Positions 1 to 39,577 of a DNA stretch of 39,577 nucleotides are shown here, piece by piece. The notes beneath the pieces were generated by a model. The model did not search any database. It was not told the origin of the DNA and saw only the letters and a program-made list of their open reading frames with translations. The position numbers and the translations under genes are program-made. The stretch is from the sequence record NC_010152.1. One strand, given 5' to 3'. The first letter of the stretch is position 1. Every line of letters begins with the position of its first letter.

Positions 1-81
1 AGCTTTTTTCTCTAGATAGAGAATGTAGTATCAAGTATCAAGATACAACATACAACGTAAAGTATCTGTGCAATACACGTA

Positions 82-101
82 ACATGTAACATGTTACATG
101 T
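82..101. repeat. Perfect 20-bp palindrome inside a GTAACAT heptamer run
   Basis: ACATGTAACATGTTACATGT is its own reverse complement. GT(A/T)ACAT occurs four times at 79-106. Confidence 0.9.
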
Positions 102-189
102 AACATCCGTGTGTAGTATGTAGGATCCTAAGTCATTGCCTCTTATTAAGAAGATACATTTTGATATGTTACCATATGGGGGTATGGTG

Positions 190-445
190 TCTAGTATCTA
201 GTATCTAGTTTCTTCGTTTCTTCGTTTCTCGTTCGTAGTATCCTATGTCATTGTTTCCCGTATCTAGTTTCTCGTTCCCCTTTCCTCGTTTCTTCGTATC
301 TAGTTCGTAGTATCCTATGTCATTGTTTCTCGTTCTCGTTTCCCGTTCTTTCGTTTATCGTTCCTCGTGTTTTCGTTTGTAGTACCCTATGTCATTGTTT
401 TCCCGTTTCTCATTTCTTCGTTCCTCGTGTTTTCGTTTGTCATTG
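190..445 (+). repeat. Left terminal low-complexity repeat region, part of an imperfect ITR
   Basis: Pyrimidine-rich (TTCG/CTCG). Three copies of GTAGTAYCCTATGTCATTGTTT (~235-256, ~307-328, ~379-400). TTCCTCGTGTTTTCGTTTGT occurs at 361-380 and 421-440. Confidence 0.9.
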
Positions 446-503
446 TTTTTTTATTATTTCTTCACTATTGTTATTCGTTTTTCGCTCGTTCATTCTTCGT
501 CAT

Positions 504-866
504 TTATCTCGATTTTAAGTCCATTATGTTTACTATTATTCCCATTATCAAATACGCCATCAGATAAACATACCCTGCTAGACACAATTTCCCCGTTAGA
601 ATTACTATTGGGAAATTCCTGCTAACTAGGTACATTAAGTCAATTTCTGATATCACTCCCAGTGCATTTACGATTAGAATTAGTCTTGGTTCGCCATTCT
701 GAATGTAATTTATGATTGACTCATATAAACTCCAAAGTGAAAAAATGATGATTGACGTATATACATACCATGATGGATAGCATGCGTGAATTTCAATTCC
801 CACTAACCATCCTGCTACTGGATATATACCCATTATGAATCGTAGTTCGTGAGTTATTCTAGCCAT
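504..866 (-). CDS. Hypothetical multi-pass membrane protein (120 aa)
   Basis: Last gene of the leftward operon; 3-4 hydrophobic segments. Confidence 0.7.
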   Translation of the reverse strand: MARITHELRFIMGIYPVAGWLVGIEIHACYPSWYVYTSIIIFSLWSLYESIINYIQNGEPRLILIVNALGVISEIDLMYLVSRNFPIVILTGKLCLAGYVYLMAYLIMGIIVNIMDLKSR

Positions 867-869
867 TAT

Positions 870-1100
870 CTATACTTCCATTTCTGCTATTACAAATTTG
901 TCTTCAATTTCTGTTGCTCTTATTAAATTTTTTACGTCTTTTTTCAATATTTTAGTTATATCTTTTGTCTTTCTTTCCTCTATTTTTTTCGATATTTCTA
1001 TTAATAAGTTTGCATAATCTTCCATGTCGCAGTAATTATTGAATGTTCTTTGTGTTATTACTTGTCCTTTATTATTAACTACTGTAACTACGTACATCAT
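870..1100 (-). CDS. Hypothetical protein (76 aa)
   Basis: Tightly packed in the operon; GGGAT upstream. Confidence 0.7.
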   Translation of the reverse strand: MMYVVTVVNNKGQVITQRTFNNYCDMEDYANLLIEISKKIEERKTKDITKILKKDVKNLIRATEIEDKFVIAEMEV

Positions 1101-1106
1101 TCCCTA

Positions 1107-1292
1107 TCATCCCGTGATTATTGTTATTTTGTTTTCCACTTTAAATACGATTTTGTCTTCTCTTTCTATTTTTTCTACTTTGTATCCCATTTTTTCTAAG
1201 TCCTCAACTAACATTTCTGCATATGCTGTTGCCATTTTTTGTGTTGGTTCTATTATCACTTTATTGATTTCTGCTATTGTTATTCCGTTCAT
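1107..1292 (-). CDS. Hypothetical protein (61 aa)
   Basis: ATGA overlap with the upstream ORF; GGTGA SD-like site upstream. Confidence 0.65.
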   Translation of the reverse strand: MNGITIAEINKVIIEPTQKMATAYAEMLVEDLEKMGYKVEKIEREDKIVFKVENKITIITG

Positions 1293-1543
1293 ATTCCTCG
1301 TATCACCTTATTATCTGCTCTTATTATCTTTCGTAGAAACTCTGCTGGCGTTAGGACATATGCTTTCTCGTCGTTTGTCGTTATTATTATCCTTGCATAG
1401 TTTTCAGTTTCCTTCAACTCGACGTTTATTATTTTTTCTTCTTTATTCTTATTGATGATGTATGCCTCTTTGGAGTTTCGTATTATGTTTAGTTTTTCCA
1501 TAACTAGTTTTCTGATCAAGCTATCGTTCATGGGGTTTGGCAT
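1289..1543 (-). CDS. Hypothetical protein, one copy of a ~60-aa repeated domain
   Basis: RIIITTNDEKAYVLTPAEFL resembles both halves of ORF 1544-1966. Confidence 0.7.
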   Translation of the reverse strand: MPNPMNDSLIRKLVMEKLNIIRNSKEAYIINKNKEEKIINVELKETENYARIIITTNDEKAYVLTPAEFLRKIIRADNKVIRGI

Positions 1544-1966
1544 TTATTTCACCCTTGCTGTTTTGTAAGATTCTAGAAAATCTCTTGGGCTTTGCGTGTA
1601 AATTGTTCCGTCTTCAGTTTCAGTTATTATGTAGTTTCCTTCTTTTCGTATATTCGTGATTCTCTTTCCTTTGAAGAATAATTGATAACCTTCTTTCTGT
1701 AATTCACGCATTGCATTTATCATGTTTTCTACTTCGTTTTCGTTATCATTCGTTGTTTTTCTCTTTTCAACTATTATCTCTCTGTTCAAGAACTGTTCTT
1801 TCGTTAGTAGTAGCATTTCTCCATCCATGAATTCTACTATGACAATTCTGTTTTTCGTGTAGATTGATTTTACCCGTTCAACCCCATCTGCTCTTCTCAT
1901 TTTTACTTTTTTCCCACTTTTAATTAACGAATTGATTTGACCTATTTTTTCTTCCACGGGTTCCAT
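1544..1966 (-). CDS. Hypothetical protein with a tandem-duplicated domain (140 aa)
   Basis: IVIVEFMDGEMLLLTKEQFL versus YIITETEDGTIYTQSPRDFL. Confidence 0.75.
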   Translation of the reverse strand: MEPVEEKIGQINSLIKSGKKVKMRRADGVERVKSIYTKNRIVIVEFMDGEMLLLTKEQFLNREIIVEKRKTTNDNENEVENMINAMRELQKEGYQLFFKGKRITNIRKEGNYIITETEDGTIYTQSPRDFLESYKTARVK

Positions 1967-1997
1967 ATGAGCATATGGTTATTGGTGGTTAAAAAAA

Positions 1998-2240
1998 TTA
2001 TCCCTCTGCTTGTAGTATGTATTTCCCGCTTTTCGTTACGATTAGTTCTTTCACGGTGATGTTTATTCCCAGTGTTGATGTTGCCTCCTGGATTATCTTA
2101 TCCTCTATCTCTTTTAGCTCATCGATTTCTTTCAGTCTTTCTGACTTTGTCAAGTTGATTTTCGTTGTACCAAGTGCTTCGAAGATGTCTTGTATTGTCG
2201 ACACGTCGATCTCTCCTTCAATCCTTACCTTGATTTTCAT
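1998..2240 (-). CDS. Hypothetical protein (80 aa)
   Basis: Operon packing; GTGGGAG upstream. Confidence 0.7.
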   Translation of the reverse strand: MKIKVRIEGEIDVSTIQDIFEALGTTKINLTKSERLKEIDELKEIEDKIIQEATSTLGINITVKELIVTKSGKYILQAEG

Positions 2241-2508
2241 ACTCCCACATCAAGACAATTTTTCCTTCCATGGTTATTTTGCCTTTCTTGAATGTTACGA
2301 TGTTCGGCACTTTCTTTTTATAGAACGAGATGATGTCGTTTATGATTTCTTTCATTTCCTCGTTTTTGGTTATGTCTCTTCCTACTATTGTCGTTTCGTC
2401 GAAAGTTATTTCCTCTTTTCCTATTAGTTTTACAAGTGCTAGGAGGAATTTACCTTCTTTCGTCTTTTTTGCATCATCACTTGTTCCGATTATCACGTGT
2501 TTGATCAT
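2218..2508 (-). CDS. Hypothetical protein (96 aa)
   Basis: Directly after the Cas4-like stop; GGTGA SD. Confidence 0.7.
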   Translation of the reverse strand: MIKHVIIGTSDDAKKTKEGKFLLALVKLIGKEEITFDETTIVGRDITKNEEMKEIINDIISFYKKKVPNIVTFKKGKITMEGKIVLMWEYENQGKD

Positions 2509-2509
2509 G

Positions 2510-3121
2510 TTACTTCACCTTTGAGAATTGACACGACTTTCTCAACTCGCAATATTTGCATTCGTTGAATGGTGCTATAAGTGTTTTCGCCACGTACTTT
2601 TCTATTTGCCTTTTTATCCATTCATCGTCTACGTGGTACTGGGAGAAGAACGTTTGTCCCGTCTCGATTTCCGTCACTTTCCCGTCTTCTACTATGAACT
2701 CCCGCATTTCATTATTCCCCACGTATACGATTACTCCTTTTGTTGCGTTTACCATGTTCATGTAAATTAGTACTTGGAATATGTGCTCATCGTAGGGATG
2801 ATCTGGAGGTTTAGCTACCGTCTTGAATTCTATTACGATGTTGTCTTCTGTTAGTCCGTCTAGTCTTCCTATTAATGTGTAGTCTCCGTACTGTTTCCTC
2901 ACTTCTTTCTCAAATTCTATCTTCTTTTCTCCGTATGTTGTTAGCAATTTCTCTAGTCCCTCGTGTAATGCTACTCCTCTAATTATCGACGTTTCTGGTT
3001 CCTCTCTTTTTGGTCTCAGCACGCAATGTAAGAGATCTGTAACGTAAACTTCGCCTTCTTTCTTTGGTGAGTGTTCTTGTTGCATTTTCTTGAATGCTTT
3101 CCTAATTTCCTCTACTATCAT
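2510..3121 (-). CDS. Viral Cas4-like RecB-family exonuclease with Fe-S cysteines
   Basis: VTDLLHC, RGxxLH, GRLDG, EFKT, QVLIY and C-terminal [10 protein letters not shown] (1+3 Cys pattern). Confidence 0.9.
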
Positions 3122-4899
3122 CTACAGATCACCTCAACCATTTTTTCGCCTAGGACTGTTTTTGCTGTCTGCTTGTTCATGCATAATTCCGTCTTATTGC
3201 GTATTCCAGCTCTCATTAGCTGTACTGCTCTTTTTCTTCCAATGCCCGGTAATCTGACCAACGCTAAGGCTTCGCTTGGGACTCCATATCTGGTTTCTAG
3301 ATAGAGCATCTGTAGCTTCTTTGCTAGTTCTGTTCTGCCGAGTGCTTTTGATATTCTGTATACGCCGTATGTTTGCCATGCCAACGTTTCCACTAGTTTG
3401 TTCAAGTCGTGTAGTGACATTCCCTTCGTACTCTTGACGATGATTTTGTCGTCAACTCCTTTTATCCAGTTTTCAAAGATTGTTCTCACGTTTTCACCTT
3501 TTGATGCGTCTAGTACATTTCTGTTTTCTAGTATTGCATTCATGACGTCTTCTACAGACGTGTTGTCTCTGTCCAACACGTCTTTATACGCTATTGCGTC
3601 TCTGACGTCGAAATATGATTCAGCGACGGCTCTTCCGTAAGTTGTCGTATAGTATCCTGTGTTATCATGACCTAAAATGTTGGCTTCAACTAGTTTGTTT
3701 GCTGTCTCTATTATTTCGTCTTCGTCTAGGTCTTTGAAGGACAGCGTGAACTTTGCTACTCTCTTCAACTTATCCTCTTTCATATACACGTACTTGGATA
3801 CTGTTGCGAGTATGAAGTCTTCTAAAACGTGGTGTGGCGTTAGACTTCCATAGTTGACGTTGAAGTAACGTCTTGCCAATTTTTCAGCTTCTTTCATGTC
3901 AGTTGCTTCAATTACACAAAGTCCTTCTTCGTCATATCCGGGTCTTCCTGCTCTTCCGCAAATTTGGTCGAATTCGATTGGTGTTAGTGATCTCCACCCT
4001 AGAAATCTTCCGTACTCGATGATGGGGAGCTTTAGATCGTCAAATATGACTGCGTAGAATGGGAAGTTTACGCCTTGTCCTAATGCGGTTGTTGTTATAA
4101 TGATGTTATACTTTCCCTGCTTGGTTTCTTCTAGCAGTCTCAGTTTGGCGTCTGGTTCTAATCCTGCATGGAAGAACGCAACTCTCCCTCTGTATCTTCT
4201 ATCATAAATTAGGTAAAGTTCTTCTGCCTTTTTTCTGGTGCTTGTGAAGATCATTACGACCTTGCCTTTTCTTACAAGTTTCGTAACTATATCCTCTTTC
4301 ATTTCTATCTTGTCCCCATCCTCAAAAATTAGTGTTTTTCCTATTTTGATTGCCTTGTAAATGGGTATCGGTCTCTCGTCAGTTTTTAACACTTCGGCGT
4401 TCGTAACGTCAGCGATCTTATCCACGTCCGGAATAGTTGCGCTCATCATTATGAGCCGTATTTCCTCATTCATTGCATACGCCATAAGGTTCTCTATTGC
4501 TTTACCTCTCTCTTTATCACCAACGTTGTGTATTTCGTCTATGATAATCATATTCACGTTGTTTGTCCATCCGTAATGTCTTCTCAAGACTGCATCAGCC
4601 TTTTCATACGTTGTAAAGATGATCTTGGCGTCTATGTTCTCGGGATCTTCGTCGTAAACTTCGCTTGTTAGTGCGGTAGTTGGTGTTGTTGGGGAGATTT
4701 TCTTCTGGAAGTCGTCATTTAGCTGTAGAGCCAACGCTTTCAGAGGGACAGTGTAGAGTACTCTTCCGTTTGCTTCGCTTGACATTAGCATTGCTAGGAA
4801 TGATTTTCCTGTACCGGTGGGTGCTGAGATTAGTATGTTTTTACTCGTGTTGTGGAATACGTTGAGTACTTTTTGTTGGAATTCATTGAGCTTTACCAT
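3118..4899 (-). CDS. SF2 helicase, Ski2/Hel308(Hjm)-like (593 aa from ATG 4899)
   Basis: [32 protein letters not shown] and a C-terminal HhH (LPGIGRKRA). Second ATG chosen because it follows a GGTGA SD. Confidence 0.95.
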
Positions 4900-5122
4900 T
4901 TTTCTCACCTGAGTAGAATTCTTTTTCGTCAATTCTGCGAATTACTGAAATTTTCGATATTTTGATATAAATCGGATTTCCTTGTTGATCTTCTCCTAAA
5001 ATATTGTTGTAGTCGTCAATTTCTACGATTTTTAGTCTGTATTTTCGTCCTTGGGCTAAGACTTCTATAATGTCTCCTACTGAGAATGAGATTTTCCCCA
5101 TGATTAATTTATTTTTAGCCAT
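4883..5122 (-). CDS. Small beta-barrel protein, putative Sm/LSm/Hfq-like fold (79 aa)
   Basis: First gene of the operon; AAAAAACTTAAA promoter ~25 nt upstream (leaderless). KIVEIDDYNNILGED and IYIKISKISVI resemble Sm1/Sm2. The ORF is likely real; the fold is inferred. Confidence 0.6.
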   Translation of the reverse strand: MAKNKLIMGKISFSVGDIIEVLAQGRKYRLKIVEIDDYNNILGEDQQGNPIYIKISKISVIRRIDEKEFYSGEKNGKAQ

Positions 5123-5183
5123 TACTTTATGGTATCACATTCCAGAATTTAAGTTTTTTATCCCTCTTGTTCTAGTGTTATTC

Positions 5184-5369
5184 ATGAGAGTTATTGTCCA
5201 CGTTGAGGGTGTTGTAGACGTAGAGGAACCTTGTGAAGACGAATTGGAATGTCTTCTAATTTATTCACAAATGCTAGAAAAATATGAGAATGAGTTAGGG
5301 TATTGTTACGGAGTAAGTCTGCAAGAAAGAGTTAAGTGTTCTCATGGATATGTGGAAATAAAAAGGTAA
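5184..5369 (+). CDS. Hypothetical protein (61 aa, MRVIVHVEG...)
   Basis: Internal ATG of the tracked ORF 5070-5369, behind a divergent TATA-like element; N-terminus resembles ORF 1998-2240. Confidence 0.55.
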   Translation: MRVIVHVEGVVDVEEPCEDELECLLIYSQMLEKYENELGYCYGVSLQERVKCSHGYVEIKR

Positions 5370-5375
5370 AAAAAT

Positions 5376-5927
5376 TTATTTTGATTTTAATGCCTCATAC
5401 TGTTTCTTTAGTGCTAGTAGTTGTGAAGGATGGACTAAAACCAACATTGGTTGCGGATAATCCGATTGCTGGTACGCAACCCCGACGATTACGGATCCCT
5501 GCTTAAGTTTTGGCACAACGTTTCTCAACAACGAGTAGTATACTCCCTGTGACGTTGAGAATAAGTAGACTTCTTTCTTTTTCTGGTTGATTTCCTTTAC
5601 TAGGTCAATGGGTATCGTTTGTTGATCTTGTATTGTATTGACTATCTTTTCTATCAACTGGTCGTCAGTTATTACGTATCCGTCAATTTGAGATACCTGC
5701 CCTGGTTCGTTGGACTTATTAAAGATGACATCATGAATTTCCACTTTCTTTATAATTAGCAATTTCCAGACGTATTTATTCAGATTTTCCCTTTGAAATG
5801 GTAGTACGAGTTCATCAGACGTCGCTTGTTCTTGCAATTCTATTTTCTGGGTTTGGGCTTCTTCTACTGGTTCTTCAGCTTCTTCGTCTTCTTTTAATTC
5901 TTCCTTGATCTTACTTTTTTCTACCAT
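5376..5927 (-). CDS. Conserved protein, putative OB-fold ssDNA-binding protein (183 aa)
   Basis: GAGGT SD; acidic N-terminal tail; YLFSTSQGVYYSL pattern reminiscent of phi29 gp5-type SSBs. Confidence 0.65.
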   Translation of the reverse strand: MVEKSKIKEELKEDEEAEEPVEEAQTQKIELQEQATSDELVLPFQRENLNKYVWKLLIIKKVEIHDVIFNKSNEPGQVSQIDGYVITDDQLIEKIVNTIQDQQTIPIDLVKEINQKKKEVYLFSTSQGVYYSLLRNVVPKLKQGSVIVGVAYQQSDYPQPMLVLVHPSQLLALKKQYEALKSK

Positions 5928-6070
5928 TGTTTGACTACCTCCTTTATTTCTTGCGGATAACTATCCCAGTATTGGCAGAATTCTAAAAAAATCTTTTCGG
6001 ATTGACTTAATGCCTCCAGGGGTAAGCCCTGGGGATTGATTAATTGGTTGCATTCTTCGAATGTGGGCAT
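5921..6070 (-). CDS. Small protein missing from the ORF track (49 aa, MPTFEECNQL...EVVKQW)
   Basis: Translated by hand. Upstream GGGAAATGTTTAAATA promoter and GGGGGA SD; the stop overlaps the start of ORF 5376-5927. Confidence 0.55.
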   Translation of the reverse strand: MPTFEECNQLINPQGLPLEALSQSEKIFLEFCQYWDSYPQEIKEVVKQW

Positions 6071-6160
6071 TTTGTCCCCCTTACTAGAATGTAGCAGAAC
6101 AAATATTTAAACATTTCCCTTCACGAAGATTTATATACCAGTTTGTGATAGTACATTTTA

Positions 6161-6400
6161 GTGGTCGAAATGGAGAAGAGTCTAGAAGAGGAGATACAAG
6201 ATAGGATAAGAGATAGAATAGAATGTAGTGGATTTTTTAATTGTCGTGTTGTCCTATTTAAGACTGGCGAGAAGTCTGGAATTTTCTATATTCTAGCCGA
6301 AGCGGAGTACTGCGTAAGTGTGATAGATAAAGGGAAGTATGTTGTGTCCGGAGATTCGATTTTCATAGAATTGGGTTCAGGAGAAAAATTCTATATCTAA
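6161..6400 (+). CDS. Hypothetical protein (79 aa; start may be ATG 6170)
   Basis: ATTTATAT box at ~6130; acidic composition. Confidence 0.6.
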   Translation: MVEMEKSLEEEIQDRIRDRIECSGFFNCRVVLFKTGEKSGIFYILAEAEYCVSVIDKGKYVVSGDSIFIELGSGEKFYI

Positions 6401-6403
6401 AAG

Positions 6404-6835
6404 TCAACTAATTCTTATTTTTTTGAGTGCTCTTCGTGTAAGAATGTAGATTGCCCTTAATGCTTTCTTTTTTTCATTTTCGTCCTCGATTTTTTGTGCC
6501 AATTCTGTTATTGTGTTTATCGTCGTTATTATTTTATCAATTCCTTTTTTGTCAATTTCATAAGCATATCGTAGATCGATTGCAAATTCATACGCTTCTG
6601 CAATTTCTTTCTGTAGTTTCAGTTCTGTTGCTATTTTTTCTCCTTTTTCAGTTAGTATTGCAATATCTGTTAGTTTTGATTTATCTTTATCTACAATTAT
6701 TTTTATTTCTGTTAATCCTTTTTTCGTTAGGCTGTTTACTATTCTTCTAACTTTTCCGTCGCTAATGTTGATTTGTTTCTCATCTAGTAATTTTACGAGA
6801 ATTCTTTTTTCTCCTTTTGATAATTGTATTTCCAT
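6404..6835 (-). CDS. Winged-helix DNA-binding protein (143 aa), possible Acr-associated regulator
   Basis: Start at MEIQLSK after a GGTGAG SD. LSKGEKRILVKLL...VRRIVNSLTKKGLTEI is a wHTH pattern. Lies immediately downstream of acrIII-1. Confidence 0.7.
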   Translation of the reverse strand: MEIQLSKGEKRILVKLLDEKQINISDGKVRRIVNSLTKKGLTEIKIIVDKDKSKLTDIAILTEKGEKIATELKLQKEIAEAYEFAIDLRYAYEIDKKGIDKIITTINTITELAQKIEDENEKKKALRAIYILTRRALKKIRIS

Positions 6836-6879
6836 CTTTTTCTCACCTTTTGTTTTAAAGAAATAGGAATAGAAAAAAA

Positions 6880-7209
6880 TTATTGAATTTCGAATAACCA
6901 AAGTTCATATCCTATTTTTTCCAGTTCTTCTGTCGTTTTAATTACGACACCTTCAGGGAGGCGTTGCTTTAAAGAAAATGCTAATATTTTGTCTCCGTGG
7001 CTTGCTTTTATAGCAATCCTGTTTACTGGGATATTAACTCCTAAGACGTTCGACAAGAGTTCTGCTGTTGCTTGATGACCTACGGCTGATACGAAGTTCT
7101 CCTTGTGCAATAATTCTCTTGCTTCTTGGATAGTTATTTCCTTTGCCTTTACAATATACTCCTCCCCCTCTTTCAAGGGGAGGATTGCAGAATTGAGTAG
7201 ATATAGCAT
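6880..7209 (-). CDS. acrIII-1: AcrIII-1 viral ring nuclease (DUF1874; AFV3-109/STIV B116 family)
   Basis: MLYLLNS N-terminus, SAVGH (H45), NR (R64) and RLPEG (R83, E86), with the catalytic spacing known for SIRV1 gp29. Confidence 0.93.
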   Translation of the reverse strand: MLYLLNSAILPLKEGEEYIVKAKEITIQEARELLHKENFVSAVGHQATAELLSNVLGVNIPVNRIAIKASHGDKILAFSLKQRLPEGVVIKTTEELEKIGYELWLFEIQ

Positions 7210-7230
7210 ATGTTCTACTACAATCTTTGA

Positions 7231-7249
7231 ATATATAAATTTTTCTTTC
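7231..7249 (-). promoter_or_regulatory. Strong BRE-TATA promoter of acrIII-1
   Basis: GAAAGAAAAATTTATATAT ends ~21 nt before the ATG. Confidence 0.85.
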
Positions 7250-7304
7250 GGTGAACTTGATCTTTGATCTTTATGAAGAGAAGAAGGGAAGCAAAAAAAG
7301 AAGA

Positions 7305-7964
7305 TTAATCTATAGCAGGCGGAGGATGTACGAGAATGTATGCGCCCGGTTTTAATTGAATCGGGTTGTGATCCTTGCTTTTTATTTCTGTTGTTTCATC
7401 TATTTTTATCAATATGCCGTCATAAATCCCTATATGCTCTATCGCTGTCTCTGTATAATGGTTGTAATATTCTAATTGTCCTTTTACAAATTTGATATTT
7501 TCTGGTATATTTGGTATGCTGTAAATTTCTAGATTTCCTTGTGTTACTGTCGGTTGTAATTGTATTGTCGGTGCTTTTCTTGCAATAAATATGTTTATCG
7601 AGTAGTTATCAAATTTTGCTAGGTATTTCCTCTCTGTGTCTAGATATTTTTTCAGTAAGTCCCCGTACGTTGCTATAAAGTTCTGTTCGATTAACAGATT
7701 TTCTCTGGTCAGTTTAAAGTCAGCTTCAAAAGACATTTTTTTCCAATTTATTATCCATAGACCTCTTGTTAGTTTCGCCGATATTTCTCCGTTTTCATTT
7801 ATTTCTATTTTGTAGCATCCATGAGACGTCATTCCACTGTTGCTCGCATATTTTTGGCAATCAATGACTCGCTCTTCTTTTCCCAATATTATCTTGTAGA
7901 CCCATTGATTTATTCCCTTTAATTGGAATGCGGGATATGGTAACACTTCTATTTGAGACTCCAC
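7305..7964 (-). CDS. AcrIIIB1-like anti-CRISPR candidate (219 aa)
   Basis: C-terminal KGQLEY..HI...DGILIKID..EIKSKDH...YILVHPPP.ID matches my recollection of the SIRV2 gp48 (AcrIIIB1) C-terminus. GTG start with an AGGTGAGG SD; next to acrIII-1. Confidence 0.65.
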   Translation of the reverse strand: MESQIEVLPYPAFQLKGINQWVYKIILGKEERVIDCQKYASNSGMTSHGCYKIEINENGEISAKLTRGLWIINWKKMSFEADFKLTRENLLIEQNFIATYGDLLKKYLDTERKYLAKFDNYSINIFIARKAPTIQLQPTVTQGNLEIYSIPNIPENIKFVKGQLEYYNHYTETAIEHIGIYDGILIKIDETTEIKSKDHNPIQLKPGAYILVHPPPAID

Positions 7965-7994
7965 ACTACCTCACCTATCTAAGTAATTGTCAAG

Positions 7995-8015
7995 AAGGAT
8001 ATATAAATATTTCTC
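7995..8015 (-). promoter_or_regulatory. Early-type promoter, identical copy 1
   Basis: GAGAAATATTTATATATCCTT, identical to 8475-8495. Confidence 0.9.
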
Positions 8016-8104
8016 CTACAATTTGTCGTACTAAAATTTGAATAATAGAGTAGTTGACGAAATAAGGAAATCAGAAATTGAAAAGGAAAAAAATAATTAC
8101 CTTT

Positions 8105-8446
8105 TTATGAAGAACAGCAGTAGATTGCCCTGCCGAACTCATCAACGAATATTGGTCCGTCTTCGCTAGTTAGCTTCTCAATTAGTTCGTTCCAGGATTT
8201 TAGCTTAAATTTATTTAATATGCATTTTAGGTCCATAAGATATCCAAAAAAGAGTGTGTCCGCTCCGTCATAAAGTTCAACTCTTATTTCGTCGCCTTCT
8301 GGGACGACTCTTATTTTTGTTTTTAAGTCAATAAGTTCATTAAAACCTGACTCAAAAACCTTTAGCCATATTTCATTACCTTTTAGTTCAAAGTCGAATA
8401 TCAATGCGTTACACTCATTTTCTTCTTCATTTTCTTCACTATTCAT
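8105..8446 (-). CDS. Acidic hypothetical protein (113 aa), anti-defence candidate
   Basis: Own strong promoter and T-rich terminator. Confidence 0.8.
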   Translation of the reverse strand: MNSEENEEENECNALIFDFELKGNEIWLKVFESGFNELIDLKTKIRVVPEGDEIRVELYDGADTLFFGYLMDLKCILNKFKLKSWNELIEKLTSEDGPIFVDEFGRAIYCCSS

Positions 8447-8474
8447 ATTCTCCCCTAGCCATAATTTAGGATAA

Positions 8475-8495
8475 AAGGATATATAAATATTTCTC
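8475..8495 (-). promoter_or_regulatory. Early-type promoter, identical copy 2
   Basis: 21/21 identity with 7995-8015. Confidence 0.9.
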
Positions 8496-8631
8496 TCTGT
8501 CTTTTCTGTTTATGAAGATATAATTACTAATAATCGTATTAGTCAATTGAAGTCAGTATCAGTATATTTTAAAGAAGAAATAATAATGTGAAAAGTAAAA
8601 AAATGAAGTAAAAAAATAACTTATCTTAAAT

Positions 8632-8892
8632 TTATTCATTTCCCCATATCATGAGACCTAAATCCTTGGGGGACAATTCTTTTAATTCTCTAAAACTCTC
8701 AACTCCGAAATTTTCAATATATTCTTTTGTATCGTCAATATACCATCCGTTTTTGTCCTGGAATATGATCTTGATTCTCTTGCTATCCTCTTCATCCTGG
8801 AATATCTTAGCAACCTCTTCTAATTTGTTTTCGTCATTAAATTTATAAATTATTACTTTATTTTTTTCGATTTCTTTTTCATATTTTGCCAT
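8632..8892 (-). CDS. Hypothetical protein (86 aa), anti-defence candidate
   Basis: Own promoter (AAGATATATATA), GAGGGA SD, T-rich terminator. Confidence 0.8.
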   Translation of the reverse strand: MAKYEKEIEKNKVIIYKFNDENKLEEVAKIFQDEEDSKRIKIIFQDKNGWYIDDTKEYIENFGVESFRELKELSPKDLGLMIWGNE

Positions 8893-9081
8893 TTCTTCTT
8901 CCCTCTTATTATATTTCTGATCCCCCCTATATATATCTTATTATGATTAGATTACCGACACTCTGAATATTTATCTCAAGAAGATGAGAAAATAGTGGAA
9001 ATCGATAAATATTTTTAGCAGATAAAGATAGTAAAAATATCTGAAAAGTGAAAAAAATGGTAAATAAAAAATAGAATAACT

Positions 9082-9570
9082 TTACCTGAAGTGTTTTAGA
9101 TCGTAGAGTTTGTAACATGCTAACTCGATTTCTCTGTCTCTGCATTCTTCTTTGTACATTTGTATTTTTACCGATAGCTTCTCTCTCCATAGATATTTTA
9201 GTAATTCCTTAATAAAAATTTCTTCCAGTTTCCAGTTTGTGTAGCAATGCTCTTCTTGGCACTTACATTCTTTAAAGATCATTTCTAGAAACATTTTGTT
9301 CTGTATAGTTTCTAATAATCGTAAATTGTAGTTCCAAAATTCAACGGTGAAATCAGTTACATGAAAGTCAAATTCTATTGTTTTTCTTTCTGCAAGTTTG
9401 TCGTCAATCCATAGATAATCCATCACTCTTACCGTTATTTCATTTCCATATTCTTTTGGTCTTCTTGGTATTGATATTGCGACTTCTTTTTCTAAGAATT
9501 TACCTTGCCACCCAGATAAAAAAATATTTGTCTCAAAATTATTTTTTGAAATTGAAGTTACATACCTCAT
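9082..9570 (-). CDS. Hypothetical protein (162 aa), anti-defence candidate
   Basis: Own promoter (CAAAAAGACTTATATATCC) and GGGGGA SD. Confidence 0.8.
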   Translation of the reverse strand: MRYVTSISKNNFETNIFLSGWQGKFLEKEVAISIPRRPKEYGNEITVRVMDYLWIDDKLAERKTIEFDFHVTDFTVEFWNYNLRLLETIQNKMFLEMIFKECKCQEEHCYTNWKLEEIFIKELLKYLWREKLSVKIQMYKEECRDREIELACYKLYDLKHFR

Positions 9571-9606
9571 AGTATCCCCCTTTTAATTATTATATTTTGG
9601 GAAAAT

Positions 9607-9626
9607 GGATATATAAGTCTTTTTGC
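9607..9626 (-). promoter_or_regulatory. Early-type promoter of ORF162
   Basis: GCAAAAAGACTTATATATCC. Confidence 0.8.
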
Positions 9627-9700
9627 GATACTTTACGCCGTTTTGCTTCTTATTATTGAGACTTTCTTCTTTTATAGTATTACTATGTAATTGTCTAATT

Positions 9701-9853
9701 ATGAGTCTAGAATATGAAATTCTAAAAGTTGAGTGTAAAGAGAAAAATTGCTTTGTAACCGTCAAACTAATAAGAAATGGTACAATAGAGATTTTCAATT
9801 CTGTACCAATTGAAAATATAAATAAACTGATAGAGAATTTCTCATTTTTTTAG
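9701..9853 (+). CDS. Small hypothetical protein (50 aa, MSLEYEIL...)
   Basis: Internal ATG of the tracked ORF 9623-9853, with TTTTATA ~25 nt upstream (leaderless). Confidence 0.5.
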   Translation: MSLEYEILKVECKEKNCFVTVKLIRNGTIEIFNSVPIENINKLIENFSFF

Positions 9854-9943
9854 TCGAAAAATAATTTTTGATTCTGTATAATACCAAATTGGTTTTCAAT
9901 TTCACTTTCTATGTGTGTAGGAAAAAGTTTACATTCACATTAT

Positions 9944-10270
9944 CAAAATTTTACTAGTTGAGCTTATACCTTATTAGTCTAGTTTACGCTTAGCATTTTT
10001 GAAATGTAGTTAATACCCGCATTTTTTATTTCAAGAAGAGAGATCAATTAACGTTTGTCTGCACAAAATTCTACTATCCTGATTTATACTTTACTAGTCA
10101 AGTTTAAATTGTAAACCAGGCGGGAAAGTCTTGTAATTGTCAAGTTTGAACTATAATAAAAGAATTGAGAGGATTAGGAAATTGTGAAGAAGAATGAAAA
10201 CAATTAACGTTTGTCCGCACAAAAATCTACTAGACTTACTTATACTTTACTATTCAGATATACGCTTAGC
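9944..10270 (+). repeat. Three degenerate direct repeats in a non-coding region
   Basis: 10045-10101 and 10201-10257 share CAATTAACGTTTGTC(T/C)GCACAAAA(T/A)TCTACTA...TTATACTTTACTA. 9944-9994 is a partial copy ending in TACGCTTAGC, as does 10261-10270. Confidence 0.85.
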
Positions 10271-10309
10271 TGATTTACAATTAATATAGAAATTTTATTA
10301 CAAAAATTT

Positions 10310-10390
10310 GAAAAATTACTTGAAAACTGAGAAAATACCCTAATTTGAGGCATCTTCTTACTCTAGAACAAAGTTTTCAAGTAATTTTTC
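10310..10390. repeat. Perfect 19-bp inverted repeat with a 43-bp spacer
   Basis: GAAAAATTACTTGAAAACT (10310-10328) and AGTTTTCAAGTAATTTTTC (10372-10390). Confidence 0.9.
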
Positions 10391-10900
10391 TATTGTATGT
10401 AATATATTTTGTAAAGTGTAATAAAGTGATCTTAATGTGGAGAAAAAGATATATAAGCTTATTATTCAATATGTATAATAGTGAAGGCTATGGAAGGGGA
10501 AAGTGTGATTCAGAGAATTGAGAAAACACATGAGATGGTAAAAAAACTAATAGAATTAGAGAGTCAACAGGAGGACATATGCATACAAATCTATCAAATG
10601 ATTGAACAATATGAGGATACGTTGTTACATGAAAAGGGAAGAGAAAAGTTTTTACAAATGAGAACTGAAATTCATAGTTTGTGTATGAATGCGCACAGGT
10701 CTCTGTTTCAATTAAAGCATGTATTTGCCGATTTGCTTTACGAAAGTTAATTCCCTTTTTTTTATTTGTTATTCATTCTTGATGAAGAGAATGGAACAGC
10801 ATGTATTATTTATAAATTATATAAGCAATTTTTCTATTGTATTTAATATATTTTGTAAAGTGCAATAAAGCGATCTAATTCTAGAGAAAAAGATATATAA
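10379..10900 (+). repeat. Duplicated 78-bp upstream/promoter block
   Basis: 10379-10456 versus 10823-10900: 70/78 identical, both ending in GAGAAAAAGATATATAA. Confidence 0.9.
10490..10750 (+). CDS. Helical hypothetical protein (86 aa), paralog A
   Basis: ATG chosen from the promoter and SD spacing; C-terminal CxxxxxxLFxL..VF.D.LY motif shared with the next ORF. Confidence 0.8.
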   Translation: MEGESVIQRIEKTHEMVKKLIELESQQEDICIQIYQMIEQYEDTLLHEKGREKFLQMRTEIHSLCMNAHRSLFQLKHVFADLLYES

Positions 10901-10933
10901 ATGTTTAAGGTAATATGTATAGTAGGGGAAAGT

Positions 10934-11188
10934 ATGGAAGAAGTAAATATATCTAAAAAAGTAACAATGGAAGAAACAAGAAAGCAATTGTTGAAAGAAC
11001 TTGAAGTATTAGAAAAGGTAAACGAAATTTTGAATAACATAGACAAAATAATGGCAGAGTTGGGCGATATATGCTATTCGGCAAGAGAATTAATGCCCCA
11101 GGTCAGAAAGGATCTAATAGGACAGTGTTCTGAGATTCAGAAAAAATTGTACAAACTGTATGACATAATTTCTGATACAGTATATTAA
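10934..11188 (+). CDS. Helical hypothetical protein (84 aa), paralog B
   Basis: ATG after AGGGGA; same upstream block as paralog A; QCSEIQKKLYKLYDIISDTVY. Confidence 0.8.
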   Translation: MEEVNISKKVTMEETRKQLLKELEVLEKVNEILNNIDKIMAELGDICYSARELMPQVRKDLIGQCSEIQKKLYKLYDIISDTVY

Positions 11189-11219
11189 AGTCAATTCTCT
11201 TTTTTTTATTCTTCTTTCG

Positions 11220-11349
11220 TTCTTGATGGAGAGAATTCTGAGTTATACTATAATTCATATATTATATATATGAATTATGTGTTTTCTCTTATTCTTGATG
11301 GAGAGAATGGTGTGGTATGCATTATACCTATATTATATATAGGTATAAT
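11220..11349 (+). repeat. Two 72-bp-spaced units, each a TTCTTGATGGAGAGAAT 17-mer plus a 13-bp-arm palindrome
   Basis: 17-mers at 11220-11236 and 11292-11308, with a 1-mismatch copy at 10776-10792. Palindromes at 11250-11278 and 11321-11349, both with a TAT loop. Confidence 0.85.
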
Positions 11350-11381
11350 AGTGTGTATAAAAAGTTCATATAAAAACAAAA

Positions 11382-13076
11382 TTATCTTGATTCGGAAATT
11401 ATTCCATTGTATTCCTTAAAAATGAAGTTGTATCTCTGTGAAAACTGTCTCTGAAATATCTGATGATCATAAGCAATATCCAGTATTATCCCTTTTTCTT
11501 TGTCTTTTGCAGGGCGCATTACTCTTCCTACTCTTTGCACTAGTTTTATTCTACTTTTTCCCTGAGATAGTAATACTATTAGGCGTAGATTTGGTATATC
11601 TAAACCTTCATCCGCTAATGATGTCGCTATTAACGTTTGAATCTTTCCGTTTTTCAGGTTTTCTATTTTTCTCATTCTCTCTTCTAATTTTGTCATTGAT
11701 GTAACAAAGTCTGATGATATTCCATTTTCATTGAGCATTTCTGATAATTTTTTGGCAGTTGATATTCTCCTTACAATTACTAGAGCAGGATATGCATTAA
11801 TTGATTTTATTTTCTGAATGATTTGCATATTTGTACCAGGAGAATTCTCAAATAATCTTAGCAATAATGAATAGTATTTCGCAAATTCCATTTTCTCTTT
11901 TTCTTTTTCTAATCTCTTTATTTTTTCTTTCAGTTTTTTCGGAATTTCTGGTATGAACGGAATATATTCTAGGGGCACTAAGTAATGATTTCTTACTAAT
12001 TCCTGATAATTAATGGAATAAGATATTCTTCCTAATAATCCATTAATTTCTAAATCTTTTCCATCCTCCCTGAAAGGAGTGGCAGTGAGTCCTAAACGTA
12101 TTGAACCTGGTGAATCTAACAACAAAGCTTTTATCGAATTGGCAGGTGTGTGATGTGCTTCATCAACTATTATCAGGTCCGCATTATTAACAATGTCTCT
12201 GAGTTCATTGTATTTATTACGCTTTTTCTGTGAGTAATAATAAGATATTGAGAGCGCTATCAAATTTGAATCCTTTTCTTTTTTCAGTTCATTTAGCTCT
12301 CCTGAAACTATTGCAAAGTTCAAATCTTCCTTTTTGGCAAATTGTTGAAATTGTTTTAGTAATGTCGTTGAATTTACTGCGTAAATAATTTTCGGATTTC
12401 TTTTATTCTTTAGCATTTCTAACGTTGCTAATATAGAAATCACAGATTTTCCCGCCCCTGTTGGCGCCTTTATTATTCCTTCACCAATTATATTAACATC
12501 ATTGATCCATGACTTTATCGAATTTATCTGATATTCTCTTAACTCAAAGTTTTTCAATGTGATATCATGATATTGTAAATTGGTAAAGGGTTGTAATCTT
12601 ATTTCGCTAATGTTTAGCAGTTTCCAGTACAATCCTCTATAAGTTGTGAAGTAATCGTAATGTTCCCAGGCTAGTAGTATCTCTTCTTCATTATATTCCC
12701 CTTTCTGATGGTCGAATTTCTTTAGTTTATATGATAACATTTTTTTGTATTTTTCTAAGTCATCGTAAACATAAATATAATTTCCTCTAATTTTCGCATA
12801 TATAATTTCTTTCTCACTGTTGGTATAAGGCAATAAGATTTTGTAAATTTCCTCATCTACATATTGTGACAGAAAGTCAGCAATTTTTCGTAATTCTTCT
12901 TTTGGTAACTTAGATATTTTGAACTCATTGAGGTACCAGACTCTATCTTCAGGACTGAAATCAGCGATAGATTTTACTGTCAAGAGATATTCTCTAAATT
13001 CGTCTTTCTGCAAATATCTTTTTGGTTTCGGGATCGCAATTTTATTATTTTGCTGAAACATATTATCCACACTCAT
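11382..13076 (-). CDS. SF2 helicase, XPB/Rad25(SSL2)-like (564 aa)
   Basis: LREYQ, APTGAGKS, DEAHH, LGLTATPFREDG, ADEGLDIP, QRVGRVMR. Confidence 0.95.
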   Translation of the reverse strand: MSVDNMFQQNNKIAIPKPKRYLQKDEFREYLLTVKSIADFSPEDRVWYLNEFKISKLPKEELRKIADFLSQYVDEEIYKILLPYTNSEKEIIYAKIRGNYIYVYDDLEKYKKMLSYKLKKFDHQKGEYNEEEILLAWEHYDYFTTYRGLYWKLLNISEIRLQPFTNLQYHDITLKNFELREYQINSIKSWINDVNIIGEGIIKAPTGAGKSVISILATLEMLKNKRNPKIIYAVNSTTLLKQFQQFAKKEDLNFAIVSGELNELKKEKDSNLIALSISYYYSQKKRNKYNELRDIVNNADLIIVDEAHHTPANSIKALLLDSPGSIRLGLTATPFREDGKDLEINGLLGRISYSINYQELVRNHYLVPLEYIPFIPEIPKKLKEKIKRLEKEKEKMEFAKYYSLLLRLFENSPGTNMQIIQKIKSINAYPALVIVRRISTAKKLSEMLNENGISSDFVTSMTKLEERMRKIENLKNGKIQTLIATSLADEGLDIPNLRLIVLLSQGKSRIKLVQRVGRVMRPAKDKEKGIILDIAYDHQIFQRQFSQRYNFIFKEYNGIISESR

Positions 13077-13151
13077 GTTAATATTATATAAGGAAAAAGG
13101 CTATATAAACATTACACATGAAAATGTACAGAAAGAGAAATAAAAAAAGAA

Positions 13152-14156
13152 TTAGAATTCAAAAATCTTCGTATTTTCATCTAATTGATAAACATACTTG
13201 TATAGGCTTTTTATCTTCCAGTACCTCATGAAATTGGAAATTCTAATGCACCACATTTCGTTTTTGTAGTCTATTCCGCATAGCGCAGAGAATGCAATAT
13301 CATCCACGCCAAATGTTATAATTTTGAAAATTATTTGGTTAACGTTGTCGTAATCGTAATCGACGACAGTAAAGTTTTGAATTCTTCTAATCCCTTGCAA
13401 ACTCAGCCTTTCTCTATTAAATTTGTAAACAGGAGAAAGGAAATACTGAATATAGATAATGTCACTTAGCTTTAACCTGTCTTTCAGTATTGTTTCTGGG
13501 AGTATTTTGAATTCTTCTCTTTCTGCAATTTTCTTATTTAGCAACATTTTTAGAATGGAATAGCTAATTTTTCTGTTTCTAATCGCTATTCTGAGTGGAG
13601 TTGGTAGTTTCCCAAACCTCGTTACGTAGTATTTTCTTCCTTTGTTGTTTATTTTTAGTAACGCCAGGTATTTCCCATTTATCTGAATCCTGGAAAAGTT
13701 AATTGAATTGGCAATTTCTCTCTCGTCATTTGTTAATTTGAATTTTGCGTTAATTATTGCATTTACTCTTCTAGGAAATGTGTTAATACTGAATTTCCTC
13801 TCACCCATATTAATTTTTATATCAACGTATTTTATCCAGAAACTTAGAAACTCTTCAAATATTCTATTTAGAATAAATGCTATATGTATATCTTCAATTT
13901 TGTTAACGTCGTCAAATGTTATATCTATTTCGTCTCCTTTTCTTTTCACTACAATTTCGTAATTATAAACCCAAATTCTCATGATTCCAGTAATGTATTT
14001 TCTCAAATAAAATTTGAAATCCTTTAAATGATAATTGTATTCCGCTACGTAAAATTCGTCTTCAAATTTATCCCAATTTTCGATAATGTCTTCTAATTTT
14101 GGAATTTCTTTCAGTAAAATGTATCCTTTTCTTTTTGCTACTTTTTCTCCTTGCAT
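13152..14156 (-). CDS. Hypothetical protein (~334 aa), C-terminus DUF6745-like
   Basis: Long ORF; ATG after GGGGTGG; C-terminal CGID..EMWCIRI...YVYQL. Confidence 0.75.
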   Translation of the reverse strand: MQGEKVAKRKGYILLKEIPKLEDIIENWDKFEDEFYVAEYNYHLKDFKFYLRKYITGIMRIWVYNYEIVVKRKGDEIDITFDDVNKIEDIHIAFILNRIFEEFLSFWIKYVDIKINMGERKFSINTFPRRVNAIINAKFKLTNDEREIANSINFSRIQINGKYLALLKINNKGRKYYVTRFGKLPTPLRIAIRNRKISYSILKMLLNKKIAEREEFKILPETILKDRLKLSDIIYIQYFLSPVYKFNRERLSLQGIRRIQNFTVVDYDYDNVNQIIFKIITFGVDDIAFSALCGIDYKNEMWCIRISNFMRYWKIKSLYKYVYQLDENTKIFEF

Positions 14157-14186
14157 ACTATTTGCCACCCCCTATATTATCTTACA

Positions 14187-14203
14187 CAGAAAAGCTTATA
14201 AAT
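14187..14203. promoter_or_regulatory. Bidirectional promoter between ORF334 and ORF122
   Basis: CAGAAAAGCTTATAAAT between divergent starts. Confidence 0.65.
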
Positions 14204-14235
14204 TTGTGTTACTACATTTATACTAGGGAAAGCAA

Positions 14236-14604
14236 ATGCAAGCAGTCCAAGTAGAGAAGGAAAAGCCGGAAATGAACCAAAACATGAATTTTTTAGCATC
14301 GTCAGTCTACGAAACCCACGACTTGAGAGACAAGATAAAGCCTGGGCAAAAGTTCGTTATTAGGCAGGGCGATTTAATAATCGCAAATTACTCTATAGAC
14401 TATCCAAGAAGGCACGGATTACGTTCTGTAAGTCCAGTCACAGAGAACATAAACGGAAGGTTAATTGATGTATTCAGGGATTCCCACTTTATTCTACATA
14501 CTGAAGAGTTTATGTCAATCTATCATTCCGAACACGGATTAGTGATAATACCAGCAAAGGGACAAAGGTTTAGCTACTACGTTATCAATGAAGCGATTGA
14601 TTGA
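14236..14604 (+). CDS. RQGD...HxEH-type small protein (122 aa)
   Basis: IRQGDLII and IYHSEHGLVIIP motifs. Confidence 0.75.
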   Translation: MQAVQVEKEKPEMNQNMNFLASSVYETHDLRDKIKPGQKFVIRQGDLIIANYSIDYPRRHGLRSVSPVTENINGRLIDVFRDSHFILHTEEFMSIYHSEHGLVIIPAKGQRFSYYVINEAID

Positions 14605-14638
14605 AAAGTTTATATATTTTTTTCTCCTACTTTTTCTT

Positions 14639-14914
14639 ATGACATACACTCTATACATTTCAAGACGGAATTTCCCTAGGTTGGATTCGCTGTGCAAGGA
14701 ATATTCGTCGTATAGGGAGTGCATTCTGAAATTGGTCGAGAAGAAATACGGGGTCAGGTTTGAGAAAAGGTTCAATCATCATAAAAGGACGAAGACGGGG
14801 CAGTCATTGTGTCTTCACCTTTATAACGATGAAGTAGAAGTCCTGAAGAAGATAGCGGAACAGGAAGGAACGACAGTCCGAAAATTAGTCCTTAGCCTTC
14901 TTGGAATTGAATAA
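14639..14914 (+). CDS. Double ribbon-helix-helix regulator (91 aa)
   Basis: Leaderless ATG ~25 nt after GAAAAGTTTATATA; SLCLHL..EVEVLKKIAEQEGTTVRKLV is an RHH pattern. Confidence 0.75.
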   Translation: MTYTLYISRRNFPRLDSLCKEYSSYRECILKLVEKKYGVRFEKRFNHHKRTKTGQSLCLHLYNDEVEVLKKIAEQEGTTVRKLVLSLLGIE

Positions 14915-15352
14915 TGGATCGAACAATCTGTAGGGATAGTGGTAAAAGGATTCTGGATATTTTTTATACACGTACTTTAGAATTTTATCTGTGCTTTTTC
15001 TTACCCATTTCTTAAAGAATTTCATGATCTCCTCGTCGCTCTCATTGGGCGTGAATTCACTCTTCAGTATGTATCTTCGTCTATACGCTATTACGAAACC
15101 TGTGAAGACGTCTCTAACTCCCCTAGCCTTCTCTTCAATTTCGCCCATTTCAACTAGCTTATTCACGTAATCTTGTAGCAGATCTGATGACGGTCCGAAA
15201 ATGAATGGTTTGAAGTCAAGTCCTAAATCGATCCCTTTCTCTTTCTCCAGAAGAAAGAATATCTTCTGCAGTTTAGTTGGTGTTACCCTTGCTTTTTCTT
15301 GTTTTGCGACGTATAACAACAGCTTGATCAAGTAGTACACTCTGTCGTCCAA
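14885..15352 (-). CDS. Panacea/SocA-like (DUF4065/YwgA) wHTH antitoxin-domain protein (155 aa)
   Basis: TPTKLQKIFFLL...FKPFIFGPSS and LKYVYKKYP. TTG start with a GGTG SD, co-oriented with avtR. Confidence 0.75.
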   Translation of the reverse strand: MDDRVYYLIKLLLYVAKQEKARVTPTKLQKIFFLLEKEKGIDLGLDFKPFIFGPSSDLLQDYVNKLVEMGEIEEKARGVRDVFTGFVIAYRRRYILKSEFTPNESDEEIMKFFKKWVRKSTDKILKYVYKKYPESFYHYPYRLFDPLFNSKKAKD

Positions 15353-15355
15353 GTG

Positions 15356-15658
15356 TTACACCGTTATCATTATCATTTCCTTTAAAAATCTGTTGAGGGT
15401 AGTCCCTCTCTTTTTCAGCTCTAGTTTGACTAGTATCTCATTCCTTTTCTCCAGTTTGCAGTTTATCCTATAGTATTTTTTCCCGTTGACGATAATGTAG
15501 CTTCCTTCCAAATCCTGTCTCTTATAGTCTCTAGTTCTGTCCTCAATCCCAAAGTACTCCTTCAATATTTTCCTAATTACTGCCGGTACACTAGTACCTT
15601 CTTCTTTTGCTTTCTTCTTCAGAAATTCGTAAACTTCTTCTTCTACTGTTACCATCAT
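15356..15658 (-). CDS. avtR: AvtR transcription regulator (two RHH motifs, 100 aa)
   Basis: MVTVEEEVYEFLKKKAKEEGTSVPAVIRKIL plus a second RHH; size and divergent RHH neighbour match AFV6 AvtR as I recall it. Confidence 0.85.
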   Translation of the reverse strand: MMVTVEEEVYEFLKKKAKEEGTSVPAVIRKILKEYFGIEDRTRDYKRQDLEGSYIIVNGKKYYRINCKLEKRNEILVKLELKKRGTTLNRFLKEMIMITV

Positions 15659-15743
15659 GTTACATCATGACAATTATTTGTAGTGCAATATTTAAACCTT
15701 TCTTTTAAGTTAAATTTAAAAATGTGCTATCATAAAGTTTCTT
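15659..15743. promoter_or_regulatory. Divergent promoter region between avtR and the next RHH gene
   Basis: GAAAGGTTTAAATA on the minus strand and AAATTTAAAA on the plus strand. Confidence 0.75.
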
Positions 15744-16034
15744 ATGGAGCTTGTTAAGATTTCCGTAAGGTTTAATCAAAAGTTGAAACTTATTTTTGAT
15801 AACATAAAACCACGAGATAAGACTAACGACGGGTTTTTGCGTGAGCTTTTTAACGAATGTAGTGACGTCGTCGAGAAGGTGAGTTACGATCTAGGTGAGA
15901 ATTTGAGACCATATTGCCTGAGGTTGTCTCCAGAACTAGTAAAGAGTCTTGACGGTCTAGGCGAGAAGCTAGGTCTGTCTAGGTCAGAAGTCATACGCCG
16001 ATTGATTTATGCGAGGGCGAAGAAATTGTGCTAA
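15744..16034 (+). CDS. Double RHH regulator (96 aa)
   Basis: YCLRLSPELVKSLDGLGEKLGLSRSEVIRRLI. Confidence 0.85.
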   Translation: MELVKISVRFNQKLKLIFDNIKPRDKTNDGFLRELFNECSDVVEKVSYDLGENLRPYCLRLSPELVKSLDGLGEKLGLSRSEVIRRLIYARAKKLC

Positions 16035-16421
16035 TTGCACAGGTGGTGAAGCCTGGGTTCTACATTGACTATAAGGTGAGGAGCCTTGAAGACATCCCCT
16101 GGTACTTCGTCCACTTCGTCAAGACAATCGGAGAAGAGAAGTACGGAACAAACAATATGTGTTACATTATCCTTCGATTACGACGAGTGGAGCCACCCAA
16201 TCTTCGTGGAGGGGACTATTTGCGAACCATTACAGGAGGGGAGAGAGAAGGAGCAGGTGAGGGAAATGGTAGAAGAGCTGGAGGATCAGATCCTGGATTT
16301 GTTTGGAGTGCAAATTCTTCCCTTGTTAACAGACGAGGGGATTTGGTATGGTGGTGCTCCCGGGAGAAGGATTATATGGTACCATCGTTATCCTTCGGAC
16401 GGGAGGGAGTATACGTGGTAG
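16028..16421 (+). pseudogene. Apparently frameshifted ~130-aa gene (frame 0 to ~16148, then +1 frame to TAG 16421), or read as part of ORF267
   Basis: The +1 frame (QTICVTLSFDY...EMVEELEDQILDLFG...) is protein-like, while frame 0 over the same DNA is G/R-rich. The TAG overlaps the next GTG. Confidence 0.5.
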
Positions 16422-16831
16422 ATGCTAGACAAGTTGTAAAACTAGACGTGGATGTGGATGTGGCGTGGTATGATCCCAACTGGCTTCTGGAGAAGAAATT
16501 GTCGCTCTTGCACGCCCTAGGCTACAGAGAGGAGAAAGCCTGGTGGGAGTTGTCACCCTCGGGGAGACATGTTCACTTGATAATTGTCCTTCCGAGTCCT
16601 CTCTCCACGAAGGAGCTCTTTGATCTTCAATTCCTGTTGGGCGACGATCCAAAGCGAGTTGAATTTAATTACCTGCGTTACAGCGCCATAGGGGAAGATG
16701 CTGTTCATTTTAATGTTCTCTATGCGTATAAGAAGTCCTTAACACGTGTTGATAAACTGAGGGCGATTTTCCGGCATTGGGCAAGATCTCTGCAATATTC
16801 GAAGAAGCGTAATGATGGACAAATGACGTAA
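16415..16831 (+). CDS. AEP (primase/polymerase)-like catalytic domain protein (138 aa; C-terminal part of ORF 16028-16831)
   Basis: GGAGG SD 8 nt before GTG 16415; KLDVDVD, SPSGRHVHLII and LGDD.KR motifs. Confidence 0.6.
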   Translation: MVDARQVVKLDVDVDVAWYDPNWLLEKKLSLLHALGYREEKAWWELSPSGRHVHLIIVLPSPLSTKELFDLQFLLGDDPKRVEFNYLRYSAIGEDAVHFNVLYAYKKSLTRVDKLRAIFRHWARSLQYSKKRNDGQMT

Positions 16832-16917
16832 TACAACACGCCCGGTATTTCCTCAACGATGGCGTAGCGTACCTGAACATTCCCTTCTCCTGCGAATCCT
16901 TCTTCCACAATTCTCAT
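16720..16917 (-). CDS. Hypothetical protein (65 aa, MRIVEEG...)
   Basis: TTTAAAT box ~28 nt upstream; overlaps the AEP-like ORF antisense by 112 nt. Confidence 0.45.
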   Translation of the reverse strand: MRIVEEGFAGEGNVQVRYAIVEEIPGVLYYVICPSLRFFEYCRDLAQCRKIALSLSTRVKDFLYA

Positions 16918-16974
16918 TTCATCTTTTTCTCTCGTGTAGATAAATTTAAATATTTTGTATCCTACCTTATACAC

Positions 16975-17334
16975 ATGGCGGAAGAGAAAAAAGAGGACGA
17001 AATTCTCTTACCAGAAGAGAATAAGAGTGAGACTGAGAAGATCGTGGAAAGCATTATCTCATCGATAGAAACTGATCTACCTTCGAACGTGGATTATGTA
17101 ACGGGAATATTAACTGACGAGGATAGGAACGTTCTCATCATCAAGAAGGGCAAAATATATGTTGGAAAGTCGCTCGAGGACGCAAAGCCGATAAAGGAAT
17201 ACATGAAGAATGCCGACGTTCCATTCTTAATAAATGCACTATACATCCTAAAGGACATGTTGCCGTCATATAAAGACATGTGGTCAGGGAAGCTCGAAGA
17301 GGAGGCTAGGAAAAAGTACAACGAGATATTCTGA
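16975..17334 (+). CDS. Hypothetical acidic protein (119 aa)
   Basis: TTTAAATA box ~25 nt upstream; typical composition. Confidence 0.75.
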   Translation: MAEEKKEDEILLPEENKSETEKIVESIISSIETDLPSNVDYVTGILTDEDRNVLIIKKGKIYVGKSLEDAKPIKEYMKNADVPFLINALYILKDMLPSYKDMWSGKLEEEARKKYNEIF

Positions 17335-17337
17335 ATG

Positions 17338-17718
17338 TCACTCTTCTTCTTCTCCTTCAAGGAATTTTTTCAATCTTTTCTTGTTCTTCTTCTTAAGAGG
17401 TTCAATTTCCACATTCTCTTGTTGTTGCTTTTGATTCACGAATTGTTGGGCTAACATCATTTGTAGCCAGTTTGTCGTGGATCCCTCACCGGGTCTAATT
17501 ATTCCAGACTGTATCAACAGTTGTACCATCTCATTAATATTGTTTAGCGCAACTTTAACGTCATCAAGTGTCCATTTTGCTTTTAGGTGATTGTCTAGAA
17601 TCTCAGCGACTGTTTTCACTGCTTTTTTCGTTTTATCTAGTTCCGCTTGTAGCTCCTCGACTTTTTTCTCCAGTTCCTCTATCCTCTGTTCTTCATTTTT
17701 CTTTTCTGGTTCACTCAT
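17338..17718 (-). CDS. Coiled-coil protein (126 aa)
   Basis: Heptad pattern IEELEKKVEELQAELDKTKKAV; overlaps the upstream ORF. Confidence 0.8.
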   Translation of the reverse strand: MSEPEKKNEEQRIEELEKKVEELQAELDKTKKAVKTVAEILDNHLKAKWTLDDVKVALNNINEMVQLLIQSGIIRPGEGSTTNWLQMMLAQQFVNQKQQQENVEIEPLKKKNKKRLKKFLEGEEEE

Positions 17719-18247
17719 TGTCTAACACCTCCTGGAGTTGTTTCCTCACATCGTCACTTCTCTGTGACTTCATGTAAATTACTACATACCCGTACTTCTC
17801 GTCATTGCCAAATTGTACACGTAATGATCTCATGTGGTTTCCTGCCCTCGTCTTGGTCTCCTGTAGTGTTTTTTCTAGTATTCTAAGGATGACGTCACTT
17901 AATGATACCATTACGACAGCGTCTCCGTCGTCAGTGATGTACGCCGTCGAATCTATCCCCATCTTTTTCAGCTTGGAGAGTATCTTGTTATTCACCTCCT
18001 TTAGATCAGCATCAACAAGCTCTTTCATACCGACCAAGAATAACTTGCCGTTCTTTATCTTGACTGACCATAACTCCTTGTTGATGTCAGCTGTTAGCTG
18101 TTCGGAGAATTCCTGGAAGGGGATTGCCACAACCACGGATTTCTCGTTGAGTGCGCCAGAGACTACTTTTATTCCCATATTTTCCAACGAAGAAACAAAC
18201 ACTTTATACACATACGCAACTGATCCTAACAGTCTAATTTTATCCAT
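17711..18247 (-). CDS. Hypothetical protein with internal duplication (178 aa)
   Basis: LENMGIK...VVVAIP versus LKKMGID...VVMVSL. Confidence 0.8.
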   Translation of the reverse strand: MDKIRLLGSVAYVYKVFVSSLENMGIKVVSGALNEKSVVVAIPFQEFSEQLTADINKELWSVKIKNGKLFLVGMKELVDADLKEVNNKILSKLKKMGIDSTAYITDDGDAVVMVSLSDVILRILEKTLQETKTRAGNHMRSLRVQFGNDEKYGYVVIYMKSQRSDDVRKQLQEVLDNE

Positions 18248-18291
18248 AAACTAGGATTGGGAAAAAAAGTATAAAAATATATTATCCAAGT

Positions 18292-18789
18292 TCATGCTCT
18301 TTTAAGGAGTGCGTCTTCGATGTCGGTCAACACTTTAGACATATCCACGGTGTGCGTCTTTCCGTCCTTTCCTATGAAAACGTAGATGTATCCAGAGGAT
18401 GTTCCTGTTGGAGCAATTGGCATCTTCTGCATTAACTCATACAAATAGTTATCATGCATTTGTGTCAACGATTCGCCCTTATAGTCCAAGATGTAGTTAG
18501 CAACAACTTTCTCTGCATACGCCATCAGTAGTCCTTGGAATGTTGGTGGGATGCCATACTTCTCGGCGACTTGCTTTGCCACTTGCTTAGCTAGGTGAGA
18601 TGCTTGATAATCACTTATCCAGTTGTATGTTTCTTGGTAAGACAACTTGTCTATTGCCTTAGCAACCCATGGATTACCAGCGACCTCTTTCCCAAGTACG
18701 TGGGCTGTCGTACCGACGTTCATGGTAAACCTTTTTGCGTAATATCTTAGGACTGAAGCTTGACTTAACCTCCTTTTCTTACCCGCCAC
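18292..18789 (-). CDS. Major capsid protein 1 (SIRV2 fold, SIFV/AFV3 type; 165 aa)
   Basis: Basic N-terminus MAGKKRRLSQASVLRYYAKRF and GIPPTFQGLLMAYAEKV, recognised as the betalipothrixvirus MCP. Confidence 0.93.
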   Translation of the reverse strand: MAGKKRRLSQASVLRYYAKRFTMNVGTTAHVLGKEVAGNPWVAKAIDKLSYQETYNWISDYQASHLAKQVAKQVAEKYGIPPTFQGLLMAYAEKVVANYILDYKGESLTQMHDNYLYELMQKMPIAPTGTSSGYIYVFIGKDGKTHTVDMSKVLTDIEDALLKRA

Positions 18790-18800
18790 CTTTCATCACC

Positions 18801-19415
18801 TCATAATCCTTTCTCAATTTCTTCAAGCGCTGAGTAGGCACTTTCCATGCTAGAGAATCCTTCAGTACCTTCGTAGTGTGGCGTGGTCGATATTCTAGCC
18901 TCCTGTAGTATTATGCCAGCATAGGAGTTTGGCAACGCTGGATTCTTTCTAACGATGTCATCCACAACAGAGATTACGTTGCTCTCATCGAGGACGGTCT
19001 CACCAAGCTCTTGGGCAACTGCTGGTACAATTCCCTTTAACGCATTTCCAGTCTCTGCAAGTATCTTTTTCACGACGTTTGGTTGTATACCTCTAGCTAC
19101 ATACTTTGCGTATAAGAATGAGGCAGTCTCCTTGTGAGTTAGATATACTGCGTAGATCGCCTCATTTATAATTTGCCATAGTGGGAACGTTGCGCCAGCT
19201 CCTGCTGAACTGGTAAGTGTAGTTCTTAATTGATTGTGTATCTTGGTGTAGATATTTACGAATACTTTCTCGTAATTACTGTAAGCTTGCTCTACAAACT
19301 CTTTTGCATAATCTTCTCCCATGTAGTTGACGAAGATACCATACAGTTTACCCTTCCATCTCGTCGAGGTGTCGTTTCTTACATCAAACTTCCTATGGGC
19401 TTGCCTACCTGCCAT
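18801..19415 (-). CDS. Major capsid protein 2 (204 aa)
   Basis: MAGRQAHRKFDVRNDTSTRWKGKLY..., tandem with MCP1 (heterodimeric capsid). Confidence 0.93.
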   Translation of the reverse strand: MAGRQAHRKFDVRNDTSTRWKGKLYGIFVNYMGEDYAKEFVEQAYSNYEKVFVNIYTKIHNQLRTTLTSSAGAGATFPLWQIINEAIYAVYLTHKETASFLYAKYVARGIQPNVVKKILAETGNALKGIVPAVAQELGETVLDESNVISVVDDIVRKNPALPNSYAGIILQEARISTTPHYEGTEGFSSMESAYSALEEIEKGL

Positions 19416-19474
19416 ACTTCATCAACGTATCTTCTTTTCATACAAATATATAAACCTTTGGATACAAACAATAG

Positions 19475-19768
19475 ATGATGAAGATAACAAAGACGACGTT
19501 CGTGAGGCTATGTTTCTGGGCATTATCGCAAGCGAGAATGTCTGGAATCAAGGTGGTACCGAGGATAATGTTACGATTTCTAGATGAAGTCAAGGCATCA
19601 CCACGCACAAAGGAGCGCCTGCTCTTGTTGATTGACGAGTTAGATACAGGGAAAATAACGCCAAGGGAGTTTGCCCGCCGACTATTTCTAGAGTACCCAC
19701 GTCCGACTAGAAAAGGTAGAGTGCTTTCGCTAAAGGAGTTTAAACGTATAACATCCCTCGGTAAATAA
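19475..19768 (+). CDS. Basic hypothetical protein (97 aa)
   Basis: Divergent from the MCP promoter (TATATAAA ~19447). Confidence 0.6.
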
Positions 19769-19948
19769 GTCAGATAGTGACGAGGGAATATAAAGCACTT
19801 TCCTCTTTGCGGTTCTCACACATTTTAGCGGAACAATTTTGTCTCCCACAACGACAGGGTAAACTTTCCCGACTTCGAAATTCGACTCTAAGTATGCGGG
19901 GATATACAAAACCTGCTTCCCCCCTATTTGCCTAAGGCAAAGACTCAC
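19730..19948 (-). CDS. Small duplicated-motif protein, possibly AbrB/swapped-hairpin-like (72 aa)
   Basis: [17 protein letters not shown] versus [17 protein letters not shown]. Confidence 0.65.
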
Positions 19949-20412
19949 CTAACTATCACCCCATGTATTCCGCAGTCAATTTTCCTGTTGTAAGTGAAAA
20001 CGAGCTCGGCGCAATACCCGATAGAGTTTATTTGCATTGGGTTCAGATCGTCGTAAGCCTCAAACGTGACGATAGGATCTCCGTCATCATTGTACCCCTT
20101 CGTCGTTTTTTTCACTATGACGTGAGAATCAAGCCTCAACATTTTCCCTATATACACATACACGGCGTTGTTATAAAGGGTGAAGGGCGGTTTAACTTCA
20201 ATCTCTGTTGCACCGTTGTAGCCAAGCTCGGCTAGTAAGATGGGGACAAAAACCGGTGGAATCTTCTTAATGTGCTCGTAAGCGAGCACGACGTTATAGT
20301 TGTTAGTGCAAAGATCGTAATGATTATCATACTCGTCTAGGAATTTATACTCGTCGCCTCTGAGGCAGACGTATTTTTTACCTGAGGCGAGATACATCTC
20401 GTAGATTTTCAT
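19945..20412 (-). CDS. Hypothetical protein (155 aa)
   Basis: Operon packing with 4-nt overlap. Confidence 0.75.
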
Positions 20413-20413
20413 T

Positions 20414-21046
20414 TTAAGTCTTCCCCTCCTTAGATATAATTTCTCTGCACAAGTTGAAAAAGTCTCCTATTGTCGCTACACATTCTGGCGAGGAACATTC
20501 CATGGCGAGTGCATTGAGTGCTGATTCGGCAGTATCCCATTTTTTAGCATACAGTGAGTAGAGCAATTCTAGAGCTGGCTTGTTGAAGTGGAAGTATCTT
20601 ATCACTCTAAAGCATTCTGGGTAATGCGAGTGTACATAGTCTTTCGCCCTATAATACATTTCTCCTCTAGACTGTACTTTGCCCGTTGCCAAGTTTAGTC
20701 TAGTCAGGATAGTGTCTAGATCTGCATTCTGCGTGTTGGTTGGTAAAGACGGTGGTCCGGAAACGAGTTTCTCTAGTTCCTCGCAGAGACGCTTCGCCTC
20801 GGTGTAAAGTAGGAATGCGTTTGTTAGCGTCTGGAATACTGGCATTGTATATGCATGATACGTGTTGAGGATGGGATCATAATACACGTGTAGGTGATCT
20901 CCTTTGACGGTTATATTGACAGAGACGGGATTGCATTGCACGAGAGCAAAGCCACGAATGTAATAAGTGTTATATCTCTTTTCCACTGGTATCTTCTTGG
21001 CAATGTCTAACAGTTTGACTAATGTCGCCGGTGTCCAATTTGCCAT
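20414..21046 (-). CDS. Hypothetical protein (210 aa)
   Basis: Long ORF at the head of an operon. Confidence 0.8.
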   Translation of the reverse strand: MANWTPATLVKLLDIAKKIPVEKRYNTYYIRGFALVQCNPVSVNITVKGDHLHVYYDPILNTYHAYTMPVFQTLTNAFLLYTEAKRLCEELEKLVSGPPSLPTNTQNADLDTILTRLNLATGKVQSRGEMYYRAKDYVHSHYPECFRVIRYFHFNKPALELLYSLYAKKWDTAESALNALAMECSSPECVATIGDFFNLCREIISKEGKT

Positions 21047-21121
21047 TGTGTATATCTAGCAAAACCAGCTTAAAAAATTTGGAGTAGTGATACCAGTCTA
21101 GATAAAATAGGCGTTGAGGTG

Positions 21122-21355
21122 ATGAACGAGAAGACGTCACCAATAGGAACGATCAAGAGAAAAAGGTTGACGTTTTCAGCAATAAAACGGGAAATGCGCT
21201 CAAGGAATGATAAGATAGTACAAGCAACAGTAATTGCAACGTTGGCTAAATTTATCATGTTACCTTACCTTCAATCACGTATTCCCTCGCACGTTTCTTC
21301 ACTTTCGCAACAAGATCGTCGTATTCGTCTTTCCCCATCGTCAAAGCGTGGTTAA
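21122..21355 (+). CDS. Small basic hypothetical protein (77 aa)
   Basis: GAGGTG SD immediately upstream; 3' end overlaps the glycosyltransferase antisense by ~100 nt. Confidence 0.45.
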   Translation: MNEKTSPIGTIKRKRLTFSAIKREMRSRNDKIVQATVIATLAKFIMLPYLQSRIPSHVSSLSQQDRRIRLSPSSKRG

Positions 21356-22094
21356 TCTCGTAGCGAAGCTCGTGAAGACTAAAATCCCACACTTTGAAGA
21401 AATTAACACCATCTGGCGTGTAAGTATACTCATCCACGGGATCAACGGGCAGTCCCACCAGGTTCTCACGATAGCCGTGTGCATTGACGAAGATTGGGAT
21501 AGTACCCACAGCCATTGCTTCCACGGGTGGTAGACCAAAGCCCTCACTCTTTGATAGTGCTAGGAAGAATTTTGCCCTAGCGTAAAGTTCGTATTTTTGT
21601 TGTTCAGTGAGGGAGAATGCGGGGTAATCAGGATTGCCCAGATTTCCAACGATAATCGTTTGAGAGCGTAAACCCATTTCTCTAGTTAGTGAGTCAACGA
21701 GAGTAAGGTTTTTCCTATCAAAGAACCTGCTTTCCCCCAGCGTCACAAACAGCTTATCCCTCTTTTCCTCCACTTGGATGGGGCGAATGTGCCTCTTCTT
21801 CATCCCCTTTGGCGGAAAACCAACCTTGACGAACATTTCAAAGTTCCACATCGATGCGACAATAAAGTTGTCGTAATGTGCCATTTCCTTCATGTAGAAA
21901 AGTGCGTTATAGACCGTATCTCCCCACAGCAAGCAGTGAACGTCATCCACTACACCCTTAATCCTTTTTAGAAAGAGTACGGGATCGTCAATGCAAACTT
22001 CAGCCTCAAACAAGTTTCTGGTAACGACAAACCCTTCGTACTTGGCTACATTCTCGTAAGAGCATTTCTCACATGGGACGTAAGCGAGAGTCAT
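21255..22094 (-). CDS. GT-B (GT4-like) glycosyltransferase (279 aa)
   Basis: FLALSKSEGFGLPPVEAMAVG (EX7E). Confidence 0.92.
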   Translation of the reverse strand: MTLAYVPCEKCSYENVAKYEGFVVTRNLFEAEVCIDDPVLFLKRIKGVVDDVHCLLWGDTVYNALFYMKEMAHYDNFIVASMWNFEMFVKVGFPPKGMKKRHIRPIQVEEKRDKLFVTLGESRFFDRKNLTLVDSLTREMGLRSQTIIVGNLGNPDYPAFSLTEQQKYELYARAKFFLALSKSEGFGLPPVEAMAVGTIPIFVNAHGYRENLVGLPVDPVDEYTYTPDGVNFFKVWDFSLHELRYEINHALTMGKDEYDDLVAKVKKRAREYVIEGKVT

Positions 22095-22378
22095 GGGTTA
22101 CACAACTTACTATTCTTCAACTCGGGTATATAAGTGCATAAAACAACTATTATTTGATTCAATACTTTAAATTCCTGGCTTTCATTTAATGCTTCTTTTA
22201 CTGTCTTTCTAATTCTTCTTTCGAATTCTTCACTCAAGATAATTTGTTGGACTATTTTTTCAATTTCCTTTTGAGTTTCTTCTTTTCGTGATTTGTTGAT
22301 TCTATATAGGTAAAATAGTACAGTAATGAATGTTGCTAATTCATATGTTATGAATTCCATCTCTAATATTAGAGACAT
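22091..22378 (-). CDS. Membrane protein (95 aa), probable virus-associated pyramid protein (SIFV gp43-like)
   Basis: N-terminal TM helix, helical body, C-terminal Cys pair; position relative to the MCPs matches SIFV gp43 as I recall it. Confidence 0.55.
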   Translation of the reverse strand: MSLILEMEFITYELATFITVLFYLYRINKSRKEETQKEIEKIVQQIILSEEFERRIRKTVKEALNESQEFKVLNQIIVVLCTYIPELKNSKLCNP

Positions 22379-22418
22379 GAGTAAAAATAAATAGAACGCT
22401 AAAATATAAATATTCAGG

Positions 22419-23222
22419 ATGCAGTTAGCTTACGCAGTTGACCACGAGAATAAGATAATATATTACGACGAGAAGATGAAGGATGTGATACCATCACTAG
22501 ATTATAAGAAAGTTAAAATTACTTCTAGCATATCTACATCGAAAATAAAAGAAGAGAAACTGTTTCTTTTTGTATCAAGTGTTGATAATACTTTATTATA
22601 CAAGAATGAGTGGTTGGGAACACACCCAAATGGTTTATTACTTCTACCCGGCGTATTTTTTAGAACGGCAAACGCTTCGATGGGATTCATTTTCCAAAAT
22701 CTTGGTTTGACTGCTTGGCACAACGTAATGATAGCACCGCACTCGAAGGGTGAGACTCCAAACGTTCCCATGATTTCATATTATGATAAAAGGCAATGGA
22801 AAGTGCATATTCTAACTAGACCTGCAGTGTTTGTTAGTGTGTATAAGAAATTGATGAAAATGATACTAGATTATGACGTTGCAATAGTTGAAACGACATA
22901 TACGTACCCATATAAATATCCGGCAGTTCTAGGAAAAGAGGTGTGTGCGTATGGTGTTATTTCTGCGACTAATGGCGTAGCAACTTTTGCAAGTTATTTG
23001 CCATCTATTATAGAGGTAAAGAGTGAATGTCCAAGCCTTGAAAGGGGAATGGAGGTGACTCTTGCGAGTGCGTATTCTGGTATAAGGAAAGGTAGAGTTA
23101 TAAGCACTAATGTGGAAATAGCGTATCACGTTGTACCAAAATTTTTGATACAAATAAAAAAGAGTTTCATGATAGATATTCCATCAATACCTGGTGATTC
23201 GGGCGGGGCAGTTTATATTTAA
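22419..23222 (+). CDS. Trypsin/chymotrypsin-like (PA clan) serine protease (267 aa)
   Basis: LTAWH (H101), DYDVAIV (D153) and PGDSGG (S261) in canonical order. Confidence 0.85.
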   Translation: MQLAYAVDHENKIIYYDEKMKDVIPSLDYKKVKITSSISTSKIKEEKLFLFVSSVDNTLLYKNEWLGTHPNGLLLLPGVFFRTANASMGFIFQNLGLTAWHNVMIAPHSKGETPNVPMISYYDKRQWKVHILTRPAVFVSVYKKLMKMILDYDVAIVETTYTYPYKYPAVLGKEVCAYGVISATNGVATFASYLPSIIEVKSECPSLERGMEVTLASAYSGIRKGRVISTNVEIAYHVVPKFLIQIKKSFMIDIPSIPGDSGGAVYI

Positions 23223-23281
23223 GTATTGTATCCTTTAGATATTTATATTTCTTGCACATTTATTATAGTTGAGGATAAAAA

Positions 23282-23497
23282 ATGAGCTACGCCCAAATAA
23301 GCTCTGCCTTAACAAGTGTAGCAACAAACCTAGTAGTAGCAATATCAAACTTCCTATCCGGCATCGCAAGCTTTATTGCCAACAACGCTGACCTATTCGT
23401 GGGAATTGCAATAGCAGGACTCGTCATCGGGCTAGTTGCGAAATTCGCATCAAGTCTACCATTTGTAGGGCAGTTCCTCAGCTATCTAGGTTTATAA
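23282..23497 (+). CDS. Small hydrophobic/amphipathic virion-type protein (71 aa)
   Basis: GAGG SD; long amphipathic helix plus TM segment. Confidence 0.75.
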   Translation: MSYAQISSALTSVATNLVVAISNFLSGIASFIANNADLFVGIAIAGLVIGLVAKFASSLPFVGQFLSYLGL

Positions 23498-23522
23498 AAA
23501 AAGTGAAGTGAATCTATTTTTT

Positions 23523-24515
23523 TTACAAGATTTTCTCCCACATTTTCGCAATTTCTAGATAGTTGTACTTCTCTCTGTATAGGATTGCCCTCCCCTCTAG
23601 ATTCTCCTTCTTCTTTTCTGGAGTCCAGTTAGCCAGAGCGACGACAAGTTTCTGATAAGCATCCTCCACATCGGGATCCAGAAAATACCCTACATGAAAT
23701 GGATTAGTATACCACAACTTAACCTTCCTACCTACTTTTATCCAGTAAACGTCGTCGCTAGATAGAACCCACTCACTCCAAGCACCCTTCTCGGTAACCA
23801 CAACGTCAAGACCGAGAGAAAGGGCTTCAATTACCGGAATTTCGAATGCTCCCCCTCTGACGGGATAAAAGAGAATGTCACAGCCTGCAAACAAGCTATA
23901 GTACTGATCGTCGGGGAGAGGAGTCTTGACGGCGTTTAATCCTCTCAACCTAGGTTCAAGCATGTTTGAAACTAGAATGACGGGGTAAAAATGATACCCA
24001 GAGTTCATGAGTTCGTGGAAAACCCTCACGACAACGTCGCCACCCTTTCTATCCCATGAATGCGGTAAAATTGCTAGAACGCAAGGGTGTGGGACATTAG
24101 CAGGTTTGTAAGAGAACATGTCGGGATTTAACGCATGAGGTATAACGTAGATGGGTTGTGGAATTGGGAGACGTAGAGTGTAGAAGGCATTTTTACTCCA
24201 CTGTGATGGTACAACAATCTCGTCAACAGGTTGTTGTCTGAAGAAGTATAAGGCAGTATGGCTAATTGCATCAGTGTCAGATACTTCAAAAACAACGTTT
24301 TTCCCGTGATGGGGAATTCCCTTCCAGAATAATTGGGTATTAAAAATCGTATAGTAAACGTAGGTATCATACCCTGGTGGTAATTTTTCTTTAGTCGTTG
24401 TATTCTTTTCAAAAGGCGTGACCTCGTGACCGAGTTCCTTTAATCCTTTCTCTAGAAGTTTGCCTTGTCTTCCAAATGAGGTGTCAACAAAGTCCCTTAC
24501 AAGGGCGATTTTCAT
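23523..24515 (-). CDS. GT-B (GT4-like) glycosyltransferase (~330 aa)
   Basis: DRKGGD and GAFEIPVIEALSLGLDVVVT. Confidence 0.92.
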   Translation of the reverse strand: MKIALVRDFVDTSFGRQGKLLEKGLKELGHEVTPFEKNTTTKEKLPPGYDTYVYYTIFNTQLFWKGIPHHGKNVVFEVSDTDAISHTALYFFRQQPVDEIVVPSQWSKNAFYTLRLPIPQPIYVIPHALNPDMFSYKPANVPHPCVLAILPHSWDRKGGDVVVRVFHELMNSGYHFYPVILVSNMLEPRLRGLNAVKTPLPDDQYYSLFAGCDILFYPVRGGAFEIPVIEALSLGLDVVVTEKGAWSEWVLSSDDVYWIKVGRKVKLWYTNPFHVGYFLDPDVEDAYQKLVVALANWTPEKKKENLEGRAILYREKYNYLEIAKMWEKIL

Positions 24516-24556
24516 ATGCATAATGTATAAAAGCTCAAATATAAATAGATTATACT

Positions 24557-24775
24557 ATGGCAGAGGCAGTTGCATTTCTAGCTGGTAGTAGTGGAGGAGG
24601 TATAGTCTCAGCATTAGAGGACATTGGAAATCAGATACTTGAATGGTTAAGAAAAATGTTCATGACAATTTGGAGGCATATAGTAGGACTATTTTATAGG
24701 ATGATAGACTATTTCATGAAAGATCCAGTAGGTTTCATTACAATGGTTGGTGAATTAATAGTATTCCTAGCATAG
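24557..24775 (+). CDS. Small membrane protein (72 aa)
   Basis: Amphipathic helix plus C-terminal TM; leaderless TATA spacing. Confidence 0.75.
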   Translation: MAEAVAFLAGSSGGGIVSALEDIGNQILEWLRKMFMTIWRHIVGLFYRMIDYFMKDPVGFITMVGELIVFLA

Positions 24776-24785
24776 GTGATCAACC

Positions 24786-25259
24786 ATGATAAGTATGGAT
24801 GACGTGTATTTCCAAATGATGCTTATGCCATTTCAAATACTGAAGATTCCGTATACTATAAAGAAAGAAGGTAATCTGTACAATGCGTATATTGACATTA
24901 AATCATTCCATCGTCTATTTATGTCAACTCTAGGTAAAATTACTGCAATAAAACAGGATGAAAACCTAATAAAACTATTACCAACTGGGACGACAAGTAA
25001 CATCTCAGTTAAAGAAATAGAACAAGGCATACACATAGATTTTGGAGGCTTCTCAGAAATTGAGTTAACTGACGATAAACTAGTAGAGAAATTAAGGGAA
25101 ACGTTCCAAGAGAGGTTTGGCAGTGAAGTAACTGTTAATAGGCAAGGTGATTATATCGTTATAAGTTGTAGTAGCCCATCACGTGTATTCATGAACGTGT
25201 TAAAGAGTTCGAATTCACCATTTGAGTTCAAGGATGGTAAAATTACTTTCAAGTTGTGA
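24786..25259 (+). CDS. Hypothetical protein (157 aa)
   Basis: AGGTGA SD; operon member. Confidence 0.8.
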   Translation: MISMDDVYFQMMLMPFQILKIPYTIKKEGNLYNAYIDIKSFHRLFMSTLGKITAIKQDENLIKLLPTGTTSNISVKEIEQGIHIDFGGFSEIELTDDKLVEKLRETFQERFGSEVTVNRQGDYIVISCSSPSRVFMNVLKSSNSPFEFKDGKITFKL

Positions 25260-25264
25260 GTTGA

Positions 25265-26014
25265 ATGTCTTCAATACTATCAATATCATTATCTGGCATA
25301 GGATCTGAAGTTGAGAATGCACTTTATAGTTATCTTCTTCAGCCTTTAATTTGTGTAATACAAGATGTGATAAATTATATAATTTATGGATTATTCTATT
25401 TCGCAAAAGTAGTGTGTGATGTATTCTTCTCGTTTGTTCAAGCAATTTACAATTTCATCCTAACCATACTAAGCGACATAATATCCTTGTTAGCAGGGGC
25501 AATAAACAACATAATCTCTACATTGAGAAGCAAACTAGTTCCAGCATTTGTAGTAGCAATAACGCCGAAGGCAGAAGAAGAGTTAATCCGATACACGATA
25601 AGGGGAGTTACTTCAGCCTCATCCGTAAAACAGGGAATAGTAAGAGGTTTATTGGGAGGATTAATGGGAATTGGAATACCATTAATATCATTCCTAGCAG
25701 GATCAATAATAGATAGTGTAATACCAAATCAAGCAGTAGACGTAACGAATCTGTTATTCCCAATTCAGACGTTAAGACAACTCTCGAGCGATATTTGTTG
25801 TCCAATTAGTGCAGTAATTCCACCGCAATGTAAGAATACTTGTGGAGCAGTTAATGCACCAGTTTGCACACCGCCATGTTTAGAATTATCGAATGGGAAT
25901 ACTTACTGCTTTGGAGTACAATTTATATCACAAACAGCCACCTCAACAACTACAAGTGTACCACCATCTGAAAGCGTAACATTATCCACGTCATTCACGG
26001 TGACTCCAACATGA
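25265..26014 (+). CDS. Hydrophobic protein with Cys-rich C-terminus, putative minor virion protein (249 aa)
   Basis: Long amphipathic helices; CC...C...C...C...C...C tail. Confidence 0.8.
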   Translation: MSSILSISLSGIGSEVENALYSYLLQPLICVIQDVINYIIYGLFYFAKVVCDVFFSFVQAIYNFILTILSDIISLLAGAINNIISTLRSKLVPAFVVAITPKAEEELIRYTIRGVTSASSVKQGIVRGLLGGLMGIGIPLISFLAGSIIDSVIPNQAVDVTNLLFPIQTLRQLSSDICCPISAVIPPQCKNTCGAVNAPVCTPPCLELSNGNTYCFGVQFISQTATSTTTSVPPSESVTLSTSFTVTPT

Positions 26015-26691
26015 ATTTATGTAGAACATGGATAGAGGAAGAATTTCTAGTAGGAAAAATATATCCAATTGCACAAGCACAGTTTCTATATAATAATACC
26101 GTAGTAGGTATAGGGACTGTAACGGCAAAGTTGAGTTTTGATGAATTAACTAACACTTACGCCCTAGAATTAACGATTACTGATAACACGACGAACACTT
26201 ACACTTATAATGCAATAATGATAGTTGACTCAAATAATGTTAACGTTGCACTATTCACGTATGCGAAAGCATATAGTAAAGGAACAGGTCAACTTACAGT
26301 GAAGGAAACAATATACATCCCACAACCAGTTGCAGTGGTAAATTTTGCAACCTATGGTTTAACAGTTAAGAGTCTAGGGGAAATGATAGGAAATGCGTTA
26401 ATGAATGGCGGTACCATTTACTTACCCAACTACATTTTCTTTTTCGATGCGTCTCTAGTTTTGATTGACCAAGTTCAATTTACACCCTCGATAAATATTA
26501 CACCAACAGAGGTTCAAGAATACCAAACAATTAGCTGTCCAGTTTGTATTCTTACACCAGAAGTAACAGCCGTGTTAGTATACTTTGATTCATCATCAAT
26601 GACTGTAATAATATATGGCGTATATCCCGTTCTATTAGGATTCATTACAGCAAATGTACAATGGAGTATACCTTTTAACCCAAATTGCTGA
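26011..26691 (+). CDS. Beta-rich putative minor virion protein (226 aa)
   Basis: ATGA overlap; T/Y/V/I-rich. Confidence 0.8.
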   Translation: MNLCRTWIEEEFLVGKIYPIAQAQFLYNNTVVGIGTVTAKLSFDELTNTYALELTITDNTTNTYTYNAIMIVDSNNVNVALFTYAKAYSKGTGQLTVKETIYIPQPVAVVNFATYGLTVKSLGEMIGNALMNGGTIYLPNYIFFFDASLVLIDQVQFTPSINITPTEVQEYQTISCPVCILTPEVTAVLVYFDSSSMTVIIYGVYPVLLGFITANVQWSIPFNPNC

Positions 26692-26700
26692 TGATATATT

Positions 26701-27132
26701 ATGAGTTACTATTACCAAGAAGAAATAGTCGACATTACTGACATTTTCGAAGTACTGAACGTCATAAAAACAACAAATCCAGCACAATATAGACAATTAT
26801 ACGTGAATACTGTATACCAGTTCCTTTACATACTCTCGAACTACTTGAGCTATTTCCCGCCTGGAACTTTCACATTATTTGAAAGCGATTCCCTCACAGT
26901 TCGAATAGTTAACAACACGATACAAGCAATATATAATGGATCACTCGTGTTAGGCTTATTACAAATAGCACAAGTGATATCGTCAGTACTTAGTTACGAT
27001 TTCGCTCTACTCAACTCATTCCTCTCGGCAGTATATTACAATTTAGTACAAATAGCACGTCAAATAGTACCTCCAGATAATGTGAAACAATACCTACAAG
27101 ATTTATATAACACGCTAACAAGTAAAGTATAA
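26701..27132 (+). CDS. Hypothetical protein (143 aa)
   Basis: Operon member. Confidence 0.8.
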   Translation: MSYYYQEEIVDITDIFEVLNVIKTTNPAQYRQLYVNTVYQFLYILSNYLSYFPPGTFTLFESDSLTVRIVNNTIQAIYNGSLVLGLLQIAQVISSVLSYDFALLNSFLSAVYYNLVQIARQIVPPDNVKQYLQDLYNTLTSKV

Positions 27133-27133
27133 T

Positions 27134-27478
27134 ATGGGTTGCGAACAAGTTAAAAACATGGAAGACGGAGTAATAAAAAGTTCACATTATGAAATGATTG
27201 CATACCAAAAAGTAGGAGATAACATGATGATAAAAGGCAAATTATTCCTAAAGGGAGTGAACAAGTTAAGACAAGTGACGAAAGATAATTTCAAGATTGA
27301 AATATACTCAGGAATAGACTTAAACGGGCAACGACTCCTAATAATAAGAGAAGTAACAAACACTATCGCAAGAAAGGATAAACAGACAATTCACGTGGAG
27401 AATTGCGACTTATACATAACTAGATTATCACCAAATGCAGAAAGTGTGATGGTAGATCTACTCAAGCAGGCTGAATAA
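27134..27478 (+). CDS. Hypothetical protein (114 aa)
   Basis: Operon member. Confidence 0.75.
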   Translation: MGCEQVKNMEDGVIKSSHYEMIAYQKVGDNMMIKGKLFLKGVNKLRQVTKDNFKIEIYSGIDLNGQRLLIIREVTNTIARKDKQTIHVENCDLYITRLSPNAESVMVDLLKQAE

Positions 27479-28007
27479 TATACTTGTCGTCAATCACGTA
27501 TTTTTTTCCATTAACGAAATGATAAGTACCCGGAATAACTTTCATGATAGGAATAAGACGAGAGGAGAGATAAATATCAACAAAATGGGTCCTGTACAAC
27601 TCATTCTTGAGATAGTCGTCCATAACATCTCTAGCGAATTTTAGAAAAGATGAAGGAATGAAAAGATTAGTGGACATGCAGAAAAGTATAACGTCGTCCG
27701 AAGGCTTAGCCCTAGCTGGTATGCAGAAAGAGTAAATATTCCTAGGTAACTCGACAGGAGGAATGTAGACGTCACTATCAACTAGAAATAAGTCGTCATT
27801 AACCCTAGAGAATATCTCCCTTAGTATGAAAGCTATCCTATATCTTCTAGACTCCCAACTGTCGTCACTTACACCACTACTAACGTGAATTATGTTCGGA
27901 TGATCAATCCTTTCCAAGCACTGATTATAGTCATCGTCTACAAAAACAATATCGTAATTCATTAGAGGGAAATAGCAAAAGTTACCTCCAAAAGTAACGA
28001 CTTTCAT
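27462..28007 (-). CDS. GT-A fold glycosyltransferase (181 aa)
   Basis: DIVFVDD and LFLVDSDV (DxD) motifs; C-terminal His. Confidence 0.75.
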   Translation of the reverse strand: MKVVTFGGNFCYFPLMNYDIVFVDDDYNQCLERIDHPNIIHVSSGVSDDSWESRRYRIAFILREIFSRVNDDLFLVDSDVYIPPVELPRNIYSFCIPARAKPSDDVILFCMSTNLFIPSSFLKFARDVMDDYLKNELYRTHFVDIYLSSRLIPIMKVIPGTYHFVNGKKYVIDDKYIIQPA

Positions 28008-29212
28008 GTCTGCGCTTGTACCTCATATTCAAAGTTAATTGTGAGAGTAACTTGTTGACTTAACGAGGCGTTAATATCCAGAGTCACTACTACATTAAGC
28101 GTTTGTCCACCGTAATAATCCTCTAGGTTAAACTCAGCAAAAGTTTGCCCTTCTAGAACGTTAACTTGTTGCGATGCTACAACTACACCAGATGATGTTT
28201 CAATATCAATCGTGATCGTGAATGTAGTGAATCCACTCGTACATGGTGTAGTCGAACACGAGAGTGAATATGATGGAATGATCTTAAAGTACCCAACTGG
28301 TACTAGCAACGTGTAAGTCTTTTGTATTGATCCGTTGAACGGCGTTTGAACGCTGAAAACATACTCCTGTGGGTTTAGAATGTTATTATACCCTGTCACG
28401 TTAAACACGAATATTTGAGATATCTGACAAGATGAGTTTGCGTAAGGTATTGCAATGACTTGACTCCAAGTTATTTGATAGTCGTTGTTTGCAGTCCCAG
28501 TGAAAGTTACTGAATCAAGTTCACTTACTGACGTCATTGAAATGTTGGTAGCAGTTATTGAACCAGAGTTGAGAGTTGCCGTAACAGAATACGAGGTCAA
28601 ATCGGATGGTCCGCCCGATACACTCATTATGCTAACGTATCCTGATTCACTGTAATTCACAGTCACGGAATAAGATAGTGATTGATTGTAGAAGTAAAGT
28701 GGCTCAATGTAATAAGTAATTGGCTGTGAAAAGAATGCAACATCACCTATTGATGCAAAACCATAATAGGGAATCGTTACAGATATTTCAATACTAGCAG
28801 TACCACTTGGAACTGGTACAGCAATCATGTAATATGTTCCACTCCCTGCACTAAGAGAAACTGAATATGAGTAAGAACCTATACTTGAGCCACTAGTATT
28901 AAGGAAATTAAGAGCAATTGTAAAAGTTGCACTACTTGGTAAAGAAGATGATCCAATATAATACAAACTCCCTATTACAACAACCCAGACGTTCTCAGGA
29001 TTATAAACAAGCTCACTATAAGGTACTGTTACCGTGATTGTAGCTGTGGCTGTAGCTGATTCACCAGTAGTAAAAGCCAAACCATATCCACAATTACCGC
29101 ATGGATCACCTACATACCCAGAATATGATGCACCAACACTTCCTCCACTAGCTGAGAATATGCCAGTTTCTATTGGATTACAAACATTGTACCACGCTAT
29201 TTGAATTCCCAT
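28004..29212 (-). CDS. S/T/Y-rich beta-sandwich putative virion terminal protein (~402 aa)
   Basis: Composition typical of extracellular or virion proteins; ATG 29212 preferred over TTG 29221. Confidence 0.8.
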   Translation of the reverse strand: MGIQIAWYNVCNPIETGIFSASGGSVGASYSGYVGDPCGNCGYGLAFTTGESATATATITVTVPYSELVYNPENVWVVVIGSLYYIGSSSLPSSATFTIALNFLNTSGSSIGSYSYSVSLSAGSGTYYMIAVPVPSGTASIEISVTIPYYGFASIGDVAFFSQPITYYIEPLYFYNQSLSYSVTVNYSESGYVSIMSVSGGPSDLTSYSVTATLNSGSITATNISMTSVSELDSVTFTGTANNDYQITWSQVIAIPYANSSCQISQIFVFNVTGYNNILNPQEYVFSVQTPFNGSIQKTYTLLVPVGYFKIIPSYSLSCSTTPCTSGFTTFTITIDIETSSGVVVASQQVNVLEGQTFAEFNLEDYYGGQTLNVVVTLDINASLSQQVTLTINFEYEVQAQT

Positions 29213-29241
29213 AATTAACAACTCGTGCTAAATTATTTAAA

Positions 29242-32200
29242 TCATTGTGAGATGTGCAACGTTCTTGCATCGAAAAGCCACTGTGCATATTGCCCACCAG
29301 TAGCTCCAGCTACTGCTAGATAATAAGTACCACTAGATGGAGCAGAGAAATCACTACCTAGAGAAGTACAACCAGTAACGAATTGATTATTCGGTATAAA
29401 GAACATTGTATAGCACACTTCATTTGACGATGGAATGTAACTCACTATGTAAAACATCTCATTACCAGATTGTACATTAGTATTAAACGTCCCACTTCCA
29501 GCACCACACACAATCTCAGTAACAGATGTACCATTAACAACAGAGATATTCACTCCTGTACCTACTTGATTTCCAGCACATGGTTCAGCCCAGTATGGAT
29601 CATATTGAACTAATATAGTTGGACTTGAGGTTTCAGGAATTGACATACTTCCTTGAAATTTACAACCAGAAATTGAGGGAACCACAATATTAGATGTATC
29701 AAACCCACTCGAGAATATTGCAAAAGCAAAACCATCAGCAGGACATGAAGACGGATTATCGAGTGTAAATAAACCACTAACTGTAAAGACGTTACCTTGC
29801 GTGTATGAGTAAGAGAATATAACACCACCATATTGTCCAGTAGTTGGCGAAGTAAGAGTAACCATAAGTGAACTATACGTGTTATAAAGAACAAACGTAG
29901 TCCTAGCATCACTATAAAAAGCATCAATAGCTGGATAAACTCCAACATACCCCACGAATGATGGAGTAGATATATTATAGTAGGTTAACGAATCATCGGC
30001 AGTTGATAAATCAGGAGGTCCATTCCATGGAGTCCACCACCCAACAATATTGTCAGTAAAGAGTAAGGGATCAATTGAATACGGACCCATTTGATATATT
30101 TCTTGAATTTGAGACGACGATAAAGCAGTATTGAACACCGCAACCCATGCAATATCACCATTGAAATACCCTGATATACCCTCATCTGCCCAACCAGCAC
30201 AACTACTTCCATATCCTATCCATAAGTAATAAGGATTAGGAGGTTCAAGACTACTAGACACAGTAGCAGAACCAATTTCCTGCCCATCTACGTAAAGAGT
30301 TATAGAATTATTAGACGGATCAAGTATAACAACTGCAAAATGCCAATTTCCATCGTTATACGTGTCGGACGTAGTTACAAATGTACCATTACAACAGTAC
30401 CCAGCAACTAATTTACCATTAACAATACTAAGTATATCATTATAATAATCATAACATGGACTTGAAGCACTTTGATTATCGCTAAGTATCATACCAGTAC
30501 CAGAAGTAGTTCTAAACCACACCGCATATGTAACAGTAAAATTAAATGTATGACTAGATGAAGACACTTGAGGTAACTCAACCACCATATACGAACTTGA
30601 ACCATTAAACTCCCAGTAGCTATCGACAATGTAACCAGATTGCGAAGCAGGAAATGGAGGAGCAATCATTGGATAAACTCTAGCGAAATGGTAAGTGAGA
30701 GTCAAATTACCAGTCGCATCACTATATGCAGTACCAAGATACATGTAAACGTTACCAGAAATAGACTGACTCGGCAAACTGTTAACCAGCATAACTCGGT
30801 CAACAACTAGGGCAACATTATTATTCTGGTAAAATAAACCACTAATGAGCTTCCTAAATGGATAATTAATACCAATAACAGCATAAGTTGCATAACTAGT
30901 CTCACAGAACGAAGAGGACGAAGAAGGACATGATGATGGACATGTCAAGGATTGCGTACCTAATTCAACAACGTAATATGGAACACAATTACCATTAATA
31001 CTAAAATCTGCAGTCTCTTGAGGAGATGAAGATGAAATTATCCCATCAGTAAAAGCATATTCTGCCCCATTCCCAACACTAATTGACGGCTGAGCAGTTC
31101 TAATGTTAGTTATAAAATTAGACGTAGAAGACATTACTTCAAACATGTAACCCTCTCCAAAAGTTTGCTTAGATTGCAAAACAACGTAACCAGTCTGCCC
31201 TTGACTAACGTTAATAATCAGATCATTATTAACTTCATAAGAGTAATCGCCACTCACGTATAGATTCCATATATCCGTGTTAAGACTAGTACCACAGAAA
31301 TTATCATAAAGAGTAAATATCTTACTCCCATTATCATTACTACAACCAGCAATTTCCTTATACGCACCAGCAACTCCATCATAAACAAAACTTGAATCAC
31401 CAACCCATACATCAATCTGAATTACAGTAGAAAGATCAGTAGGAAGCACTACCCACATGAGTGCACTACCACCAACTATCTCCTCAACCCACGTGTATAG
31501 TTCGTTACCATTATACGATAGCCTAACATTAGAGTAAGTTGAATTAGCACCATCAACATATATCCAAATTGGAATTGGATAACCAGATGGGATAGTAGTG
31601 CTAGTATTGTTGAAAAGATAAATTGTGTAACCAGTAGTATAACATTGATTCTTTGCATCAACAAAAGGACAACTTATAATAGCGTTGACGATAGTCTCAG
31701 CTGGACTGGTAGTAGTCTCTGGCACTACAACAGCAGTAATTTGTTGATAAACCGAAGAAACCATGATACCCTCACTTTGAGAGGAAGAGACAGGAAGTTG
31801 AGTTGGTGTAATTTTCTCCTGAACGTAAGAAACCATAGTAGTCTCGCTTTGAGAGGAAGAGATAGAGAACTGAGTTGGCGTAACTTTCTCCTGAACGTAA
31901 GAGACCATAGTTATCTCACTCTGCGTAGTCTTTAAACTTGTCACAACTTCTTTTACAGTCTCATATATCACGGTATTCAGGAACTCCTCACTAGCGGAAG
32001 TATAAATTGGAACTAGTGCCTTTTGAACTACTTCATAAACTGTGGAAATAAGGAATTCCTCACTAGCAGAAACAGAAACGGACTTAAGAACTTCAGTGAC
32101 AACAGAATACGCAATCATTTCAATTATTGGTTTAATAGCACTCGTATACTCTGACACTAACTCTGGCGTAATAGTACGTATCATGTCTGCAACTAAGAGA

Positions 32201-33351
32201 ATCTGAGACACTGAAGTAGGAACGGACTGTATGACAATCGTGGGCTTAGTGAATTTTATTTGTAGAATTGGAATTGAGGATACAGTAACTTCACTTTCTT
32301 GAACGAGTTTAACTATAGGTTGGAAATATGCACTGACAGAGATGGATGACGCAGTAACGTATTCTGAGAATACTTGCTTCGAAACAGGATAAGAAAAGTA
32401 AACTGTTTGAATACTCCTACTAGCAGTAACGCTCTCAACTTCTCTTATGAGAGTAACAGGGTAAACGAAGTTCACATCCAGTACGGGCAAAGTAGTAGTA
32501 ACAACGTAATATAAGGTAAAGGAAATACTTTCTTCAACAGTTTCAGTCTCTGTAGTATGAGAAGGAGCTTCCTCAATTGAAAGCAAATCACTGGGCAACA
32601 CATATTCATTCTGAGGAACTTGTTGAACTACACCAGTAGGCGTTTCTTGATAATTATAAACAGCATCAGTAGGATCCACGATGTCTATTCCCAACATGTA
32701 ATAACAAATACAACCGGGGCATACTTCGGGACACGGTTTAGATACAACCAATATATTTGTAGTAGGTGGTGGTGAAGGAGGTGGAGGCGGAACAACTAAA
32801 GTGGGATAAGTTACTTGGAAGGAAATAGGAGGAGGGGGAGTAATGTAACTAAATGTGGAAACCGTAGTAGGAGGAAGTGTAGACGGTATAATAACAACTG
32901 AACCCTCATTTACAAACCAAAGTTCCTCACTTGCAGTAACTCCGGGAGGAACACAAAAACCAGTAGGAGAAGAACAAGGTTGCCCAATATCATTAACTTG
33001 AACATTCTCATAATACGTGTACTTTTTAACTGGATAATTTTGAGGAAAAACCAAATCCCTAACAGTAACTTGCTCCTTTCCTTGAAGAGTTTCAAGATGT
33101 GCAGGAAACATTTGCATTTGATCAAATACTGGAATATATTCAGTGCCAATCATACTCACAGCATTAGCAACAAGTATAGTAACGTGATCTTTCGCCTCAG
33201 CAATATAATGAGCTAAAGCACATTGAATACAACACTCATAAAACTGTTCAAAAGTAGGCTGATTTATGCATTGTTGAAAACATTCAACATCACTACATTC
33301 CCAATTAGGAGTAGGAGTACAAGATGCATTAGGTAATTCTCCACAAGACAT
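29242..33351 (-). CDS. Large putative terminal-fibre/receptor-binding protein (1369 aa): Cys-rich head, 24-aa repeat stalk, DUF2341-like, LamG/ConA and L-type lectin domains
   Basis: AVWFRT...NDGNWHFAVV...LYVDGQ...FNGDIAWVAVFNTALSSSQIQEIY (LamG); PADGFAF...AGATGG (legume-lectin-like); NVRL...ELYTWVE...MWV...DNF (DUF2341-like). Confidence 0.85.
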   Translation of the reverse strand: MSCGELPNASCTPTPNWECSDVECFQQCINQPTFEQFYECCIQCALAHYIAEAKDHVTILVANAVSMIGTEYIPVFDQMQMFPAHLETLQGKEQVTVRDLVFPQNYPVKKYTYYENVQVNDIGQPCSSPTGFCVPPGVTASEELWFVNEGSVVIIPSTLPPTTVSTFSYITPPPPISFQVTYPTLVVPPPPPSPPPTTNILVVSKPCPEVCPGCICYYMLGIDIVDPTDAVYNYQETPTGVVQQVPQNEYVLPSDLLSIEEAPSHTTETETVEESISFTLYYVVTTTLPVLDVNFVYPVTLIREVESVTASRSIQTVYFSYPVSKQVFSEYVTASSISVSAYFQPIVKLVQESEVTVSSIPILQIKFTKPTIVIQSVPTSVSQILLVADMIRTITPELVSEYTSAIKPIIEMIAYSVVTEVLKSVSVSASEEFLISTVYEVVQKALVPIYTSASEEFLNTVIYETVKEVVTSLKTTQSEITMVSYVQEKVTPTQFSISSSQSETTMVSYVQEKITPTQLPVSSSQSEGIMVSSVYQQITAVVVPETTTSPAETIVNAIISCPFVDAKNQCYTTGYTIYLFNNTSTTIPSGYPIPIWIYVDGANSTYSNVRLSYNGNELYTWVEEIVGGSALMWVVLPTDLSTVIQIDVWVGDSSFVYDGVAGAYKEIAGCSNDNGSKIFTLYDNFCGTSLNTDIWNLYVSGDYSYEVNNDLIINVSQGQTGYVVLQSKQTFGEGYMFEVMSSTSNFITNIRTAQPSISVGNGAEYAFTDGIISSSSPQETADFSINGNCVPYYVVELGTQSLTCPSSCPSSSSSFCETSYATYAVIGINYPFRKLISGLFYQNNNVALVVDRVMLVNSLPSQSISGNVYMYLGTAYSDATGNLTLTYHFARVYPMIAPPFPASQSGYIVDSYWEFNGSSSYMVVELPQVSSSSHTFNFTVTYAVWFRTTSGTGMILSDNQSASSPCYDYYNDILSIVNGKLVAGYCCNGTFVTTSDTYNDGNWHFAVVILDPSNNSITLYVDGQEIGSATVSSSLEPPNPYYLWIGYGSSCAGWADEGISGYFNGDIAWVAVFNTALSSSQIQEIYQMGPYSIDPLLFTDNIVGWWTPWNGPPDLSTADDSLTYYNISTPSFVGYVGVYPAIDAFYSDARTTFVLYNTYSSLMVTLTSPTTGQYGGVIFSYSYTQGNVFTVSGLFTLDNPSSCPADGFAFAIFSSGFDTSNIVVPSISGCKFQGSMSIPETSSPTILVQYDPYWAEPCAGNQVGTGVNISVVNGTSVTEIVCGAGSGTFNTNVQSGNEMFYIVSYIPSSNEVCYTMFFIPNNQFVTGCTSLGSDFSAPSSGTYYLAVAGATGGQYAQWLFDARTLHISQ
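31755..32075. repeat. 72-bp (24-codon) periodic repeat within ORF1369
   Basis: AAGA(A/G)ACCAT at 31755, 31827 and 31899; AGGAA(C/T)TCCTCACTAGC at 31979 and 32051. Confidence 0.9.
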
Positions 33352-33377
33352 AATATAATAAAGGGAAAAAGTAGTTT

Positions 33378-34259
33378 ATGAGTTTGTATGTTAGGACAAT
33401 CGTAGGGAATGGTTGCCAATCAGTAATAATAAACTTTAACGTGAGTGGAAACCTCACAGTCAACACGAAAGTAATAAAACCACCATTAATACTAACACCA
33501 TGGAACGTATCAATAAAATATGATGATGTATTATGGGCTTCATACAACGTAGACACGTCAAGCAGTGACGACGTGTATAACTTCAACACCGTCACGGAAA
33601 GAAAGCTTAACTACATAGAAATATACTTCTGTAATGCTAATGGGCACCAATTAACAAGTGATGAGATTCAAGTTCAAATTACAGTAACTGATAATACAAC
33701 GGGCAACATAATATACAACGACAACATAGTAATAGAAATTAATGTGGATCCAATAGAGCCAGTACCCATATTCATTCCAATAAGTGTAAATACACCAACA
33801 AAAGAGGAAACAGTACCAGTACCCGCAGGAACAACTATACCATTCCAACAAGAGATAAACATCACGTACACCCCCGTCACCCTTTATTTCTCTCTCTCGA
33901 CACCAAATACTTTCCTATTCAAGTTATATTTTACAATGTGTGGTCAAACATATGAGGTGGAAAATCCATCAATAGTATACCCTGGTGGGTGTATAGCAGA
34001 GGAAAATGAATACGTGTGCACTAAATGCAACCCAAACGGGTTCTGTTATAACATTGTATACCCATTTACAAAAACACCAATATATAATAAAAATGGACAA
34101 ATCGTGGGATATCAAACAACAATCTCAAACACGTTTTACATCTTGTTTAAAATAACTATCACATCACCATGTAGTGGAACTATTAACTGGACTCTTGTGC
34201 CAAAACTTGTGACTGGGAGTGGTGGAACAGCAGTAATGAACGTCACTTTCTCAGAATGA
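33378..34259 (+). CDS. Beta-rich, Cys-containing putative virion protein (293 aa)
   Basis: Long ORF, divergent from ORF1369. Confidence 0.8.
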   Translation: MSLYVRTIVGNGCQSVIINFNVSGNLTVNTKVIKPPLILTPWNVSIKYDDVLWASYNVDTSSSDDVYNFNTVTERKLNYIEIYFCNANGHQLTSDEIQVQITVTDNTTGNIIYNDNIVIEINVDPIEPVPIFIPISVNTPTKEETVPVPAGTTIPFQQEINITYTPVTLYFSLSTPNTFLFKLYFTMCGQTYEVENPSIVYPGGCIAEENEYVCTKCNPNGFCYNIVYPFTKTPIYNKNGQIVGYQTTISNTFYILFKITITSPCSGTINWTLVPKLVTGSGGTAVMNVTFSE

Positions 34260-34296
34260 GTAAAACAAATATAACGGGACAAAGGATATTGAAAAT

Positions 34297-34791
34297 ATGA
34301 AGCTTAAACAGCCCGTGACGATAACAGGAATTGCCACAATAAGAATAAAACATTTAGACACGGGAGAAGTGGAAGAGTACACAACGACGAATATAATGAC
34401 TAACGCCGGATTAAACGAAATAGCATCACATTGGGTATTGCCATGGACAATGCCAAGTAATTACGGTTATGTAATGGAAGTAGGAAGTGGAACTGGAACC
34501 CCATCAAGCACAGACACTGGAATGTTCTCACCAATATATCCATGTTTTGAATACGTATCACCCTCAGTCTCAGGAAACCAAGTCACATTCGTAGCAAGCT
34601 ATCTACCATCACAATGTAACGGATATACTTTCCAAGAAGCAGGAATAGCTTTCCCAGCACAATTACAAGAATCAAACGGACAAATAACAGGAGTATCAGG
34701 AACATTAGTAGACCACTTAGTATTCCCAATAGCAGTACAAAAAACTTCGTCTATTTATCTCGAAATCATAATAACATTCGTGATAGTGTAA
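34297..34791 (+). CDS. Putative virion end protein with phage tail-fibre N-terminal (DUF3751-like) pattern (164 aa)
   Basis: MTNAGLNEIA...VGSGTGTPSSTDT...NGYTFQEAGI...QKTSSIYLEIII. Confidence 0.7.
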   Translation: MKLKQPVTITGIATIRIKHLDTGEVEEYTTTNIMTNAGLNEIASHWVLPWTMPSNYGYVMEVGSGTGTPSSTDTGMFSPIYPCFEYVSPSVSGNQVTFVASYLPSQCNGYTFQEAGIAFPAQLQESNGQITGVSGTLVDHLVFPIAVQKTSSIYLEIIITFVIV

Positions 34792-35582
34792 TGAAGTCAA
34801 TATACACCCAGTGCAGAAATTGCAGTTACGAGTGGGTAGTAGATCAAACAATATATTACATGAAAAAGTACCACAACATCGAACTACTAAAATCATACTT
34901 CAGACCAGCACACATATACGTTGGAGATTGTAACACAATCTTCCAAGTAGCCAGCGAAGGTATTGCGTGGTGCGATACGCCTAGCGATGTTACAGCCAAA
35001 CCGTCACAAGGTCTAAAAGTAATTACGACATCAACGTGGTTAAAAGAGCACATGGAGAAAAAGGGAATTCACGTAGAACAAGTAATACCAAGAGGAGTAA
35101 ATGACGAAATGGCACAAAGATTCGTAAACTTTGATTATAACGCTAGGAGAGGGTACATCGTCATAGGAAAAAATAGACCATACAAAAACATAGACAAGGT
35201 GATACAATTATTCGAGGGAAGAAGAGCCGAACTAACAGTCATCAGTGACCATCCATTAGCAGATTTCGATTTTTTCTCGCTCCCTGAAAATGTAAAATAC
35301 TACCTCCTATCACATTCACTATTTTACATAGCAGTTAGCGATGCAGAAGGATTCAATATTCCCCCAGTTGAGGCAATGAGCGTTGGAACACCACTAATTT
35401 ACGTGAATAAGCATGCATATAAAGACTATGCATGCGGGATAGAAATAGACAACATCGACGACATAAGAAAGATAGAAATTTCAAGAGAAGAGTGGGAAGA
35501 CCTAAGCTGGAAGTGCTTTTACAAGTCTTTGAGATACTACTACATAACAATTGGTCAAGAATTGTGGGGATGGTTAAAATAA
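34791..35582 (+). CDS. GT-B (GT4-like) glycosyltransferase (263 aa)
   Basis: RPYKN and AVSDAEGFNIPPVEAMSVGTP. Confidence 0.92.
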   Translation: MKSIYTQCRNCSYEWVVDQTIYYMKKYHNIELLKSYFRPAHIYVGDCNTIFQVASEGIAWCDTPSDVTAKPSQGLKVITTSTWLKEHMEKKGIHVEQVIPRGVNDEMAQRFVNFDYNARRGYIVIGKNRPYKNIDKVIQLFEGRRAELTVISDHPLADFDFFSLPENVKYYLLSHSLFYIAVSDAEGFNIPPVEAMSVGTPLIYVNKHAYKDYACGIEIDNIDDIRKIEISREEWEDLSWKCFYKSLRYYYITIGQELWGWLK

Positions 35583-35609
35583 TAAGCGAGAAAAAACAAA
35601 ATGTAAAGC

Positions 35610-36029
35610 ATGGGATTCGTTCGCCACGACCCTAAAGAGTTAATATGGCAGAGTGACATCTCGTTCGCACTACATGCGTCGGACGACTTCCTAGTTGTAA
35701 ATGTAGCTAGAGAAATAGAAAACCCAAAAGCAAAAATATGGCTAAAGTATGACGACTTTGTACCGATCGACGCTGAAGACTTGCTAACAGTAGCTGAAAT
35801 AGCCAAGTCAAGATTTGAAAGAGAGCAAAAGACGCTTATACACTGTATAGCTGGAGTCCATCGTAGTGTAACATTCGCCCTAGCATCACTTATGTACGTG
35901 TATAACGTTAAAATAAAGGAAGCAATGAAAATGTTATGCCCACCATGCATTGACTTTAATACTTACGTGCACGAAATACCATATCATTTTTTATCCCTAG
36001 AGGAGTTTTATACTAGGTACATGAGGTGA
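35610..36029 (+). CDS. Dual-specificity/protein-tyrosine phosphatase (139 aa)
   Basis: TLIHCIAGVHRS (HCX5R P-loop) with an upstream DD general-acid candidate. Confidence 0.92.
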   Translation: MGFVRHDPKELIWQSDISFALHASDDFLVVNVAREIENPKAKIWLKYDDFVPIDAEDLLTVAEIAKSRFEREQKTLIHCIAGVHRSVTFALASLMYVYNVKIKEAMKMLCPPCIDFNTYVHEIPYHFLSLEEFYTRYMR

Positions 36030-36036
36030 GTAAAAA

Positions 36037-36234
36037 ATGGGAGACGATATAATAATAGATGCGATAGCAGTAACTGGTGCAATAATAATAGCGTCTCTTC
36101 TAATACTAATCTCAGCAACAAATCCTTCACTCTTCGACAACCAGAATTTCGACAATATGTTAAACGAATTAATTATAGCTATCGCATCGGTTATATCATA
36201 TACGCTTGGTAAAAACGCAAAAAGATCGGGATGA
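36037..36234 (+). CDS. Small two-TM membrane protein (65 aa)
   Basis: GAGGTGA SD; two hydrophobic helices. Confidence 0.75.
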   Translation: MGDDIIIDAIAVTGAIIIASLLILISATNPSLFDNQNFDNMLNELIIAIASVISYTLGKNAKRSG

Positions 36235-36241
36235 ATGAAAA

Positions 36242-36715
36242 ATGGAGAGTATTGAGGAGTATTTCAAAAAAAGAGAATGCGATTATTGGAGAGAGTATCC
36301 ACACGCATATGGCATGCTTAACGTGTACCAACGTAGTATACAGATAGTAGGAGCTGATTGTGGATCAACGGCTTTGTATTTCTTATTAAGAGGTGCGTCG
36401 TTTGTTGTTCAGTATGAGAAAGAAGAACACCTACGAAAAAAATGGGAAGAAGTATGTGCTTATTTCAACATTTGCAATAAGGCAGTAATGAAGGGAGAGT
36501 GGGATGGAGTATACGAGAATGTTGATATCTTTGTAATGGATTGTGAAGGTTGCGAGGAAAAGCTAAACGTAAATATGCTTACCAGATACAAACAATGGTG
36601 CGTTGGAATACACGATTGGACAAAGAATCGTGTCGAACTACTAAGAAAAATGGAAGGAGCAACTTTCACTTACGTGAGTGACGACGGAAGAGAAATAACT
36701 CTTTGTAAAATTTAA
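36242..36715 (+). CDS. SAM-dependent methyltransferase, FkbM-like (157 aa)
   Basis: IVGADCGSTALYF..RGA..V..YE and VMDCEGCE. Confidence 0.85.
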   Translation: MESIEEYFKKRECDYWREYPHAYGMLNVYQRSIQIVGADCGSTALYFLLRGASFVVQYEKEEHLRKKWEEVCAYFNICNKAVMKGEWDGVYENVDIFVMDCEGCEEKLNVNMLTRYKQWCVGIHDWTKNRVELLRKMEGATFTYVSDDGREITLCKI

Positions 36716-37419
36716 AACCACTTTGCGATTTTTTTAAAGAAGTTTATTATGTCATTAGCGATTTTAACGTCAGTTTGCGGAATTTCTATAATCACTCTTG
36801 GAGTCACAACTGTCCCTACTTCGTCAATGCTAAAACAGTAAGAGAAGACAGCATAAGGGTCAGGGGGTGAAGCTACGGTAATTCCTGCCTCTTGCTCATA
36901 TTCTACGACTTCGGCATAATCATAAATGATCGCATACAAATTCAAAGAGCCAGGCTTAACCTCTATTAAACGACCACTAAGAGAGACCAAGTTGATGAAA
37001 CCGTACTCAGGAACGCAAATCACCGAATTCGGAGGAAGAGAAAAGACAAAACCAACTGTCAATCTGTTAGAAGGAGGTCTTAAGATAGCTAGAGAGTACA
37101 AGGGAATGTCGTTAAGGTCGTTAATATAGGTCGAGGCACCGTTACCGAAGTAAACGTCAGCAAAAGCATTACCAAAAATGTACTCCGGGACAGCGTATTG
37201 CTGACCGTTAATATTAAGAACTGCACCCCTAAGCAACGACACGAACTTACGCTCAGATGTTTTATTAACGAAAATCCAAGTTACCTCGCCTTGACTAGGA
37301 TTGTACGTGTAGTAGAGAGCAAGAGAATCATTCTCCCATAGTTTCGTAGCACCCTGAGGAATACTCTGAACAACTTTTATCGACTTTACATCTGCACGAA
37401 AATGCCTCATGTTCACCAA
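36712..37419 (-). CDS. Hypothetical protein (235 aa; start may be ATG 37410)
   Basis: Long ORF; TTTATATT upstream; amphipathic C-terminal helix. Confidence 0.75.
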   Translation of the reverse strand: MVNMRHFRADVKSIKVVQSIPQGATKLWENDSLALYYTYNPSQGEVTWIFVNKTSERKFVSLLRGAVLNINGQQYAVPEYIFGNAFADVYFGNGASTYINDLNDIPLYSLAILRPPSNRLTVGFVFSLPPNSVICVPEYGFINLVSLSGRLIEVKPGSLNLYAIIYDYAEVVEYEQEAGITVASPPDPYAVFSYCFSIDEVGTVVTPRVIIEIPQTDVKIANDIINFFKKIAKWF

Positions 37420-37467
37420 ATAAAATATAAACTCCTAGAAAGTAAAAAAGATTGTGGGTAAACAAGA

Positions 37468-37752
37468 ATGGTAAGCTTATTCCACTTCAAGAAAGAGATT
37501 AAAACACCCAGATCACTCTTCGTATCAACAAAAACAGAAATGCCACTAGTATTAATGGTAGCAATAGGAAAACATCATGCAGTAGGAATTGGAGAAGTTG
37601 GAGATAAATCAGCAACAGTAGAAAAATTCATACCACCATTCGGAGTGAAACCAACACCAGAAGAAATAGCAAAAGAATTACTGAAAAAACTAGATGTACC
37701 AAAAGACGAGTGGGAAACAATACTAGCAACAAGAAAAGAAATCACTTTTTGA
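37468..37752 (+). CDS. Hypothetical protein (94 aa)
   Basis: Divergent from ORF235; typical composition. Confidence 0.7.
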   Translation: MVSLFHFKKEIKTPRSLFVSTKTEMPLVLMVAIGKHHAVGIGEVGDKSATVEKFIPPFGVKPTPEEIAKELLKKLDVPKDEWETILATRKEITF

Positions 37753-38377
37753 GCTCTTTCGCCCTCGAGATAGAACACATTATCTCGAACATGTTCTCCC
37801 AGGATAATAAGTACTTGGGATTACCATGAAAAAGAAACACTGACTCGATGTCCTCGACGACAACCTCATTCCCATAGTACACCTTACCGTCTCTGACGAC
37901 GAACTTAGAAGGATAACGAGCCATAAGACAAGCAATGTGATACTTGTAAGGTGTAACATTAGGATCCAAAGTAATCGTAGCATAAACTGGTTCACAGTAA
38001 AAATATTCACCGTCGAGTTCGTACATTGCAACAGAATTGTCAAGAAGCTTAACAAAATCAGCACCCAACAAATAAAGAACTCTACATGGATAACCAACAG
38101 AATTCATTGCAAGCTTCTTTGCATTCTGCACCGACGTGAAACGTACTACTGGGAATGGAGAAAATAACGATATATCATGATAATCATAAACACAACCCTT
38201 CAGAACCTCCATAGCATATAATATGAGCTCATTACCAGATTTATTAGTCGCAAGATCAACCATTGCAACAAAATTATCTGGCAACGTCGACCCGTAATAA
38301 TATGTGAACCCCGAAGGAGTAATTATACCACCATAATATCTATCACGTGAAGCAAGAAGTACGGGAACAGTAGTCAT
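37742..38377 (-). CDS. Hypothetical protein (211 aa)
   Basis: ATGA overlap with the upstream ORF; GGAGG SD. Confidence 0.8.
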   Translation of the reverse strand: MTTVPVLLASRDRYYGGIITPSGFTYYYGSTLPDNFVAMVDLATNKSGNELILYAMEVLKGCVYDYHDISLFSPFPVVRFTSVQNAKKLAMNSVGYPCRVLYLLGADFVKLLDNSVAMYELDGEYFYCEPVYATITLDPNVTPYKYHIACLMARYPSKFVVRDGKVYYGNEVVVEDIESVFLFHGNPKYLLSWENMFEIMCSISRAKELKK

Positions 38378-39093
38378 ATTTTCGCCTCCAACTTCTTCCT
38401 CATATCCTTTATACGTTCCTCATTCATAACTTCACGATAAACTGGAACTACCATATCGAAAAGCTCTAGAAGATCTTTACCCTTTATCTTGTACTTAGTG
38501 TTGGCAACGGGGAATTTATAACAACGAACCTCCATTTCCCTCAAATATTTTACAGCACCATAATTATAAAGCTTACCGTTTACAATACCAGATAATTCTG
38601 ACCTAACTAGGAAATAATCATCTGGAGCACAATACTTGGGATCATATTTAGCAACGAGAATAACGGGTCTTGGTGCATCAATAGCAAAAAGAAGAGCGGA
38701 AGCGGAAAGATAAGACCAATAAGTTAAGTATGTATCCTTACCACCAACAAGATGAACAATACCATTACTAGTATAGAAACCATAGTTATTGTTCTCCACG
38801 TAATCTAAAGACGTACCACGATAAATTAAAGCACCTTGAAGAGAAATGGAATTCCACTCATTAACTAGGTCGTAAATCTCCTTAAATACATAACCATCAA
38901 ACTTAGGAGATGCAGAAGGATCATTAAGTAACAAATCGTGAAAAGTGTTATTCATTAAATTGACGATATCGGAGGGCAAAAGATAGTCAATACTGTAATA
39001 ATACGGGAGAAGGTGATATACTTTCTTCATGAAAGGTAACTTCATAATAACGTCAGCAACGACATCAGTAGGTAACATTATAGCCCAACTCAT
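38374..39093 (-). CDS. Putative ADP-ribosyltransferase, R-S-E clade (239 aa)
   Basis: IYRG (R92), YWSYLSASALLFA (S127), PVILV and REMEV (E186-x-E188). Confidence 0.7.
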   Translation of the reverse strand: MSWAIMLPTDVVADVIMKLPFMKKVYHLLPYYYSIDYLLPSDIVNLMNNTFHDLLLNDPSASPKFDGYVFKEIYDLVNEWNSISLQGALIYRGTSLDYVENNNYGFYTSNGIVHLVGGKDTYLTYWSYLSASALLFAIDAPRPVILVAKYDPKYCAPDDYFLVRSELSGIVNGKLYNYGAVKYLREMEVRCYKFPVANTKYKIKGKDLLELFDMVVPVYREVMNEERIKDMRKKLEAKI

Positions 39094-39265
39094 GTAGAAC
39101 CTCAGTTATTTTCTTGAAAGCGTACTCATAATCATGCCCAGTATACTCGTAAAACATTTCAATCATGAGATTTAGCACGTGATGATCAATAGTATAACCA
39201 TTGATGTAACGTGACAACTTAAGAGTTTCAATCATTTTCTCAACGAGTTCGAATTCATCAACCAT
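39065..39265 (-). CDS. Hypothetical protein (66 aa)
   Basis: First gene of the rightmost leftward operon; TTTTTAAG promoter-like box upstream. Confidence 0.65.
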   Translation of the reverse strand: MVDEFELVEKMIETLKLSRYINGYTIDHHVLNLMIEMFYEYTGHDYEYAFKKITEVLHELGYNVTY

Positions 39266-39369
39266 GTGTTAAATGAATGAAAAGGAGACTTAAAAACTTT
39301 GTCGAATAAATTGTAATAAAAATACAAAAGGTAGAACAAAAAATAAGATAGAGAGAGCAAATGATATAG

Positions 39370-39577
39370 GGCACGACGACACGAGATACGACGAGCAAAC
39401 GAGAGCAAAGACGAGGAACGAAAGACGAGAAACGAGAGACAAAGGAAAGGGAAACAATGACATAGGGTACTACGAACGAAAATACGACAAACGATAAACA
39501 AAAGAACGGGAAATGAGAACGAGAAACAATGACATAGAGTACTAACGAACGAGACGTGAAGAACGAGAAAATGAGAT
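39370..39577 (-). repeat. Right terminal repeat, inverted relative to the left end
   Basis: The reverse complement of 39484-39537 matches 315-368 with 4 mismatches in 54 nt. A second unit at 39449-39480 matches the CCTATGTCATTGTTT unit. Confidence 0.9.

Follow-up and report, generated by a model that had tools for sequence, protein, structure and literature searches.

The stretch of DNA analysed here, the window, is the complete 39,577-nucleotide genome of Acidianus filamentous virus 6 (AFV6; NC_010152.1), a betalipothrixvirus. At 38374–39093 on its minus strand lies an open reading frame that encodes 239 amino acids if read from the upstream ATG at 39093. GenBank and RefSeq name it AFV6_gp65/ORF234 and start it at the second ATG (39078). 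That second ATG is common to AFV3, 7, 8 and 9, and the upstream one is missing in AFV3 and AFV9, so the true gp65 product is most likely 234 aa. Residue numbers given here follow the 239-aa reading; subtracting 5 converts them to 234-aa numbering, in which the triad discussed below is R87/S122/E183. An earlier note on this DNA had picked out four motifs in the translation (YRG, WS-x5-A-x2-FA, PVILV and EMEV) and had proposed from them an arginine-type ADP-ribosyltransferase (ART). The open reading frame and all four motifs are present as it described them: Y91-R92-G93, W126-S127-(YLSAS)-A133-(LL)-F136-A137, P143-V-I-L-V147 and E186-M-E188-V189. A loose R...S...ExE pattern is by itself unremarkable, and it is conservation that lifts this one above chance.

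Two further genes belong with gp65, which sits between them (Table 1). Overlaps join all three, of 14 nt between gp66 and gp65 and of 4 nt between gp65 and gp64. The start of gp64 is preceded at 8 nt by a GGAGG motif, and gp64 is predicted to be translationally coupled to gp65; downstream of gp64 comes a T-rich tract. Reading the sequence upstream of gp66 by eye, we found an A/T-rich TATA-like box, TTTTTAAG, 24–31 nt before the gp66 ATG, a position that would suit an archaeal transcript with a short leader or none.

Table 1. Coordinates of the gp66-gp65-gp64 cassette and its putative promoter in the AFV6 genome
Feature	Coordinates	Strand	Basis and remarks
Putative operon promoter of gp66-gp65-gp64	39266..39300	-	Sequence read by eye
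gp66 (ORF66), first operon gene, small helical protein	39065..39265	-	Labelled 'virion structural protein' by RefSeq and PHROG 16569; conserved neighbour
gp65 (ORF234), ART-like protein	38374..39078	-	Open reading frame, annotation, conserved start, invariant residues, models, fold matches, dN/dS
gp64 (ORF211), third operon gene, cysteine-rich	37742..38377	-	ATGA overlap with gp65; homologous to SIFV0068

The gp66-gp65-gp64 cassette is a conserved module under purifying selection, common to all related filamentous viruses. The operon that the earlier note had proposed thus holds up, both in the overlaps and in the persistence of the module beside this gene in relatives. A gp66 relative neighbours the ART-like gene in AFV3 (in two copies), AFV8, AFV9, viruses of the SIFV type (as SIFV0069) and a PolB-carrying metagenomic clade. 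Profile–profile alignment with hhalign linked gp66 to the 68-aa protein of the PolB clade (Prob 91%, E 9e-7), which itself matches PHROG 16569 (E 1.7e-5), and to SIFV0069 (Prob 80%, E 1.3e-5). Likewise gp64 aligned to the SIFV0068 group over 164 columns (Prob 83%, E 8.4e-6), and in genomes of the SIFV type SIFV0068 is found upstream of the ART-like gene. The neighbours of ~230 aa in the PolB clade and of 246 aa in L017 reached a Prob of at most 6% when aligned to gp64/SIFV0068. In AFV3 the module is duplicated as a unit, and in SIFV its gene order is permuted. The most conserved gene of the cassette is gp64, with a dN/dS of 0.04. It has no match in Pfam, NCBIfam or PADLOC, and in searches of these three collections neither gp64 nor gp66 showed a recognisable domain, be it a macrodomain, an ARH or another domain known to remove ADP-ribose. 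The module adjoins the terminal repeat of AFV6, and gp65 is flanked by two genes, gp66 and gp63, that both carry the database label 'virion structural protein'; none of the records inspected gives gp65 itself such a label.

Conservation within the gp65 family was assessed in an alignment of 19 homologs, whose minimum pairwise identity is 14.5%. Only 8 of 239 columns are invariant: R92, W126, S127, C155, Y160, E186, E188 and C191. The earlier note had made its case depend on R92, S127 and E188 being conserved, and all four residues picked in advance (R92, S127, E186 and E188) are identical in 19/19 sequences. The probability that four randomly placed positions would all fall among the 8 invariant columns is ~5e-7. 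Both AFV3 paralogs keep the triad, and a dN/dS of 0.11–0.12 among the AFV3, AFV6 and AFV7 orthologs shows gp65 to be under purifying selection. The AFV8 copy is a departure: it carries 10 short insertions, nine of them frame-changing, that scramble the S and ExE stretches and leave the reading frame open. If these insertions are real rather than sequencing error, gp65 function would be dispensable in AFV8.

Sequence and profile searches led nowhere outside the family. With 17 family members as queries, Pfam returned no ART family even at E ≤ 10; NCBIfam and PADLOC gave no ART match for the family, and among PDB sequences neither phmmer nor hmmsearch found an ART by sequence or by profile. In PHROGs, gp65 matched its own family alone, PHROG 11741 ('unknown function'). 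Matches to UBE2O, MCM6 and CHASE2 turned up in these searches and were rejected as noise. When 1.84 billion representative proteins were searched with the family profile, only 13 matches came back, all viral or metagenomic, with no bridge to known ARTs among them. Two of the 13 are very long proteins (3857 and 7059 aa) matched over multiple short stretches, most likely repeat or composition artefacts. When an alignment restricted to lipothrixviruses was used to look for related loci, it located no cellular copy among 185,579 GTDB species genomes and recovered one new contig, which is SIFV-like. We regard the gp65 family as a probable new, virus-restricted family of R-S-E-type ARTs.

The T4 enzymes ModA and ModB were compared with gp65 directly. 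We took both from NC_000866 and built a family profile, for which a large-database search gave just 6 relatives. Aligned to this profile with hhalign, the gp65 family reached a Prob of 0.43% and an E-value of 0.14 over 18 columns that covered the YRG motif only. Global mode returned nothing, and single-sequence comparisons with ModA and ModB were negative too. Because the profile–profile comparison is negative (Prob 0.4%), gp65 is best placed, on sequence grounds, outside the T4 ModA/ModB family (Pfam PF26816).

A first AlphaFold2 (AF2) model, made from 10 close sequences (pLDDT 76), was superseded by a second made from 16 sequences, which reached a pLDDT of 92.2 and a pTM of 0.90, with all five models above 91. 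With a Neff of about 3.8 the family alignment is shallow, and few sequences underlie the AF2 model. The second model has an N-terminal five-helix bundle (residues ~9–82), an ART-like beta core (89–203) and two C-terminal helices (206–238). DSSP assigned to it strands at 89–95, 123–127, 143–149, 155–162, 188–192 and 199–203, helices at 96–101, 130–138 and 181–186, and a hairpin at 167–180. In this prediction the strand order fits the split beta-sheet core of ARTs, beta1-alpha-beta2-alpha-beta3-beta4-(loop)-beta5-beta6. R92 lies on strand 89–95, which is followed by a helix; S127 ends strand 123–127, with helix 130–138 after it; and E188 opens strand 188–192, preceded by a helix and loop at 181–187. 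The model thereby places the predicted catalytic residues R92, S127 and E186/E188 on the canonical strands of an ART core.

Foldseek comparison of the second model with the PDB returned ART-superfamily folds as 13 of the top 14 matches. The best were the A subunits of cholera toxin (CT) and LT (prob 0.92–0.93, RMSD 4.8–4.9 Å over 142–150 columns); Arr, at rank 2, the PARP1 ART domain, KptA and the TASOR pseudo-PARP were among the others. ExoS, C3larvin, tankyrase, VahC and PltA ranked lower. Every E-value in this search was at least 0.035, and TM-scores were 0.33–0.40. With the first model, ARTs made up 14 of the top 15 PDB matches (C3 exoenzymes, Vis, VahC, C3larvin and Tpt1), with a best E-value of 0.026 and TM-scores of about 0.2. 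Its weak matches in BFVD included a phage RNA-polymerase ADP-ribosylase, a PolyVal ART, a VIP2-like ART, PARP-like proteins and a putative RNA 2'-phosphotransferase. KptA/Tpt1 folds were matched with prob 0.60–0.72 across the two models. Taken together, the ART matches come from 6 or more families, reach a prob of 0.93 and have TM-scores of 0.2–0.4. An ART fold, which the earlier note had expected AlphaFold and Foldseek to reveal, was thus seen as a resemblance to ARTs in two models and two structure libraries, but neither model gave a Foldseek match at E ≤ 1e-3.

The triad is invariant across 19 family members and the high-confidence AlphaFold model is ART-like, and for these reasons we think that gp65 is probably a very divergent R-S-E (cholera-toxin-like) ART, encoded in a three-gene operon with gp66 and gp64. 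That it has an ART-superfamily fold is, judging by the predicted models, very likely. That it is also a catalytically active enzyme, putatively using NAD+, is likely. Protein arginine may be its target, a specificity proposed tentatively and by analogy with other ExE enzymes.

The invariant R-S-ExE motif is the signature of the protein-modifying CT/C3/Alt-Mod branch of ARTs, and its ExE form is linked to arginine targets; the sites of Arr, DarT and KptA are of H-Y-E or H-H type. These distinctions weigh against the best-surviving alternative, which we consider unlikely: that gp65 is an active ART-fold enzyme whose substrate is not protein arginine. It could act instead on nucleic acid, at a base of DNA or at a phosphate end, in the manner of pierisin/Scabin, DarT or KptA/Tpt1, or on a small molecule, like Arr; other options are the transfer of NAD-capped RNA, known from T4 ModB, and plain NAD+ hydrolysis. 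The presence of Arr and KptA/Tpt1 among the PDB fold matches, beside protein-targeting toxins, is in keeping with such a substrate, as is the RNA 2'-phosphotransferase match in BFVD. The viral DNA is linear, with modified or covered ends, and the module lies next to a terminal repeat. Moreover, ModB-type RNAylation is known in phage (PMC9503650).

It is quite improbable that gp65 is unrelated to ARTs, an alpha/beta protein of superficial likeness in which the conserved R, S, E, E, C, C, Y and W would serve some other chemistry or stability. Such a protein would account for Foldseek E-values that are all at or above 0.026, for TM-scores of 0.40 or less, and for the failure of every sequence and profile test against known ARTs, in a family whose alignment is shallow. 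It would not account for two differently built models whose top matches, in two libraries, are nearly all ARTs of many distinct families, nor for a triad that was picked before any structure existed and falls on the ART catalytic strands. Very improbable is an inert ART-like scaffold, a pseudo-enzyme serving with gp66 and gp64 in structure or assembly, for example in the terminal claw or filament: the virion-labelled flanking genes, the pseudo-PARP TASOR among the fold matches, the joint inheritance of the three genes and the scrambled S and ExE stretches in the still open AFV8 frame all fit it, but a scaffold would have no reason to hold R, S, E and E fixed down to 14.5% identity while nearly all other positions vary, and no record gives gp65 itself a structural label.

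As a probable R-S-E ART, gp65 is closest in predicted structure to the mono-ARTs CT/LT A1 and PltA, which provide the best matches to the high-confidence model and share its signature of an R on the first core strand, an S at the end of the second and an ExE at the start of the fifth. Sequence similarity between gp65 and CT/LT is undetectable, and the Foldseek E-values are 0.035–0.13 with TM-scores of 0.31–0.40. Set apart from these toxins by an N-terminal five-helix bundle and a C-terminal helical hairpin of its own, gp65 also comes without a secretion or B-subunit apparatus, has W-S rather than an S-T-S-type middle motif, and belongs to a virus whose host is a hyperthermophilic archaeon. T4 ModA/ModB (PF26816) and the Alt/VIP2 phage RNA-polymerase ADP-ribosylases resemble it as virus-encoded R-S-ExE proteins of about 200 aa. 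Spacing from R to S to E is 35/61 residues in gp65 and 38/62 in the ModA/ModB family (R73, S111 and E173, all invariant), and the local (L/I)YRG(I/T)S motif of ModA/ModB is similar to that of gp65. However, the T4 enzymes belong to another realm and host domain (Duplodnaviria, as against Adnaviria for gp65), and T4 has no counterpart of the two dedicated partner genes.

C3-like exoenzymes and Vis/VahC topped the list for the first model, aligning over nearly the whole length, through the N-terminal helical region and then the ART core. Their E-values were 0.026 or worse with TM-scores of about 0.2, and the better model displaced them with CT/LT; C3 enzymes, moreover, have QxE (asparagine targets) where gp65 has ExE. 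In gene arrangement, the cassette is reminiscent of Tre1-Tri1 and DarT-DarG, in which an ART-fold gene is likewise translationally coupled to small co-inherited neighbours, and Tre1 is among the weak fold matches. Those ART toxin–immunity pairs occupy cellular defence or competition loci, whereas the gp65 module sits in a virus genome.

If gp65 works as other members of the R-S-E branch do, NAD+ would be held by R92, from the first core strand, together with S127, which closes the second. Catalysis would fall to the glutamate E188, which opens the fifth strand just after a short helix and loop placed like the ARTT, and E186, completing the ExE form, would incline the enzyme to arginine side chains in a target protein. 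The products of gp66 (~65 aa) and gp64 (~200 aa) are probably a partner, adaptor or regulator of gp65. As to when and where it acts, gp64-66 are absent from the predicted early-promoter anti-defence gene set of AFV6 (PMC11065993), and an early anti-defence reading was ranked lower for that reason. In phages, it is common for ART genes to adjoin morphogenesis genes and for the enzymes to be packaged in the virion (PMC9503650). Since gp65 stands beside virion-labelled genes and outside the predicted early set, it would most likely be an ART of the middle or late phase, perhaps associated with the virion, and would modify a macromolecule of the host or the virus as many phage ARTs do; its timing, target and packaging into virions we infer. 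The takeover or counter-defence role that the earlier note had offered is suggested by analogy only. A fuller reading, unlikely as a whole, would make the cassette an ADP-ribosylation system complete in itself and particular to viruses of hyperthermophilic archaea. Its R-S-E ART would be thermostable, perhaps braced by a disulfide between the invariant C155 and C191, and directed or restrained by the two dedicated partners; delivered with the virion or assembled onto it, the ART would mark a host or viral macromolecule, adding a new layer of regulation to infection in Adnaviria. The cassette also occurs in an undescribed group of PolB-encoding viruses, and on that reading it seems to have passed between archaeal viruses that are unrelated to each other.

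The earlier note knew of no characterised ART from an archaeal virus. This stands for lipothrixviruses, for which no ART is reported in the searchable literature, and needs qualifying for the haloarchaeal tailed viruses HVTV-1 and HCTV-5, in which ARTs are annotated, although uncharacterised (PMC8651126). The main text of a virus-wide survey of NAD+-ADPr systems makes no mention of these filamentous viruses. We know of no NAD+/ADP-ribose enzyme reported in the realm Adnaviria, and the gp65 family would be the first such enzyme family seen there. To our knowledge, nearly all genes of crenarchaeal filamentous viruses are without functional assignment. The case of gp65 indicates that enzymes overlooked by every sequence library can be brought to light by combining structure with conservation. 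If our reading is right, the family would offer a compact, extremely divergent and thermostable ART for structural comparison, and a three-gene module conserved in every betalipothrixvirus would gain a concrete function. ADP-ribosylation of protein or nucleic acid, a classic tool of phage takeover, would then also operate at 75–90 °C in the conflict between archaeal viruses and their hosts.

A 239-aa open reading frame was present on the minus strand at 38374–39093, where the earlier note had placed it, with every quoted motif at its assigned residues: YRG at 91–93, WS at 126–127 followed by A133 and F136-A137, PVILV at 143–147, and E186-M-E188-V. Over the stretch tested, the window (39,577 bp) matches at 100% identity the complete genome of Acidianus filamentous virus 6 (AFV6; Betalipothrixvirus pozzuoliense, AM087121/NC_010152; Lipothrixviridae, realm Adnaviria; host Acidianus convivator), whose record annotates AFV6_gp65 as 'hypothetical protein, ORF234' and starts it at the second ATG (39078), giving 234 aa. 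In the upstream DNA of AFV7, AFV8, AFV9 and both AFV3 copies this ATG (MLPT...) is kept, whereas AFV3 and AFV9 lack an ATG at the site corresponding to 39093. A functional protein of 234 aa is thus the most likely, which shifts residue numbers by –5; we use the 239-aa numbering throughout.

A bare R...S...ExE pattern in a single sequence is too loose to carry meaning. The gp65 family is very small: 10 proteins turned up in 5.8 billion sequences with a word-seeded search, 13 matches were obtained when 1.84 billion cluster representatives were searched exhaustively with an HMM, a profile search added four more distant members, and SIFV, SIFV2 and one IMG/VR contig joined through tblastn or a pattern scan. 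Pattern scanning of 185,579 GTDB species genomes found no cellular homolog. Two of the 13 HMM matches, P0017 (3857 aa, E 3e-6) and P0020 (7059 aa, E 3.5e-4), fitted the profile weakly via multiple short stretches, probably repeat or composition artefacts. An alignment of 19 sequences, whose lowest pairwise identity is 14.5%, had exactly eight invariant columns (R92, W126, S127, C155, Y160, E186, E188 and C191), and smaller alignments agreed. All four residues picked beforehand (R92, S127, E186 and E188) fell among the eight; the probability that four random positions among 239 would all hit invariant columns is ∼5e-7. The dN/dS ratio for the AFV3, AFV6 and AFV7 orthologs was 0.11–0.12, which together with the invariant columns argues that the gene is genuine, makes a protein and is under constraint, most of all at the pre-picked residues.

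Pfam gave no match even at E ≤ 10 for AFV6 gp65 or any of 17 family members, the sole PHROGs match was its own family (phrog_11741, 'unknown function'), NCBIfam and PADLOC gave nothing meaningful, and querying PDB sequences with gp65 itself and with two profiles returned only noise. The likeness to phage T4 ModA and ModB proposed earlier did not hold at profile level. We took both proteins from NC_000866, collected and aligned relatives (all PF26816), and compared profiles with the gp65 family; the hhalign probability was 0.43% and global mode gave nothing, ruling out gp65 as a member of the ModA/ModB family. The sole local match paired IYRGTS of the gp65 family with LYRGIS of ModB. Invariants of the ModB family (R73, S111 and E171-x-E173) are spaced by 38 and 62 residues, compared with 35 and 61 in gp65.

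A first AlphaFold2 model of gp65 drew on 10 close sequences and was of mediocre quality (pLDDT 76); a second, with 16 sequences including distant members, reached pLDDT 92.2 and pTM 0.90, all five models exceeding 91. The second model has an N-terminal helical bundle (9–82), a beta core and two C-terminal helices. In canonical ADP-ribosyltransferases (ARTs) the arginine lies on beta1, the serine ends beta2 ahead of a helix, and the catalytic glutamate starts beta5 past the ARTT loop; the predicted gp65 core has this strand order and triad placement. ART-superfamily folds made up 13 of the 14 top Foldseek matches of the second model in PDB. Matches to the A subunits of cholera toxin and E. coli LT had probabilities of 0.92–0.93 and RMSD 4.8–4.9 Å over 142–150 columns, at TM 0.31–0.39; Arr, the PARP1 ART domain, KptA and the TASOR pseudo-PARP were also in the top list, with ExoS, C3larvin, tankyrase, VahC and PltA lower. 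For the first model the count was 14 of 15 (C3 exoenzymes, Vis, VahC, C3larvin and Tpt1). In BFVD only gp65 family members matched strongly; ARTs and PARPs of phages and giant viruses were enriched among the weak matches. The structural check suggested in the earlier note thus came out in part: ARTs dominate the top PDB matches, but no Foldseek match reached E ≤ 1e-3 (best 0.026 and 0.035) and TM-scores stayed below 0.5. Because ARTs of many distinct families recur with both models and in both libraries, and the triad placement is independent of this, we consider it likely that gp65 has an ART fold.

The AFV8 ortholog, ORF240, has 10 short insertions relative to both AFV6 and AFV3, nine of them frame-changing (18 nt in total); no stop codon results and the frame stays open, but the protein diverges locally and both the S and the ExE stretch are scrambled. 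Since the ten differences are exclusively insertions and come from a single early-generation sequence, an error in the deposited genome is plausible; ORF240 may otherwise be a decaying copy. This copy bears on three rival readings of gp65. That it is an ART-fold enzyme acting on a non-protein substrate, or a plain NADase, is unlikely. That it is truly unrelated to ARTs would suit the borderline E-values but not the recurrence of ART matches, and is slightly less likely still. An ART-like structural protein without catalysis, to be weighed between the scrambled AFV8 residues and the invariant triad, is improbable.

Coordinates of genes and modules (nt) and of predicted gp65 core elements (residues)
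Feature	Location	Coordinates	Remarks
gp66	AFV6, minus strand	39265..39065	co-oriented, overlapping gp65
gp65	AFV6, minus strand	39078..38374	co-oriented, overlapping both neighbours
gp64	AFV6, minus strand	38377..37742	co-oriented, overlapping gp65
gp59	AFV6	35610-36029	putative protein phosphatase
Right terminal region holding motif copies	AFV6	39340-39577	
Annotated ITR	AFV6	39456-39577	
Tandem cassettes	AFV3 (L006, NC_010155)	36997-40068	ORF66-ORF234-ORF211; ORF65b-ORF233-ORF207
ORF240	AFV8 (L018, NC_010154)	668-1390	
SIFV-type module	SIFV (L002)	2554-3997	
SIFV-type module	SIFV2 (L003)		
SIFV-type module	L026	1699-3145	
PolB-clade contigs	L004/L005 (JGI Ga0080003_1001016, Ga0209120_1000046)		46 kb
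PolB-clade contigs	L014-L016		
PF00782 gene	L017 (Logan SRR29288675)	86-493	dual-specificity phosphatase
Strand	gp65 core	89-95	R92
Helix	gp65 core	96-101	
Strand	gp65 core	123-127	S127 at end
Helix	gp65 core	130-138	
Strands	gp65 core	143-149, 155-162	
Hairpin	gp65 core	167-180	
Short helix	gp65 core	181-186	
Strand	gp65 core	188-192	starts with E188
Strand	gp65 core	199-203	

The proposed operon of gp65 with both neighbours was borne out: the three genes overlap in AFV6, and the gp66-gp65-gp64 cassette is kept in AFV3, AFV7, AFV8 and AFV9. Genes gp66 and gp65 share 14 nt, while gp65 and gp64 overlap in ATGA, 8 nt downstream of a GGAGG; a TATA-like TTTTTAAG is placed 24–31 nt ahead of the start codon of gp66, and T-rich sequence lies 3' of gp64, where convergent gp63 starts. 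AFV3 carries the cassette twice in tandem beside its right inverted terminal repeat (ITR), so the three genes were duplicated as a unit; the paralogs, which share 60–69% identity, all evolve under purifying selection, and the triad is retained in each ART-like copy. Purifying selection acts on gp66, gp65 and gp64, the last being most conserved (dN/dS 0.04). No recognisable domain was found in gp64 or gp66 with Pfam, PHROGs, NCBIfam or PADLOC.

AFV-type modules run small gene, ART, partner; in the SIFV type, shared by SIFV, SIFV2 and a 45.7-kb SIFV-like IMG/VR contig (L026; 3300027931) that is none of the named isolates found, the two larger genes are permuted, giving small gene, ∼200-aa partner, ART. 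Profile comparison matched gp66 to SIFV0069 over its full length (Prob 80%, E 1.3e-5) and gp64 to SIFV0068 over 164 columns (Prob 83%, E 8.4e-6), showing that both types carry the same partner genes.

A ∼25-nt motif (type ...aatgacataggg/tagagtact...acgaacga...) recurs in several imperfect direct copies near the right end of AFV6, in a C/T- or G/A-skewed tract overlapping the ITR. The gp59 gene lies ∼2.3 kb from the cassette, and a phosphatase gene also occurs on the short contig that encodes P0015, a distant member of the family. A neighbourhood of protein-modification genes may be conserved around the ART-like gene.

Four distant members (P0016, P0019, P0021 and P0022; 249–286 aa) share 18–22% identity with gp65 and have the triad intact. 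They are encoded on contigs as long as 46 kb from hot-spring metagenomes, together with a family-B DNA polymerase, whose best match in a phage collection, at only 25% identity, was to haloarchaeal tailed viruses; almost all remaining genes are ORFans. These contigs represent an undescribed virus-like group outside the known lipothrixviruses. Here the ART-like gene is always preceded by a 229–231-aa gene with a 4-nt overlap, and a 63–68-aa gene lies close upstream on the opposite strand. Both hhalign (Prob 91%, E 9e-7) and a match to PHROG 16569 (E 1.7e-5) identify this small gene as a gp66 homolog. Hence the association of small protein and ART-like gene either is older than the split between the virus groups or was transferred between them.

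Thus gp65 is a conserved protein under purifying selection, with a predicted ART-like fold and invariant R-S-ExE, in a conserved three-gene operon. Its neighbour gp66, predicted to be co-transcribed with it, is labelled a virion component, as is adjoining gp63; gp65 is absent from the predicted AFV6 early-promoter anti-defence set (gp14, gp17, gp18 and others; PMC11065993), and phage ARTs are frequently found beside morphogenesis genes and packaged into virions (PMC9503650). For these reasons the most economical reading of gp65 would be a middle or late ART, possibly delivered with the virion, for which gp64 and gp66 would serve as adaptor, regulator or inhibitor. By analogy with the R-S-E clade, R92 and S127 would bind and orient NAD+, E188 would stabilise the oxocarbenium-like transition state and E186 would favour an arginine acceptor. 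C155 and C191, invariant in 19 of 19 members, lie in neighbouring predicted core strands (155–162 and 188–192) next to the putative catalytic glutamate, and may form a stabilising disulfide. Such disulfides are common in proteins of hyperthermophilic crenarchaeal viruses.

[quoted passage not shown] The earlier statement that no archaeal-virus ART has been characterised needs refining: no report of an ART for Lipothrixviridae or any crenarchaeal virus was found in the searchable literature, but the haloarchaeal tailed viruses HVTV-1 and HCTV-5 have genes annotated as ARTs, as yet without characterisation (PMC8651126). On these two grounds, and given its modelled fold, we class gp65 as a new, highly divergent family in the known ART superfamily, set apart by a dedicated three-gene context. 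ARTs are a familiar enzyme class; the assignment of gp65 to it rests on predicted structure and borderline search statistics. The ART reading offers a first functional handle on a module conserved in all betalipothrixviruses and, if gp65 is an ART, it would be the first NAD+/ADP-ribose enzyme of Adnaviria.
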